From positions 33,725,958 through 33,782,907 of the forward strand of contig NC_057719.1 of the NCBI RefSeq assembly GCF_004010195.1: a stretch of DNA of 56,950 nucleotides, read 5' to 3'. Shown in pieces: positions 1 through 56,950 of this stretch. Position 1 is the stretch's first letter. Each line of letters begins with the position of its first letter. A program made the translations under genes and the position numbers. Source of the DNA: Chiloscyllium plagiosum. Lineage: Eukaryota. Under the pieces are notes generated by a model. That model did not search any database, was not told where the DNA came from, and saw nothing but the letters and a program-made list of their open reading frames with translations.

Positions 1-88
1 TGAGGGTATGGGTGGGTTCGCGTCGGTGTGGACTTGTTGGGCCGAAGGGCCTGTTTCCACACTGTAATGTAATCTAATCTAATCTAAA
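1..88 (+). mobile_element. HE1-type tRNA-derived SINE, 3' end
   Basis: GTGGACTTGTTGGGCCGAAGGGCCTGTTTCCACACTGTA followed by an (AATCT)n tail; the same end recurs in the other SINE copies in the window. Confidence 0.8.
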
Positions 89-99
89 TTTTCATTAGA

Positions 100-590
100 A
101 ATATGGAGGTTGAAGGGGGACCTGATTGAGGTCTACAGAATCATGACAGGTATAGACAGGGTGGATAGCAAGAAGCTTTTTCACAGAGTGGGGGACTCAA
201 TTTATAGGGGTCACAAGTTCAAAGTGAGAGGGGAGGTATGCGTGGAAAGTTCTTTACGGGATAAATGTAGGGGGATTGGTCTGGGTGGCTTGTTCTTCGG
301 AGGGTCAGTGTGAACTTGTTGAGCTGAATGGCCTGTTTCCCACACTGTAGGGAATCTAATCTAATCTATGCAGAGGGTGGTGGGTGCCTGGAACACGTTG
401 CCAGCTGAGGTGGTAGAGGTGGGCATGATAGCATCATTTAAGATATATCTAGACAGGTACATGAATGGGCAGGGAGCAAAGGGGTACAGACTCTTAGAAA
501 ATTGGCAATAGGTTTAGATAGAGGATCTGGGTTGGCACAGGCTTGGAGGGCCAAAGGGCTCATTCCTGTGCTGTCATTTTCTTTGTTGTT
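100..590 (+). mobile_element. CR1-type LINE 3' fragment interrupted by a SINE 3' piece (~259-368)
   Basis: ORF 110-313 begins KGDLIEVYRIMTGIDRVD..RGHKFKVRG (CR1 ORF2 C-terminus); CR1 sequence resumes at GCAGAGGGTGGTGGGTGCCTGGAAC after the AATCT tail. Confidence 0.8.
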
Positions 591-990
591 CATTCTTACT
601 GGAATTTCACGCAGGAAGAATAAAGAGGCAGCTCCTGACTTTGTAAGTACCAAAACCATGGCGTTCTGCCAAGGTCACCAATTAAAATTGCCAACAGGAA
701 TGCTGCAGCTGGATATAGATCCAGCTCCTTCCCACATTCCAGAGCAAGCCTGTGCAGCAGTAATACATGACACAAAGAAAGGTCCCTAACTGGCAGGAGA
801 GCACACACAGAAACCATTGTCAAGTAGCAAGGCAGAAATTACCTGGAATGCAGAATATACCTCAAGCTGGTCCAGCACCCAGTGCAGAAAGAGACAGTGA
901 TTTTCCAGAGATATCATAGAAAATCACTATGGCACGGACCATTCAGATCATTGTATCTGCAGCAGATCTCCTTTGAACATTGAACAACTG

Positions 991-2103
991 TGTGGGAAAT
1001 CATGTCTCACAAACTTGATTGAGTTTTTTGAAGAAGTAACAAAGAAGATTGATGAGGGCAGAGCAGTAGATGTGATCTATATGGACTTCAGTAAGGCGTT
1101 CGACAAGGTTCCCCATGGGAGACTGATTAGCAAGGTTAGATCTCATGGAATACAGGGAGAACTAGCCATTTGGAAACAGAACTGGCTCAAAGGTAGAAGA
1201 CAGAGGATGGTGGTGGAGGGGTGTTTTTCAAACTGGAGGCCTGTGACCAGTGGNNNNNNNNNNNNNNNNNNNNNNNNNNNNNNNNNNNNNNNNNNNNNNN
1301 NNNNNNNNNNNNNNNNNNNNNNNNNNNNNNNNNNNNNNNNNNNNNNNNNNNNNNNNNNNNNNNNNNNNNNNNNNNNNNNNNNNAATCTTAGCAGGACTTA
1401 TACACTTAATGGTAAGGTCCTAGGGAGTGTTGCTGAACAAAGAGACCTTGAAGTGCAGGTTCATAGCTCCTTGAAAGTGGAGTCGCAGGTAGATAGGATA
1501 GTGAAGAAGGCGTTTGGTATATTTTCCTTTATAGGTCAGAGTATTGAGTACAGGAGTTGGGAGGTCATGTTGGAATATTGCGTGCAATTCTGGTCTCCTT
1601 CCTATCGCAAAGATGCTGTGAAACTTGAAAGAGTTCAGAAAAGATTTACAAGGATGTTGCCAGGGTTGGAGGATTTGAGCTACAAGGAGAGGCTGAACAG
1701 GCTGGGGCTGTTTTCCCTAGAGCATCTGATGCTGATGGGTGACCTTATAGAAGTTTACAAAATTATGGATAGGGTAAATCGGCAAAGTCTTTTCCCTGGG
1801 GTCGGGGAGTCCAGAACTAGAGGGCATAGGTTTAAGGTGAGAGGGGAAAGATATAAAAGAGACCTAAGGGGCAACTTTTTCACGCAGAGGGTGTACGTGT
1901 ATGGAATGAGCTGCCAGAGGAAGTGGTGGAGGCTGGTACAATTGTAACATTTGAGAGGCATTTGAATGGGTATATGAATAGAAAAGGTTTGGAGGGATAT
2001 GGGTCGGGTGCCGGCAGGTGGGACTCGAGTGGGTTAGGATATCTGATCGGCATGGACGGGTTGGACCAAAGGGTCTGTTTCCATGCTGTACATCTCTATG
2101 ACT
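991..2103 (+). mobile_element. 5'-truncated CR1/HER1-type LINE (RT domain and 3' UTR), spans assembly gap
   Basis: SCLTNLIEFFEEVT..VDVIYMDFSKAFDKVPH and LEYCVQFWSP..LERVQKRFTRMLPGL motifs; ends in TCTATGAC tail. Confidence 0.9.
1254..1383. other. Assembly gap (130 N)
   Basis: run of N. Confidence 1.
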
Positions 2104-2109
2104 AACTCA

Positions 2110-3306
2110 CCTTCATTCTCCTCATAGTCTTGCACTATCTTCCTTTTCAGGAAGTTTCCTTCTTGAAAACTTCAATTAAAGCTGGCTCCACTATATTCCC
2201 ATTGCAAAAAATTCAATATTTTAACCACTTGCTGCATCAAAAAATGATTTCTGCATGTTGTACTGCTTGTTTGCCTGTACCTTAAATCGGTCCTCTTTTG
2301 TTCTGAATCACTTCACCAATGGGAACAGATTTTCCCCTTTCAACTCCAGATATTTTCCTTCCCAACCTGCTCAGAGATGTTGTTACAACCACTGGAATGG
2401 GATGGTACTTGGGCCCAGGTCTCTGGTTCAGAAGTAGGAACATAACTATTACATTACAATAGGCTCCATAGCCCTTTCTGCTCTATCCAAAACCTCCTAA
2501 TGTTGAACACTTGTATCAAATCTCCTTTCACCCTTTCACCCTCCAAGGAAATCAGCCTGCAATATCTCAATCTTTCAATGGAACTGAGGTTCCTTAATGC
2601 TGGAACTGCTCTCATGATTGTTTTCTGCAGTCACTTTAATCTCTCCACAGCTTCTTAAAAGTGAGGCATCCAGAACTGGATTCAATATTCCAAAATAATA
2701 CTCAATGGAAGTAAACATAACTTCATTGCCTTTACAATCTAGACCCTATTGATATAGCTTTGGGAACTGTGTGCTTTATTAGCTATTCTCTCAAACTCAA
2801 CCTGCCCTCCACGTTCAATGAATTGTGCAGATATACAGCAAGGTCTCTCTTTAGAACTGTATCTTTTTTTTATCTTTTTATTATCCATGTTGTTCCTACC
2901 TAAGTGAATCTTTTCACATTTCTCAGAGTTAGGTTTAATTTGCCACCTGGGTGAAAGTGAGTACTGCAGATGCTGGAGATCAGAGTCAAGATTAGAGTGG
3001 TGCTGGAAAAGCACAGCAGGTCAGGCAGCATCCAAGGAGCAGGAACTTCCTGATGAAGGGCGTTTGCCCAAAAAGTTAATTTTTCTGCTCCTCAGATGCT
3101 GCCTAACCTGCTGTGCTTTTCCAGCGTCACTCTAATCTTAATTTGCCACCTATCTGTCCATTCTGTCAGCGTGCCTATGTCCTTTTGAAATATGACCCTA
3201 TTCTCCTTAATGAACACAATGCTTCCAAGTTTCATATAATCTAGGAACTTTGAACTGATGCCCTGTATTTCAAGATCTCAATCTTAAAATATATTATCAG
3301 GAAGAG
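2110..3306 (-). mobile_element. Old, decayed CR1-type LINE hosting later insertions
   Basis: minus-strand ORF 2739-3014 contains WQIKPNSEKCEKIHLGRNN (CR1 WQM.FN..KC.V.H.G motif). Confidence 0.6.
2949..3137. mobile_element. Fold-back mini Penelope-like element
   Basis: inverted arms GATTAGAGTGGTGCTGGAAAAGCACAGC / GCTGTGCTTTTCCAGCGTCACTCTAATC; degenerate CTGATGA-GGGC..GCCC-AAAA core; TSD TTAATTTGCCACCT at 2935-2948 and 3138-3151. Confidence 0.85.
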
Positions 3307-3320
3307 CAACATTCACCCCT

Positions 3321-3591
3321 GTGCATTTTGGGAAAGCAAATCTTAGCAGGACTTATACACTTAATGGTAAGGTCCTAGGGAGTGTTGCTGAACAAAGAGA
3401 CCTTGAAGTGCAGATTCATAGCTCCTTGAAAGTGGAGTCGCAGGTAGATAGGATAGTGAAGAAGGCGTTTGGTATATTTTCCTTTATAGGTCAGAGTATT
3501 GAGTACAGGAGTTGGGAGGTCATGTTGGAATATTGCGTGCAATTCTGGTCTCCTTCCTATCGCAAAGATGTTGTGAAACTTGAAAGGGTTC
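3321..3591 (+). repeat. Local duplicate of an internal CR1 segment (copy of ~1384-1635)
   Basis: near-identical to the post-gap CR1 including its internal deletion; flanked by 18-bp direct repeat CAACATTCACCCCTGTGC (3307-3324, 3592-3609). Confidence 0.85.
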
Positions 3592-4283
3592 CAACATTCA
3601 CCCCTGTGCTCCAATGGTGTACAGATGCCACTTGATCCATTGACCTGCATCTAGTTTAGTACTTTACTCCCGAACAATATGAAAACCAAGAAGGATATCA
3701 TGGAGAGAGATGACATAGTCTAAACAGTTCAGCACCATGTAGATTTATATAGATTCATCAGAGTGTTGTTAAGGGAATGGCCCCACAAACATTTGCTCAA
3801 ATGTAAGGTGTGAAGTTTAGAATAATGCCCTCATAAAACATTCACACTTGGAGAGATAATCCCTCAGTCTGGAAGACCAAATTATTTTTTAAACTTGAAG
3901 CCAAAAATGGCTACTCATTAATGCACTTGAAGAAGACATCCCAGGACTAAGGACATACTTCTTTCAGTAGATACTATTTCCAAAGGTTGCCGTTTATGCT
4001 CACCTTAAGCCAGGATGTTTTACCATAAGAAATGGACAGCACCATGTGAAAATCACGTGTTACATCAATATAGTAGACAGCCTTGTTATTGCTGGCACAA
4101 GCAAAAACCATTGTTGAAATTTGCACATTTTGATGTATGAAGTGTGGAGTCAACCAGGCCACCACTTGCTCCTAGATGTCATAAAATTGCAGATCATGTG
4201 GTTTAACTGAAAAACCCTTCACCCCAGTATGCTGTCAAACACGGTGGCTCAGTGGTTAGCACTGCTGCCTCATAATGCCAGTG

Positions 4284-4640
4284 GAGAAAGTGAGGACTGA
4301 AGATGCTGGAGAAACTGGAGTTTCTCCAGTTTCCTCATTTCCCCTCCCCCCACCTTGTCTCAGTCAAATCCCTCGAACTCAGCATCGCCTTCCTAACCTG
4401 CAATCTTCTTCCTGACCTCTCCGCCCCCACCCCACTCCGGTCTATCACCCTCACCTTGACCTCCTTCCACCTATCGCATTTCCAACGCCCCTCCCCCAAG
4501 TCTCTCCTCCCTACCTTTTATCTTAGCCTGCTGGACACACTTTCCTCATTCCTGAAGAAGGGCTTATGCCCGAAACGTCGATTCTCCTGTTCCTTGGATG
4601 CTGCCTGACCTGCTGTGCTTTTCCAGCAACACATTTTCAG
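4284..4640 (+). mobile_element. PLE pseudo-LTR fragment with short 5' inverted end
   Basis: pyrimidine-rich 3' region plus hammerhead core; starts with inverted GGAGAAAGTGAGGACTG; 15-bp TSD CTCA(T/C)AATGCCAGTG at 4269-4283 and 4641-4655. Confidence 0.85.
4552..4579 (+). ncRNA. Minimal hammerhead ribozyme motif (PLE-associated)
   Basis: CTGAAGA-A-GGGC(TTAT)GCCC-GAAA-CG-TC: intact CUGANGA and GAAA boxes, stem II, palindromic ACGT in place of stem III; stem I weak. Confidence 0.7.
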
Positions 4641-5539
4641 CTCACAATGCCAGTGACCAGGGTTCAATTCCAACCTTGGCCAACTGCCTGTGTGGTGTTT
4701 GCATGTTCTCCCTGTGTCTGCATGGGTTTCCTCTGGCTGCTCTGGTTTCCTCCCACAACCCAAAGATGTGCATATTAGGTGAATTGGCTGCTTTGCCCAT
4801 AGCATTAGTCAGGGGTAAATGTAGAAAAATAGGACGGGGAAATAGGTCTGGGTGGGTTACCCTTCAGAGGGTCAGTATGGACTTATTGGGCCTGTTTCCA
4901 CACTGTAGGGATTCTATGATTTAAACAAAACATGGTTGACATGTAGCTATGCTGCACCTTAGAGTGACATTACTTATTGTGACTGTTCTCTCACCCACAG
5001 AATCTCTAGTTGGCAGACACATATTGGACAACCTTCCCTTACTAGTTACTGATACATGATCATTACTGGAAAAACATGGGATTATGAAAAATGTCAATAA
5101 CTAATAGGTGGGTAATGAAATATCCAACCTGAATGTCAGTCAAAAATTAGAGAATAACACCCAATTGATGGCACATGCAATCAATCGGAAATTGTCAGCC
5201 TATGCCCAGAACCTAGATTGTAAAGCATACAAACTCCAATTGGCAATGAGCTGAAACAGATGTCAAATCAGAGCAATGCCACAACTATAGTCACCGAGTA
5301 TTCAGATTTCAAACAGAATGCAACCCAAAACAGCACATTTATCCATAGCCAGCATTCCGAAAACACACACCAGCATCTGGGCAAGAGTACTGTAGCTAAG
5401 TCTTGATGGATAATCAAATTACTGATGCATATTGGAGTCTTGTAAGTCTAATGCTTTGTATCAGAGCATTTTTAAACACAATGTTATTTCCTTTTGCAGT
5501 CATGTAAATTGTTTGATTCTTTATAAGTACATTTTTAGT

Positions 5540-6097
5540 TTAGAAAAAAAAAGGATGTTGTGATATGATGTAGCTTTTAAGCGAGTATATTTTAAACTGC
5601 TTTCAGTCATGATACCTGAGACAGGATGTGATGTTGTAGTGAAAAACCAACAAATAGGTTGCATGAATCGGTAAAAATGCAGCAAGTGGAATATCATGTC
5701 AGAAAAAAATGTGAAAATGTGCATTTTGGTTGGAAGAACAAAATAAATCACATTGTCAAAATGGTGAGAGTTTTCTGAGCTCTGAGGGAACAGGAGGATT
5801 TGGCCATCCTCGCGTGTGAATTGTAAAAGCTTAATATAGAAGTCCAGCAAGTAATTTGTAAAACTAACCACAAACTAAACTGATAACTGATGTTATTACT
5901 TAATCACAAGAGGAATTGAATAGAAAACTAGGAAGATTGTACTTCAGGTGTACAGGGTGCAGATGAGAAGTTACCTGGAATAGGGTATTGTTGATCTAAT
6001 TTAGGAATGTCTTAATTGCATTGAAAACAGTTCAGAGAAGGTTGACTCAATTTTTACCTGGAGTTGAATAAGACAGGAAAGGTTCTTTATGAGGAAC
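5540..6097 (+). mobile_element. Decayed CR1-type LINE fragment (resumes briefly at ~7524-7555)
   Basis: degenerate AATGTGCATTTTGGT and GCATTGAAAACAGTTCAGAGAAGGTT motifs (V.HFG; ALE.VQRR). Confidence 0.55.
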
Positions 6098-7155
6098 ATC
6101 AGTTTTTATTCTGGATAAAAGCAAATTACTGCTGATGCTGGAATCTGAAACCAAAAGAGAAAATGCTGGAAAATCTCAGCAGGTCTGGCAGCATCTATAA
6201 GGAGAGAAAAGAGCTAACATTTTGAGTCTAACTGACCCTTTGTCAAAGCTAAAAAAAAGGGAGAAATAGGGAGATATTTATACTCAGCTGAGAGAAGGTG
6301 AGTCATGACTCCAGAAGCAAAGGTAGCAATAAAGAGGTGACAATGACAGTGCATAGAGAGATTATAGGGAGATTAGGAGCTGGGAATGACCAAGGCTGAA
6401 GCCAACGCTATGTGACAAAATATGTGGGGGATGTGGGGGGGGAATGGGTGAAGCAGAGGCAAATGGAAAACAGGGGAGAAGGGTAGGAAAGGGGGAAGAG
6501 GAGAGGAAAAAGGTGATGAGAGAGAGTGGGGAGCCAGAGAAAGAGAGACAACCAAGAAGTAAGAGGCACAGTACAGTGAAAAAAAAAGGATAAATAAATT
6601 AAAATAAAATTACGGAGCAGAATGAAAACAGAGGGGTCGAGATGGGGTAATCATTTGAAGTTGTTGAATTCAATGTTGAGACGGTAGGCTCAACACAGAC
6701 TGGACGAACAGCATCTCATCTTCTGACTAGGCACGTTACAGTCTGCCGGTCTCAACATTGAATTCAACAACTTCAGATGATCATCCCATCTCGACCCCTC
6801 TGTTTTCATTCTGGTCCGTAATTTTATTTAATTTATTTGATTTATCTTTTTTTATATTTTTTTCACTGTTCTGTACCTCTTACTTCTCGGTTGTCTCTCT
6901 TTCTCTCGCTCCCCACTCTCTCTCATCATCTTTTTCCTCTCATCTTCCCCCTTTACTACTCTTCTCCCCTGTTTTCCATTTTGCCTCTGCTTCACCCATT
7001 CTCCCCCCACATCCCCCACATATTTTGTCATATAGTACCGGCTCCAGCCTTGGTCATTCGCAGCTCCTAATCTCCCTATAATCTCTCTATGCACTGTTAT
7101 TATCCCCCTCTTTATTGCTACCTTTGCTTCTGCAGCCATGACTCACCTTATCTCA

Positions 7156-7368
7156 GGAGAAAGTGAGGACTGCACATGCTGGAGACCAGAGTTGAAAAAT
7201 GTGGTGCTGGAAAAACACAGCAGGACAGGCAGCATCCGAGGAGCAGGAGAATCGATGTTTTGGGCATAAACCCTTCTTCCTGAAGAAGGGTCTATGCCCG
7301 AAACGTCAATTCTCCTGCTCCTCCGATGCTGCCTGTCCTGCTGTGTTTTTCCAGCACCACATTTTTCA
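7156..7368. mobile_element. Fold-back mini-PLE nested in another PLE
   Basis: ~90-bp inverted arms centred on 7280-7281; 16-bp TSD ACTCAC(C/T)TT(A/C)TCTCAG at 7141-7156 and 7369-7384. Confidence 0.85.
7280..7307 (+). ncRNA. Minimal hammerhead ribozyme motif
   Basis: CTGAAGA-AGGGTCTATGCCC-GAAA-CGTC. Confidence 0.6.
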
Positions 7369-7569
7369 ACTCACTTTCTCTCAGCCCAGTATAAATACCT
7401 CCTTTGTTTTAGCTTTGACAAAGGGTCAGTTAGACTCAAAACGTCAGCTCTTTTCTCTCCTTACAGATGCTGCCAGAACTGCTGAGATTTTCCAGCATTT
7501 TCTCTTTTGGTATCAGCTTTTATCCACTGAGTTTAGAACAATAAGAGGTGACCAGCAAGAGTGCAACCA

Positions 7570-8705
7570 GCAAGAATGTGCAATCACTGGGAGTGATTTG
7601 GGAATTTTGGCAAGTGGGGGAGGAAGGCATTGCTGTGTACTTTTTCCAGCTTTCTTTGAAAGGAGCTCCTTTGTGGTGAAGGCATTACTGGCTTGATCTA
7701 AGAGCAGGCCGAGGTGAATACTGAGCTTTGTTAATGAGGACAAGCAGCAACAAGGTAAGGGCTATATTAAGACCTTTCTTTCCCCTGAGTGTGCTGGTTG
7801 TTAAAGGGGCCAAGATGACAGTCAGTGGTGTGGTATTCCCCTCCTATCAGATGTGGGAGATCAGGGAGCAGTCGAGTGTCCCTGGTGACTATCTCTACAG
7901 GAAGTCTGTCTGGCTGGGGATACATGGATCGGTTGGAGTGGCAATTGGAAGCTCTGAGGAACATACATGAGGCAGACAGTGTGATAGACAGTAGCTTCAG
8001 GGAGCTGGTCACACTGTAAGTTCAGTTAGGTAGATGGGTGAACCTCCAGGAGAGATAATCAGGTACTGTACCAGTTTCCTGTGGCTATGCCCCTCTGATA
8101 CCATTTTGTGTTGGGAAGGGTAGCCTCTCAGGGGAAGATAGCAGCAACAGCCAGGTCTTTGGCACCATGACTGGCAAACCAGGACATGGCAAAGTCCTCG
8201 TTAGCATTTGTGATAGGGGACTCTGTCTGCTCAGGGCACAGACAGTCATTACTGCAACTGCCATTGACACTCCAGGATATCATGTTGCCTCCCTGATGTC
8301 AGGGAGTCTCGGAGTGTCTCTCAATGGTTGCAGAAAATTCTCAAAGAGGATCAGAATAGCCAGAAGTCGATGTACAAGTCAGTACCAGCAACATAGTTAG
8401 AAAAAATAATGACGTCCTGCAGAGTGAATATAGGGAGTTAGGCAGGAGGTTAAAAAGCAGAATCTCAAGGTTAGAAATCTCTGAATTACTGCCAGTTTCA
8501 CATGCTGGTGAGAGTAGAAATAGGACAATGGGGCAAATGAATGTGTGGCTGAGGAGCTGGTGCAGGTGGCAGGGATTCAGGTTTTGGGCAGAAGTGGCCT
8601 GTACAAGAGGGTCAGGTTGCACCTGAACTGGAGGGGGATGACTATCCTGGCGGAGAGACTTGCTCGAGTTATTCAGCAGGGTTTAAACTCGTCTGGCAGG
8701 AGAGT
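7570..8705 (+). mobile_element. CR1 5' region / ORF1 (SGNH-esterase-type) relic
   Basis: QMWEIRE, DRLEWQLEALRNIHEADSVIDSSFRELVT, IGDS-like, LYKRVRLHLNWRGMTILAERLAR motifs with frameshifts. Confidence 0.75.
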
Positions 8706-9800
8706 GGGATGCTACTGGAGTGAGACAAGAGGGAAGATACAGAAGTTAAATATATGCATATGAAATTAATTTTCTATGCAGATCGCTATATATTTAAATA
8801 AGGAACTCACATTATTGTTTTATTAATCCTTGTCTTTGATGGTTATGTTAATGTTGGTTACCACCAGTAGAACACCCTCTGCGACACCATGCTCACATCA
8901 ATTTCTTCTATGGCTATATACATTTGAAAGGGGTACTCCCTATCTCTGCCTGAACTGCTGTGCTCTTCCAGCACCACTAATCCAGACTCCCTATCTCCAA
9001 CACTGTCTTGTGAAGGTTCCCTTGCAATTTGTATGCTTCTCTCCCCACTACTGCCTGCAACATTGGCATCCCATCAACTTTCCTGGGCACCTTGTGGTGT
9101 TTGTACTCCCACAAGGACCAGAGTTAAGGGAGATGATACTATGAATTACAGCACTGAAAATGGCAGCTCCTATAGATGATTTGAGCCAATATTTAGTCAA
9201 TGCTTTGCAAACCCATTAAAGTCACTTTTACCTGAACCCAGAAGCAGTGAGATTGAGCAAGTGTTCTGGGCACACAATCCCCCAAAGAAGAGGAGCAGCA
9301 TATGTCCTGTACCCACCCTAGCTGTTGTGCATTTTACAGACTGTGTGCCAAAGGAGACTGTTTGAATAACAGGAGGTCTGCCTTTCTAGGCCTGACAGCT
9401 TATGGACAGCTGGAGCCATCTGTTGTTTGGTCTTTTGAGATACCTTATCCCCAGGGTAATCTGAGGTAGACTGGACTCTTTGCAGCAACAAAAATGATGA
9501 TTTTAGGCCTGTTCATGAGTTTGCATGATATACAATGCCAAGTGATAAGATCAGTGTAGTCATAATCAAGCAGCATCATTTAGGTGCACCCTACTAGCAG
9601 ATTCGATATCAGCTTGCAGAGTGAACAAATAGCATAGACCAGTTTTTTACATGCTTGCTACTGGGGCCATGTTATAGACTGTGGAATTATTGAAATCTGA
9701 ACATTCATATTGTCCTTAAAGGTAGACTTGTGGTAGACAGTAATAGAGAGCCACCTGACTGATTCCTCAACTAGGATATCAAGTAAAGGGAACTCATTTG

Positions 9801-10130
9801 AGGTGGCATGGTGGCTCAGAGGTTAGCACTGCTGCCCGACAGTGTCGGGGACCTGGGTTTGATTCCAGCCTCGGATGACTGTCTGTGTGGAGTTTGCACG
9901 TTTTCCCGGTGTCTGTGTGGGTTTCCTCCAGGTTCTCCGGTTTCCTCCCACAGTCCAATGATGTGCAGGTTAGGTGAATTGGCCATGCAAAATTGCCCAT
10001 CGTGTTCAGGGGCAATATGTGCATTCGTCAAGGGGAATGGGTCTGGGTGGGTTACTGTTCAGAGGGTCGGTGTGGACTTGTTGGGCTGAAGGGCCTGTTT
10101 CCACACTGTAGGGATTCGGATTCTAATTCT
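9801..10130 (+). mobile_element. HE1-type SINE, full length
   Basis: GGTGGCTCAGAGGTTAGC A-box, GGTTTGATTCC B-box, CR1-like tail. Confidence 0.9.
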
Positions 10131-11009
10131 AAAAAAAATTTGACTTCCATTTCAAAGGTGGAGCCCATTAAGATACCAAAGGAAAATCTTACACAAATCT
10201 TGGCATAATGAGCTATTACTTCCTTCAAATACCCAGATGGAAACTATGACCTTTTAAAGAAAATCGTTCTACCTCTTTGCCTTCATTACTGAAGTGGATG
10301 GAAGTAACGTTTTTGTTGCCGTGTACTTGTTTGTCTGCAATGAGAAGTTTCAAAGACCGATGCACTTGTTTCAATAAAACTAAGTACACAGGTAGGGTTT
10401 GGCCCTGGGAAGAACTATTTAGATCTTGACGTGGGTACAAATCTAGATTTGAAAAAAATCGTTACCATCGGATGAACTAACCAATTTAAAAGAACATAGT
10501 GGGTTGATTGATTTAGAATATTGTGGAAATGTCTCCACTGCTATGGTGGATTTTTTCATGGCACTCGAAATATGATCAAAGTTTTCAGTTTGGATTGCTG
10601 GATGTGGATTGACCTAAAATCTTTTCAGTGAGGTGGAAGCTCTTAATGCAATTTTTTTTTCATGTAAGAGTGGCCTGCTGTCAGTATCGCAGTGAAGCAC
10701 ATTGGAAAGAGCTGCCTTTAGTCAACAATGCAGTGAGGCAAACCAGGAAGAATGGCCTACAGTCAATTTTTATTGAAACAATCAAGACCGACATCAATCT
10801 AATTTCATTGCCTGATGTTGGAAGGGGAGGAATTGAAGCCAGGAGGACTATCTTTTAATTAGTTGATGCTTATTCTATTATCAAGTTTTTACATTGTATG
10901 TACATTGGTGGTAAAGGTAATGGGATATATAAAAAGCAACATAAATAAGTGAACAATTCGAGTAAATAATTAACAAAAACTCATTAAGGACGACAGCACA
11001 TGTGGTGCA

Positions 11010-11195
11010 TCAAAGCTGTATCATATGGGATGGATACCTTTGTGATCCAGTGCTTACATATCCACGGTGAGGCTTTGAAGTTTGAGTTGGTTCAGCCCAG
11101 AGGTTGAGCTGGAGGCTGAACTAGACACTGCGATCGTGGAAGGGTGAACTTACCTGGATATTTGTACCAGGAGGCAGTCACAACTTATAGGATAG
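11010..11195 (+). mobile_element. Old CR1 ORF1 N-terminal relic
   Basis: degenerate GTTGAGCTGGAGGCTGAACTAGACACTGCG..TACCTGGAT..CAGGAGGCAGTCACA (VELEAEL..LR..YLD..QEAVT), comparable to 7900-8020. Confidence 0.55.
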
Positions 11196-11282
11196 GGTGT
11201 ACTGAGGCAGCATGGCGACAGAGCCAGTCAGTTGGCCTGTGAAGCCTGGAGCAGTGTTCTCGTTTCCTTGTGGAGTGGGCCC

Positions 11283-14200
11283 TGGTGTGGTGTGGGCTGG
11301 GAAGCCCGGAGTGGGACAAGATCTATGGCATGGCATGGGTGAGCGAGACATTCTCCATGGCTTGGCGTGGATTGAGAAGCCTGGAGTGGGGCACTCTCAG
11401 CAACATGTCATTGGCTGGGAAACCCAGAGTGGGTCACTCCCTGTGGCATGGTGTGGGCTGGGAAACCCAGAGTGGGTCACCTGTTGGCATGGCATGGGCT
11501 GGAAAGCCCAGAGTCAGTCACTTGTGGTGGCATGGTATGGGCAAGAGGGTCACTCTTGGTGATATGGTATGGGCTGGGAGGCCGAAAGTGGATTACTCCC
11601 TGCGGCATGGTGTGGGATGGGAAGCCCAGAGTAGATTACTCCCTGCTGCGTGGTGTGGGCTTGGAGGCCCAGAGTGGATTACTCCCTGCGGCAAGGTGTG
11701 GGCTGGGAAGCCCAGAATGGATCACTCCCTGCGGCATGGTGTGGGCTGGGAAGTCCAGAGTGGATCACTCCCTGCTGCGTGGTGTGGGCTTGGAGGCCCA
11801 GAGTGGATTACTCCCTGCGGTATGGTGTGGGCTGGGAGGCCCAGAGTGGATCACTCCCTGTGGCATGGTGTGGGCTGGGAGGCCCAGAGTGGATCACTCC
11901 CTGCTGCATGGGGTGGGCTGGGAAGCCCAGAGTGGATCACTCCCTGCAGAATGGTGTGGGCTGGGAGGCCCAGAGTGCATCACTCCCTGCAGCGTGGTGT
12001 GGGCTGGGAAGTCCAGATGGATCACCCCCTGAGGGAGGCCCAGAGTGGATTACTCCCTGCAGCGTGGTGTGGGCTGGGAGGCCCAGAGTGGATTATTCCC
12101 TGAGGGAGGCCCAGAGTGGATTACTCCCTACGGCATGGTGTGGGCTGGGAGGCCCAGAATGGATCACTCCCGACAGCGTGGTGTGGGCTGGGAGGCCCAG
12201 AGTGGATTATTCCCTGTGGGAGGCCCAGAGTGGATTACTCCCTGCGGCATGGTGTGGGCTTGGAGGCCAAGGGTGGATCACTCCCTGCGGCATGGTGTGG
12301 GCTGGATGGCCCAGAGTGGATTACTCCCCGTGATATGGTGTGGGCTGGGAAGCCCAGAGTGGATTACTCCCCGTGACATGGTGTGGGCTGGGAAGCCCAG
12401 AGTGGATTACGCCCCGTGACATGGTGTGGGCTGGGAGGCCAAGAGTGGATCACTCCCTGCGGCATGGTGTGGGCTGGGTGGCCCAGAGTGGATTACTCCC
12501 TTAGGCATAGTGTGGGCTGGGAGGCCCAGAGTGGTGTGGGCTGGGAGGCCAGAGTGGACCACTGCCTGCGGCATGGCGTGGGCTGGGAGGCCAAGAGTGG
12601 ATCACTCCCTGCGGCATGGTGTGGGCTGGGTGGCCCAGAGTGGATTACTCCCTAAGGCATAGTGTGGGCTGGGAGGCCCAGAGTGGATTACTCCCAGTGG
12701 CATGGTGTGCGCTAGGAAACCTAGAGTGAATCACTCCCTGCTGCATTGTGTGGTCTAGGAAGCCCAGAGTGGATCACTCCTGCAGCATGGTGTGGGCTGT
12801 GAGGCCCAGAGTGGATCACTCTCTGCGGCATGGCGTGGGCTGGGAGACCCAGAGTGGATCACTCCCTGCAGCGTGGTGTGGGCTGGGAGGTCCAGATGGA
12901 TCACTCCCTGAGGGAGGCCCAGAGTGGATTACTCGCTGCAGCGTGGTGTGGGCTGGGAAGCCCAGAGTGGATTACTCTCTGCGGCATGTTGTGGGCTGGG
13001 AGGCCCAGAGTGGATCACTCCCTGCGGCATGGTGTGGGCTGGGAGGCCCAGAGTGGATTACTCCCTGCGGCATGGTGTGGGCTGGGAGGCCCAGTGTGGA
13101 TTACTCCCTGCATCCTGGTGTGAGCTGGGAGGCCCAGAGTGGATCACTCCCTGCAGCATGGTGTGGGCTGGGAGGCTAGAGTGGATTACTCCCTGTGGCA
13201 TCGTGTGGGCTAGGAGGCCCAGAGTGGATTACTCCCTGCGGCATGGTGTGGGCTGGGAGGCCCAGAGTGGATCATTCCCTGCAGCGTGGTGTGGGCTGGG
13301 AGGCCCAGATGGATCACTCCCTGAGGGAGGCCCAGAGTGGATTACTCCCTGCAGCGTGGTGTGGGCTGGGAAGCCCAGAGTGGATTACTCCCTGCGGCAT
13401 GTTGTGGGCTGTGAGGCCCAGAGTGGATTACTCCCTGCGGCGTGGTGTGAGCTGGGAGGCTAGAGTGGATCACTCCCTGCTGCATGGTGTGGGCTGGGAG
13501 GTCCAGAATGGATTACTCCCTGCGGCGTGGTGTGGGCTGGGAGGCTAGAGTGGATCACTCCCTGCTGCATGGTGTGGGCTGGGAGGCCCAGAGTGGATTA
13601 CTCCCTGCATCATGGTGTGAGCTGGGAGGCCCAGAGTGGATCACTCCCTGCAGCGTGGTGTGGGCTGGGAGGATGGAGTGGATTACTCCCTGTGGCATGG
13701 CGCGGGCTGGGAGGCCCAGAGTGGATTACTCCCTGCAGCATGGCGTGGGCTGGGAGGCCCAGAGTGGATTATTCCCTGTGGCATGGTGTGGGCTGTGAGG
13801 CCCAGAGTGGATTATTCCGTCAGGGAGGCCCAGAGTGAATTGCTCCCTGCATCATGTTGTGGGCTGGGAGGTCCAGAGTGGATTATTCCCTGTGGGAGGC
13901 CCAGAGTGGATTACTTCCCGTGACATGGTGTGGGCTGGGAAGCCCAGAGTAGATTACTCCCCGTGACATGGTGTGGGATGGGAAGCCCAGAGTGGATTAC
14001 TCCCTGCGGCATGGTGATGGCTGGGAGGCCCAGAGTGGATCACTCCCTGCGGCATGGTGTAGGCTGGGACGCCCAGTGTGGATTACTCTCTGTGGCATGG
14101 TGTGGGCTGGGAGGCCCAGAATGGATCACTCTCTGCAGCGTGGTGTGGGCTGGGAGGCGCAGAGTGGATCACTCCCTGCAGCGTGGTGTGGGCTTGGAGG

Positions 14201-14705
14201 CCCAGAGTGGATCACACCCTGCAGTGTGGTGTGGGCTGGGAGGCCAAGAGTGGATTATTCCCTGAGGGAGGCCCAGAGTGGATCACTCCCTGAAGTGTGG
14301 TGTGGGCTGGGAGGCCCAGAGTGGATTACTCTCTGCGGCATGCTGTGTGCTGGGAGGCCCAGAGTGGATTACTCCCTGCGGCATGGTGTGGGCTGGGAGG
14401 CCCAGAGTGGATTACTCCCTGTGGCGTGGTGTGGGCTGGGAGGCCCAGATGGATCACTCCCTGAAGGAGGCCCAGAGTGGATTACTCCCTGCAGCGTGGT
14501 GTGGGCTGGGAAGCCCAGAGTGGATCACTCCCTGCAGCGTGGTGTGGGCTGGGAGGCCCAGAGTGGATTATTCCCTGTGGGAGGTCCAGAGTGGATTACT
14601 CCCTGCGGCATGGTGTGAGCTGGGAAGCCCAGAGTGGATTACTCCCTGCGGCATGGTGTGGGCTGGGAATCCCAGAACAGGATTCTGGTGATGGCATGGT
14701 GTTGT
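11283..14705. repeat. 43-bp GC-rich minisatellite (roughly 80 units)
   Basis: unit GAGGCCCAGAGTGGAT(T/C)ACTCCCTGCGGCATGGTGTGGGCTGG; period 43 (e.g. CCCAGAG at 12961 and 13004); shortened ~27-bp variants; diverged units at left end. Confidence 0.97.
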
Positions 14706-16361
14706 AGCGGGGATGGCGAAGTTGGACTCTTTTTAAGTTTTCTTTTGTTTATTTTACTCTAAGTTAACGTGAATGGCGTCTATGTACGTGTGATTGTACA
14801 CACTTTTCACGGCATTTTACATTGAATACACACGACAATAAAGGATATTCTAAACTTTCATCTAAATGAGGAATTAATTGAAGGTTTATAAGACAATTTT
14901 TTAGACCAACATGTTCTGGTACTGACCAGAGAGCAGTCTGTTCTAGACATGCTATTGACAAACAAGACAGGATTATAAAATCATAAAAACACTCCTGGGT
15001 TACAACAACCATAAAATCATTGAATGTTACGAACAGTTTAAGGGAAAGAAGTATGGATTCAACACTAATATTTTAAATTTAAAGAAGGGCAACTAGAAAA
15101 AATATAACTGGTAGATCAGTTTAACAGATTGGTCAATAGGGATGCGGCAGCAAACAGTTAAATGGATTTTCCAGAAAATGCAGAATACGTGCATTCCAAA
15201 GAAAGAAGAGAAATTCTAAGGGATGATCCTGCAAACTGTGGTGAACTAAAAAAAAATTCAAAAATCATATCAAACTCAAAGAAAAGGTTTATGTGCAAAT
15301 ATAGCTGGCAGGTCAGAAAATTGGGCAGACTATGAAAAAAAAACAAAGAAAAGAATTCCTAAAAGATGAATAAGGAGAGAAAAATGAGAAGGTTAGCCAT
15401 AAATATAAAAACAGAAAGGAAACATACGCAAATACTTTAAAAAGAACAAAAAGAGAACAATGTGTTGGTCTTATAGAAAGTGAGTCTGGGGAATTAATAA
15501 AGGAGGATAAAGATATGGCAGACAACTTGAAGAGATATTTTGTGTTGATCCTCACTGAAGAGAATACAAATAACATCCCAGAGATAGCTATAAATAAGGA
15601 TTTCAAAGGGATAGAGGAATCCAGGAAAATTACAATTACTAGGGAATTAGTATGGAATAAATAGTTAGAACTGCAAGTTGACAAGTGCCCAGGTCTTAAT
15701 GGATTTTATCTTCGGTTCTTAAAACAAGTAACTAGTGAAATAGTTGATGCATCAGTTGTAATTTTTCAAAACTCATTCAGGGTAATTTTCTTTATATTGA
15801 AAAAAAGCTATTGCTATTTATTCAAAAGGGGAGAGAGGCAGAAAGCAGGAAACTGCAGGGCTGTTAACATTTGTCATAAGGAACATGCGATAAACTCTTA
15901 TTAAAGATGTTATAACAGGAAACTTGGATAAGTTCAAAGTAATCAGGCAGTCAACATAGTTTTGTCAAAAGGAAATCATATTTAACTAATTTATTTGAGT
16001 GTTTTGAATAAGTAACTTGTGCTGTAAATAAAGGAGAATCGGTGGATTCATTGTGCATTCATTTCACACTAAAAGGTTATTGTAGAAAATGAAAACAAAT
16101 GATGCAAAGGTAACATATACACATAGGGAGAAGATTGGCTCACTAACAGGAAGTAAATAGTAGGAATTAGTCACTGTTTTTCAGGCTGGCAGGATGTCAG
16201 AAGTGTGCCACGGTGCTTGGCACTGAGGCCTCAAATTTTTACAATTAATGTAAATAATTTGAATGAAGGATTGAAAGTGTGGTAGCTAAATCTGCTGGTG
16301 ACTCTAAAGTAGACAGGGAGGTGAGCTGTGAGGTTGAAATAATGAGCTGCCAAGACATATA

Positions 16362-16545
16362 GGAATTGGTTTAGCTCAGTTGCTGGATTGTTGGTTTTGC
16401 AGAACAGTGTGATACCGACAGCATGGGTTCAATTCCCATCACTGGTTTGAGGTTACCTTACCTGAGGTCTGGTCGCCCTCGGATTAACTCACCACCAGTT
16501 GCTTCTCTCTAATGAGAGAACAACCCCCATGGTCTGAAAAGCCTA
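16362..16545 (+). mobile_element. tRNA-derived SINE (different family) nested in CR1
   Basis: TTAGCTCAGTTG A-box and GGTTCAATTCCC B-box. Confidence 0.6.
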
Positions 16546-16850
16546 TGTGAAACAACTCAAAGGATTATGTGAGTGGTTAAAGACCTAGCAAATTGATAGT
16601 GTAAAATTGTCCATTTTGGCTAAAGGAATAAAAAAAATATATAATTTAAATGGTGAGAGATTGCAGAGCTCTGAGATGTAGAGAATTCTGGGTGTCTTAG
16701 GGCAGGAATCACACGATGTTCGTCTGCAGGTTGATAAGTAATCAGGAAAGCTAACAAAACATTATGTATAATTATAAGGGGAATTGAATACCAGAGTAGG
16801 GTGGTTATGCTTCAGTTATACAAGGTATTGCTGAGGCTGCATCTGGAATA

Positions 16851-17068
16851 CAGTTGGTTCTGTTATAAAGCAAGTTTCTTCAAATTGAATTGGTTTTAAT
16901 GAGTTCAAAAATTTAGACTATTATTTGTCGAATGAGAACTTTCCTTACCAGTATTGGCTATAATACGATTCCAGTCCCACTAGTTTAAATGGTGAGGTTA
17001 TTATGAAATTTTCTTATAATGCAAGATTGAATGAGAATGGAACTATCACATTACATCAGAACTGACTG
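16851..17068. mobile_element. Tc1/mariner-pogo (Tigger-like) MITE
   Basis: imperfect TIRs CAGTTGGTTCTGTTATAA / TTACATCAGAACTGACTG, TA on both sides; removal restores CR1 CTGGAATATTGTGTACAG (LEYCVQ). Confidence 0.8.
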
Positions 17069-17564
17069 TATTGTGTACAGCGCTGTTCACTATACCTATA
17101 GGATGATGTTGATGTGTTGGAAGCAGTTCAGAGATGGTTTAATGGACTAATATCTATGATGAACAGATTTCTATATATGGAAAGGTTAAGATATATCCTG
17201 TGGGGTTTATAAGTATCAGAGGTGAAGTACTTGAAATATCTAAGATCCTGAGGGGACTTGACTGGATGTATGTAGATGTGGAAAAGACATTTCCTCTTGT
17301 GGGAAAATCTAGAACTAGGGGTCAATTTTTAAAAAAATGTCACCCATTTAAGACAAAGATGAGGAATTTTTTTTTCCCTCAGAAGATTGTGAGTTTTTGG
17401 AATTCCTTCCTCAAAGGGGAATGGATGCAGAATCTTTAAATATTTTAAAGGCAGAGGTAGATAGATTAACAAAGGAATGAAAGATGATCAGGGCTTTGCA
17501 GGAATGTAGAGTTGATGTTAAATTCAGATCAATCATGACCTCACTGATTGCGCAATGATACTAT

Positions 17565-17740
17565 CACTTTAAGAAGTGTACTTGGTCCTGGTTTCTTTCA
17601 TGATGGGGCAGAGATGATGAGTAGTCTGCTCCAAAACCAATCAAGTAAACAAATTGCGAGGTCTTGTGTTTTTTTAAAGTTGGAACAATAGAAGCTGTCT
17701 TCTTAATATATTTTAAAAGGGTTTGGTTTGGTCCATAACA
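17565..17740 (+). mobile_element. Partial LTR related to the solo LTRs at 44893 and 55603 (opposite orientation)
   Basis: ends GGTCCATAACA, the reverse complement of the TGTTATGGACC terminus at 55603. Confidence 0.55.
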
Positions 17741-17742
17741 TA

Positions 17743-17875
17743 ATTCTGGATTAGTGGTGCTGGAAAAGCACAGCAGTTTAGGCAGCATCCAAGGAGCAGT
17801 AAAATCGACATTTCGGGCAAAAACCCTTCATCAGGAATACTGGCAAAGAGCCTGAAGGGGGGAGAGATAAATGAC
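17743..17875 (-). mobile_element. PLE pseudo-LTR fragment with hammerhead motif (17807-17834)
   Basis: reverse complement CTGATGA-AGGGTTTTTGCCC-GAAA-TGTC followed by GATGCTGCCT..CTGTGCTTTTCCAGCACC. Confidence 0.75.
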
Positions 17876-18064
17876 AGGACCGGCTTGAAGGGCCAACTGG
17901 CCTGTTTTTGTTCTTGTTAACATGTTCAGCTTTGTCATTATAGAGAATCTATCAGGGAAGGAAAAGCTATATAATTGTAATAACGTCGACTTAACACAAT
18001 TTGGAGGAGGAATACCTCTACTAAGAGCCTGTTTCACATGTTTAAATATTGTTTACATTGATGA

Positions 18065-18610
18065 TGCTGGAATGGTATAGGCCACAACTGGTTTACTGCA
18101 TGCCATTTTGGTCACCACATTAAAGGAAGGATGTAGTTGCGCTGGAGAGGGTGTAGATGAGATTTCCCAGGATACTTCCTTCCATAGTGGGTCTGAGCTG
18201 TGAGGAAAGATTGGATACACTGATTTTGTTTCTTTCTGACAGCAAAAGTTGAAAGCCCTTTATGCACCTAATAATGGTGCATAAGATTAAAATGATCTTA
18301 GATAAGGTGGATAGGAAGGCAATTTTTCCATTTATAGAGAGGTCAAAAAGCAGAGGACAAAGATTTATGGTAACAAGCAGAAGACGCAGAGATCAGTCGA
18401 GGAGAAATTTTTAATACAGTGAATGGTGCGAGTTTAACTCTTGCCTGAAAGGGTGCTTGTGTCAAAAAAAAATGTAACATTTAAGCAGCACTTAAATATT
18501 AACTTGCGCTGCTGGAGCTTTCAGGATTCTGGAAAGTGGGATTGGTATAATCAGACATTTGTTGATGACATGGACATAATGGGTCAAATGGTCTCCTACT
18601 GTGCTGTGCT
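18065..18610 (+). mobile_element. Old CR1 3' fragment
   Basis: degenerate FWSP..KDV.ALERV..RF and 3' UTR ATGGACATAATGGGTCAAATGGTCT. Confidence 0.65.
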
Positions 18611-19714
18611 TAAGTGGCTACTGACTACAGCAACAAATCCACGAATTATTTGAACTCAATTAATAATTTGATTGTGTTAGGACTATTTCCTAATTAAATA
18701 TTTGAAAGAGGAGACTGTACAAATGCCTGTTTGCTTAGAAAGAGGATTTATCATCTCAGTGTTGACATTAATATTTTGAACACAAAAAATATGATTTTTA
18801 CAGAGCTGAAAGATTGGGATAAAATCTACCAAAATCAAAAAGGATAGAAAATAACGATGAAGAATTATTTTGCTCAAAATTATATTTCCAATACAGTAGC
18901 CAAACTTAGGGAAAACATCATAATCTCTATAATAGTTATCCCAACAAGATAAAGAATAAAAGTCCCTCAACATGTATTTACATTTAGCTGTGAATTTAAT
19001 CAGTTATTTTCATGAAAATGTGAGTCTTTCTTAACTTCCATTAAATATTAAAAATGTTTCTATATGGAACACAAAATAACGATGACTGATATATTGAAAT
19101 AATTAAGTGGGGTAATGTGAGGCTGTGTTAAACTATACAGTTAATGTCACGGCTGAGTTCTTCTGATTCTTGGAAGGCATCAGTGGGATATTTGAAAACA
19201 GCAGCGGTAACTGCACTAAATGCAATCCTGCCTTACCCTTATTAAATTGGGTATGAAATTTGAAAAAAAATGGGATCTACAATTTCTTCAGCGGTTGGAA
19301 TGTTTTATCTATTTTTTAGAATTATTTTATGCAGATGTCTTTTTTTCACTATCTCTCTCTCTCTTTCTCAGAATGTGCACTAGGCTTGGTTCCCTGACTG
19401 TTTTAATTTATAAATCTACTTCTTTACACAAACACCCAATTAGTTTTAAAATGTCTGTTTCTATAACTCCTGTGGCTGTTTTGAGAGCATTAATGACATA
19501 TTAATGATAAAGAAGTTCATATTGAAGTTAAACATTAAGTATTTTACTCTTGGTAAATTTCCTTTACTATCTCTAATTGATTGCAAGTTTCTGTTTACTT
19601 ACAACAATGTGTTTGTGGTCATAAACAGGTAACCCTGATTTGATACATAGCCTCATGATGTAGAACAAAAGAGCATTTGACTTGCCATTGACAAGATTTT
19701 GTTTTGTAAAGATG

Positions 19715-20925
19715 TTGATTGATTGACTGATTGATTGTCACATGTACCGAAGTACAGTGAAAAGCTTTGTTTACAAGCAGGACAGGCAGATCATAGTAAG
19801 CAAGGGTGTGCAGATCAAAAAGACTTAGACAGAGGCATATTGTTATGTTGCACAGGGCGTACGCGAGGCAAGATCAGCATCAGCAAGATCCGCAATATTT
19901 GAGGCTATAGAGCCCATTCATCAATCTAATAATGACTGGGAAGAAATTGATCCTGAATCTGCTGGTGCATGCGTTCAGGCTTCTGTATCCTCTGCCCGAT
20001 GGAAGAGATTGTAAGAGAGCATTACTGAGGTGTAATGGGTCTATGATGATGTTGACAGCCTTTCCACAGCAGTGAGCCATGTAAATGGGATCCATGGATG
20101 GAAGGTTAGCTTCTGTGCTGGTCTGGGCTGTGCACACCACCTTCTGTAGCTTGTTATGGTCCTCGGCAGAGCAGTTGCCATATCAGGCCGTTATGCACCC
20201 GGACATGCTTTCAATACTGCATCTGTAGAAGTTGGTGAGGCTCCTTATTGACATGGAAATGTGTTGCTGGAGAAGCGCAGCAGGTCAGGCAGCATCTAGG
20301 GAACAGGAGAATCGACGTTTCGGGCATTAGCCCTTCTTCAGGAATGCCCGAAATGCTAATGCCCGAAACGTCGATTCTCCTGTTCCCTAGATGCTGCCTG
20401 ACCTGCTGCGCTTCTCCAGCAACACATTTCCATCTCTGATCTCCAGCATCTGCAGACCTCATTTTCTCCTTATTGGCATGCCAAATTTCCTGAGCTGCCT
20501 GAGGAAGAAGAGGTAGGGTTGTGCTTTCTTGACCATCACATCTACGTAGCATGTCCAGACTGATTTATGGTTATCGTCACTCTGAGGACCTTGATGTTCT
20601 CCAACCTTTAAACCTCAGTTCCATCAATGTAGATGGGGACACATTCTTCTTCTTTCTTTCTGAAGTTAATGACCAGTTCTTTAGTTTTGCTGACATTGAG
20701 AGAGAGGTTGTTCTCATTGCACCACATCACCAAACCCTCTATCTTCCTTCTGTTTTTCGACTCATCATTGTTAGATATCCAACCCACCATGGTGATGTCG
20801 TCAGCAGACTTGTAGATGTGTTCATTTGGAATTTGGTGATACTGTCGTGGGTGTACAGGGAGTACAGTAGGGGATTGAGGACATATCCTTGGGGGGGTCC
20901 AGTGTTGAATGTTATTTTAGAGGAG
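19715..20925 (-). mobile_element. Rex1/Babar-type LINE, 5'-truncated
   Basis: TGPPQGYVLNPLLYSLYTHD, WCNENNLSLNVSKTKELVINFRK, LPSGRGYRSL..TSRFRINFFP; 3' end CTTTTCACTGTACTTCGGTACATGTGACAAT plus (CAAT)n tail. Confidence 0.85.
20256..20469. mobile_element. Fold-back mini-PLE nested in Rex1, with intact hammerhead core on minus strand (20314-20341)
   Basis: perfect 79-bp inverted repeat 20253-20331 / 20355-20433; TSD CTCCTTATTG(A/G)CATG at 20241-20255 and 20466-20480. Confidence 0.9.
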
Positions 20926-20988
20926 TACCATGATGAATTCATCAACTAATGACGATTGACAGCTAGCTACCAAGCTTTGTTACATTTT

Positions 20989-21082
20989 CCTGCTCCTCGG
21001 ATGCTGCCTGACCTGCTGTGCTTATCCAGCACCACTCTAATGTAGACTCTGATTTCCAGCATCTGGAGTCCTCACTGTTGCC
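20989..21082 (+). mobile_element. Short PLE 3' terminal fragment
   Basis: CCTGCTCCTCGGATGCTGCC..CCAGCATCTGGAGTCCTCACTG; TSD TACATTTT at 20981-20988 and 21083-21090. Confidence 0.75.
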
Positions 21083-21882
21083 TACATTTTAAAGCAGGCA
21101 AGTTGACTGTGATTGGTCAAAGCATTGCCCCGAGAAATGAACCAGTAAATGGCTATTACTATTTTGTTGAGTTGAAACGATGTAGTGCTTGTACATGTTA
21201 TCATTGTCTGCCAAGAATAGGGCCTTGTGTATTAATATATGCAACTTCTTGTACATGTCAGCATGTCAAATTGTGATTCCAAGTGAAAATCCTAAATTAT
21301 CTGTTAGCATAATACTTTGTAAATTCTGAATTATCCAGTAAGTGTTGACCAATGCAGATGTTCAAAAGAACATGCCTTGTTTGGTTTTCTGACAAACACC
21401 ATTCTAAAATGCACTGTAGAGATCTGGAACCTGAACATTACAGCAGGGATGTGTATACGGGGAAGGGAGAATACGGTCAGTATGGCACCTTTACTGTAAC
21501 GTCCAAAACACCACCTTTAGTAATAGGTTACACCTAGTAGCCAGGATAGGCCTAATCAAGCTCATAGACATCTTTATGAGGAGTGAGATCTTTGTCAATG
21601 TCAGTGAAGTATGACACTGACATTGAACTCCTGCTAGAAAAATTACAGCGGGTCCAGTTACAATCACATTTTTGCTACTGTTATTCAGCAAACAAAGCAA
21701 ATTCAGAAGGGTATCAGAGAAATTAAAGTGACTAATTGGTAGGATGACTGCTGGAACTGGAGCTCATACATACAGATATACCTGTGGGTGCATCACTTAA
21801 CACTACTCACTATGTCAATCCTGTTTACTTTGATCTACGTCATCATTCTCACCGTGAAATGTGTCAAAAACATCATGAGAGA

Positions 21883-23770
21883 CAAAAAACTGCAGGTGCT
21901 GGAATCCAAGGTAGACAAGCAGGAGGCTGGGAGAACATAGCAAGCCAGGCAGCATCAAGAGGTAGAGAAGTCGCCGTTTCAGATGTAACCTTTCTTCAGG
22001 ACTTGGGGTGTTTGTAAAGGGATAAAGAGAGTGGATAAAGGGAGTGGTGGGGCAGAGTGGTGAGGTGGGGATAGGTGGAGACAGGTAGAGGGTACAACCT
22101 TGTTGGTCATTGGGAGGAATGAATCCAGTAGGTGGCTGAGAGGGAGGGGGAGGAGCTGGGAAGGTAGTTGCGAATGAGAAGGGAGGTTACTTGAAATTGG
22201 AGAACTCAATGTTGAGTCTCCGAGCTGTCGGCTGCCAAGGTGAGGTGTTGTTCCTCCAAGTTGTGGTTTGAGATGTTATGGTAATGGTGGAGGTCAAGGA
22301 TGGTCATGTCAGAAAGGGAGTGGGAAGGGGACTTAAAATGGGTGGTGACTGGGAGGTCCAGTTAGCCCTTGCGGGCCCGGCTGAGATGCTCTGCAAAACG
22401 TTACCCAGTTCAGCCTGCCTCTTTGTCGGCCACGTCAAGCATTCCCTCTTTAGTACTACACAGGCACTGTGCCCAAACTCTTCTGCCATTACATTGCTGA
22501 CTGCATCGACGCAATGTTCTGCACCCAGGCTGAACTGGAGCAGTTCATTGACTTCTCCCACAACTTCCACCCTGCCCTCAAATTCACATCATCCATTTCA
22601 GATACCTCCTTCCCCTTTCTGGACTTCACCATTTCCATCTCCGGCGACAGTCTCCAGACAGATGTTTGCTACAAACCCACAGACTCTCACAACTACCTGG
22701 ACCACACCTCCTTCCATTCAATATCCTGCAAAAACTCAATTTTCCTAATTTCTCCACCTCTGCTGCATCTGCTCGAATGAGGAGACATTCCACTCCCAAG
22801 CATCCCAGATGTCCACCTTTTTCGAACAACGTACTTTTTCTCCCTCTGTCATCCAGACAGCCCTTACTCGCACCACCTCCATTCCCCGTTCCACTGCTCT
22901 AAACTCCCCCTCACAGTTGCAATAAACACAGAGACCCGTTGTCCTCACCTATTATCCCACCATCTCCGCATTCAAAGCATCATCCAGCAACTCCAGCTAG
23001 ACCCCACCACCAAAAACATCTTCCTCTCTCCACCTCTCTCTGCCTTACATAAGGACAGTTCCATTTGCTAATCCTTGGTTTGTGCCACTCTCCCCATCAA
23101 CCTACCCCACCCCCAAACCTCCAAATAGCTTCCCTAGCGATTGGAAAAGATACAAAACCTGGAGGCACACCACCCCCCTCACTTCCATCCAGGGCCCCAA
23201 ACAGTCCTTCCAGGTGAGACAGAGGTTCACCTGCCTCTCCTCCAACCTAGTTTACTGTATTCAATGCTCCCTATGCAGTCTTCTCTCCATCTGGGAGACT
23301 AAACGTAAACTAAAAGAACGTTTTGCCAAGCATCTCAGCTGGGCCTGCAGGGGCCGACCTGACCTCCCAGTCACCGCCCATTTTAATTCCACTTCCCACT
23401 CCCTTTCCGGCATGACCATCCTCGGTCTCCTCCATTGCTACAGCGAATCAAACTGCAAATTGGAGTAACAACACCTCATCTTTCGCCTGGACAGTCTACA
23501 GCTCGGAGACCCATCCCCTGACTCTCTTCCCAGTCCCTCCCCTCCCCCTCCCCCTTCCTTCCACTCCTCCCAGCCACCAACTGGATTCATTCCTCCAATC
23601 AACCAACCAGATTGTACCCTCTACCTGTCGACGTCTATCCCCATCTCACCACCCTGCCACCCCCACCACTCCGCCCCCTTTATCAACAGCTCCCCTTACA
23701 CTGACTCCCAGTTCTGAAGAAGGGTTATACCTAAAAAGTTGACTTCAATGTCCTGATACTGCCTGGCTGT
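21883..23770 (+). mobile_element. Penelope-like element: inverted 5' pseudo-LTR (~21883-22395), RT C-terminus, GIY-YIG endonuclease, 3' pseudo-LTR
   Basis: YIADC, FHPALKFT, PFLD, YKPTDSHNYL (PLE RT); RFTCLSSNLVYCIQC..ETKRKLKERFAKH (GIY-YIG); degenerate hammerheads at ~21970-22001 (-) and ~23714-23745 (+). Confidence 0.9.
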
Positions 23771-23772
23771 CT

Positions 23773-23895
23773 GTGAAATCATGACAGGCATAGATATGGT
23801 AGATAGCCGACAGATTTTCCCCATAATAGGGGAATCTAAAACTAGATGTCATAGGTTTAAGTTAAGAGGAGACAGATACAAAAGGGTCCAGAGGA
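23773..23895 (+). mobile_element. CR1 fragment
   Basis: EIMTGIDMVDS..GESKTRCHRFKLRG. Confidence 0.7.
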
Positions 23896-24030
23896 ACTGA
23901 AACAGCAACTAACTATATAGTGTATGGTCCTACAGTGGGAGCCAAGAAATCAATGACTGCATTATGAAAGGACTGTGAAAATGTTTCTGCAGGACGATTA
24001 TAATTAGATGGTGATTAGACCACAGCTATA

Positions 24031-24048
24031 CACACACACACACACACA
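24031..24048. repeat. (CA)9 microsatellite
   Basis: direct reading. Confidence 0.9.
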
Positions 24049-24174
24049 TTGAGATATTCTCAAACATCAGCCCTTTGAGCTGCTTATTTCCTGAACGTTA
24101 CAATGTTTGCAGTGTGCTGGCTTACTCAGTGCAAAGTACATGAAACAAAAATGAACATCTTGTCACCAAGTTCT

Positions 24175-24680
24175 TAAATGATGGCACAACATTAGCCACC
24201 CTCCAACTATGGGGCACTTCACCTGTGGCTGTCGATGATACAAATATCTCCGCTAGGCACCCCATAATTTCCTCCCTAACCTCCTACAATTTCCTATGAT
24301 ACACTTCATCGGATTCAGGGATTTATCTATCTTAATGTGTTTTAAGACTTTCAGCACCTCCTCCTCTATAATGTCAGTTCTCTTCAAGATACTACTATTT
24401 ATTTCCCCAAGTTCCCTCGCGTCTGTGCCTTTCTTGACAGTAATTACTGATGAGAAATATTCATTTAGAATCTCACCCATCTCTTGTGGCTCTGCACATG
24501 GATGACCTTGTTGATCTTTAAGAGGTCCTATTCTGTGCCTAGTTACTTTTTTTGCCGACATGTAATTGTAGAATTTTTCTGGATTCTCCTTTACCTTATC
24601 TGCCAAAGCCTCCTGTGTCCCTTTTAGCTCACCTGATTTATCTCCCAAGTATACTCTGACACCCTCTTTACCCCTTCTTG
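24175..24680 (-). mobile_element. CR1 ORF2 internal fragment
   Basis: ORF 24253-24738: KVKENPEKFYNY..IGPLKD..MGEILNEYFSSV. Confidence 0.85.
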
Positions 24681-24772
24681 TAAAAACAGCACTTACAATG
24701 AGTGTCAGGTAACTTGCTTTTAAAAAAAATGCAGCCAATCCTTTGCTGTTTAAACTAGTCTTTTTCCCATTT

Positions 24773-25105
24773 CATAGAATCCCTACAGTAGCAAAGTAGG
24801 CCATTCAGCCCATCAAGTCCACATTGACCCTCTGAAGGGCATCCTACCTAGATCCACCCTATCCCTGCATTTCCCATGGCTAATCTACTTTGTTTGCACA
24901 CCCCTAGATGCTATGGGCAATTTAGCATTGCCAATCCAGCTAACCTGCACATCTTTGGACTGTAGGCGAAAATCAGAACACCCTGAGGAAACCCGCACAG
25001 ACAATGGAGAATGTGCAAACTCCACACAGTTACCCAAGGCTGGAATTGAACCTGGGTTCCTGCCACTGTAAGGTAACAGTGCTAACCCCTGACCCATTGT
25101 GCTAT
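24773..25105 (-). mobile_element. HE1-type SINE
   Basis: reverse complement of SINE body, B-box and tail. Confidence 0.85.
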
Positions 25106-26664
25106 CCTGCTCCACAATCAAAACTACAGAAAAAAGTTATGGCCTTTTAGATCAAGCAGTAATTTCTTTCAAAATTATGCCTACTTTGCCATTTCAGTTC
25201 ATATAATTTGTGTCTGCCTTCCAAGAAAAAGGCAGTCTGCAACTGATTGCTAGTGCCACAGATTTGCCTTAAAGAATGGAAGATCAATTTTCTACATGCT
25301 ACTCCTGTGAGCTACTCTGGAGAAAAATTATAGGAGCATTAAAACAATTTTCTGTACTTTCATTTTCTTTTCAATACCTGTATTCGGTAGTTTTATAAAT
25401 ATAGAATACCTGGATGTGAAAGAACTTCCTGACAGTTTGGAATCATCCAATAGTTTAATGAAGAGTCCATTAATTTTCTAACTAGCTATAGGATGCCATG
25501 ATAATCGTTGTGTTTAAAAGGCAGTGATGAAATTGTGAGTAGAGCAATTAGCAACAAAAGATCAAGTAATTAACTCTTGAGGAATTAACCAGAATTTGCT
25601 GTTAAGTTGCTAATCATCCATTTACCAATAACTATTTACTTACACCGGAGGGTATCCGGGTTCACAGTGACAGCCTGGTCTCTGACAATCCTTAGGAACA
25701 AGCAAGACTTTCATGCTAATGCTTGTCTGCTCACATGTCCAGCAGATTCACACAAATCTGCTGTTTCTGCTATCTGCCTTTGCTCGTCAATGTGTGATAA
25801 AGCAGAAAGTGCTGTGGGAAAATTTTTATTATTTCTCAATTTCCTTTGTTCGCGCAAAGGTCACACACTTATGATAGATAATCTGTTTTTGCAACTAACC
25901 TTTCAAAAACACTTCATCTGTTGATGGAGTGGTCAAACAGCAATTTTTAACAAAAACATTCCTCATTCTATATGTAGCAATCATATTTGTGAGGAAAGAT
26001 GTTACCAAAATCAGAACCATCAGTACTTTTCTCATGTGTTTTAATTGAAATGCTCAGTTGTATTATCAGCAGACAAAAGTTAAAGACAGACATTTTGTTA
26101 CTAAAATATAGATGTGAATTTAGGGTGAGATGACTGTTCCTTTCTTACCTCACTGGTGTTGTTGAAGATACTTCTCAGAAGGTTATGCCTTCGGAGTGGA
26201 TCTGACATAAGGCACTCAAACGGAAATGATGGGGACAAAGACAATTTCCCAAGCCAGTGACTGATGCTCTCCTCTATAAGTATGAAATCATGTCCTAATG
26301 TTAAATTTGGCTGTCCTGAGGAACTGAGCTCCATGACCACATTCTCCAGATAACTGGCCTTTTCTTATCCGTGTCCATGAGTGCCCCTGGATCATTTAAC
26401 CATGGTTTCGGACAATCCTAGTGTCAGTATCTAAATTGCCTTGGCTGTATCTAGTGGCAAAGTGGTAGTGGCCATACCTGTGAGCCAGAAGGTGCATGTT
26501 TAAAAGCCACCTGATCCAGAGATTTGTCATGGAACATCTGAAAAGGTTGATTAAAAAAAAAAACTCAATAATTCATTCATCCATTCCTTTTAGGAAGAAT
26601 AGCAATCAGGAGTGTGAACTTTGACACTAAAAATGCCATAAAAGTATGCAATGATATCATGATC

Positions 26665-28600
26665 AACTGGGTTAGTCGGCCAAAGATTGGCAGATGGATT
26701 TTAATTTAGGTAAATGCAAGATGATGCATGTTGGTAAGACAAATCAGGGCAGGACTTACACAGTTAATGGTAGTGTCCTGCAGAGTGTTGTCTAACACAG
26801 ACACCTAAGGCTGCAGGTTTTTAGTTCCTTGAAAGTGGAGTTGCAGGGTGGCGAAGGCAGTGTTTGGCATGTTTGCATTCCTTGGTCAGAGCATGGTGTA
26901 CAGGAGTTGGGATATCATGCAACAGTGGCACGGTAGCTCACTGTGCATGGGACCAGGGTTCAATTTCAGCCTCGGGTGACTGTCTGTGTGGAGTTTGCAC
27001 ATTCTCCACTTGTCTGCGTGGGCTTCCTCCAGGTGGTCCGGTTTCCTCTCACAGTCCAAAGATGTGCAAGTTAGGTGAATTGCCCACAGTGTTCAGGGAT
27101 GTGAAGGCAAGGTGCATTAGTCAGGGGAAATGTAGAGTGGTACAGGAATGGTTCTGGGTGGAATACTCTTCAGAGGATCGGTGTAGATTGTTGGGCCAAA
27201 TGGCCTGTTCAAACACTATGGAGATTCAATGATGCTGTGAGCTATTGGTAAGGCCACATTTGGAGTACTGCATACAATTCTGGGCACCCTGCAATAGGAA
27301 GGATATTATCAAAATGGAAAGGGTGCAAAAAAGATTGACAAGGATGTTCCCGAGACTGGAGGGTTTGAGTTAAAAGGAGAGGCTGGATAGGAGCAGTTCC
27401 CTGTAACGTCGGAGGCTGAGGGGTGACCTTATAGAGGTTCATAAAATCATGAACGGCAAAGATAAGGTGAATAGTCAAGGTCTTTTCCCCAGGGTGGAGG
27501 AGTCCAAAACTAGAGGGCATAGTCTTAAGGTGAGAGGTGAAAGACTTAAAAGGGACCTGGGGAGCATCGTTATCACAGAACATATATGGAACAAGCTGCC
27601 AGAGGAAGTGGTAGAGGAGAGTACAATTAGAATATTTAAAAGACACTTGGAAAAGTACATGGATAGGAAAGGTTTAGATGGATATGGGCCAAATGCAGGC
27701 AAATGGGACTAGTTCATTTAATAAACCTGGTCAGCGCGGACAATTGGACTGAAGCTCCTCACTCCTTTCAGCATTCCACCAGCGACTCCCACATTAGGTC
27801 CTGTGGTGAAAGGGTTAAAAATTATGTCCCAATACATGTGTGTTTTTTAGCCTTGCTCTGCTGTTCACATGAATGTTTATATCTGGAAAAGAGTATATCA
27901 GCTGGAAAAGTCTCCAGTTCGGTGAGTCTGCTCTGGGGTTACGTTTAACCGCCGAGCGTGGGTTGTTGGCAACCGCTCTACGAGAACTGACGGCTCCCAG
28001 TTCCGGTAACATGTAGAGTGAGTATAAGCCAGACCCGTTGTAAGTATGAGACCTGGTTGTGGCGACGCTGCGGGGAATAAAATGCTCATATTCTAGCAGA
28101 CTCGCCTCTTGGTCGTTTGTTCTGTGTCAGACTACTGTCCTACGAACCTGACCTTGAGAATTTTTTAAAACAGAGGGTTCGAGTTAAAAGGAGAGGCTGG
28201 ATAGGAGCAGTTCCCTGTAACGTCGGAGGCTGAGGGGTGACCTTATAAAGGTTCATAAAATCATGAACGGCAAAGATAAGGTGAATAGTCAAGGTCTTTT
28301 CCCCAGGGCAGAGGAGTCCAAAACTAGAGGGCATAGTCTTAAGGTGAGAGGTGAAAGACTTAAAAGGGACCTGGGGAGCATCGTTATCACAGAACATATA
28401 TGGAACAAGCTGCCAGAGGAAGTGGTAGAGGAGAGTACAATTAGAATATTTAAAAGACACTTGGAAAAGTACATGGATAGGAAAGGTTTAGATGGATATG
28501 GGCCAAATGCAGGCAAATGGGACTAGTTCATTTAATAAACCTGGTCAGCGCGGACAATTGGACTGAAGGGTCCGTTTCTGTATACATGACTCTATGACTT
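26665..28600 (+). mobile_element. CR1 3' part with nested SINE (26923-27232) and a 396-bp internal duplication around an insert
   Basis: [29 protein letters not shown] motifs; duplicated ORFs 27449 and 28263 offset by 814; tail ATGACTCTATGAC. Confidence 0.85.
27802..28172 (+). mobile_element. Putative young solo-LTR-like sequence
   Basis: TG...CA ends (TGTGGTGAAA / TTTTAAAACA), TATAA at 28023-28027, AATAAA at 28076-28081, CpG-rich compared with surroundings. Confidence 0.6.
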
Positions 28601-29751
28601 GATGACTGCCACTTTGGCTGAGGTCACCTAATTTGGCACAGATTGGACAATATGGTTCAGGTCGATATAAGACAGTCATAAGCAATCAGGGAAAGTTCTC
28701 CAATAAAGGTAATACTTCACCAATAGTCAGCAAACCATCAACTCTCATTTGCTATTCTCACTTCATGATAAAATATATTGCAAAGGATAAAAACACATCT
28801 GACAATTACATATAATTCTGGCTTTATTAAAGAGGTAGTGACAATGGCACTGATCATTTAAATACGCCTTTAGCTATCAAATAACAATTTTTCACACGCT
28901 GATCAGTATTCTTCGAGAAATAAAATGGCAAATATTTCACAAAGAAAATAGATGGCTCAGGTTGTTCCAGTTTTGAATTTTATACCCTGTCAGATTATTA
29001 ATTTTATGTTTATTACAAGTATCCATAGGGACCTCTGATATTTAAGTAGAGTTGCGGTAAGCCCATCATGAACTGATGATGCCTGAAAATGGTTACAACT
29101 CTGTCAATTTCAGAAATTAACAGCACGTGAAATTGCAAGGACAAGGAGGTAAAATAATAAATGAGAGTCTCTGATGCGGCCATGTAAATCATACAAACCT
29201 TGTCAGCGCAGTCACCTATCTCAATAAAAGCATTTATATTGCATTCTAGTATGCCAGTTTAAGTGCCAAGATGGTAAAACTATTGAAATAGAACATCTCA
29301 CAATGGTACTGCACTAGCACCATTTTTTATTTAACTCTAATTCGTTTCTTAAAGTAGTCATAATATGAAGAAATCAGCCATCAGCTCTTTACAATCTCTG
29401 AAACTGGTTCAATGCTGCATAGCTGTCGTTTATATTCTGTTGCTTTTGAGTCTTGATTGATACTGTTTTCAGTGATTTTCCAGCTCTCAGTGACTTAAAT
29501 TCTTCATACCTGCTCCTATTTATATTCTTAGCATGTTTCTGTCTTTCTTTCTGTTTTCTCATTTTCACTCCATTCAAATGACTGTCCCAAGTAGTCTTGT
29601 TATCATGGTACTGTAAACCAGAATAATCACATTTTGTAAATGTCACCCAAATCAAGACAGTACCAAGAATTCACTTTTTGTAACTTGTATTTTAACACAA
29701 TCAGAACCAATGCAAATTAAACTTGAATTGACAGGCAAATGGTAACAAGAT

Positions 29752-30280
29752 CTCCTTCCTATTGGAAAAATGTTGTGAAACTTGAAAGGGTTCAGAAAAG
29801 ATTTACAAGGATGTTCCCAGGGTTGGAGGATTTGAGCTATAGGCAGAGACTGAACAGCTGGGGCTATGTTTCCTGGAGTGTCGGAGGCTGAGGGGTGACC
29901 TTATAGAGGTTTACAAAATTGTGAGGGGCAAGGATAGGATAAATAGACAAAGTGTTTTCCCTGGGGTCGGGGAGTCCAGAACTAGTGGGCATAGGTTTAG
30001 GGTGAGAGGAGAACGATATAATAGAGACTTATGGGACAACTTTTCCACAGAGAGGGTGGCACATGTATGGAATGAGCTGCTATAGGAATTGGTGGAGGCT
30101 GGTACAATTGCAACATTTAAAAGGCATTTGGATGGATATATGAATAGGAAGGGTTTAGAGGAATATGGGCCGGGTGCTGGCAGGTGGCACTAGATTGGAT
30201 TGGGATATCAGGTCAGCATGGACGAGTTGGACCGAAAGGTCTGTTTCCATGCTGCACATCTCTATGACTCTATGACTCTA
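29752..30280 (+). mobile_element. CR1/HER1-type 3' end
   Basis: high similarity to 1595-2103; (TCTATGAC)n tail. Confidence 0.9.
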
Positions 30281-32776
30281 AGATACATTTCACGTTGGTT
30301 CTTCTGTTCATTTTGTTCTGCTTAACTGTATTACACGCAAATGGCCTCTTGTAAATACATCTTCCCTGTTCTAGCAATAAAGTTTCAACTTTGATCTCCA
30401 GCATCTGCAGACCTCACTTTCTCCTTAACTGTATTACACGCAAATGGCCTCTTGTAAATACATCTTCCCTGTTCTCTCCACTGCTGCGGCTCTCTTTTCT
30501 GTTTTGTCATCTGATTTTCATATGTTGACTTGATACCTTGGTATTACTCTCAGGTCAAGGGTCTCCAGGTCAGATAGCCCAGTGTTTCTTATTATTCAAA
30601 TAGAGTATAATTGATCCTGATGCAATTTATGCCAATTCTGAAAGTTGTTTTTAAAAACTCTTTGAAGTGGTTTACAGATTACATGGACATTTTAAAGAAA
30701 TTAGACATTTTCCTTACTTGCTTCTATGTAAATGGTCATCACATTCTTCACTCAAGCTTTGCTTCTCTACAGATCTTTTGAATGACAAACCCTGTAATAA
30801 GAAGGAGTTTGGATTGTCAATGCCAGTGACCGCAAAGGACTGCAACTCCATTCTTGTTCAACCAGCTCATCTTCCTGCAATACAGGCCATTCTACTTATA
30901 AAACAACGGCAAAAAAGGAACTGGTTTTTGTAGCTGAAGTACCTGTATTACAAACAAAATTACATAAGGTGGCCATTGTGGTGCATTATGCTAAATAAAC
31001 AACTTATGAGATAGCCACAATTATCAATTTATGCCCGTACTACTCAGTTGTTACTTTCTCCATTTAGTTGTACTGCAGCAATGTATTTGGAGACCAGGTT
31101 GAAATGAGGATGGAAAATTATTAGGGGAATGGACAAACATTTATTTCTGTGGCTATCAATGTGACTCCAGGATAGTATGTGCCTTCCCAGTGCCAGGATT
31201 AAGGATGTCACTGAATGGCTACTGGATATTGTTCAGTGGGAGGCCATCTTGGTACCAAAACCATAGGAAGGAAGGAGGATGTGATCCTTAAAGTAGAATT
31301 TAGGGAGTGAAATAGAAAGATAGCAAGCAGGACCTCAAATGTAACCATCTTTGGATTAATCTCGGTGCCATGTGCAAGTGAGTGCGGAAATAGCAGGATA
31401 AGGCAGATGAATGAGTGATGGTACAGGATTGAGGAAAGATGGTACAGGAAGGAGGGGTTTAGATTCCTGGCACACTAGGACTGGCTCTGGAGAAAATGGT
31501 ACCTCTGCAAGCTGAATGGGTTACATCTGAACAGAGCTAGGATTAAGGTCCTTGCGAGGCATTTTGCTTGTGCCATAGGGAGGGCTTTAAACTAACCTGA
31601 CAGGGGATGGAAACAAGGGGAGAATGGTAGAGGACAGTACCAGGGTTAATAAAATACTTGGGGATACAAATGTTACTAAATCAGAGAACACCAATTTAAT
31701 GGGTTAAGTCAATGTAGGGGAGAAAAAAAGGAAATATCAAACAGAGTTAACGTTCCTTTGTGTTAGTGCATGGAGTATAGGGAAATGGTTGGAGAGTTAC
31801 AGTTGCAGATTGCTATGTGGAAATATGATGAAATACACCAGAGGCTTTGCACAAGGAAAGGCAACACTGGGTCTTGAATATTACTGGTGTAAGTTGTTCA
31901 TGAAAACTAGAAAAGGAAGTCAAAGGAATAGAAATGGGACAAATCCACTGCTCGTTGTAAGCCTCTAGGCCACTAACTAGTGGAAAGGATGTAGAGGAAC
32001 AAATCCTCAGGGAAGTTACAAAGAAGTGCCAGTATTATACAGTAGTTAAAATGGGGCACTTTAATAACCTAAATATAGACTGTGATACTGGTAGTATAAA
32101 TGGCAGTGGTGGGCAAGTGTTCCCAGGATGTGTTCAGAAGAGTTTTCTACAAAGTCAATCCAACAAGGAAGGATGCAGTGGGCTCTGGTCCTTGGAAAGT
32201 GCAAAGTGAATTAAATGTTAGTGGGGGAGCATTCAGGAGATCGTGATCAGTGTATCATAAGGTTCAAGATGGTCATGGAGAATGAAATGTAGCAACCTAG
32301 AGAAAGAAAAAAATCAATTGGTGGAGAGTTGTCTTCAGTAGAGTAAGAGCAGAGCTATGCAGGATTGACTAGGGGACAAGACATTGGTGGGGAAAGCAGT
32401 AACTGAAAAATAGGCTACCTTCAAAAAAGAGATGGGTTGGGTTCAGTCAAGCTATATTTCCTAAAATGGGAAAGATAAGTCAAACAAATGCAGAGTTCCC
32501 TAGATTATAAAAGGAGATAGAAATTAGCATTAGAAAGAAACAGGTATGTTTATGACAGGCATAAGGCAGAAAATGCAATCGAGAACAAAGAAGATTACAA
32601 AAAGTCTAGAGGGCAGGTTAAAAAACAAATGAGAAACGTAAAGAGAAATTATGAGGAAATACCAGCAGCTAACATGATGGGGGATCCTAAAGCCTCCCTA
32701 GGCATATAAGTAGTAAAAGAATGGTAAAAATAGGAGTAGGACCAATTCTCGATCAATTTGGGGCTGACATATGGAG

Positions 32777-32990
32777 AAGGAGGAGGAGAACTTCTTCAAG
32801 GTGGGCATCCTTGAAACAGGCTTCACAGTAAGGTTATAATCAACTTGGAGAAAGTGAGGACTGCAGTTGCTGGAGATCCGAGTCAAAAAGTGTGTGCTGG
32901 AAAAGCACAGCCAGTCAGGCAGCATCCGAGGAACAGGAGAGTCGACGTTTGAGCATAAGCCCTTCATCAAGAGTGTCCTCACTTTCTCCC
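32777..32990 (-). mobile_element. PLE fragment with 3' extension beyond the usual terminus
   Basis: GGAGAAAGTGAGGACTGCAG terminus preceded by 70 extra bases; short inverted end GTCCTCACTTTCTCC; ACATATGGAG repeated at 32767-32776 and 32995-33004. Confidence 0.75.
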
Positions 32991-33361
32991 ATTTACATAT
33001 GGAGGCAGGGCCATAAAGGTGTTAAATGAATAGTTTGCAATTGTCCTTATAAAAGAGGAGGATGCTGCTCAGGTTATGGTGACAGAGGAAGAAACCCTGT
33101 CATTAGCAGTTTCAAAATTGATAAATATGAAGACCGGGATATATTTTTGGTGCTTAAATTTGACGAGGCACCAGGACTGGTGAGATGCATCCAAGGATTT
33201 TGAACGAAATAATGGTAGAGATTGCAGGAGCATTGGTCATATTTTTTCAATCTTCTTTGGACTTGGGGATGGTGCCAGAATACTGAAAATTGCAAACATA
33301 TGGCCATGTTCAAAAACGTTTGTAAAGATAATCCTTGCAATTGTAAGAACAATCAGTTTTT

Positions 33362-33668
33362 TTAGATTAGATTCCCTACAGTGTGGAAACAGGCCCTTCA
33401 GCCCAACAAGCCCACACTGACCCTCTGAACAGTAACCCACCCAGACCCATTTCCCTCTGACTAATACACCTAATGTTATGGGACAATTTAGCATGGCCAA
33501 TTAATCTGACCTGTACATCTTTGGACTGTGGGAGGAAGCCAGAGCAAACCCACGCAGACATGGGGAGAATGTGCAAACTCCACACAGACAGTCACCCAAG
33601 GCTGGACTCAAACCTGGGACCCTGCTGCTGTGAGGCAGCAGCGCTGACCACTGAGCCACTGTGCCGCC
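33362..33668 (-). mobile_element. HE1-type SINE, full length
   Basis: reverse complement GGCGGCACAGTGGCTCAGTGGTCAGC..GGTTTGAGTCC and (AATCT)n tail. Confidence 0.9.
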
Positions 33669-34277
33669 CTGAAGTTTAACTTCAGTAGCGGGGAAACTAG
33701 AAACAATTATTTGGGATAGAATCAGTAGTCACATGGAAACTTTTGTGTTGGTTTGGAAGATTTAGCATGTATTCCTAAAGGATAAATTTTGTTTAATTAT
33801 CTTTCTTTGAAGAGGTAACAGAAAGGCTCAATGACGGTAATGTTGATGTGTTATTCATGTATTTCCAGAAGGCATTTATTAAGGTGCCAAAGAATCTTTC
33901 TGTGAGGAAAATTATGGATCATGGTAAAAAAGGGGACAATAGCAACTTGATACAGAATTAACTGAATAATAGGAAACAGAGAATAAAGATCAATGGAATT
34001 TTTTGGTGGGGAATGGTTTGTAATAGTGTTCCGAGGTGTCTGTATTGGGGCCTTTACCTTCCCTGATGTATATTAATGAATTGGATCTTGGTGTGCAAGG
34101 GACAATTTACAAGTTTTCAGATGACACAAAACTTGGAAGAATTACAAACTGTGAGTAGAAGATGTGAGAGGTCCAAAAGAAATTGACAGGTTGATATAGT
34201 GGGTGAATCGGTGGCAGATATGGTTTAATGCTGAGATGTGAGGACGATGGGGTACACTTTGGAAGAACATTGAAAAG

Positions 34278-34401
34278 CACTCCCTGAAGTGCAAAGCTAT
34301 GGACTCCTGACCAAGCACACCCTAACCAGTCTGATATTGGAGACTGCCCTTGACTTACTCTGTCAGGAACACTGGGCTGAAGGGTGTTCCCTTCAACTTA
34401 A
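34278..34401 (-). repeat. Inverted copy of 35827-35950 inserted between 102-bp direct repeats
   Basis: CACTCCCTGAAGTGCAAAGC...TTCAACTTAA is the reverse complement of TTAAGTTGAA...GCAGTTCAGGGAGTG; flanks 34180-34281 and 34416-34517 identical. Confidence 0.9.
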
Positions 34402-36579
34402 TAAGGGATACAAGTAAATTGACAGGTTGATATAGTGGGTGAATCGGTGGCAGATATGGTTTAATGCTGAGATGTGAGGACGATGGGGTACACTTTGGAA
34501 GAACATTGAAAAGCACTATAAATAAGGGATACAAGTCTAAAAACAGAAGGACCTGGATGTATATGCGCACACGTAATTGAAGATGGTCATGCCATTGAAG
34601 GTGGCAAGTCGAAAGAGCAGTTAATAGAGCATGTGGTGTTCAAGGTTTTATAAACAGGGATATAGAGTACAAGATCAAGGAGCTGATGTTGAATTTGTAT
34701 GAAACACTTGTTTGATCTCAGCTGTACAGTTGTAAGCAATATATTGTATGAAAGATGTTATACATTGGAGAGAGTTCAGAAGCGATTTACAAGATTGTTC
34801 CAGTAATGAGAAAGTTTAGTAATGAGGATGGATTGAAGAAGTCGGGACTGTTCTTCGGAGAGAAGAAGGCTGACAAGAAATTTAAAAGGGGTTTTTGAAA
34901 TCATGGATAAAGTAGATAGGAAGAAACTGATCCCATTCATAAAAGGAAGAAGAATGAGAGGATATAGATTTAAAGTAATGTTTAAAAGCAACAAGAGTGA
35001 TGTGACAAAATTGGAGAGTAGTTAGAGTCTTGTACTCACTGCCTGGAGGTGTGATGAAGGCTGGTTGAAATGAGCTTTTCAACAGGGCACTAGATGATTA
35101 TTTGGATAAAAATAATGTGTGAGGGTGTGGGAGAAAGTAGGAGATTGGTGCAATGTCAAGGTGCTGTTTTGAAGATCTGGTTCAGCAGGCACATTGGGCA
35201 GAATGGCCTCCTTTTACACTGTAGCAATTCTACGATGTTGTGATCTTGAATACTCAGTACTAAAATCTCAGGGCACACTGCATGGGTAGTGCATACACAC
35301 ACCTCCCATCCATGGACATCCAACATCTACCAACCTTTCCTCATATTTATGGCCCATCTCTGATCCATGAACAGTTCACTGCACAGCTTCTGGCACGTAC
35401 AGGCAACAATCATTGGAATGCTCTTGTACAGACACTTGGTGCATCAGGAGAATAGAATTGAAAGGTAATTTATTGTCAGATTGAGGTCATGAATTGTTCC
35501 AAGCTGCCTGATTTCCCAATTAGTGCTCACTCACTTTGTGCCTACTTCCATGCTCACAGCATCGCTGCCTTATCTTGCCTTGTCCTTTCGCACTTTGCCC
35601 CCTGAACTGCACTTTAAAGTCTCACATACATCGGTCTTGCCGAAACAAAGCTAGACAGCTTGTCATACTAGTCAGCAGCCATCAGTCAAAGGGGTGGACG
35701 TGTTTCTGAACAGCACCATGCTACCTCAATTTCGTCCCTGCACCATGTGTCACATTTACAGCTAACGCACTGCACATGCTAGAAACAAATGGCCAGGTCA
35801 CAAAGTCAAAGGAAAATAGTCCTCACTTAAGTTGAAGGGAACACCCTTCAGCCCAGTGTTCCTGACAGAGTAAGTCAAGGGCAATCTCCAATATCAGACT
35901 GGTTGGGGTGTGCTTGGTCAGGAGTCCATAGCTTTGCAGTTCAGGGAGTGGTGCACAGTCAACCCTGTTTTATTCAGTACAATCAGTTCAGGGAGTCTTC
36001 TGAAGACATTTGAGGTGCTGTATAGAAATCAGTCAGGCATCTGGCTACTCATCATTCGGGGCCGCCCAGTTAAGTCACTCAAGGAGGTGGACCACAGTCG
36101 CTCCTGGAGGTCTGTCCATGAAATGTTAAGAGGGAGTACATCAGGAACTACATCTCTGTGAGAGGGATGCTTAGGAACTTAATTGTGGGGATTGCAGTCA
36201 GGAGACTGGGATCAAGAAGGGATTAAAACACAGAAGTGATGCAACTCAATATATATGGGGTGATATCGTACAGAATGGCAGGGAAAAAGATCATGTGGGT
36301 GGGGGCATTATTGACTGTAAGCAGCATGCTGGCTTTTATTGGGGGACAACACATTACTAGACCTGGCTTCTTTACATTGCGGGGGAGGAGGGTCAATTAG
36401 ACAAATGACGAGTGGGAACTTAGGGAGGTACAAATCTTATGAGGTTAATGAAGCTGGGTCCTGGGAATTGGTCATTTAGGTTTAGGGATTCACCAAGATG
36501 AAAAAGGCTGAGCCTGAGACTCACTGTTTAAGGAAGGATCCCTGTTGGCCTTCATCGTGGTGTAAGTAATAACACACCT

Positions 36580-36910
36580 ACGTGCATTACATGCGTTGTG
36601 AACCCAAGTCATTAACCAATTGTATGCAGTCCAAATCCTTGCCCCAAGGACTCCTCACCACATCATGCAAGGTAATGACTGAATATGACTGGTGATACAT
36701 TAGCAACTTCTGTCGACCTGGAAAGATGTAGCCTTGTTGCCAAACTATGTGTCACATGATTCAACCATTCCACGTATATGGTGGAGGAGCTGCTCACTTC
36801 ATACTTTGGATCATAGAATATCTGATGATAGAATTTTGAAAAATTGTACTTTTGAATTTACCAAGTTGGACACTAACCAGTTGGACATCCTGCTCATACA
36901 TAAAGTAACA
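36580..36910 (+). mobile_element. Possible ancient RTE-type LINE 3' relic
   Basis: degenerate ..HIMQ, ISN..LERCSL, HRISDDRILK, PVGHP resembling the RTE C-terminus (RM.D.R.PK..GRP). Confidence 0.4.
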
Positions 36911-37389
36911 CATAATGTGTTACTCACATCAATGAACGTGATTAACTTTATCGCTGCTTATTGGCAAATCATTGGCATTCAATACTGTGGTACATTCCAC
37001 AGTGAAATGTTTTTTCTCTATAGTTAAATCACCAAATAAAAGTGGTATAAAAGTGTTGCTGTAAGTAATTATTATTAAATGGACAAGACCATCCTGTATC
37101 TCAGCACAATACATATCAACTCCCTGTCAAAAGATTCATGCACCATTAAGTAACATCTTTGACTCTCTTCTGAAGAAGGGTTACTGGATTCAAAATGTTA
37201 ACTTTGCTAGACCTCTTGAACTTCTCCAGAAAGTTTGATTTTTGTTTCAGATCTGCTACAATCACAGTTTTTTGCTTTATTTTTATGTTCAACTCCTTAC
37301 CCAGCTATTGTCATTTCATCTTGACTGCATTCGTTGGACCTTTGTGGTTTGTTTCTTCGCAAATATTTTAATATTCATAGTTTGCCTAA

Positions 37390-37390
<1 letters not shown>

Positions 37391-37420
<30 letters not shown>
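37391..37420. repeat. (TGA)10 microsatellite
   Basis: direct reading; explains the poly-D and poly-M ORFs. Confidence 0.95.
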
Positions 37421-38359
37421 GGTTTAAGGGTGTATTTGTGGACCTTTCCATTCTGGCTTACTATTTTAATATGTTATTTGCAGTGCATTTGATTTTGGAT
37501 GCTGATGAATGTAGGCCCCAATTCGCATTTCTCAATTCACTAGCAATGGATTTGTATCTTTTATTGAAATACAGTATAAATTTCTGTAATGTGAAATTAT
37601 AATTATACAACTAAATGTGGTAACACAAAGGGACATATTGGATTAAGTGACTAATAGTTGTTAAATTACGCATAGCCATATGGGCACGTTATTATACCTT
37701 CATAGTCATTTAAACTCAACTAATCAAATTTTGTTCACATTTGGAAGCTGATGAGTTAGTCTATATATAATAGAATATTCATAGTGTAAAACTTACTGCA
37801 AGTTAGGAAAAATAATGATTATGTTCAGTTACAGGGAACATATTAGTTCAAGAGACCATACCACTGAGCACAGCAAGATAGAACAGGAAATATATTAGAT
37901 TTCAAAAAGACACGCTGATAATTTTGCTTTAACTAAAACACATTTTCACACTAAACCCGAACCCTGCTGTTGTTGCAATTCTTCACTGTGTAATACTCAA
38001 TATTCTTGTTGCTCTGGGGCAGTAAAGAATTAACATTCTTAATACTATGAAAAGAAGAGTCAATGCTAACAAATCTTACTAAAAACACTAGAAGGATTAT
38101 AAAGAGACAAGGCCCAATCCCTGAGAGTTTTTCTCATCTACTGGATTTCGTAAAAGATATAGTTGGATGTGGTGTTTCTAAAGTTTCAAAACAAATGCAA
38201 TTATAGCAAAGAGTTAACTTTGAAGTAAAACAGAAATCGAAAATCACAGTTGCCAATTGCAATCTCTGTTATATGGATTGAGGGTCTTGGTTTAGTCAAA
38301 CCTTAAACCAAACCTCATTTGACAGGTCTTTCAACTTAATGGGCTGAAGGGTCCTATTT

Positions 38360-38900
38360 AGGACTGGAGGTCTGTGACTAGTGGAATGCTCATGACTGTT
38401 TGTTATGGATATCAATGATTTTGATGAGAATGTACAAGGTATGATTATTAGATTTGCAGATGACACTAAAATAGGCAGTACCGTGGACAGTGAGGAAGGT
38501 TATTACAAATTGCAGCAAGACCTTGATCAGCTGAGGAAGTGGGCTGAGAAATGGCAAATGAAGTTTAATATGGATAAGTATGAAGTCTTGCATTTTGGAA
38601 AGCCAAATCAAGGTAGGAGTTTCATGGTAAATGGTAGGGCCTTAAGGAGTATAGTGGAACAGAGGGTTCAGATTCACAGTTTCCTGAAAGAGGAGTCACA
38701 AGTGGACAGGACAGTGAAAACAGCTTTTGACAAACTGGCCTTCATCATTCAGGTTACTGAGTATAGACGTTGGAAAGTTATGTTGCATTTATACAGTGCA
38801 TTGGTGAGGCCACACTTGGAGTATTGTGTTCAGTTGTGGTCACCTTGCTATAGGAAGGATGTTATTAAACTGGAAAGAGTGCGGAAGAAATTTAAAAAGA
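38360..38900 (+). mobile_element. CR1 RT internal fragment
   Basis: ORF 38405-38908: [35 protein letters not shown]. Confidence 0.9.
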
Positions 38901-39082
38901 TTCAATGATCTGAGTTAATGGGAGAAGTTCAACAATCTAGGATTTCTCTTCACGGATGCTACCAGACCCAGCTGAGCTTTTCCAGAAACCTCTTTTTGTA
39001 GTTGCCTTGCAAATGTGTTTGCAAATATCAATCTATTATTGACTAAAAAGAGCTGATTGAGAAGAGTTTCATATGTGCATAG

Positions 39083-40878
39083 GAACATAAGAATTAGCAC
39101 AGGGAGTAGGCAATTCAGCCCATCGAGCCTTTCTACCATTTAACATGACCATGGTGGATCTTATCCTGATCTCAACTCCACTTTCCTGCCTGCACCCCAT
39201 AAGCTTTTACTCCACTTTTCATCAGAAACATATCGATCTGTTTCTTGAATCTGTTGATTGATTCTTCCTCTACTGCGCTCTGGGGCAGTGTGTTCCACAC
39301 ATTCACAACCCTCTGAGAAAAGTAGCTTCTCCTCATCTCAGTTTTGAACCTATCTCCTTTCACTGTATATCTCTGACTTCTTATTTGAGACTGTCCCAAA
39401 AGGGGGAACATCTGTTCCATGTCCACTTTATCAATCCCCTTCAGCATTTTATATACTTCAATCAGGTCCCCGTCATTCTTCTGAATGCAGTGAGTGCAAG
39501 CCCAAACTATTCAACTGCTCCTTGTATGACAGCCCCTTCAGCCCTGGAATCAACCTGATGAACTTTCTCTGAACTGCGTCCAGGGCTACTATATCCTTCC
39601 TCAAGTAAGGAGACCAGAACTGGACATAATTTACTAGGTATAGTCCCACTAGTGCCTTGTATAATAGTAACAACACTTCTTTACTTTTGTAATCCAGTCC
39701 TTTTGCAATAACTGCCAGGATTTAATTTATCTTTCTCATTATATGCTGTACCTGAGTACCTACTTTCTGCAATTTATGCATATAGACACTCAGATTCCTG
39801 CCCACTTACACACATTGCAGCTGTTTCCTATTCAAATAATACTTTGCACATTTATTTTTGCAGCCAAAATGGAAAACTTTGCACTTATCCACATTAAACT
39901 CCATCTGCCAGTTTCTGCCCCATTCTCCCAGCCTATCAATATCCATCTGTAATCTCTTTACCTCCTCATTACAGCCTGCTCCCTCACATATTTTAGTATC
40001 TCTCTGTGTTTTTTGCTCTGCGTCACTGATTGTAAATACATTGTAAATAGCTGAGTTCAGAAAAGGGAACCCTGTAGCCCCCACTAATTACAGTTTGCCA
40101 TCCAGAGAAGGACCCATTTATCGTAACACTCTGTTTTGTTTCAGTCAATCCTCTATCCAAGCCAATACCCAATCCCTAACCCCCTGGCATCTAACCTTCT
40201 GGATCAGTTTTTTTTTTATGCTTCACCTATTCAAATGCCTTCTGGAAGACTAGACATACCTATCCACTCGATTCCCATTTTTCACTTTGCTGATTACATC
40301 CTCAAAGACCTCCAGCAGGTTTGTTAAGCACAATTTGTCCTTTATGAAACTGTGGTGAATTGAGCTTTGTTTTTTCCAAGTGTTTAGTTATCTCTTCCTT
40401 TATGATTGACCCCAGCAACTACTCTGTTCCAGACCCAAACTAACTTTCTCACTTTTTGCCTATCTCCCTTTTTAATTAAGTGTGTCTCATTAGCATGTTT
40501 CCAATCCACTGGTACCTTTCCAGAATCCAGGGAATTTTGGAATATCAAACTAATTAGATTAGATTACTTAATCTAATCCAGGGAATTTTGGAATATCAAA
40601 CTAATGCATCCACTATCTCTGTTGCCACCTCCTTTAATACCTTAGGGTGTAGGATTTATCTTCCTTTAGTTCCATCAGTTTACTTAATACCTTCTCGCTA
40701 GTTATAGTAGTTTCAACAAATTCCTCTGTAATAACTGCAATTTTTGGAAAGAAATTATCTTGCACTGTGAAAACAGAGGCAAAAAATTGGTTCAGTTCAT
40801 CTGCCATTTCTGAATTTCCCATTATTACTTCACCAATTTCATCCTCTAAAGGGCCAACATTTGCTTTCACTATTCTCT
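39083..40878 (-). mobile_element. CR1-type LINE (second family), decayed
   Basis: minus ORFs: MADELNQFFASVFT, LQMDIDRLGEW..WQMEFNVDKC, YVQFWSPYLRKD, YFSQRVVNVWN. Confidence 0.9.
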
Positions 40879-42189
40879 GGTAATTTGTACTTCTGATTTA
40901 TCTAAGCTTTAACTTCCAAACTGGATTTAAGTATGTAAGAAGCTTCCTATCCAAAACTACTCATCCCATGTCTTATCCATTATAGGTCCACCTGACAATC
41001 AGATCATTTGGATTTTGGGATCAATAAAGTCCTGACTGTCCATTTGTCACCTGATAAACAAGTATGCTGTTTAAGTTGTTGAAATTAGCTACGTTTCATG
41101 GACAATTTAGAATTAATTAGTAATATTCAACCAAGCTAGTGGAAGCAGTTGAGGCCGTCTATACCTGATTATGATAATTTGATGATGAAATCTGTCATTA
41201 TTAGCATTTATTTATTGAATCTTGTGTTTGCTATTTACTGGCAAAAGCCTGCTTGTGAAATGATCCAATTGCAGGTCAAGTTATATAAGCTTAAATAAGA
41301 TGTAATTCCCTTCTTGTCATCCTTTGCCCTTTCCCCCCACTTATTATAGATTTTGCAATCATTTTTCTTCAGTTAGCAATCAAGTTATCTCTGGACCAAA
41401 ACATCAGCAGTAAGTACTTTTCATCATACTCTCAGAATAAAAGCCAGGAGTGAGGGACAGAGAAAAATAAGTCAATGACAATTTATCTTGCACTGAAGTT
41501 GAACTATTTACCTTGTCATGCACTCTGTCCAGTCATGCCAAACACATGTATAGAAGAGATACTGGACAGTGATTTATCCTGGACTGCAGCCAGTTATTGA
41601 GCTGTATTGACAGAGACGGGGAGGAGGTTTCTCAATTGGCCTGGGAATAGTGAGTGCATGACTCACAGAGCATAGATCAAGGCAATAAATCTGAACATAT
41701 CATAAATTATAACGTTTCTCATTTTCTGCAGTGAATCTTGTCTTGCTAACAAGATGATTTGGTATGAACATGAAATATTTACAGCAACAATCCCTGATCA
41801 AAGGTTTGGATCATATTATTCTTAACTTGTAGAATGTATTAGAGTATCATGTTAATGCAGGCTACCAATCAAAGATGAATCCTATAGAATGCTAGATTAG
41901 AGGAGCATTCTAGATTTTTGATTCATTTACCTTAGGGAATAGAGGAAAGCCTCACAGAATTTTTCTTTGGAGAGCAAAATTTATTAAGTAATATCAATGA
42001 CAAAGCTGGTCTATATTATGGAAGAGATAAGCTTGATCAGAAGAATAACATTTTCCCAGTCCATGTTCTGTATGTGCTTACAATCTTGGCCAATCGCATG
42101 GTCAAGAAAAACAAGATGTTGAAAGTAATCAGATCTTCCCTGGCCATTAGGCCTTTTGAAGTTGATGATAAAGTAATTTACAAAAATAC

Positions 42190-42345
42190 AACCATAAGAC
42201 ATAAGAGCAGAAGCAGATCATTCAGCCCATCAAGTGTGTTCTATCACTCAATGAGATCAAGACTGATCTGATAATTCTCAATTCCACTTTCCTACCATTT
42301 CCCTATAACACTTGATGCCCTAATCAAATAAAAATTTATCTGTCT
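42190..42345 (-). mobile_element. CR1 3' UTR fragment
   Basis: CCATAAGACATAAGAGCAGAAGCAGATCATTCAGCCCATC is similar to the 39083 tail. Confidence 0.65.
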
Positions 42346-44892
42346 GAAAAATGGTTTTGGCTTATATATGATGATAATAAGGACTTTTCTTTCCCCCTGA
42401 GATGTTCTGTCTTTGACCTGCTGCATTTCTTACTTTCACAATTGTGTTTGGTGGTGACATTTTGAGGATTCTGACTTGGAAATGATAGTGGAGTCACATG
42501 GTAGACCCTCTGATTACATGAACAGTAAGTGGCTTGGGGTGTATCTCACTTTAAGTTAAAATTGTTGAGCAATTTTTTCTCTAATTCAGCAGATTCTGCT
42601 ACAATCAGGGCGTAAAACTGATTTAATCAAGTTCTCCACATCAGCCTGGGTAAGCTGGGCACAGTGTACACATGTAAAGGAATCTGCCTAACTGTCTTTC
42701 TATAAAACATCATAAATAAAGCTGGTTCTGCAATCACAACAGATGATCCTACGCAGTAATGAGAATGCAAAAACAGAATTTTGCCTTATTGCTTAAGATT
42801 TGGGTACTTACGAATTTAGATCAATGGTTTTATAGTAAAATATTTATCATTCTCTGAATTATCTTTTTAAGTATCCTTAATGCAATTGTCACATATCCTC
42901 CCACTACAAGTAATACTGCTATTGCATTTGCAAAAGATTTATTGCCTTTCCAACCAGTTACTACATATTTTATTTTCACAACATTACAGCAGCTGGATCA
43001 GAAGTAGTAAGCTGATAAAAATTCAAGTAAGCAGAAGGAGGAGTGATTTATAACATGTAAAAATAAAACAATGCTTTCCTATTGCTAAAAAAGCTTTTTG
43101 ATTGGAGCATTGTCCAATGTGTATGCAAAATTGTGGAAAATTGTGCAGTCAACACATCTATAAAATAATCGAACAGCTTAGGGCGCATACAATTGTTACA
43201 AAAGTTACTTTATATATGTGATGCCTTTTATATATGCCATAAATTATGTGCAGCTGTCTAGTGTTATACTTTAGTGAGGTATCACCTACAGATACAAATA
43301 TGAAGAAAGGAGTTGTTTTATTGGATTGGCACCAGCACAACAATCTGTATCTGTGCCAAGAATAGGAAGTCGCAACGTGGTATTTCTGTGGGCAAGACAG
43401 TTGCAGGCAGAGGGATGAAAGGGATTGTCACTATCTGAAAGCTCCCAGTATTCATGACACATGTGCTAACAGATTAAAAATGATATGTGAAGACAAAAGC
43501 TGCCAAATCCTAATTAAAAGATTTCTTACACATAATAATTCAGTGTGCATGATGAAATGAAAAATGGCTTTACAGTTCAAAAATACAGCTTGTGACAGAT
43601 TGGAGTACACAAATGGTACAAACCCACAAACTGAGAGAGAATTCTGTTTATAATAGGTGTCCATATTGTCTTCCATTGTTATTTTGAAACAGTTCCCTCA
43701 ATGGCTCTGCTCGCCCAGAAAATGAGGCACAAAAGCCAAGAAAGTTTGATATGAACGGTGGAATCTCCCAATCCCAGAGTTGGTGGGCAGAGGGTAGAAA
43801 GTATCATCACTGGGTAGGGTGGTTGTGGACCAGAACCATATTACTTTCCTGACCTCAAGGGGAATTAATTTCTGGCTGCGATGTTACAGCCCCACCACCA
43901 TACGAGGCCTTAAGTTGTCAATGAATGACTGCTGAAGCACCTAAGCTTTCCTGAGCTGGGTTTATTTCAATTACAGGTGAGACAGAAATGAATCAACTCA
44001 CCCATCTGATAAACCAATGTGGGTGGGCTGGCGGGTGGTGGCAATGTGTAGTGGTGGGCCTCCATTTGTAGGATTTGTGCACGATTGAGGGCGTGACATA
44101 GTACAGCATGATGACTGTACAGAGTTCACCTCATATTCACACTCCAGACACCAGTGCCCTTCCTCCTGTTGACTCCACCTCAACATGGACCATACATATC
44201 ATCACCACACCACAATTCCCACCCAAACAGCACTCTTTCTTTTCTCTGGGCCATTTCATTGTACTAGTAATCCACAGCGTGTTGCAATAGCAGCTACAGT
44301 TTCCTTCCAGACACTGTTAAGTGCTTGTGCTGCCAGGTTCTGACTGGGAAACAGTTCTTTCTGGATGATATTTTCTCAATTAGATTTCTTATCACAGGAA
44401 AAACCAATTAGCTGCCTGATAGATTTGGTAGGCATTCTGAGGTGAAATAGATTGTAGGTTTCTCTCCATTTACTTTTCCCACTTTTGGACTCAGCTGATT
44501 TCAGCTCCTGAAAAGATAAAAGCACTAGAACTGGCCTCAACATCTCTAGTTGTGGAAGAAAGAAACTGACAATAGTTTGGGGAATGAAATGTGTTATATT
44601 CCACAATAGAAATTCATAGGATTTAAACTAGTTCAGTTATTCATCAGTGAGGTAGTGTGAAGGAAAATGATTCATAATATATGAGATTAATACAGGAGTA
44701 TATGGTTGAAAGTTACTTTTTAGTAATACATACAACGGGATATATTTCTTTAACAGGGACATAAAAAATAGTAGTTGTCTTGCCCATACCCTAGTAGGTA
44801 AATGCACAATATTCATTCTGAAAAATAAAGTTGCAATCAGATAAGTCCCATGACTTATTACCTGAAACTTGACTAAGGAAATTGAACCAATC

Positions 44893-45483
44893 TGTTATGA
44901 ACCAGGCCAGACCCCCTCAGAAAGTAGCCTAGACCTTAACATTTTCTTATTGTAAAGGGAGATGTGAAGTGATGTTCCAGGTTTGATGCAGCTGGTCAAA
45001 CCACTCAGCTTTAAGCAAAACATTAATTATTTAAACACTGCAGTTAAAACATGAACAAAAAAAGGAATTTAGAATAACCTAACTATTGGAAAACTTAACT
45101 GACCTGATACAGCAACTGTTACTAATTAACTGTTCCAATATAGTAACATCTCTTAAATACAAACCTTGGCATAAAGGTAAATTCAAACACAGATTCTTAC
45201 AGGATGGAGGGAACAACATCCAGAGAGAGATTTCAGAGAAATAGGAGGAATCACTTACTGAAGCTTGCAACTCTGCTGGACTCCAACATCTTGTGATTGC
45301 TACAGCTAAAAATAACTAGAAAGCCTGAACTGGGAGAATTGGTCATTCCACTCCCATTGTTTAATTATTTTTTAAAACCCAAAGGCCTCTTAAACTTAGA
45401 CTCTTCGGCACCTCTGCCTTTACAACCTCTCTTCAAAAAAACCCAGGAGAAAATAATCTTTTCAAAGTGACAGCATCGTCACC
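44893..45483 (-). mobile_element. Solo LTR (probably Gypsy-type)
   Basis: starts TGTTATGAACCAGGCCAGACCCCCTC, ends CAGCATCGTCAC; colinear with 55603-56172; orientation inferred only weakly. Confidence 0.7.
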
Positions 45484-45787
45484 TAACTCTGGTTTTCAAG
45501 AGTAAAGTCAAAGTTACATTACTTAGTAATTTATCAGGCACCTTCATTTTAGTAGGTGGTCCTTTCAACAAATATTGAATAAAGATTATTATCAAAGTGA
45601 AACATTCTACGCAATCATTAATTAAACAACCCAATAAATTCATTATAATTACTATTTGGAAACTTGCTTAAATTCATTTCAGACTTATTTTTAATTTAAC
45701 AAGTTTCACACACTTGGGGATTAAAATAACCTAACTTTAATATTTGATGGATATTTTATGTTTGTTACATTTAAAATCTGAAGTTTA

Positions 45788-46230
45788 GATTTGAGCTATA
45801 GGGAGAGGTTGAATAGGATGGGGCTATTTTTCCTGGAGCGTCGATGGCTGAGGGGTGACCTTATAGAGGTTTACAAAATCATGAGGGGCACGGATAGGAT
45901 AAGTAGACAAAGTCTTTTCTCTGGGGTAGGGGAGTCCAGAACTAGAGGGCATAGGTTTAGGGTGAGAGGGGAAGGATAAAAAGGACCTCAGGGCAATCTT
46001 TTTCATGCAGAGGGGAGTACGTGTATGGAATGAACTGCAAGAGGAAGTGATGAAGGCTGGTACAACTGCAACATTTAAAAAGCATCTGGATGGGTATATG
46101 AAAAGAAAAGATTTGGAGAGATATTGGCCAGGTGCTGGCAAGTGGGACTAGATTAGGTTGGGATATCTGGTCGGCATGGACAGGTTGGACCGAAGAGTCT
46201 GTTTCCATGTTGTACATCTCTATGACTCTA
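45788..46230 (+). mobile_element. CR1/HER1-type 3' end
   Basis: LSYRERLNR..RGDLIEVYKIM..SRTRGHRF; TCTATGACTCTAT tail. Confidence 0.9.
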
Positions 46231-46349
46231 TAAATAACAGCTATCATTTATTTCCAGGATTTATTCAGTTTTACCATTTCTGTTTACCTTATACATACTG
46301 AAATGTATGCATTTTCATGAGAATGAGTTTGGGTGTTGAGAAGTTGAAA

Positions 46350-47000
46350 GTAGTGGGTAGATAAGGTGTTTGAAACAGCATAAGGGATACTTTCCTTTAT
46401 TGGTCAAGTAATTGAATAAAAGAGCAGGGAGGTTATGCTAAAATATAGAAACAGTTGTTAGACCACAGCTGGAGAACAATATACAGTTTGGGTCACTGTG
46501 TTACAGGTGGGGTGACTTTCTGTCTCGAGTGAGAGTATGAGGACTGAAAAGCTTTAGTGAGAAAGATTGAAAAGGTTGACCTTTGTCCTTTGGGGTAGAC
46601 AAGGCTGAGAGGACATTTAATTGAAGTAAAATTATGTGGATAACATGACCTATTTTCCTTAGCAGAAAAGTCAACAATCATTGACAGCAATGAACAGAAG
46701 AAAGTAAGCAGTTTTGAGGAGCAATTCCTGCCTCAGGTGACTGTCTGTGTGGAGTTTCCTCCGGGTGCTCCGGTTTCCTCCCACAGTCCAAAAATGTGCA
46801 GGTTAGGTGAATTGGCCATGCTAAATTGCCCATAGTGTTAGGTGAAGGGGTAAATGTAGGGGAATGGGTCTAGGTGGGTTGCGCTTCGGTGGGTCGGTGT
46901 GGACTTGTTGGGCCGAAGGGCCTGTTTCCACACTGTAAGTCATCTAATATAATCTAAATATTTTCCCCGTACAACAGTGGAGAGTAGGAACTCATAAGGT
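46350..47000 (+). mobile_element. Old CR1 fragment with nested 5'-truncated HE1 SINE (~46722-46955)
   Basis: VRPQLE..QFG and RLRGHLIE relics; SINE body and AATCT tail. Confidence 0.7.
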
Positions 47001-47134
47001 TCAAGTAGCAGAAGCAGTGACTCTGATGAGTGATGAATGACAGAAAGTTGAGATCAAATGTATAATTCTCCAAAATAGTGAGAACTTCTCCAAAGTAATA
47101 CAAGTTGCCTCTCAGATCAAGAAAGGGGGAGACA

Positions 47135-47462
47135 TTGGCCTGATGTTATTATATCTAAACTTAATCCACGGAACCAGGTAATGTTCTGAGGTCTGGGTTC
47201 AGATCCCACCATGGTAGATGGTGGAATTTGAATTCAATAAAAGTTTGGAATTAAGGAGCTAATGATGACCATGAAACCAATGTTGATTGTCAAAAACAAA
47301 ACATACAGTTCACTTTAGGGGAGGAAAGTGCTGTTCTCACCTGATCTGCAACACATGTAACTCCAGACCCACAGCAATATCATTGATTCTTAACTGCCCT
47401 TTGGGCAATTAAGGATGGGCAGTAAATCCTAGCCTAGTTAGCAATGCTCATATCCCATGATC
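47135..47462 (+). mobile_element. tRNA-derived SINE, third family
   Basis: GGTTCAGATCCCACCATGG B-box, GGTGGAATTTGAATTCAAT body, ATATCCCATGA end; related minus-strand copy at ~54115-54445. Confidence 0.65.
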
Positions 47463-47529
47463 AAACAAAAAAAAACTAATGTGAGTAAAAGCCATTTCAC
47501 TTAGACTGGATGAATGGTTGAGGACACAG

Positions 47530-47945
47530 GATCTGTATGTGATGGAGTTTAGAAGGATGAGTGGGCATCTCATTAAAACTGAGTGATAAAGCTGAATAGA
47601 GTGGATGTGGAGAAGATGTTTCCACTAGTAGGACAGACTAGGGCCCAAGGGCACAACCTCAGAGTAAAGGTCTGACCTTTTAGGACCAAGACGAGGAGGA
47701 ATTTCTTCAGCCAGAGGGTGGTGAATTTATGGAACTTATTGCCACAGAAGGCTTTACAGGCCAAGTAATTGAATGTCTTTAAGACAGAGTAGATAGCTTC
47801 TTGATTAGGAAGAGGATCAAGGGTTACGGGGAAAAGGCAGGAGAATGGGGCTGAGAAACATTTCAGCCATTATTCGAATGGCTAAGCAGATTTGTTGAGC
47901 CAAATCACCTTATTCTGCCCCTGTATCTTATGGTCTTATGATTTA
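47530..47945 (+). mobile_element. CR1 3' end
   Basis: RRNFFSQRVVNLWN motif; TCTTATGGTCTTATG tail. Confidence 0.8.
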
Positions 47946-48613
47946 GACTCATTGTTAGATCTTATTTCTTCGATAGTATTCCTTTGTCAGCTCTCTTAAT
48001 AGTCACCAAGCTCTCACTTCATATTCAATAGTGAGTGCCAGAAGGTCCAGGAAATCTGTACACCCACAAAGTTGAAATAGCTTGTAATAAACTTCGAAAG
48101 TAGCAACCCACAACTCCTGAGGGCATTTTCATGCAAACAGTAAGTATTGAATGCACTCTCTGAGTGTAGATGTCGGTGAATTGACTTGCTGACATGCTGC
48201 TTATTCCATGATCTGAACCACTGTCTCCCCTTAGCCCATTTCCAAACCCTTTCACCCTCTGAAGTTATGATTTTCTCAACAGCACCATAGACACAACCTT
48301 TGGACTATTGCGTTTAACTGGGCATGTGTGGACTCCAGAAGATGGTGTCAGTTTTAGAAGAGCAATGAAGGTGGAGGCTAATAATGTAGCTGTCATTCCT
48401 GTCACAAAGGTCAAACCAGTAATTTGAATGCTAAGAGATATGGAGAAAGAAAGGGAATGTGGGATTAAATTGCACAGCAATCAGAATGACTGACTGGATC
48501 TGCTCAATGACTTTTCCTGTCCCTTTCTTCCTGCACCTAATCACTGTTACAAAACACTGTGACTGTGAATGCCAACTGAGAACTGGATTTGCTTACTCAT
48601 ATATGTGAATCCT

Positions 48614-48710
48614 TTGACAAAGGGTCAGTTAGACTCGAAATGTCAGCTCTTTTCTCTCCTTACAGTTGCTGCCAGACCTGCTGAGATTTTCCAGCATTTT
48701 TTCTTTTGGT
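48614..48710 (+). mobile_element. Short PLE fragment (family of 6110-7511)
   Basis: matches 7414-7511; 12-bp TSD TATGTGAATCCT at 48602-48613 and 48711-48722. Confidence 0.85.
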
Positions 48711-50703
48711 TATGTGAATCCTCACTTGGCCAAAACGTTTGCTGCAATTCATCAACAATGCTTGCACTCGATGAATGATTCTGTGTGTAAACTCAAGGAG
48801 AGCAAACTGTCCTCACTGAATGATTGTGGACAAAATAATGGAAAAAAGAAAAAAATACAGAAAATCAACACAGAAAACTTTAGGGAAAGCTTTCCTGATT
48901 GTACCTTCAAAAACACAAGCACATTTCAGATAGAATGATGATGTTGTTGTTATCACAGAGACATGGTTGAGAGAGGGATAGGATTGAAAGCTTAACGTTC
49001 TAGGAAATCAATGTTTTTGATGAGACAGAGGTGAAAGCAAATGAGGTGGGGAGTTGCATTTCTAGTTAGGGAGTATATCATGCCTGTGTAGAAGGAGGAT
49101 ACCCTGGAGAGGTCTTTTAGCAAGGCATTATGGGTAGAGCTCATGATTAGGAAGAGTGCAATCACAATGCTGGGATTGTACTACAGACACTTAGCTAGAG
49201 ATAGAGGAATAGGTATGTAGTGAGATTCTGGAAAGATGTGAAAATAGCAGGGTTGTTGTGCTGGGTGATTTAAACTTCTCCCATATTGACTCAGACTCCC
49301 TTAGTGCCAGGGGTTTGGATGGGAAGCAATTTGTTAGGTGCATGCAGGAATTTTTTTTTGAAGCAGTATGTGGACAGTCCAATGATAGAGGGGACTACAT
49401 TGGATATAATATTGGGAAATAAGCCCAGCCAGAAGATCAAAGTTTCAGTGGGTGAGCATTTTAATAATAGCGACAATAATTCTGTAAATTTTTGGATAAA
49501 GATGAGAGTGGACCTCAGATGAAAGTGTTAAACTGGGGGTAGGCCAGCTATAACTGAACAAGGCTAGAATTGGAGAAAATGGATTGGGAGCAGCTGTTTA
49601 AGAATAAATCCACATCTGATATATGGGAGTCTTTTAAAGTTGGTTGGAGTGAAGGACAGGCATATTCCTATGAAAATGAAGGACAGGAATGGCAGCATCC
49701 AGGAACCTTTGATAACAGAGGAAATTATTAGCTCAGTCAAATAAAAAGGAAGGATACCTGAAGCTTATGCAACTATAAACAGACAAAGTTCTTGAAGATT
49801 ACAGAGGAAGTATGAAAGAGCTCAACTGGGTAATTAGAAGGGCTAAAAGGGGCTATCAAATGTTCTTGGTCAGCAGAGTTAAGGAGAATCTCAAGGCATG
49901 TTATACATATATTAGGATCAAGAGTGTAGCTAGGGAAAGAGTAGCCCCACTCAATGATAAAGGAGGGAGGTTATATGTGGAGCAAGAGTGAGATTCTTTA
50001 TATTGGTATCCACCAAAGAGAGGGATGTGATGAATGTGGTTAAGAAGGCATTCAGCACGCTTGCCTTCATTGCTCAGACCTGTGAGCATAAGAGTTGGGA
50101 CATCATGTTGAGGTTGTACAGGACATTGGTGAGGCCTCTTCTGCAATACTGTGTGTAGTTCTGGACATCCTGTTTATGGAAGGATATTATTAATCTGGAG
50201 AAATTTCAGGAAAGATTTACCAGGATGTTGTAGGAAATGGAGGGTTTGAGTTGTAAAAAGGCTGGATAGGCTGGGGCTTTTTTTCAATGGAGCGTAAGTA
50301 ATTAAGGGGCGACCTTATAGAGATTTATAAAATCATGAGGGACATAGATAAGGTGAATAACAAAGGTCTTTTCCCTACAGTGAGGAATTCAAAACCAGGA
50401 GGCATATTTCTAAATAGCTGGAGCCTTAACAGATATGTCTGCATCCTCTTTGGCCTCAGGCAAGGTTCCAGAGGACTGGAGAATGGCCAATGTTGTTCTT
50501 TTGTTTAAGAAGGGAAACAGATAATCCAGGTAATTATAAGATGGTAAACCTGACATCAGTGGTGGGGAAGATGTTGGACAAGGTAATGAAAGGCAGGATT
50601 TATTCACATTTGGAAGTAAATGGACTTGTTGGTGATAGACAGCATGGGTTTATCATGGGAAGGTCATATCTCACTAATTTGATTGAGCCTTTTGAGGAGG
50701 TGA

Positions 50704-51446
50704 AAAATGTGGTGCTGGAAAAACACAGCAGGCCAGGCAGCATCCAAGGAGCAGGAGAATCGACGCTTCGGGCATAAGCCCTTCTTTAGGAATGAGGCTG
50801 GTGTGTCAAGATATGAGGGATATATTTCCCTCCCCACCTCTATCAGCGTTCAGGAGAGACCACTCCCTCCGCGACTCCCTCGTCAGGTACACACCCCCCA
50901 CCAACCCAACCTCCACACCCGGCACCTTCCCCTGCAACCGCAAGAGGTGCAAAACTTGTGCCCACACCTCCCCCCTCACCTCCCTCCAAGGCCCCAATGG
51001 ATTTTTCCATATCCATCGCAAATTCACCTGCACCTCCACACACATCATTTACTATATCCGCTGCACCCGATGTGGTCTCCTCTACATTGAGGAGACAGGC
51101 CACCTACTTGCAGAACATTTCAGGGAACACCTCTGGGACACCCGCACCAACCAACCCAACCGCCCCATGGCTGAACACTTTAACTCTCCCTCCCACTCCG
51201 CCAAGGACATGCAGATCCTTGGCTTCCTCCATCGCCAGACCCTGGCCACATAGCGTCACTCCCCCAAATTCCCTCCCCCCTACCTTTTATCTCAGCCCAC
51301 TTGGCACCCCCGCTTCAGTCCTGAAGAAGGGCTTATGCCCGAAATGTCGATTCTCCTGCTCCTCGGATGCTGCCTGGCCTGCTGTGTTTTTCCAGGACCA
51401 CATTTTTCAGGTCTGGTCTCCAGCATCTGCAGTCCTCACTTTCTCC
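50704..51446 (+). mobile_element. Penelope-like element: 5' inverted pseudo-LTR, GIY-YIG region, 3' pseudo-LTR
   Basis: ORF 50792-51253 PCNRKRCKTC..FTCTSTHIIYYIRCTRCGLLYIEETG; 16-bp TSD CCTTTTGAGGAGGTGA at 50688-50703 and 51445-51460. Confidence 0.92.
51317..51352 (+). ncRNA. Minimal hammerhead ribozyme motif with stem I
   Basis: AGTC-CTGAAGA-AGGGCTTATGCCC-GAAA-TG-TC-GATT; AGTC/GATT can pair as stem I. Confidence 0.65.
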
Positions 51447-51942
51447 TTTTGAGGAGGTGACAAGTATGATTGATGAGGGAAAGCGTTGTCTACATGGATT
51501 TTAGTAAGATATTTGATAAGCTACCTCACGGCAGGCTGGTACAAACATAGAGTGTCATGGGATCCAGGGTGAGCTGGCTAGGTGGATACTGAACTGTTTT
51601 AGTCATACAAGACAGAGAGTACTGGTGGAATGTTGCTTTTCAGAATGGAGATCAGTAACTAATTTTGTTCTGCAGGGATTAGTGCTGGGACCTTTGTTGT
51701 TTGTAATATATACATAGATGATGTAGGAAAATGTAGGTGGTCTGATTAGTAAGTTTGGACTGACACAAAAATTGAGGGAGTTAAAGACAGTGAGAAGGAT
51801 TGTCAAAGGATACAGTGGGATATTGATTGAAGATTTGGGCAAATAATTGGTAGATGAAGTATAATCCAGACAAACGTGAGGTGTTGCACTTTGAAAGATC
51901 AAATTCAGCTGTAAATTATATAATAAATAGTAGACTTAATAG

Positions 51943-52158
51943 TCACATAGGTTTGTTCAATATATTTGGATAAGTTGTATGATCCTTTGATCTTTTACCT
52001 ATAAATTCTGTGTCCAATCTATTGTCTCTCACTCGCTGCCTGAAGAAGGAGCGGTGGCTCTGAAAACTTGTGGTTTCAAATAAAACTGTTGGATTATAAC
52101 CCAGTGTTGTGTGATTTTTGACCTTGTCCACCCCAGTCCAATACCAGCATCTCCACTT
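51943..52158 (+). mobile_element. Probable PLE 3' end of another family with hammerhead-like motif
   Basis: CTGAAGA-AGGAGC(GGTG)GCTCT-GAAA at ~52040-52067, then AATAAA; interrupts CR1 RT. Confidence 0.6.
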
Positions 52159-53859
52159 CACAGAACCCTTAGGAGCAATCTAGGTGTACAAGGTCCACAG
52201 ATCCCTGAAAGTGGTAACACATGGTGGATAAGGTGGTCAAGAAGGCATACAGCATGTTTGCCTTCATCGGCCAGGGCACCAAATATACATTTGGCAAGTT
52301 CTGTTACAACGGTATAAACTTTAGTTAAGCTACATTTGGAATATTGTGACAGAACTGATTGCCACACTACCAGAAGGACATGGATGCTTTGGAGAGGGTG
52401 CAGAGAAGAATTATCAGGATGTTGCCTGGTCTAGAGGGTCTTAGTTATGAGGAGAGGTTGGGTAAACTCAGATTGTTTTCACTGGAGGCTGAGGAGTGAC
52501 CTGTAAAAGATCTACAAAACTATGCAAGGCAGAGCCAGGGTGGCTTGTCAGAGGCTTTTCCCAAGGGTAGAAAAGTCAACTACACGAGGCACAGGTTCAA
52601 GGTGAGAGGTGGAAAGTTTAGGAGAGAATTGTAGGGAAAGGTTTTCACACAGAAGGTGGCGGATGCCTTGAATGCACTGCTAGTGCAAGTGGTTGAAGCA
52701 GGCATGTTAGCCACACTAAAGGCATATCTTGATAGACCAGGATAGACCATGAATGGGGGGTGAAGAGAGCGATAGAAATCATGTAAGTGTAATAAGTAGT
52801 GGGTAAAATAAGGATTATGACTCTGCGCAGATGTGATGGGCTGAAAGGCCTGTTCCTTGTATTGTATTATTGTACTATTGTTATTATAAAAGGAGTGGCT
52901 TAATATGGGGCTTGTCGGCGACACCCACATTCCATGAAAAAATAATTAAAAATTGATTCATGATTTTGCTAAATAAAACACAAAATAAATTGTCTTCCTT
53001 TGTAACAGATCTTAGCTGGCCAAGAAATTTAAAGTTAAGTGATGTTTTCTTGGAATAGACTTTCTGCCTTACAAAAGGTAAAAAAGAAATTGAGAGAGCA
53101 CAAAACTTTGAAATTTCATTTTTAAATGGCAAACACCTCCATTCTCTCAAGTTTGTGAGCTTAATACCAATTACAAATGGTTTTGAGTGAAAGTGACACA
53201 CTGTCTTGTCTAATTTTGCATTTTTTAAAAACGTTTTTTTTATCTCAAACATGATGTGCAATTATCGTAAAAAGTGAAATAGTCAGAATATTCATGGCAT
53301 TACAAGGCAAGATTAGCCAAAGAATTGTTTTCAACTGTCACATAAAAAAACCAGTAGTCTATATTAATTGATGGTTGAAATATTTTGTGTGGGTGTGTTC
53401 CCTTCCATTATTTTCTGTTGTACTTGTTGCTGAAAAGCATTTCTTAGTTATTCAAAGTAAGTACAGTTAATTGTAATAATTTAGGAAAAGTTGTCAGGCA
53501 CAGTGTCTCTCTAGTATGTAATGACAAAGATGCACAAAACATGTCTATGACCCCTGGCTGATGCTGACATTTAACTAGTTTTTCAGGATACAATGAATTG
53601 TGCCATCTTGGAGGAATAAATAATTCTTTCGGTGTTTTGAGTTCAGAACCTTTATGAAAATTGAAGTGTGCAAAACCAAATCAGTTCATTAGTATCAGTC
53701 GGTCCTCATCAACATTTCAAACTATGTGCCAAGTATTCACCAGAGAATTGCCACTTTTACATGACCGTACTCATCACTGCATAATTATTAGGAACCTATA
53801 GGTTAACTATCACATTCAGTGTTATCAAAGAACTGTACAGGATAGAGGGAAGCCATTCA

Positions 53860-54585
53860 AAGAAAGACTTGAATTTATTTGACATCTTTCACAATAACAG
53901 GAATCACAACCCATGAAGTGCAAAGTAGAAAATGCATCTGCTAATTTGCATGCACTGACCTCCACAAAATCTCTCAAAGAGAAATATGATAATGACACAT
54001 AGCATGTTTGTCATGCCATTGAAGGGGTGAATGTTGGCCAGGACACTGGAGATAATTTCAATTCTTCTACAAATAGTGACCACCTGAGAGGACAAACAGT
54101 ATCTTGATTTAATATGATTTTAATTTGTGCATGGGATATGGCATCACTCACTTAACTAGTATTTATTAAGAGTTAACTATATTGCTGTGGGTCTGAAGTC
54201 ACATGTATGCCAAACCAAGTAAGATCAGCAAATTTCCTTCTTTCAAGGGCATTAGTGAACCAGATCTGTTTTTATAGCAATTAACAATGGTTACCTGGTC
54301 ATCATTAGGCTGGCTTTCGATTTTAGATGCTTGGATTGGATTTAAATTTTAACATCTTCCATGGTGGGACTTGTATCAGATCTTTAGAACATTGGTCTGA
54401 GAATCTGGATTGCAAGTCCAGTGACATTACCTCCACATCAACACCACCCAACAACTTTTCCAACACTGCAGCACTCCCTCCTTGCTGTAGACTCTGCCTG
54501 GATTCTTATATTCTGATAAAAATGACTTGAATCTTCAATTCTTTCACTCAGATATGAGACTGCCACCTTTGGATCACAGCTGGAA
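53860..54585 (-). mobile_element. DeuSINE-like SINE with nested SINE (~54115-54445)
   Basis: reverse complement contains GAGGGAGTGCTGCAGTGTTGGA, resembling the Deu-domain region of AmnSINE1/SacSINE1-type elements. Confidence 0.55.
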
Positions 54586-55602
54586 CTGCATCCACCACAT
54601 TGAAATTTGTTCTCACTCTTTGGAATCGGCACCGATTATCCAGTTCCCTTTTGAAAGTTAATAATAAACTTTCGTCCATCACTATTGCAGGCACACAATC
54701 CAGTTCATAACAGTTCACCATGTTAAAAGACCTTCACATCTTCCTTCTGGCGTTTTTGTCAATTGAATTAATGTGCACCAAGACAATTCTCAAATGGAAA
54801 AAAAGTTTTAAGAATTCATCAAGTCATTAGAAAATTATATTTAACATTCATTCATGAAATTGGCAACCAAATGTTCAGTCAAAAAGTAATGTTTGAAAAG
54901 GTTTTTAAGGAAGAAATGCAAAAGTTTAGCCTCAAGTCTCTAGAGATGGAGGCAACTTGCCAAAGAAGGAACAGAGAGAAAAAGCATTGAAACATGACTG
55001 AAAGATTTCAATGGAAGGGAATAAAAACTCTGCAAAGAAAGGCAAGCATGGATTTGAAGCCAAGGACATAGATTTTAATTCAAAAGAATACGCCATTGGA
55101 ATTTGAGGAAAACAAGTCATGTGTTGGGTGAGCAGAGTGCGTGTATTTTGGCAAGGATGGAAGCTGGATTGTTAGATTGACTTATGGCTCCATTTGAATG
55201 AGTCAAAGCTTTGGGAGGATGGAGCATGAGACATCAGTAAGAAGGATATGGGAAAAATTGCCAGTTAAATTAGATTGAGGACAGTGAATTCTATGCTAAA
55301 AGAAGAAGGCTTGAAGCTAGATTGCAAGTTTGCCTCAGGCCATTTTTTAATTGGTCACTTTACCAACTACCTTGATGGTAAATTGGATGTAAATCTAATG
55401 GTAGTCATCAGGTAGTCTAGCTAGAAAGACAGGTGAGAAAAAATCAGGCATCTGGGTGGGGATCTAGCAGGAGTTTGCAATGTGTTTTGATGTAATACTA
55501 ATTGCTTACTGTGAATATTTATACTTCAGCCTGTGACAATATGTTGGATAATGTAGCTCTGCCTCAGAATCCAACTGTTGTTTGAATGCTTCAAAGGAGA
55601 AT

Positions 55603-56172
55603 TGTTATGGACCGGGCCAGACCCCCTCAAAATATTTCAAGAAGGTAGCCCAGACCCTAACTGTTCTAATTGTTTTATGCAGGTGTACAGTGGGTATTCC
55701 AAGAGTGATGCAGCTGGCCCAAACATTCAGATTTAAACAAAACAATATTTATTTATACGTGAACAAAAGAGAACAGAATATAAAATAACATGACTTACCT
55801 GAAAACCCAATCGACTCAACTTAATGTTGCTGTTTGAAATATTTGTAAACGTCCTATAAACGTCCCTTAGCAAAAAAAAAGGTAAAATCAAACCCAGGTT
55901 CTTACAGGAGAGATGTCAGAGAGAGAGAAAGGATCAGCATGGAGCTGTTTCTTTGACCAGCAGCCTCAAACACTGACTGCTTGCTAAAACTAAATCAGAC
56001 TCTGAATTGAGAGAACTGGCCACTCCCCCTTCATTGTACAGGTGTTGTAAAAGAAAGACCGAAAAGCATTCTCAAGTAGATAAACCTAGACATATTGGAA
56101 CCTCTGATTTTATGGCCCCTCTGAAAGAAAACCAAGGAAACATAACCTTGTTAAAGGAGCAGCACCATCACA
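55603..56172 (-). mobile_element. Solo LTR (probably Gypsy-type)
   Basis: TGTTATGG...CCATCACA termini; colinear with 44893-45483; AATAAA on the minus strand near 55748. Confidence 0.7.
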
Positions 56173-56494
56173 AAACAAAGTTAACTAAAGTTTAGATTTC
56201 ATTGGATGATTCTTTTTCTACGATTTTACTTTACCCACAATGGACTGAAATCCCTTCCTGCTCTCTCAACTAACAGCTGTCCACCTGCTAATGTAGCTTA
56301 CTTAATAGGTCTTGGTCAGCTTCCCCCACCCCCACCTCATCTGTCCCATTGTCTCCAGTATGGTTCCTGGCCTGGAGTCTGCTACAGTCCAGATAATGGT
56401 TACTAGTCCCAATGGCGCTGCAGGTACTGAACAGCTGCTGGGCTTCTCATTGGCTTCCAGTTCTTGTGGAGAAGGAGTTGCTCTTCACTTTCCA

Positions 56495-56950
56495 GATTCT
56501 GGATCAGTGGTGCTGGAAGAGCACAGCAATTCAGGCAGCATCCGAGGATAGGCAAAATCGACGTTTCGGGCAAAAGCACTTCATCAGGAATAAAGGCAGA
56601 GAGCCTGAAGTGTGGAGAGATAAGCTAGAGGAGGGTGGGGAGAGAGTGGCATAGAGTACAATAGGTCAGTGGGGAAGGAGATGAAGGTGATAGGTCAGGG
56701 AGGAGAGGGTGGAGTGGATAGGTGGAAAAGGAGCTGGGCAGGTCGGACAAGTCCGGACAGGTCAGGGGATCGAGTTTCTGGAGGTTAGAAGCTAGGATGA
56801 GGGGGGGGAAGGGGAAATGAGGAAACTGTTAAAATCCACATTGATGCCCTGGGGTTGAAGTGTTCCGAGGCAGAAGATGAGGCGTTCTTCCTCCAGGCGT
56901 CTGGTGGTGAAGGAGCGGCGGTGGAGGAGGCCCAGCACCTCCATACCCTC
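56495..56950 (-). mobile_element. PLE 3' end (GIY-YIG C-terminus and pseudo-LTR), runs off the window
   Basis: minus translation MEVLGLLHRRSFTTRRLEEERLIFCLGTLQPQGINVDFNSF; hammerhead core at 56560-56587. Confidence 0.9.

What the first reader, a model, noticed from the sequence alone, without database searches (positions are those of the whole stretch)
11200..14852. Candidate SVA-like retroelement: a 43-bp VNTR ending in a Rex1/Babar-type 3' tail
Seen: the array is followed by a ~150-bp unique tail ending CTTTTCACGGCATTTTACATTGAATACACACGACAATAAA (14803-14842). This resembles the 3' end of the Rex1/Babar LINE in this same window (minus 19733-19764, CTTTTCACTGTACTTCGGTACATGTGACAAT). The cassette sits inside an old CR1, with an ORF1 relic on the left and an ORF2 endonuclease relic on the right, so it looks inserted rather than native. 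Established: SINEs borrow the 3' tail of their partner LINE, and hominoid SVA carries an internal GC-rich VNTR. Inference: a non-autonomous element mobilised by Rex1/Babar that carries and expands a minisatellite. I see no TSD, and part of the host CR1 is missing.
Basis: partly seen in the sequence, partly recalled or inferred. Interest (0 to 1): 0.75.

Follow-up and report, generated by a model that had tools for sequence, protein, structure and literature searches.

The report
Rex1-ended shark retroposon seeding minisatellites
This is an old, front-truncated copy of a dispersed, protein-less repeat of a shark-type genome whose ends resemble those of Rex1 jumping genes; it likely borrowed their copying enzyme, and its short internal repeat likely grew into a 3.4-kb minisatellite after insertion, a layout that parallels the ape SVA element with unrelated parts.

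Summary
Confirmed in outline. Window 11204-14850 is a 5'-truncated copy of a dispersed non-coding family (roughly 900 copies): a ~220-nt head starting CAAGATGG, 0 to >100 units of 34-67 bp, and a ~150-nt tail. Of 20 long arrays found with the unit alone, 19 carry the head or tail. A profile of the family's last 49 nt hits the exact 3' end of 21/25 and 19/29 Rex1 loci, and full-length Rex1 here starts with the same motif. No tRNA/5S/7SL head was found. Target-site duplications are at most faint. No coding LINE with the identical end was found (0/70 loci). Most copies hold 1-3 units. The window's 84-unit array is younger than its insertion, whose junctions are shared with two related species, so it expanded in place. 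Some arrays on different contigs share identical units despite 20-30% divergent heads and tails, which suggests exchange between loci. It works like SVA or EhSINE1 but is not an SVA. Eight paper searches found no description; Repbase and Dfam could not be checked. This scan noted the same kind of element elsewhere in this genome.

The parts
10703..11205 (+). Left host flank: 5' part of an old CR1-type LINE (ORF1 relic near 10960-11200)
   Evidence: Matches 19 dispersed loci at 65-75%, mostly ending at 11194-11205; ORF1 label from recalled motifs
11204..11240 (+). Last ~37 nt of the family's ~220-nt head; the first ~185 nt, including the CAAGATGG start, are missing in this copy. 2-nt overlap with host sequence at 11204-11205
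   Evidence: Head profile alignment; position
11241..11298 (+). Linker that resembles a degenerate repeat unit; likely the source of the unit by internal duplication
   Evidence: Family alignment; origin inferred
11299..14700 (+). GC-rich VNTR, 84 units (61x43 bp, 10x27-28 bp with a fixed 15-bp deletion), degenerate at the 5' end, with repeated multi-unit blocks
14703..14850 (+). Family tail (~150 nt), 14.5% diverged from family consensus
   Evidence: Tail profile E 1.5e-39
14803..14850 (+). Rex1-type terminal stem-loop region followed by the GGATATTC end; the stem is decayed in this copy (no fold predicted)
14851..16359 (+). Right host flank: CR1-type ORF2 relic starting inside the endonuclease region
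   Evidence: Collinear match in L165 from 14861; translations; label from recalled motifs
19725..20918 (-). Comparator, not part of the element: 5'-truncated Rex1/Babar relic (RT end + 3' UTR + TCAA repeats), interrupted by a palindromic insert near 20257-20470

Best explanation
The stretch is one decayed, 5'-truncated copy of a dispersed protein-less family (head, variable GC-rich repeat, tail) that was likely copied by the enzyme of a Rex1/Babar-clade LINE and whose few internal units likely expanded to 84 in place after insertion. Shown: family anatomy, shared exact 3' end, 5' truncations, terminal sequence shared with Rex1 at both ends, array younger than its flanks, junctions shared with related species. 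Inferred: transcription by RNA polymerase II from the LINE-like head (T-runs and no B box argue against Pol III); binding of the 3' stem-loop by Rex1 ORF2 protein and target-primed reverse transcription; source elements carrying only a few units; later growth by DNA-level slippage or unequal exchange; a ~1.3-kb host deletion at or soon after insertion.
For: Co-occurrence: of 20 arrays picked by unit alone, 17 have a head, 15 a tail, 13 both, 19 at least one; 20 of 23 head-picked loci have a tail match (2 partial); 23 of 29 tail-picked loci have a unit, against 0 unit motifs in the other 53 kb of the window. Full-length copies start at one position. 5' boundaries vary while the 3' end is fixed. 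The terminal profile hits the 3' end of 21 of 25 Rex1-A loci (16 at E<=0.01) and 19 of 29 Rex1-B loci (5 at E<=0.01); reversed controls gave 1 and 0 weak hits. Consensus ends share an 11-nt and a 16-nt block around a variable loop, predicted to form a hairpin. Three full-length Rex1 copies begin (CAA)GATGGC with GCTCC about 25 nt later; in the element head it is 24 nt later. 25 of 40 published consensus rows with this motif are Rex1, 13 L2, 2 Crack, 0 CR1. No Rfam family or tRNA; B box in 0 of 45 heads, TTTT in 45 of 45. Unit count among 42 head+tail copies not picked by array: median 2, range 0-13. Star-like tree with long arrays on separate long branches. Window units differ 7.5% from their consensus, only 1.2% as singletons, against 14.5% for the tail. 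The 3' junction is in organism B at about 96.5% and the 5' junction in organism C at about 94.5%.
Against: No coding LINE carries the identical end: 0 of 70 sampled of 188 exact GGATATTC-end hits, with control 25 of 25. The loop and terminal microsatellite differ from both Rex1 families found. Beyond the first ~40 nt the head does not align to Rex1 5' ends. The start motif is also found in L2 and Crack elements. TSD evidence is faint: unanchored 5.5 vs 5.3 nt in 33 copies; anchored 4.14 vs 3.77 nt, p 0.01, only 2 of 43 at 8 nt or more. Unit class tracks end class (19:3 vs 7:13, p 0.001), and four 46-bp arrays share identical units, so some array content is inherited or exchanged rather than purely local. 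Rex1 copies examined (80-88% alike) look younger than the element (tails 75.5% alike).
Confidence: 0.72

Rival explanations
1. It is a true bipartite, internally deleted Rex1: head and tail both descend from one older Rex1 lineage, with the coding region replaced by the repeat. This is a stronger version of the best explanation.
For: Both termini share motif and spacing with Rex1. Several sibling non-coding families share the same two termini, and one locus (L176) is a ~160-nt element of start plus end only.
Against: The head profile has no hit in three Rex1 5' regions, and pairwise scores are near shuffled values. The tail upstream of the last ~45 nt does not resemble either Rex1 3' UTR. The start motif is shared with L2 and Crack.
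Confidence: 0.4
2. Long arrays were carried by retrotransposition, as in young SVA: source elements already held tens of units.
For: Unit class is tied to end class and partly clustered on the tree (T class, 2 of 500 shuffles). L056, L058, L063 and L068 have consensus units 1-4 nt apart and share whole identical units.
Against: Heads and tails of those same copies are only 68-79% alike where measured over more than 100 nt. Singleton divergence inside 16 arrays is 0.7-3.2% against 11-26% for tails. The window unit is at least 8 changes from any other array and shares no 36-mer with 19 others. Median unit count is 2.
Confidence: 0.12
3. The mobiliser was CR1 or L2, not Rex1; the shared end is convergent or a relic.
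For: The main end type runs into TATTC repeats like the CR1-type end at 10110-10135 (sequence). No Rex1 ORF was found before that end. The known shark SINEs use CR1/L2 partners (PMC3747384 table passages; PMC5499810 passages).
Against: The terminal profile hits no CR1-type end in the 57-kb window, only the Rex1 end. The tail scores at shuffle level against the CR1-type end. The second end type (TTCAA repeats) matches Rex1-B.
Confidence: 0.1
4. An ordinary local minisatellite that lies beside a LINE fragment by chance.
For: The single-copy tail alignment is weak, and this array's unit variant is private.
Against: Fixed head-unit-tail order at dozens of unlinked loci with unrelated flanks.
Confidence: 0.02

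Closest known systems
Hominoid VNTR composites SVA, LAVA, PVA, FVA (PMC4432496, passages; PMC5753468, passages)
   Same: Non-coding, LINE-dependent, central GC-rich VNTR of 30-50 bp units between a head and a tail; VNTR remodelled at the DNA level.
   Different: No CT-hexamer or Alu-like head, no SINE-R, no poly(A) end, no clear TSDs. The partner is likely Rex1, through a shared stem-loop, not L1. Most copies hold only 1-3 units, and the family is old.
EhSINE1 of Entamoeba histolytica (PMC2996970, passages)
   Same: 500-600 bp non-coding element with conserved termini, a variable number of internal repeats and a short 3' stretch shared with its LINE.
   Different: Up to four 26-27 nt repeats and clear TSDs there; here units are 34-67 bp and can exceed 100 copies. 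Different host and LINE clade.
Bipartite ORF-less non-autonomous LINEs: RIME, NARTc, Bov-A, RTESINE, Vingi derivatives (PMC5786205, passages)
   Same: Both LINE termini, no ORF, presumed Pol II transcription.
   Different: The paper reports them only from RTE, Ingi, Vingi and R2. Here the likeness to Rex1 is limited to ~40 nt at each end, and a VNTR fills the middle.
SINE-derived satellites (sSat) of squamates (PMC10702118, abstract and Discussion)
   Same: Tandem arrays grown from part of a dispersed retroelement at many loci, with element sequence at the array ends and homogenisation within and between loci.
   Different: Parents there are SINE families (Squam1-3), and arrays mostly keep one element end. 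Here arrays usually keep both ends and the unit is a regular part of the element.
SINE2-5_NV / Rex1-24_NV of Nematostella (PMC3747384, table passage)
   Same: A non-autonomous element paired with a Rex1 LINE by its 3' end; the only Rex1 mention in that review.
   Different: It has a tRNA-derived head; no VNTR is given in the table passage I read.

Membership tests
SVA / VNTR composites | Central GC-rich VNTR of 30-50 bp units | tested here: met
   43-bp units, about 62% GC
SVA / VNTR composites | 5' CT-hexamer repeat and Alu-like region | tested here: not met
   Head consensus has no hexamer array; no Rfam hit in 5 full-length loci; no direct alignment to Alu was run
SVA / VNTR composites | Poly(A) end, TSDs, L1 mobilisation | tested here: not met
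   Ends run into TATTC or TTCAA repeats; TSDs faint; end shared with Rex1
SINE | Head derived from a Pol III RNA (tRNA, 7SL, 5S) with internal promoter boxes | tested here: not met
   Rfam: one chance-level hit in 5 loci; ARAGORN 0 of 13; B box 0 of 45, loose A-box pattern 8 of 45, TTTT 45 of 45. Old copies lower the sensitivity
SINE | 3' tail shared with a partner LINE | tested here: met
   Terminal profile hits Rex1 3' ends, 21 of 25 and 19 of 29; partner identified to clade only
Bipartite non-autonomous LINE | No ORF | tested here: met
   No Rex1 protein match adjoining the tail in 29 loci or within 1.2 kb upstream in 70 loci; full-length copies are about 0.45-0.6 kb without long arrays
Bipartite non-autonomous LINE | 5' part alignable to the 5' end of the parent LINE | tested here: inconclusive
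   Same start motif and spacing, but no alignment beyond it to 3 full-length Rex1 copies of one family; other Rex1 lineages not surveyed
Bipartite non-autonomous LINE | Pol II transcription and mobilisation in trans by the parent LINE | not testable with these tools
   Needs transcript mapping and a retrotransposition assay
Rex1/Babar LINE (autonomous) | Endonuclease and reverse transcriptase ORF | tested here: not met
   0 of 70 against control 25 of 25
Retroelement-derived satellite (sSat type) | Tandem array made from part of a dispersed element, at many loci, homogenised after insertion | tested here: met
   the parent is not a tRNA SINE
A family already in Repbase or Dfam | Match to a deposited consensus | not testable with these tools

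The most novel reading that the evidence does not exclude
Sharks evolved, independently of apes, a clan of Pol II VNTR-composite retroposons built on the two termini of Rex1. Rex1 would be a fifth LINE clade to yield bipartite non-autonomous elements. Several sibling families each grew their own VNTR, and their dead copies form a genome-wide network of minisatellites that still swap units between chromosomes.
Probability: 0.33. Interest if true: 0.66.

Novelty: new variant of a known kind. Interest (0 to 1): 0.47.

Why it matters
It gives a non-primate vertebrate case of the head-VNTR-tail layout, so one can ask whether an internal GC-rich repeat helps a non-autonomous element or merely rides in it. 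It points to Rex1 as a helper LINE in vertebrates; the review table read lists only a sea-anemone pair, and the 2018 survey lists no Rex1 bipartite elements. Hundreds of same-origin arrays of one age class, from 0 to over 100 units, with orthologues in related species, are a natural experiment on minisatellite birth, growth and exchange between loci. The single copy is dead, and each ingredient has precedent, which limits the surprise.

Tried and rejected
Single-copy alignment of the window tail to the window Rex1 end: weak, not used as proof. Search for a coding LINE with the identical end: none in 29 loci or 70 of 188 loci; the control read 0 of 25 through a parsing fault and was redone. Head against Rex1 5' regions: no alignment beyond the motif. 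The idea that an internal copy of the start motif near the 3' end of sibling families is a Rex1 5' remnant: its profile did not hit the three Rex1 starts. tRNA/Rfam origin of the head: nothing. TSDs: no clear signal (one search timed out). Empty orthologous site: not found; both relatives tested carry the insertion. Shared flanks among 19 long arrays: one unrelated repeat match only. RNAalifold on decayed copies gave no stem for the element alignment; the hairpin is predicted on the consensus. Expression: no RNA holder listed, and 0 reads laid from 6% of one RNA run; neither is a test. Pfam on the host CR1 fragments: no hits. A first end-class count was faulty and was redone. Literature: eight searches found no description of this family. 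Supplement cells of PMC13343379 are cut at 400 characters, so published Rex1 3' ends were not seen.
Full report
OBSERVATION. The array is real: 43-bp period over 11413-14676, about 62% GC against about 40% around it. A full parse gives 84 units from 11299 to 14700: 61 of 43 bp, 10 of 27-28 bp carrying one fixed 15-bp deletion, degenerate units at the 5' end, and multi-unit blocks that recur (for example near 11963, 12842, 13255, 14395). The minus-strand comparator is a Rex1-type relic: PF09004, with homologues bearing RVT_1 and PF09004 in shark annotations. That the genome is a shark's is inferred from those homologues and its repeats.

A FAMILY, NOT A SINGLE LOCUS. The tail is dispersed: 40 of 40 scored candidates matched, and 23 of the 29 other loci fetched have at least one unit upstream. 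Twelve of them gave a shared ~220-nt head that starts at CAAGATGG and contains long T/C runs. Independent checks follow. Of 20 long arrays found with the unit alone, 17 have the head (15 nearly whole), 15 the tail, 13 both and 19 at least one; in two of the five without a tail the array runs off the fetched stretch. Of 23 head-picked loci, after 6 duplicates were dropped, 20 have a tail match, two of them partial. Full-length copies start within a few bases of one position. Among 29 exact matches to a terminal pattern, the 5' boundary varies and seven begin inside the tail, as expected of incomplete reverse transcription. Those 29 hits and the mismatch rate in 34 copies not picked by the tail give about 900 copies, a rough figure. 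The window copy keeps only the last ~37 nt of the head.

THE REX1 LINK. At family level it holds. A profile of the last 49 nt of 29 copies hits the exact 3' end of 21 of 25 loci of the window's Rex1 family and 19 of 29 loci of a second Rex1 family (16 and 5 at E<=0.01), with three stray hits and one weak hit in reversed controls. In the whole window it hits only the element end and the Rex1 end. The consensus ends share two blocks of 11 and 16 nt around a loop that differs by family, and they fold as the same hairpin. At the other end, three full-length Rex1 copies traced in this genome begin with the same motif (one lacks its first bases) and have GCTCC about 25 nt later, against 24 nt in the head. 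In the supplement of PMC13343379 (first 400 characters of each row seen), 40 rows contain the motif near their start: 25 Rex1, 13 L2, 2 Crack, no CR1. Against: the head does not align to these Rex1 5' regions beyond the motif. No coding LINE precedes the commonest end type in 70 of 188 exact hits, while the control scores 25 of 25. Only 7 of those 70 are this family; most of the rest are sibling non-coding families with the same terminus. Siblings also share the start, and some have their own VNTRs of about 29, 34 or 40 bp. So the partner is placed to clade, and is probably an older lineage than the two sampled.

NOT A SINE, NOT AN SVA. No Rfam family in 5 loci, no tRNA in 13, no B box in 45 heads and TTTT in all 45. 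Pol II transcription is inferred. Ends run into TATTC or TTCAA repeats, not poly(A). TSDs are faint: no excess unanchored; a small excess anchored at the start (4.14 vs 3.77 nt, p 0.01), with two 8-9 nt candidates in 43 copies.

WHEN THE ARRAY GREW. Among 42 head-plus-tail copies not picked by array, the median is 2 units (range 0-13; the 1.5-kb flanks bias against long ones). A tree of 48 heads plus tails is star-like, with terminal branches near 0.19 and long arrays scattered over it. The window's tail is 14.5% from the family consensus, while its units are 7.5% from their own consensus and only 1.2% of sites are singletons. Fifteen other arrays give 0.7-3.2%. The window unit is at least 8 changes from any other array and shares no 36-mer with 19 others. 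Contigs from organism B bridge the 3' junction (21 differences in ~600 nt), and one from organism C spans the whole 5' junction (36 in 658). So the insertion and the host deletion predate these splits, while the array's present content looks younger. Unit class does follow end class (p 0.001), so source elements carried their own unit version. Four 46-bp arrays on three contigs share whole identical units and exact runs of 60-70 nt, although their heads and tails are 68-79% alike where measured over more than 100 nt. Exchange between loci is my reading; preferential growth of unmutated ancestral units is the alternative. The window array shows no such sharing.

HOST SITE. Left-flank homology to a CR1-type family ends at 11205 and the element begins at 11204. 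In the one relative locus of 19 that shows both sides at this junction, about 1.3 kb lies between them; a second locus has a shorter spacing. The loss occurred either with insertion or later, together with the head. No empty site was found.

COMPARISON AND NOVELTY. It works like SVA in layout, and the SVA/LAVA VNTR is also remodelled at the DNA level (PMC4432496, passages), but it has none of SVA's parts. EhSINE1 (PMC2996970, passages) is the nearest match in anatomy. Bipartite non-autonomous LINEs are reported from RTE, Ingi, Vingi and R2 only (PMC5786205, passages). Arrays grown from retroelements are known in squamates (PMC10702118, abstract and Discussion). One Rex1-paired SINE is tabulated, in a sea anemone (PMC3747384, passages). 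A shark SINE paper has no mention of Rex or tandem repeats (PMC5499810, term search), nor does a hagfish SINE paper (PMC7245038, term search). Rex1 features were read in PMC6274825 (passages and section 4). Eight searches found no description of this family. Repbase and Dfam could not be searched, so it may be deposited unnamed. Earlier notes of this scan describe similar elements elsewhere in this genome; they gave paper leads and are not counted as support.

VERDICT. A real, apparently undescribed variant: a non-coding retroposon with Rex1-type ends and an internal VNTR, likely Rex1-mobilised, whose copies seed locus-specific minisatellites. Confidence 0.72, interest 0.47.

Noticed in passing
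L056 (G000:C36), L058 and L063 (C3), L068 (C14); also L061/L062 (C10): Arrays of 46-bp units share identical whole units and exact 60-70 nt runs across contigs while heads and tails are 20-30% apart. All four lie within 10 Mb of a contig end. Suggests exchange of units between loci.
   Followed up: partly
L175-L204, L205-L234, L300-L339: A clan of sibling non-coding families shares the same start motif and terminal stem-loop with different loops and bodies. Several carry their own VNTRs (L175 about 29 bp, L219 40 bp, L234 34 bp). L176 is a ~160-nt start-plus-end element.
   Followed up: partly
Last 40-115 nt of 43 of 70 loci with the GGATATTC end; window 14783-14792: A second copy of the start-like motif, partly palindromic, lies just before the terminal hairpin in sibling families, with a weaker version in this family. 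Three of 29 truncated copies (L127, L129, L130) begin right at it. Its profile did not hit Rex1 starts.
   Followed up: partly
window 20257-20470 (also near 7155-7372, 4547-4645, 51300-51450): A ~200-nt palindromic repeat interrupts the Rex1 relic and recurs many times in the window; looks like a MITE or fold-back element.
   Followed up: no
window 27359-27754 and 28173-28568; 1384-1636 and 3339-3591; 34180-34281 and 34416-34517; 34278-34401 inverted at 35827-35950: Very recent local duplications, 98-100% identical, 100-400 nt long.
   Followed up: no
L169-L172: Four CR1-type loci on different contigs give identical alignment coordinates and identity to the left flank, pointing to a young, near-identical subfamily or duplicated segment.
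   Followed up: no
L116, L016: The terminal 11-12 nt are repeated once after the end, as from slippage during priming of reverse transcription.
   Followed up: no
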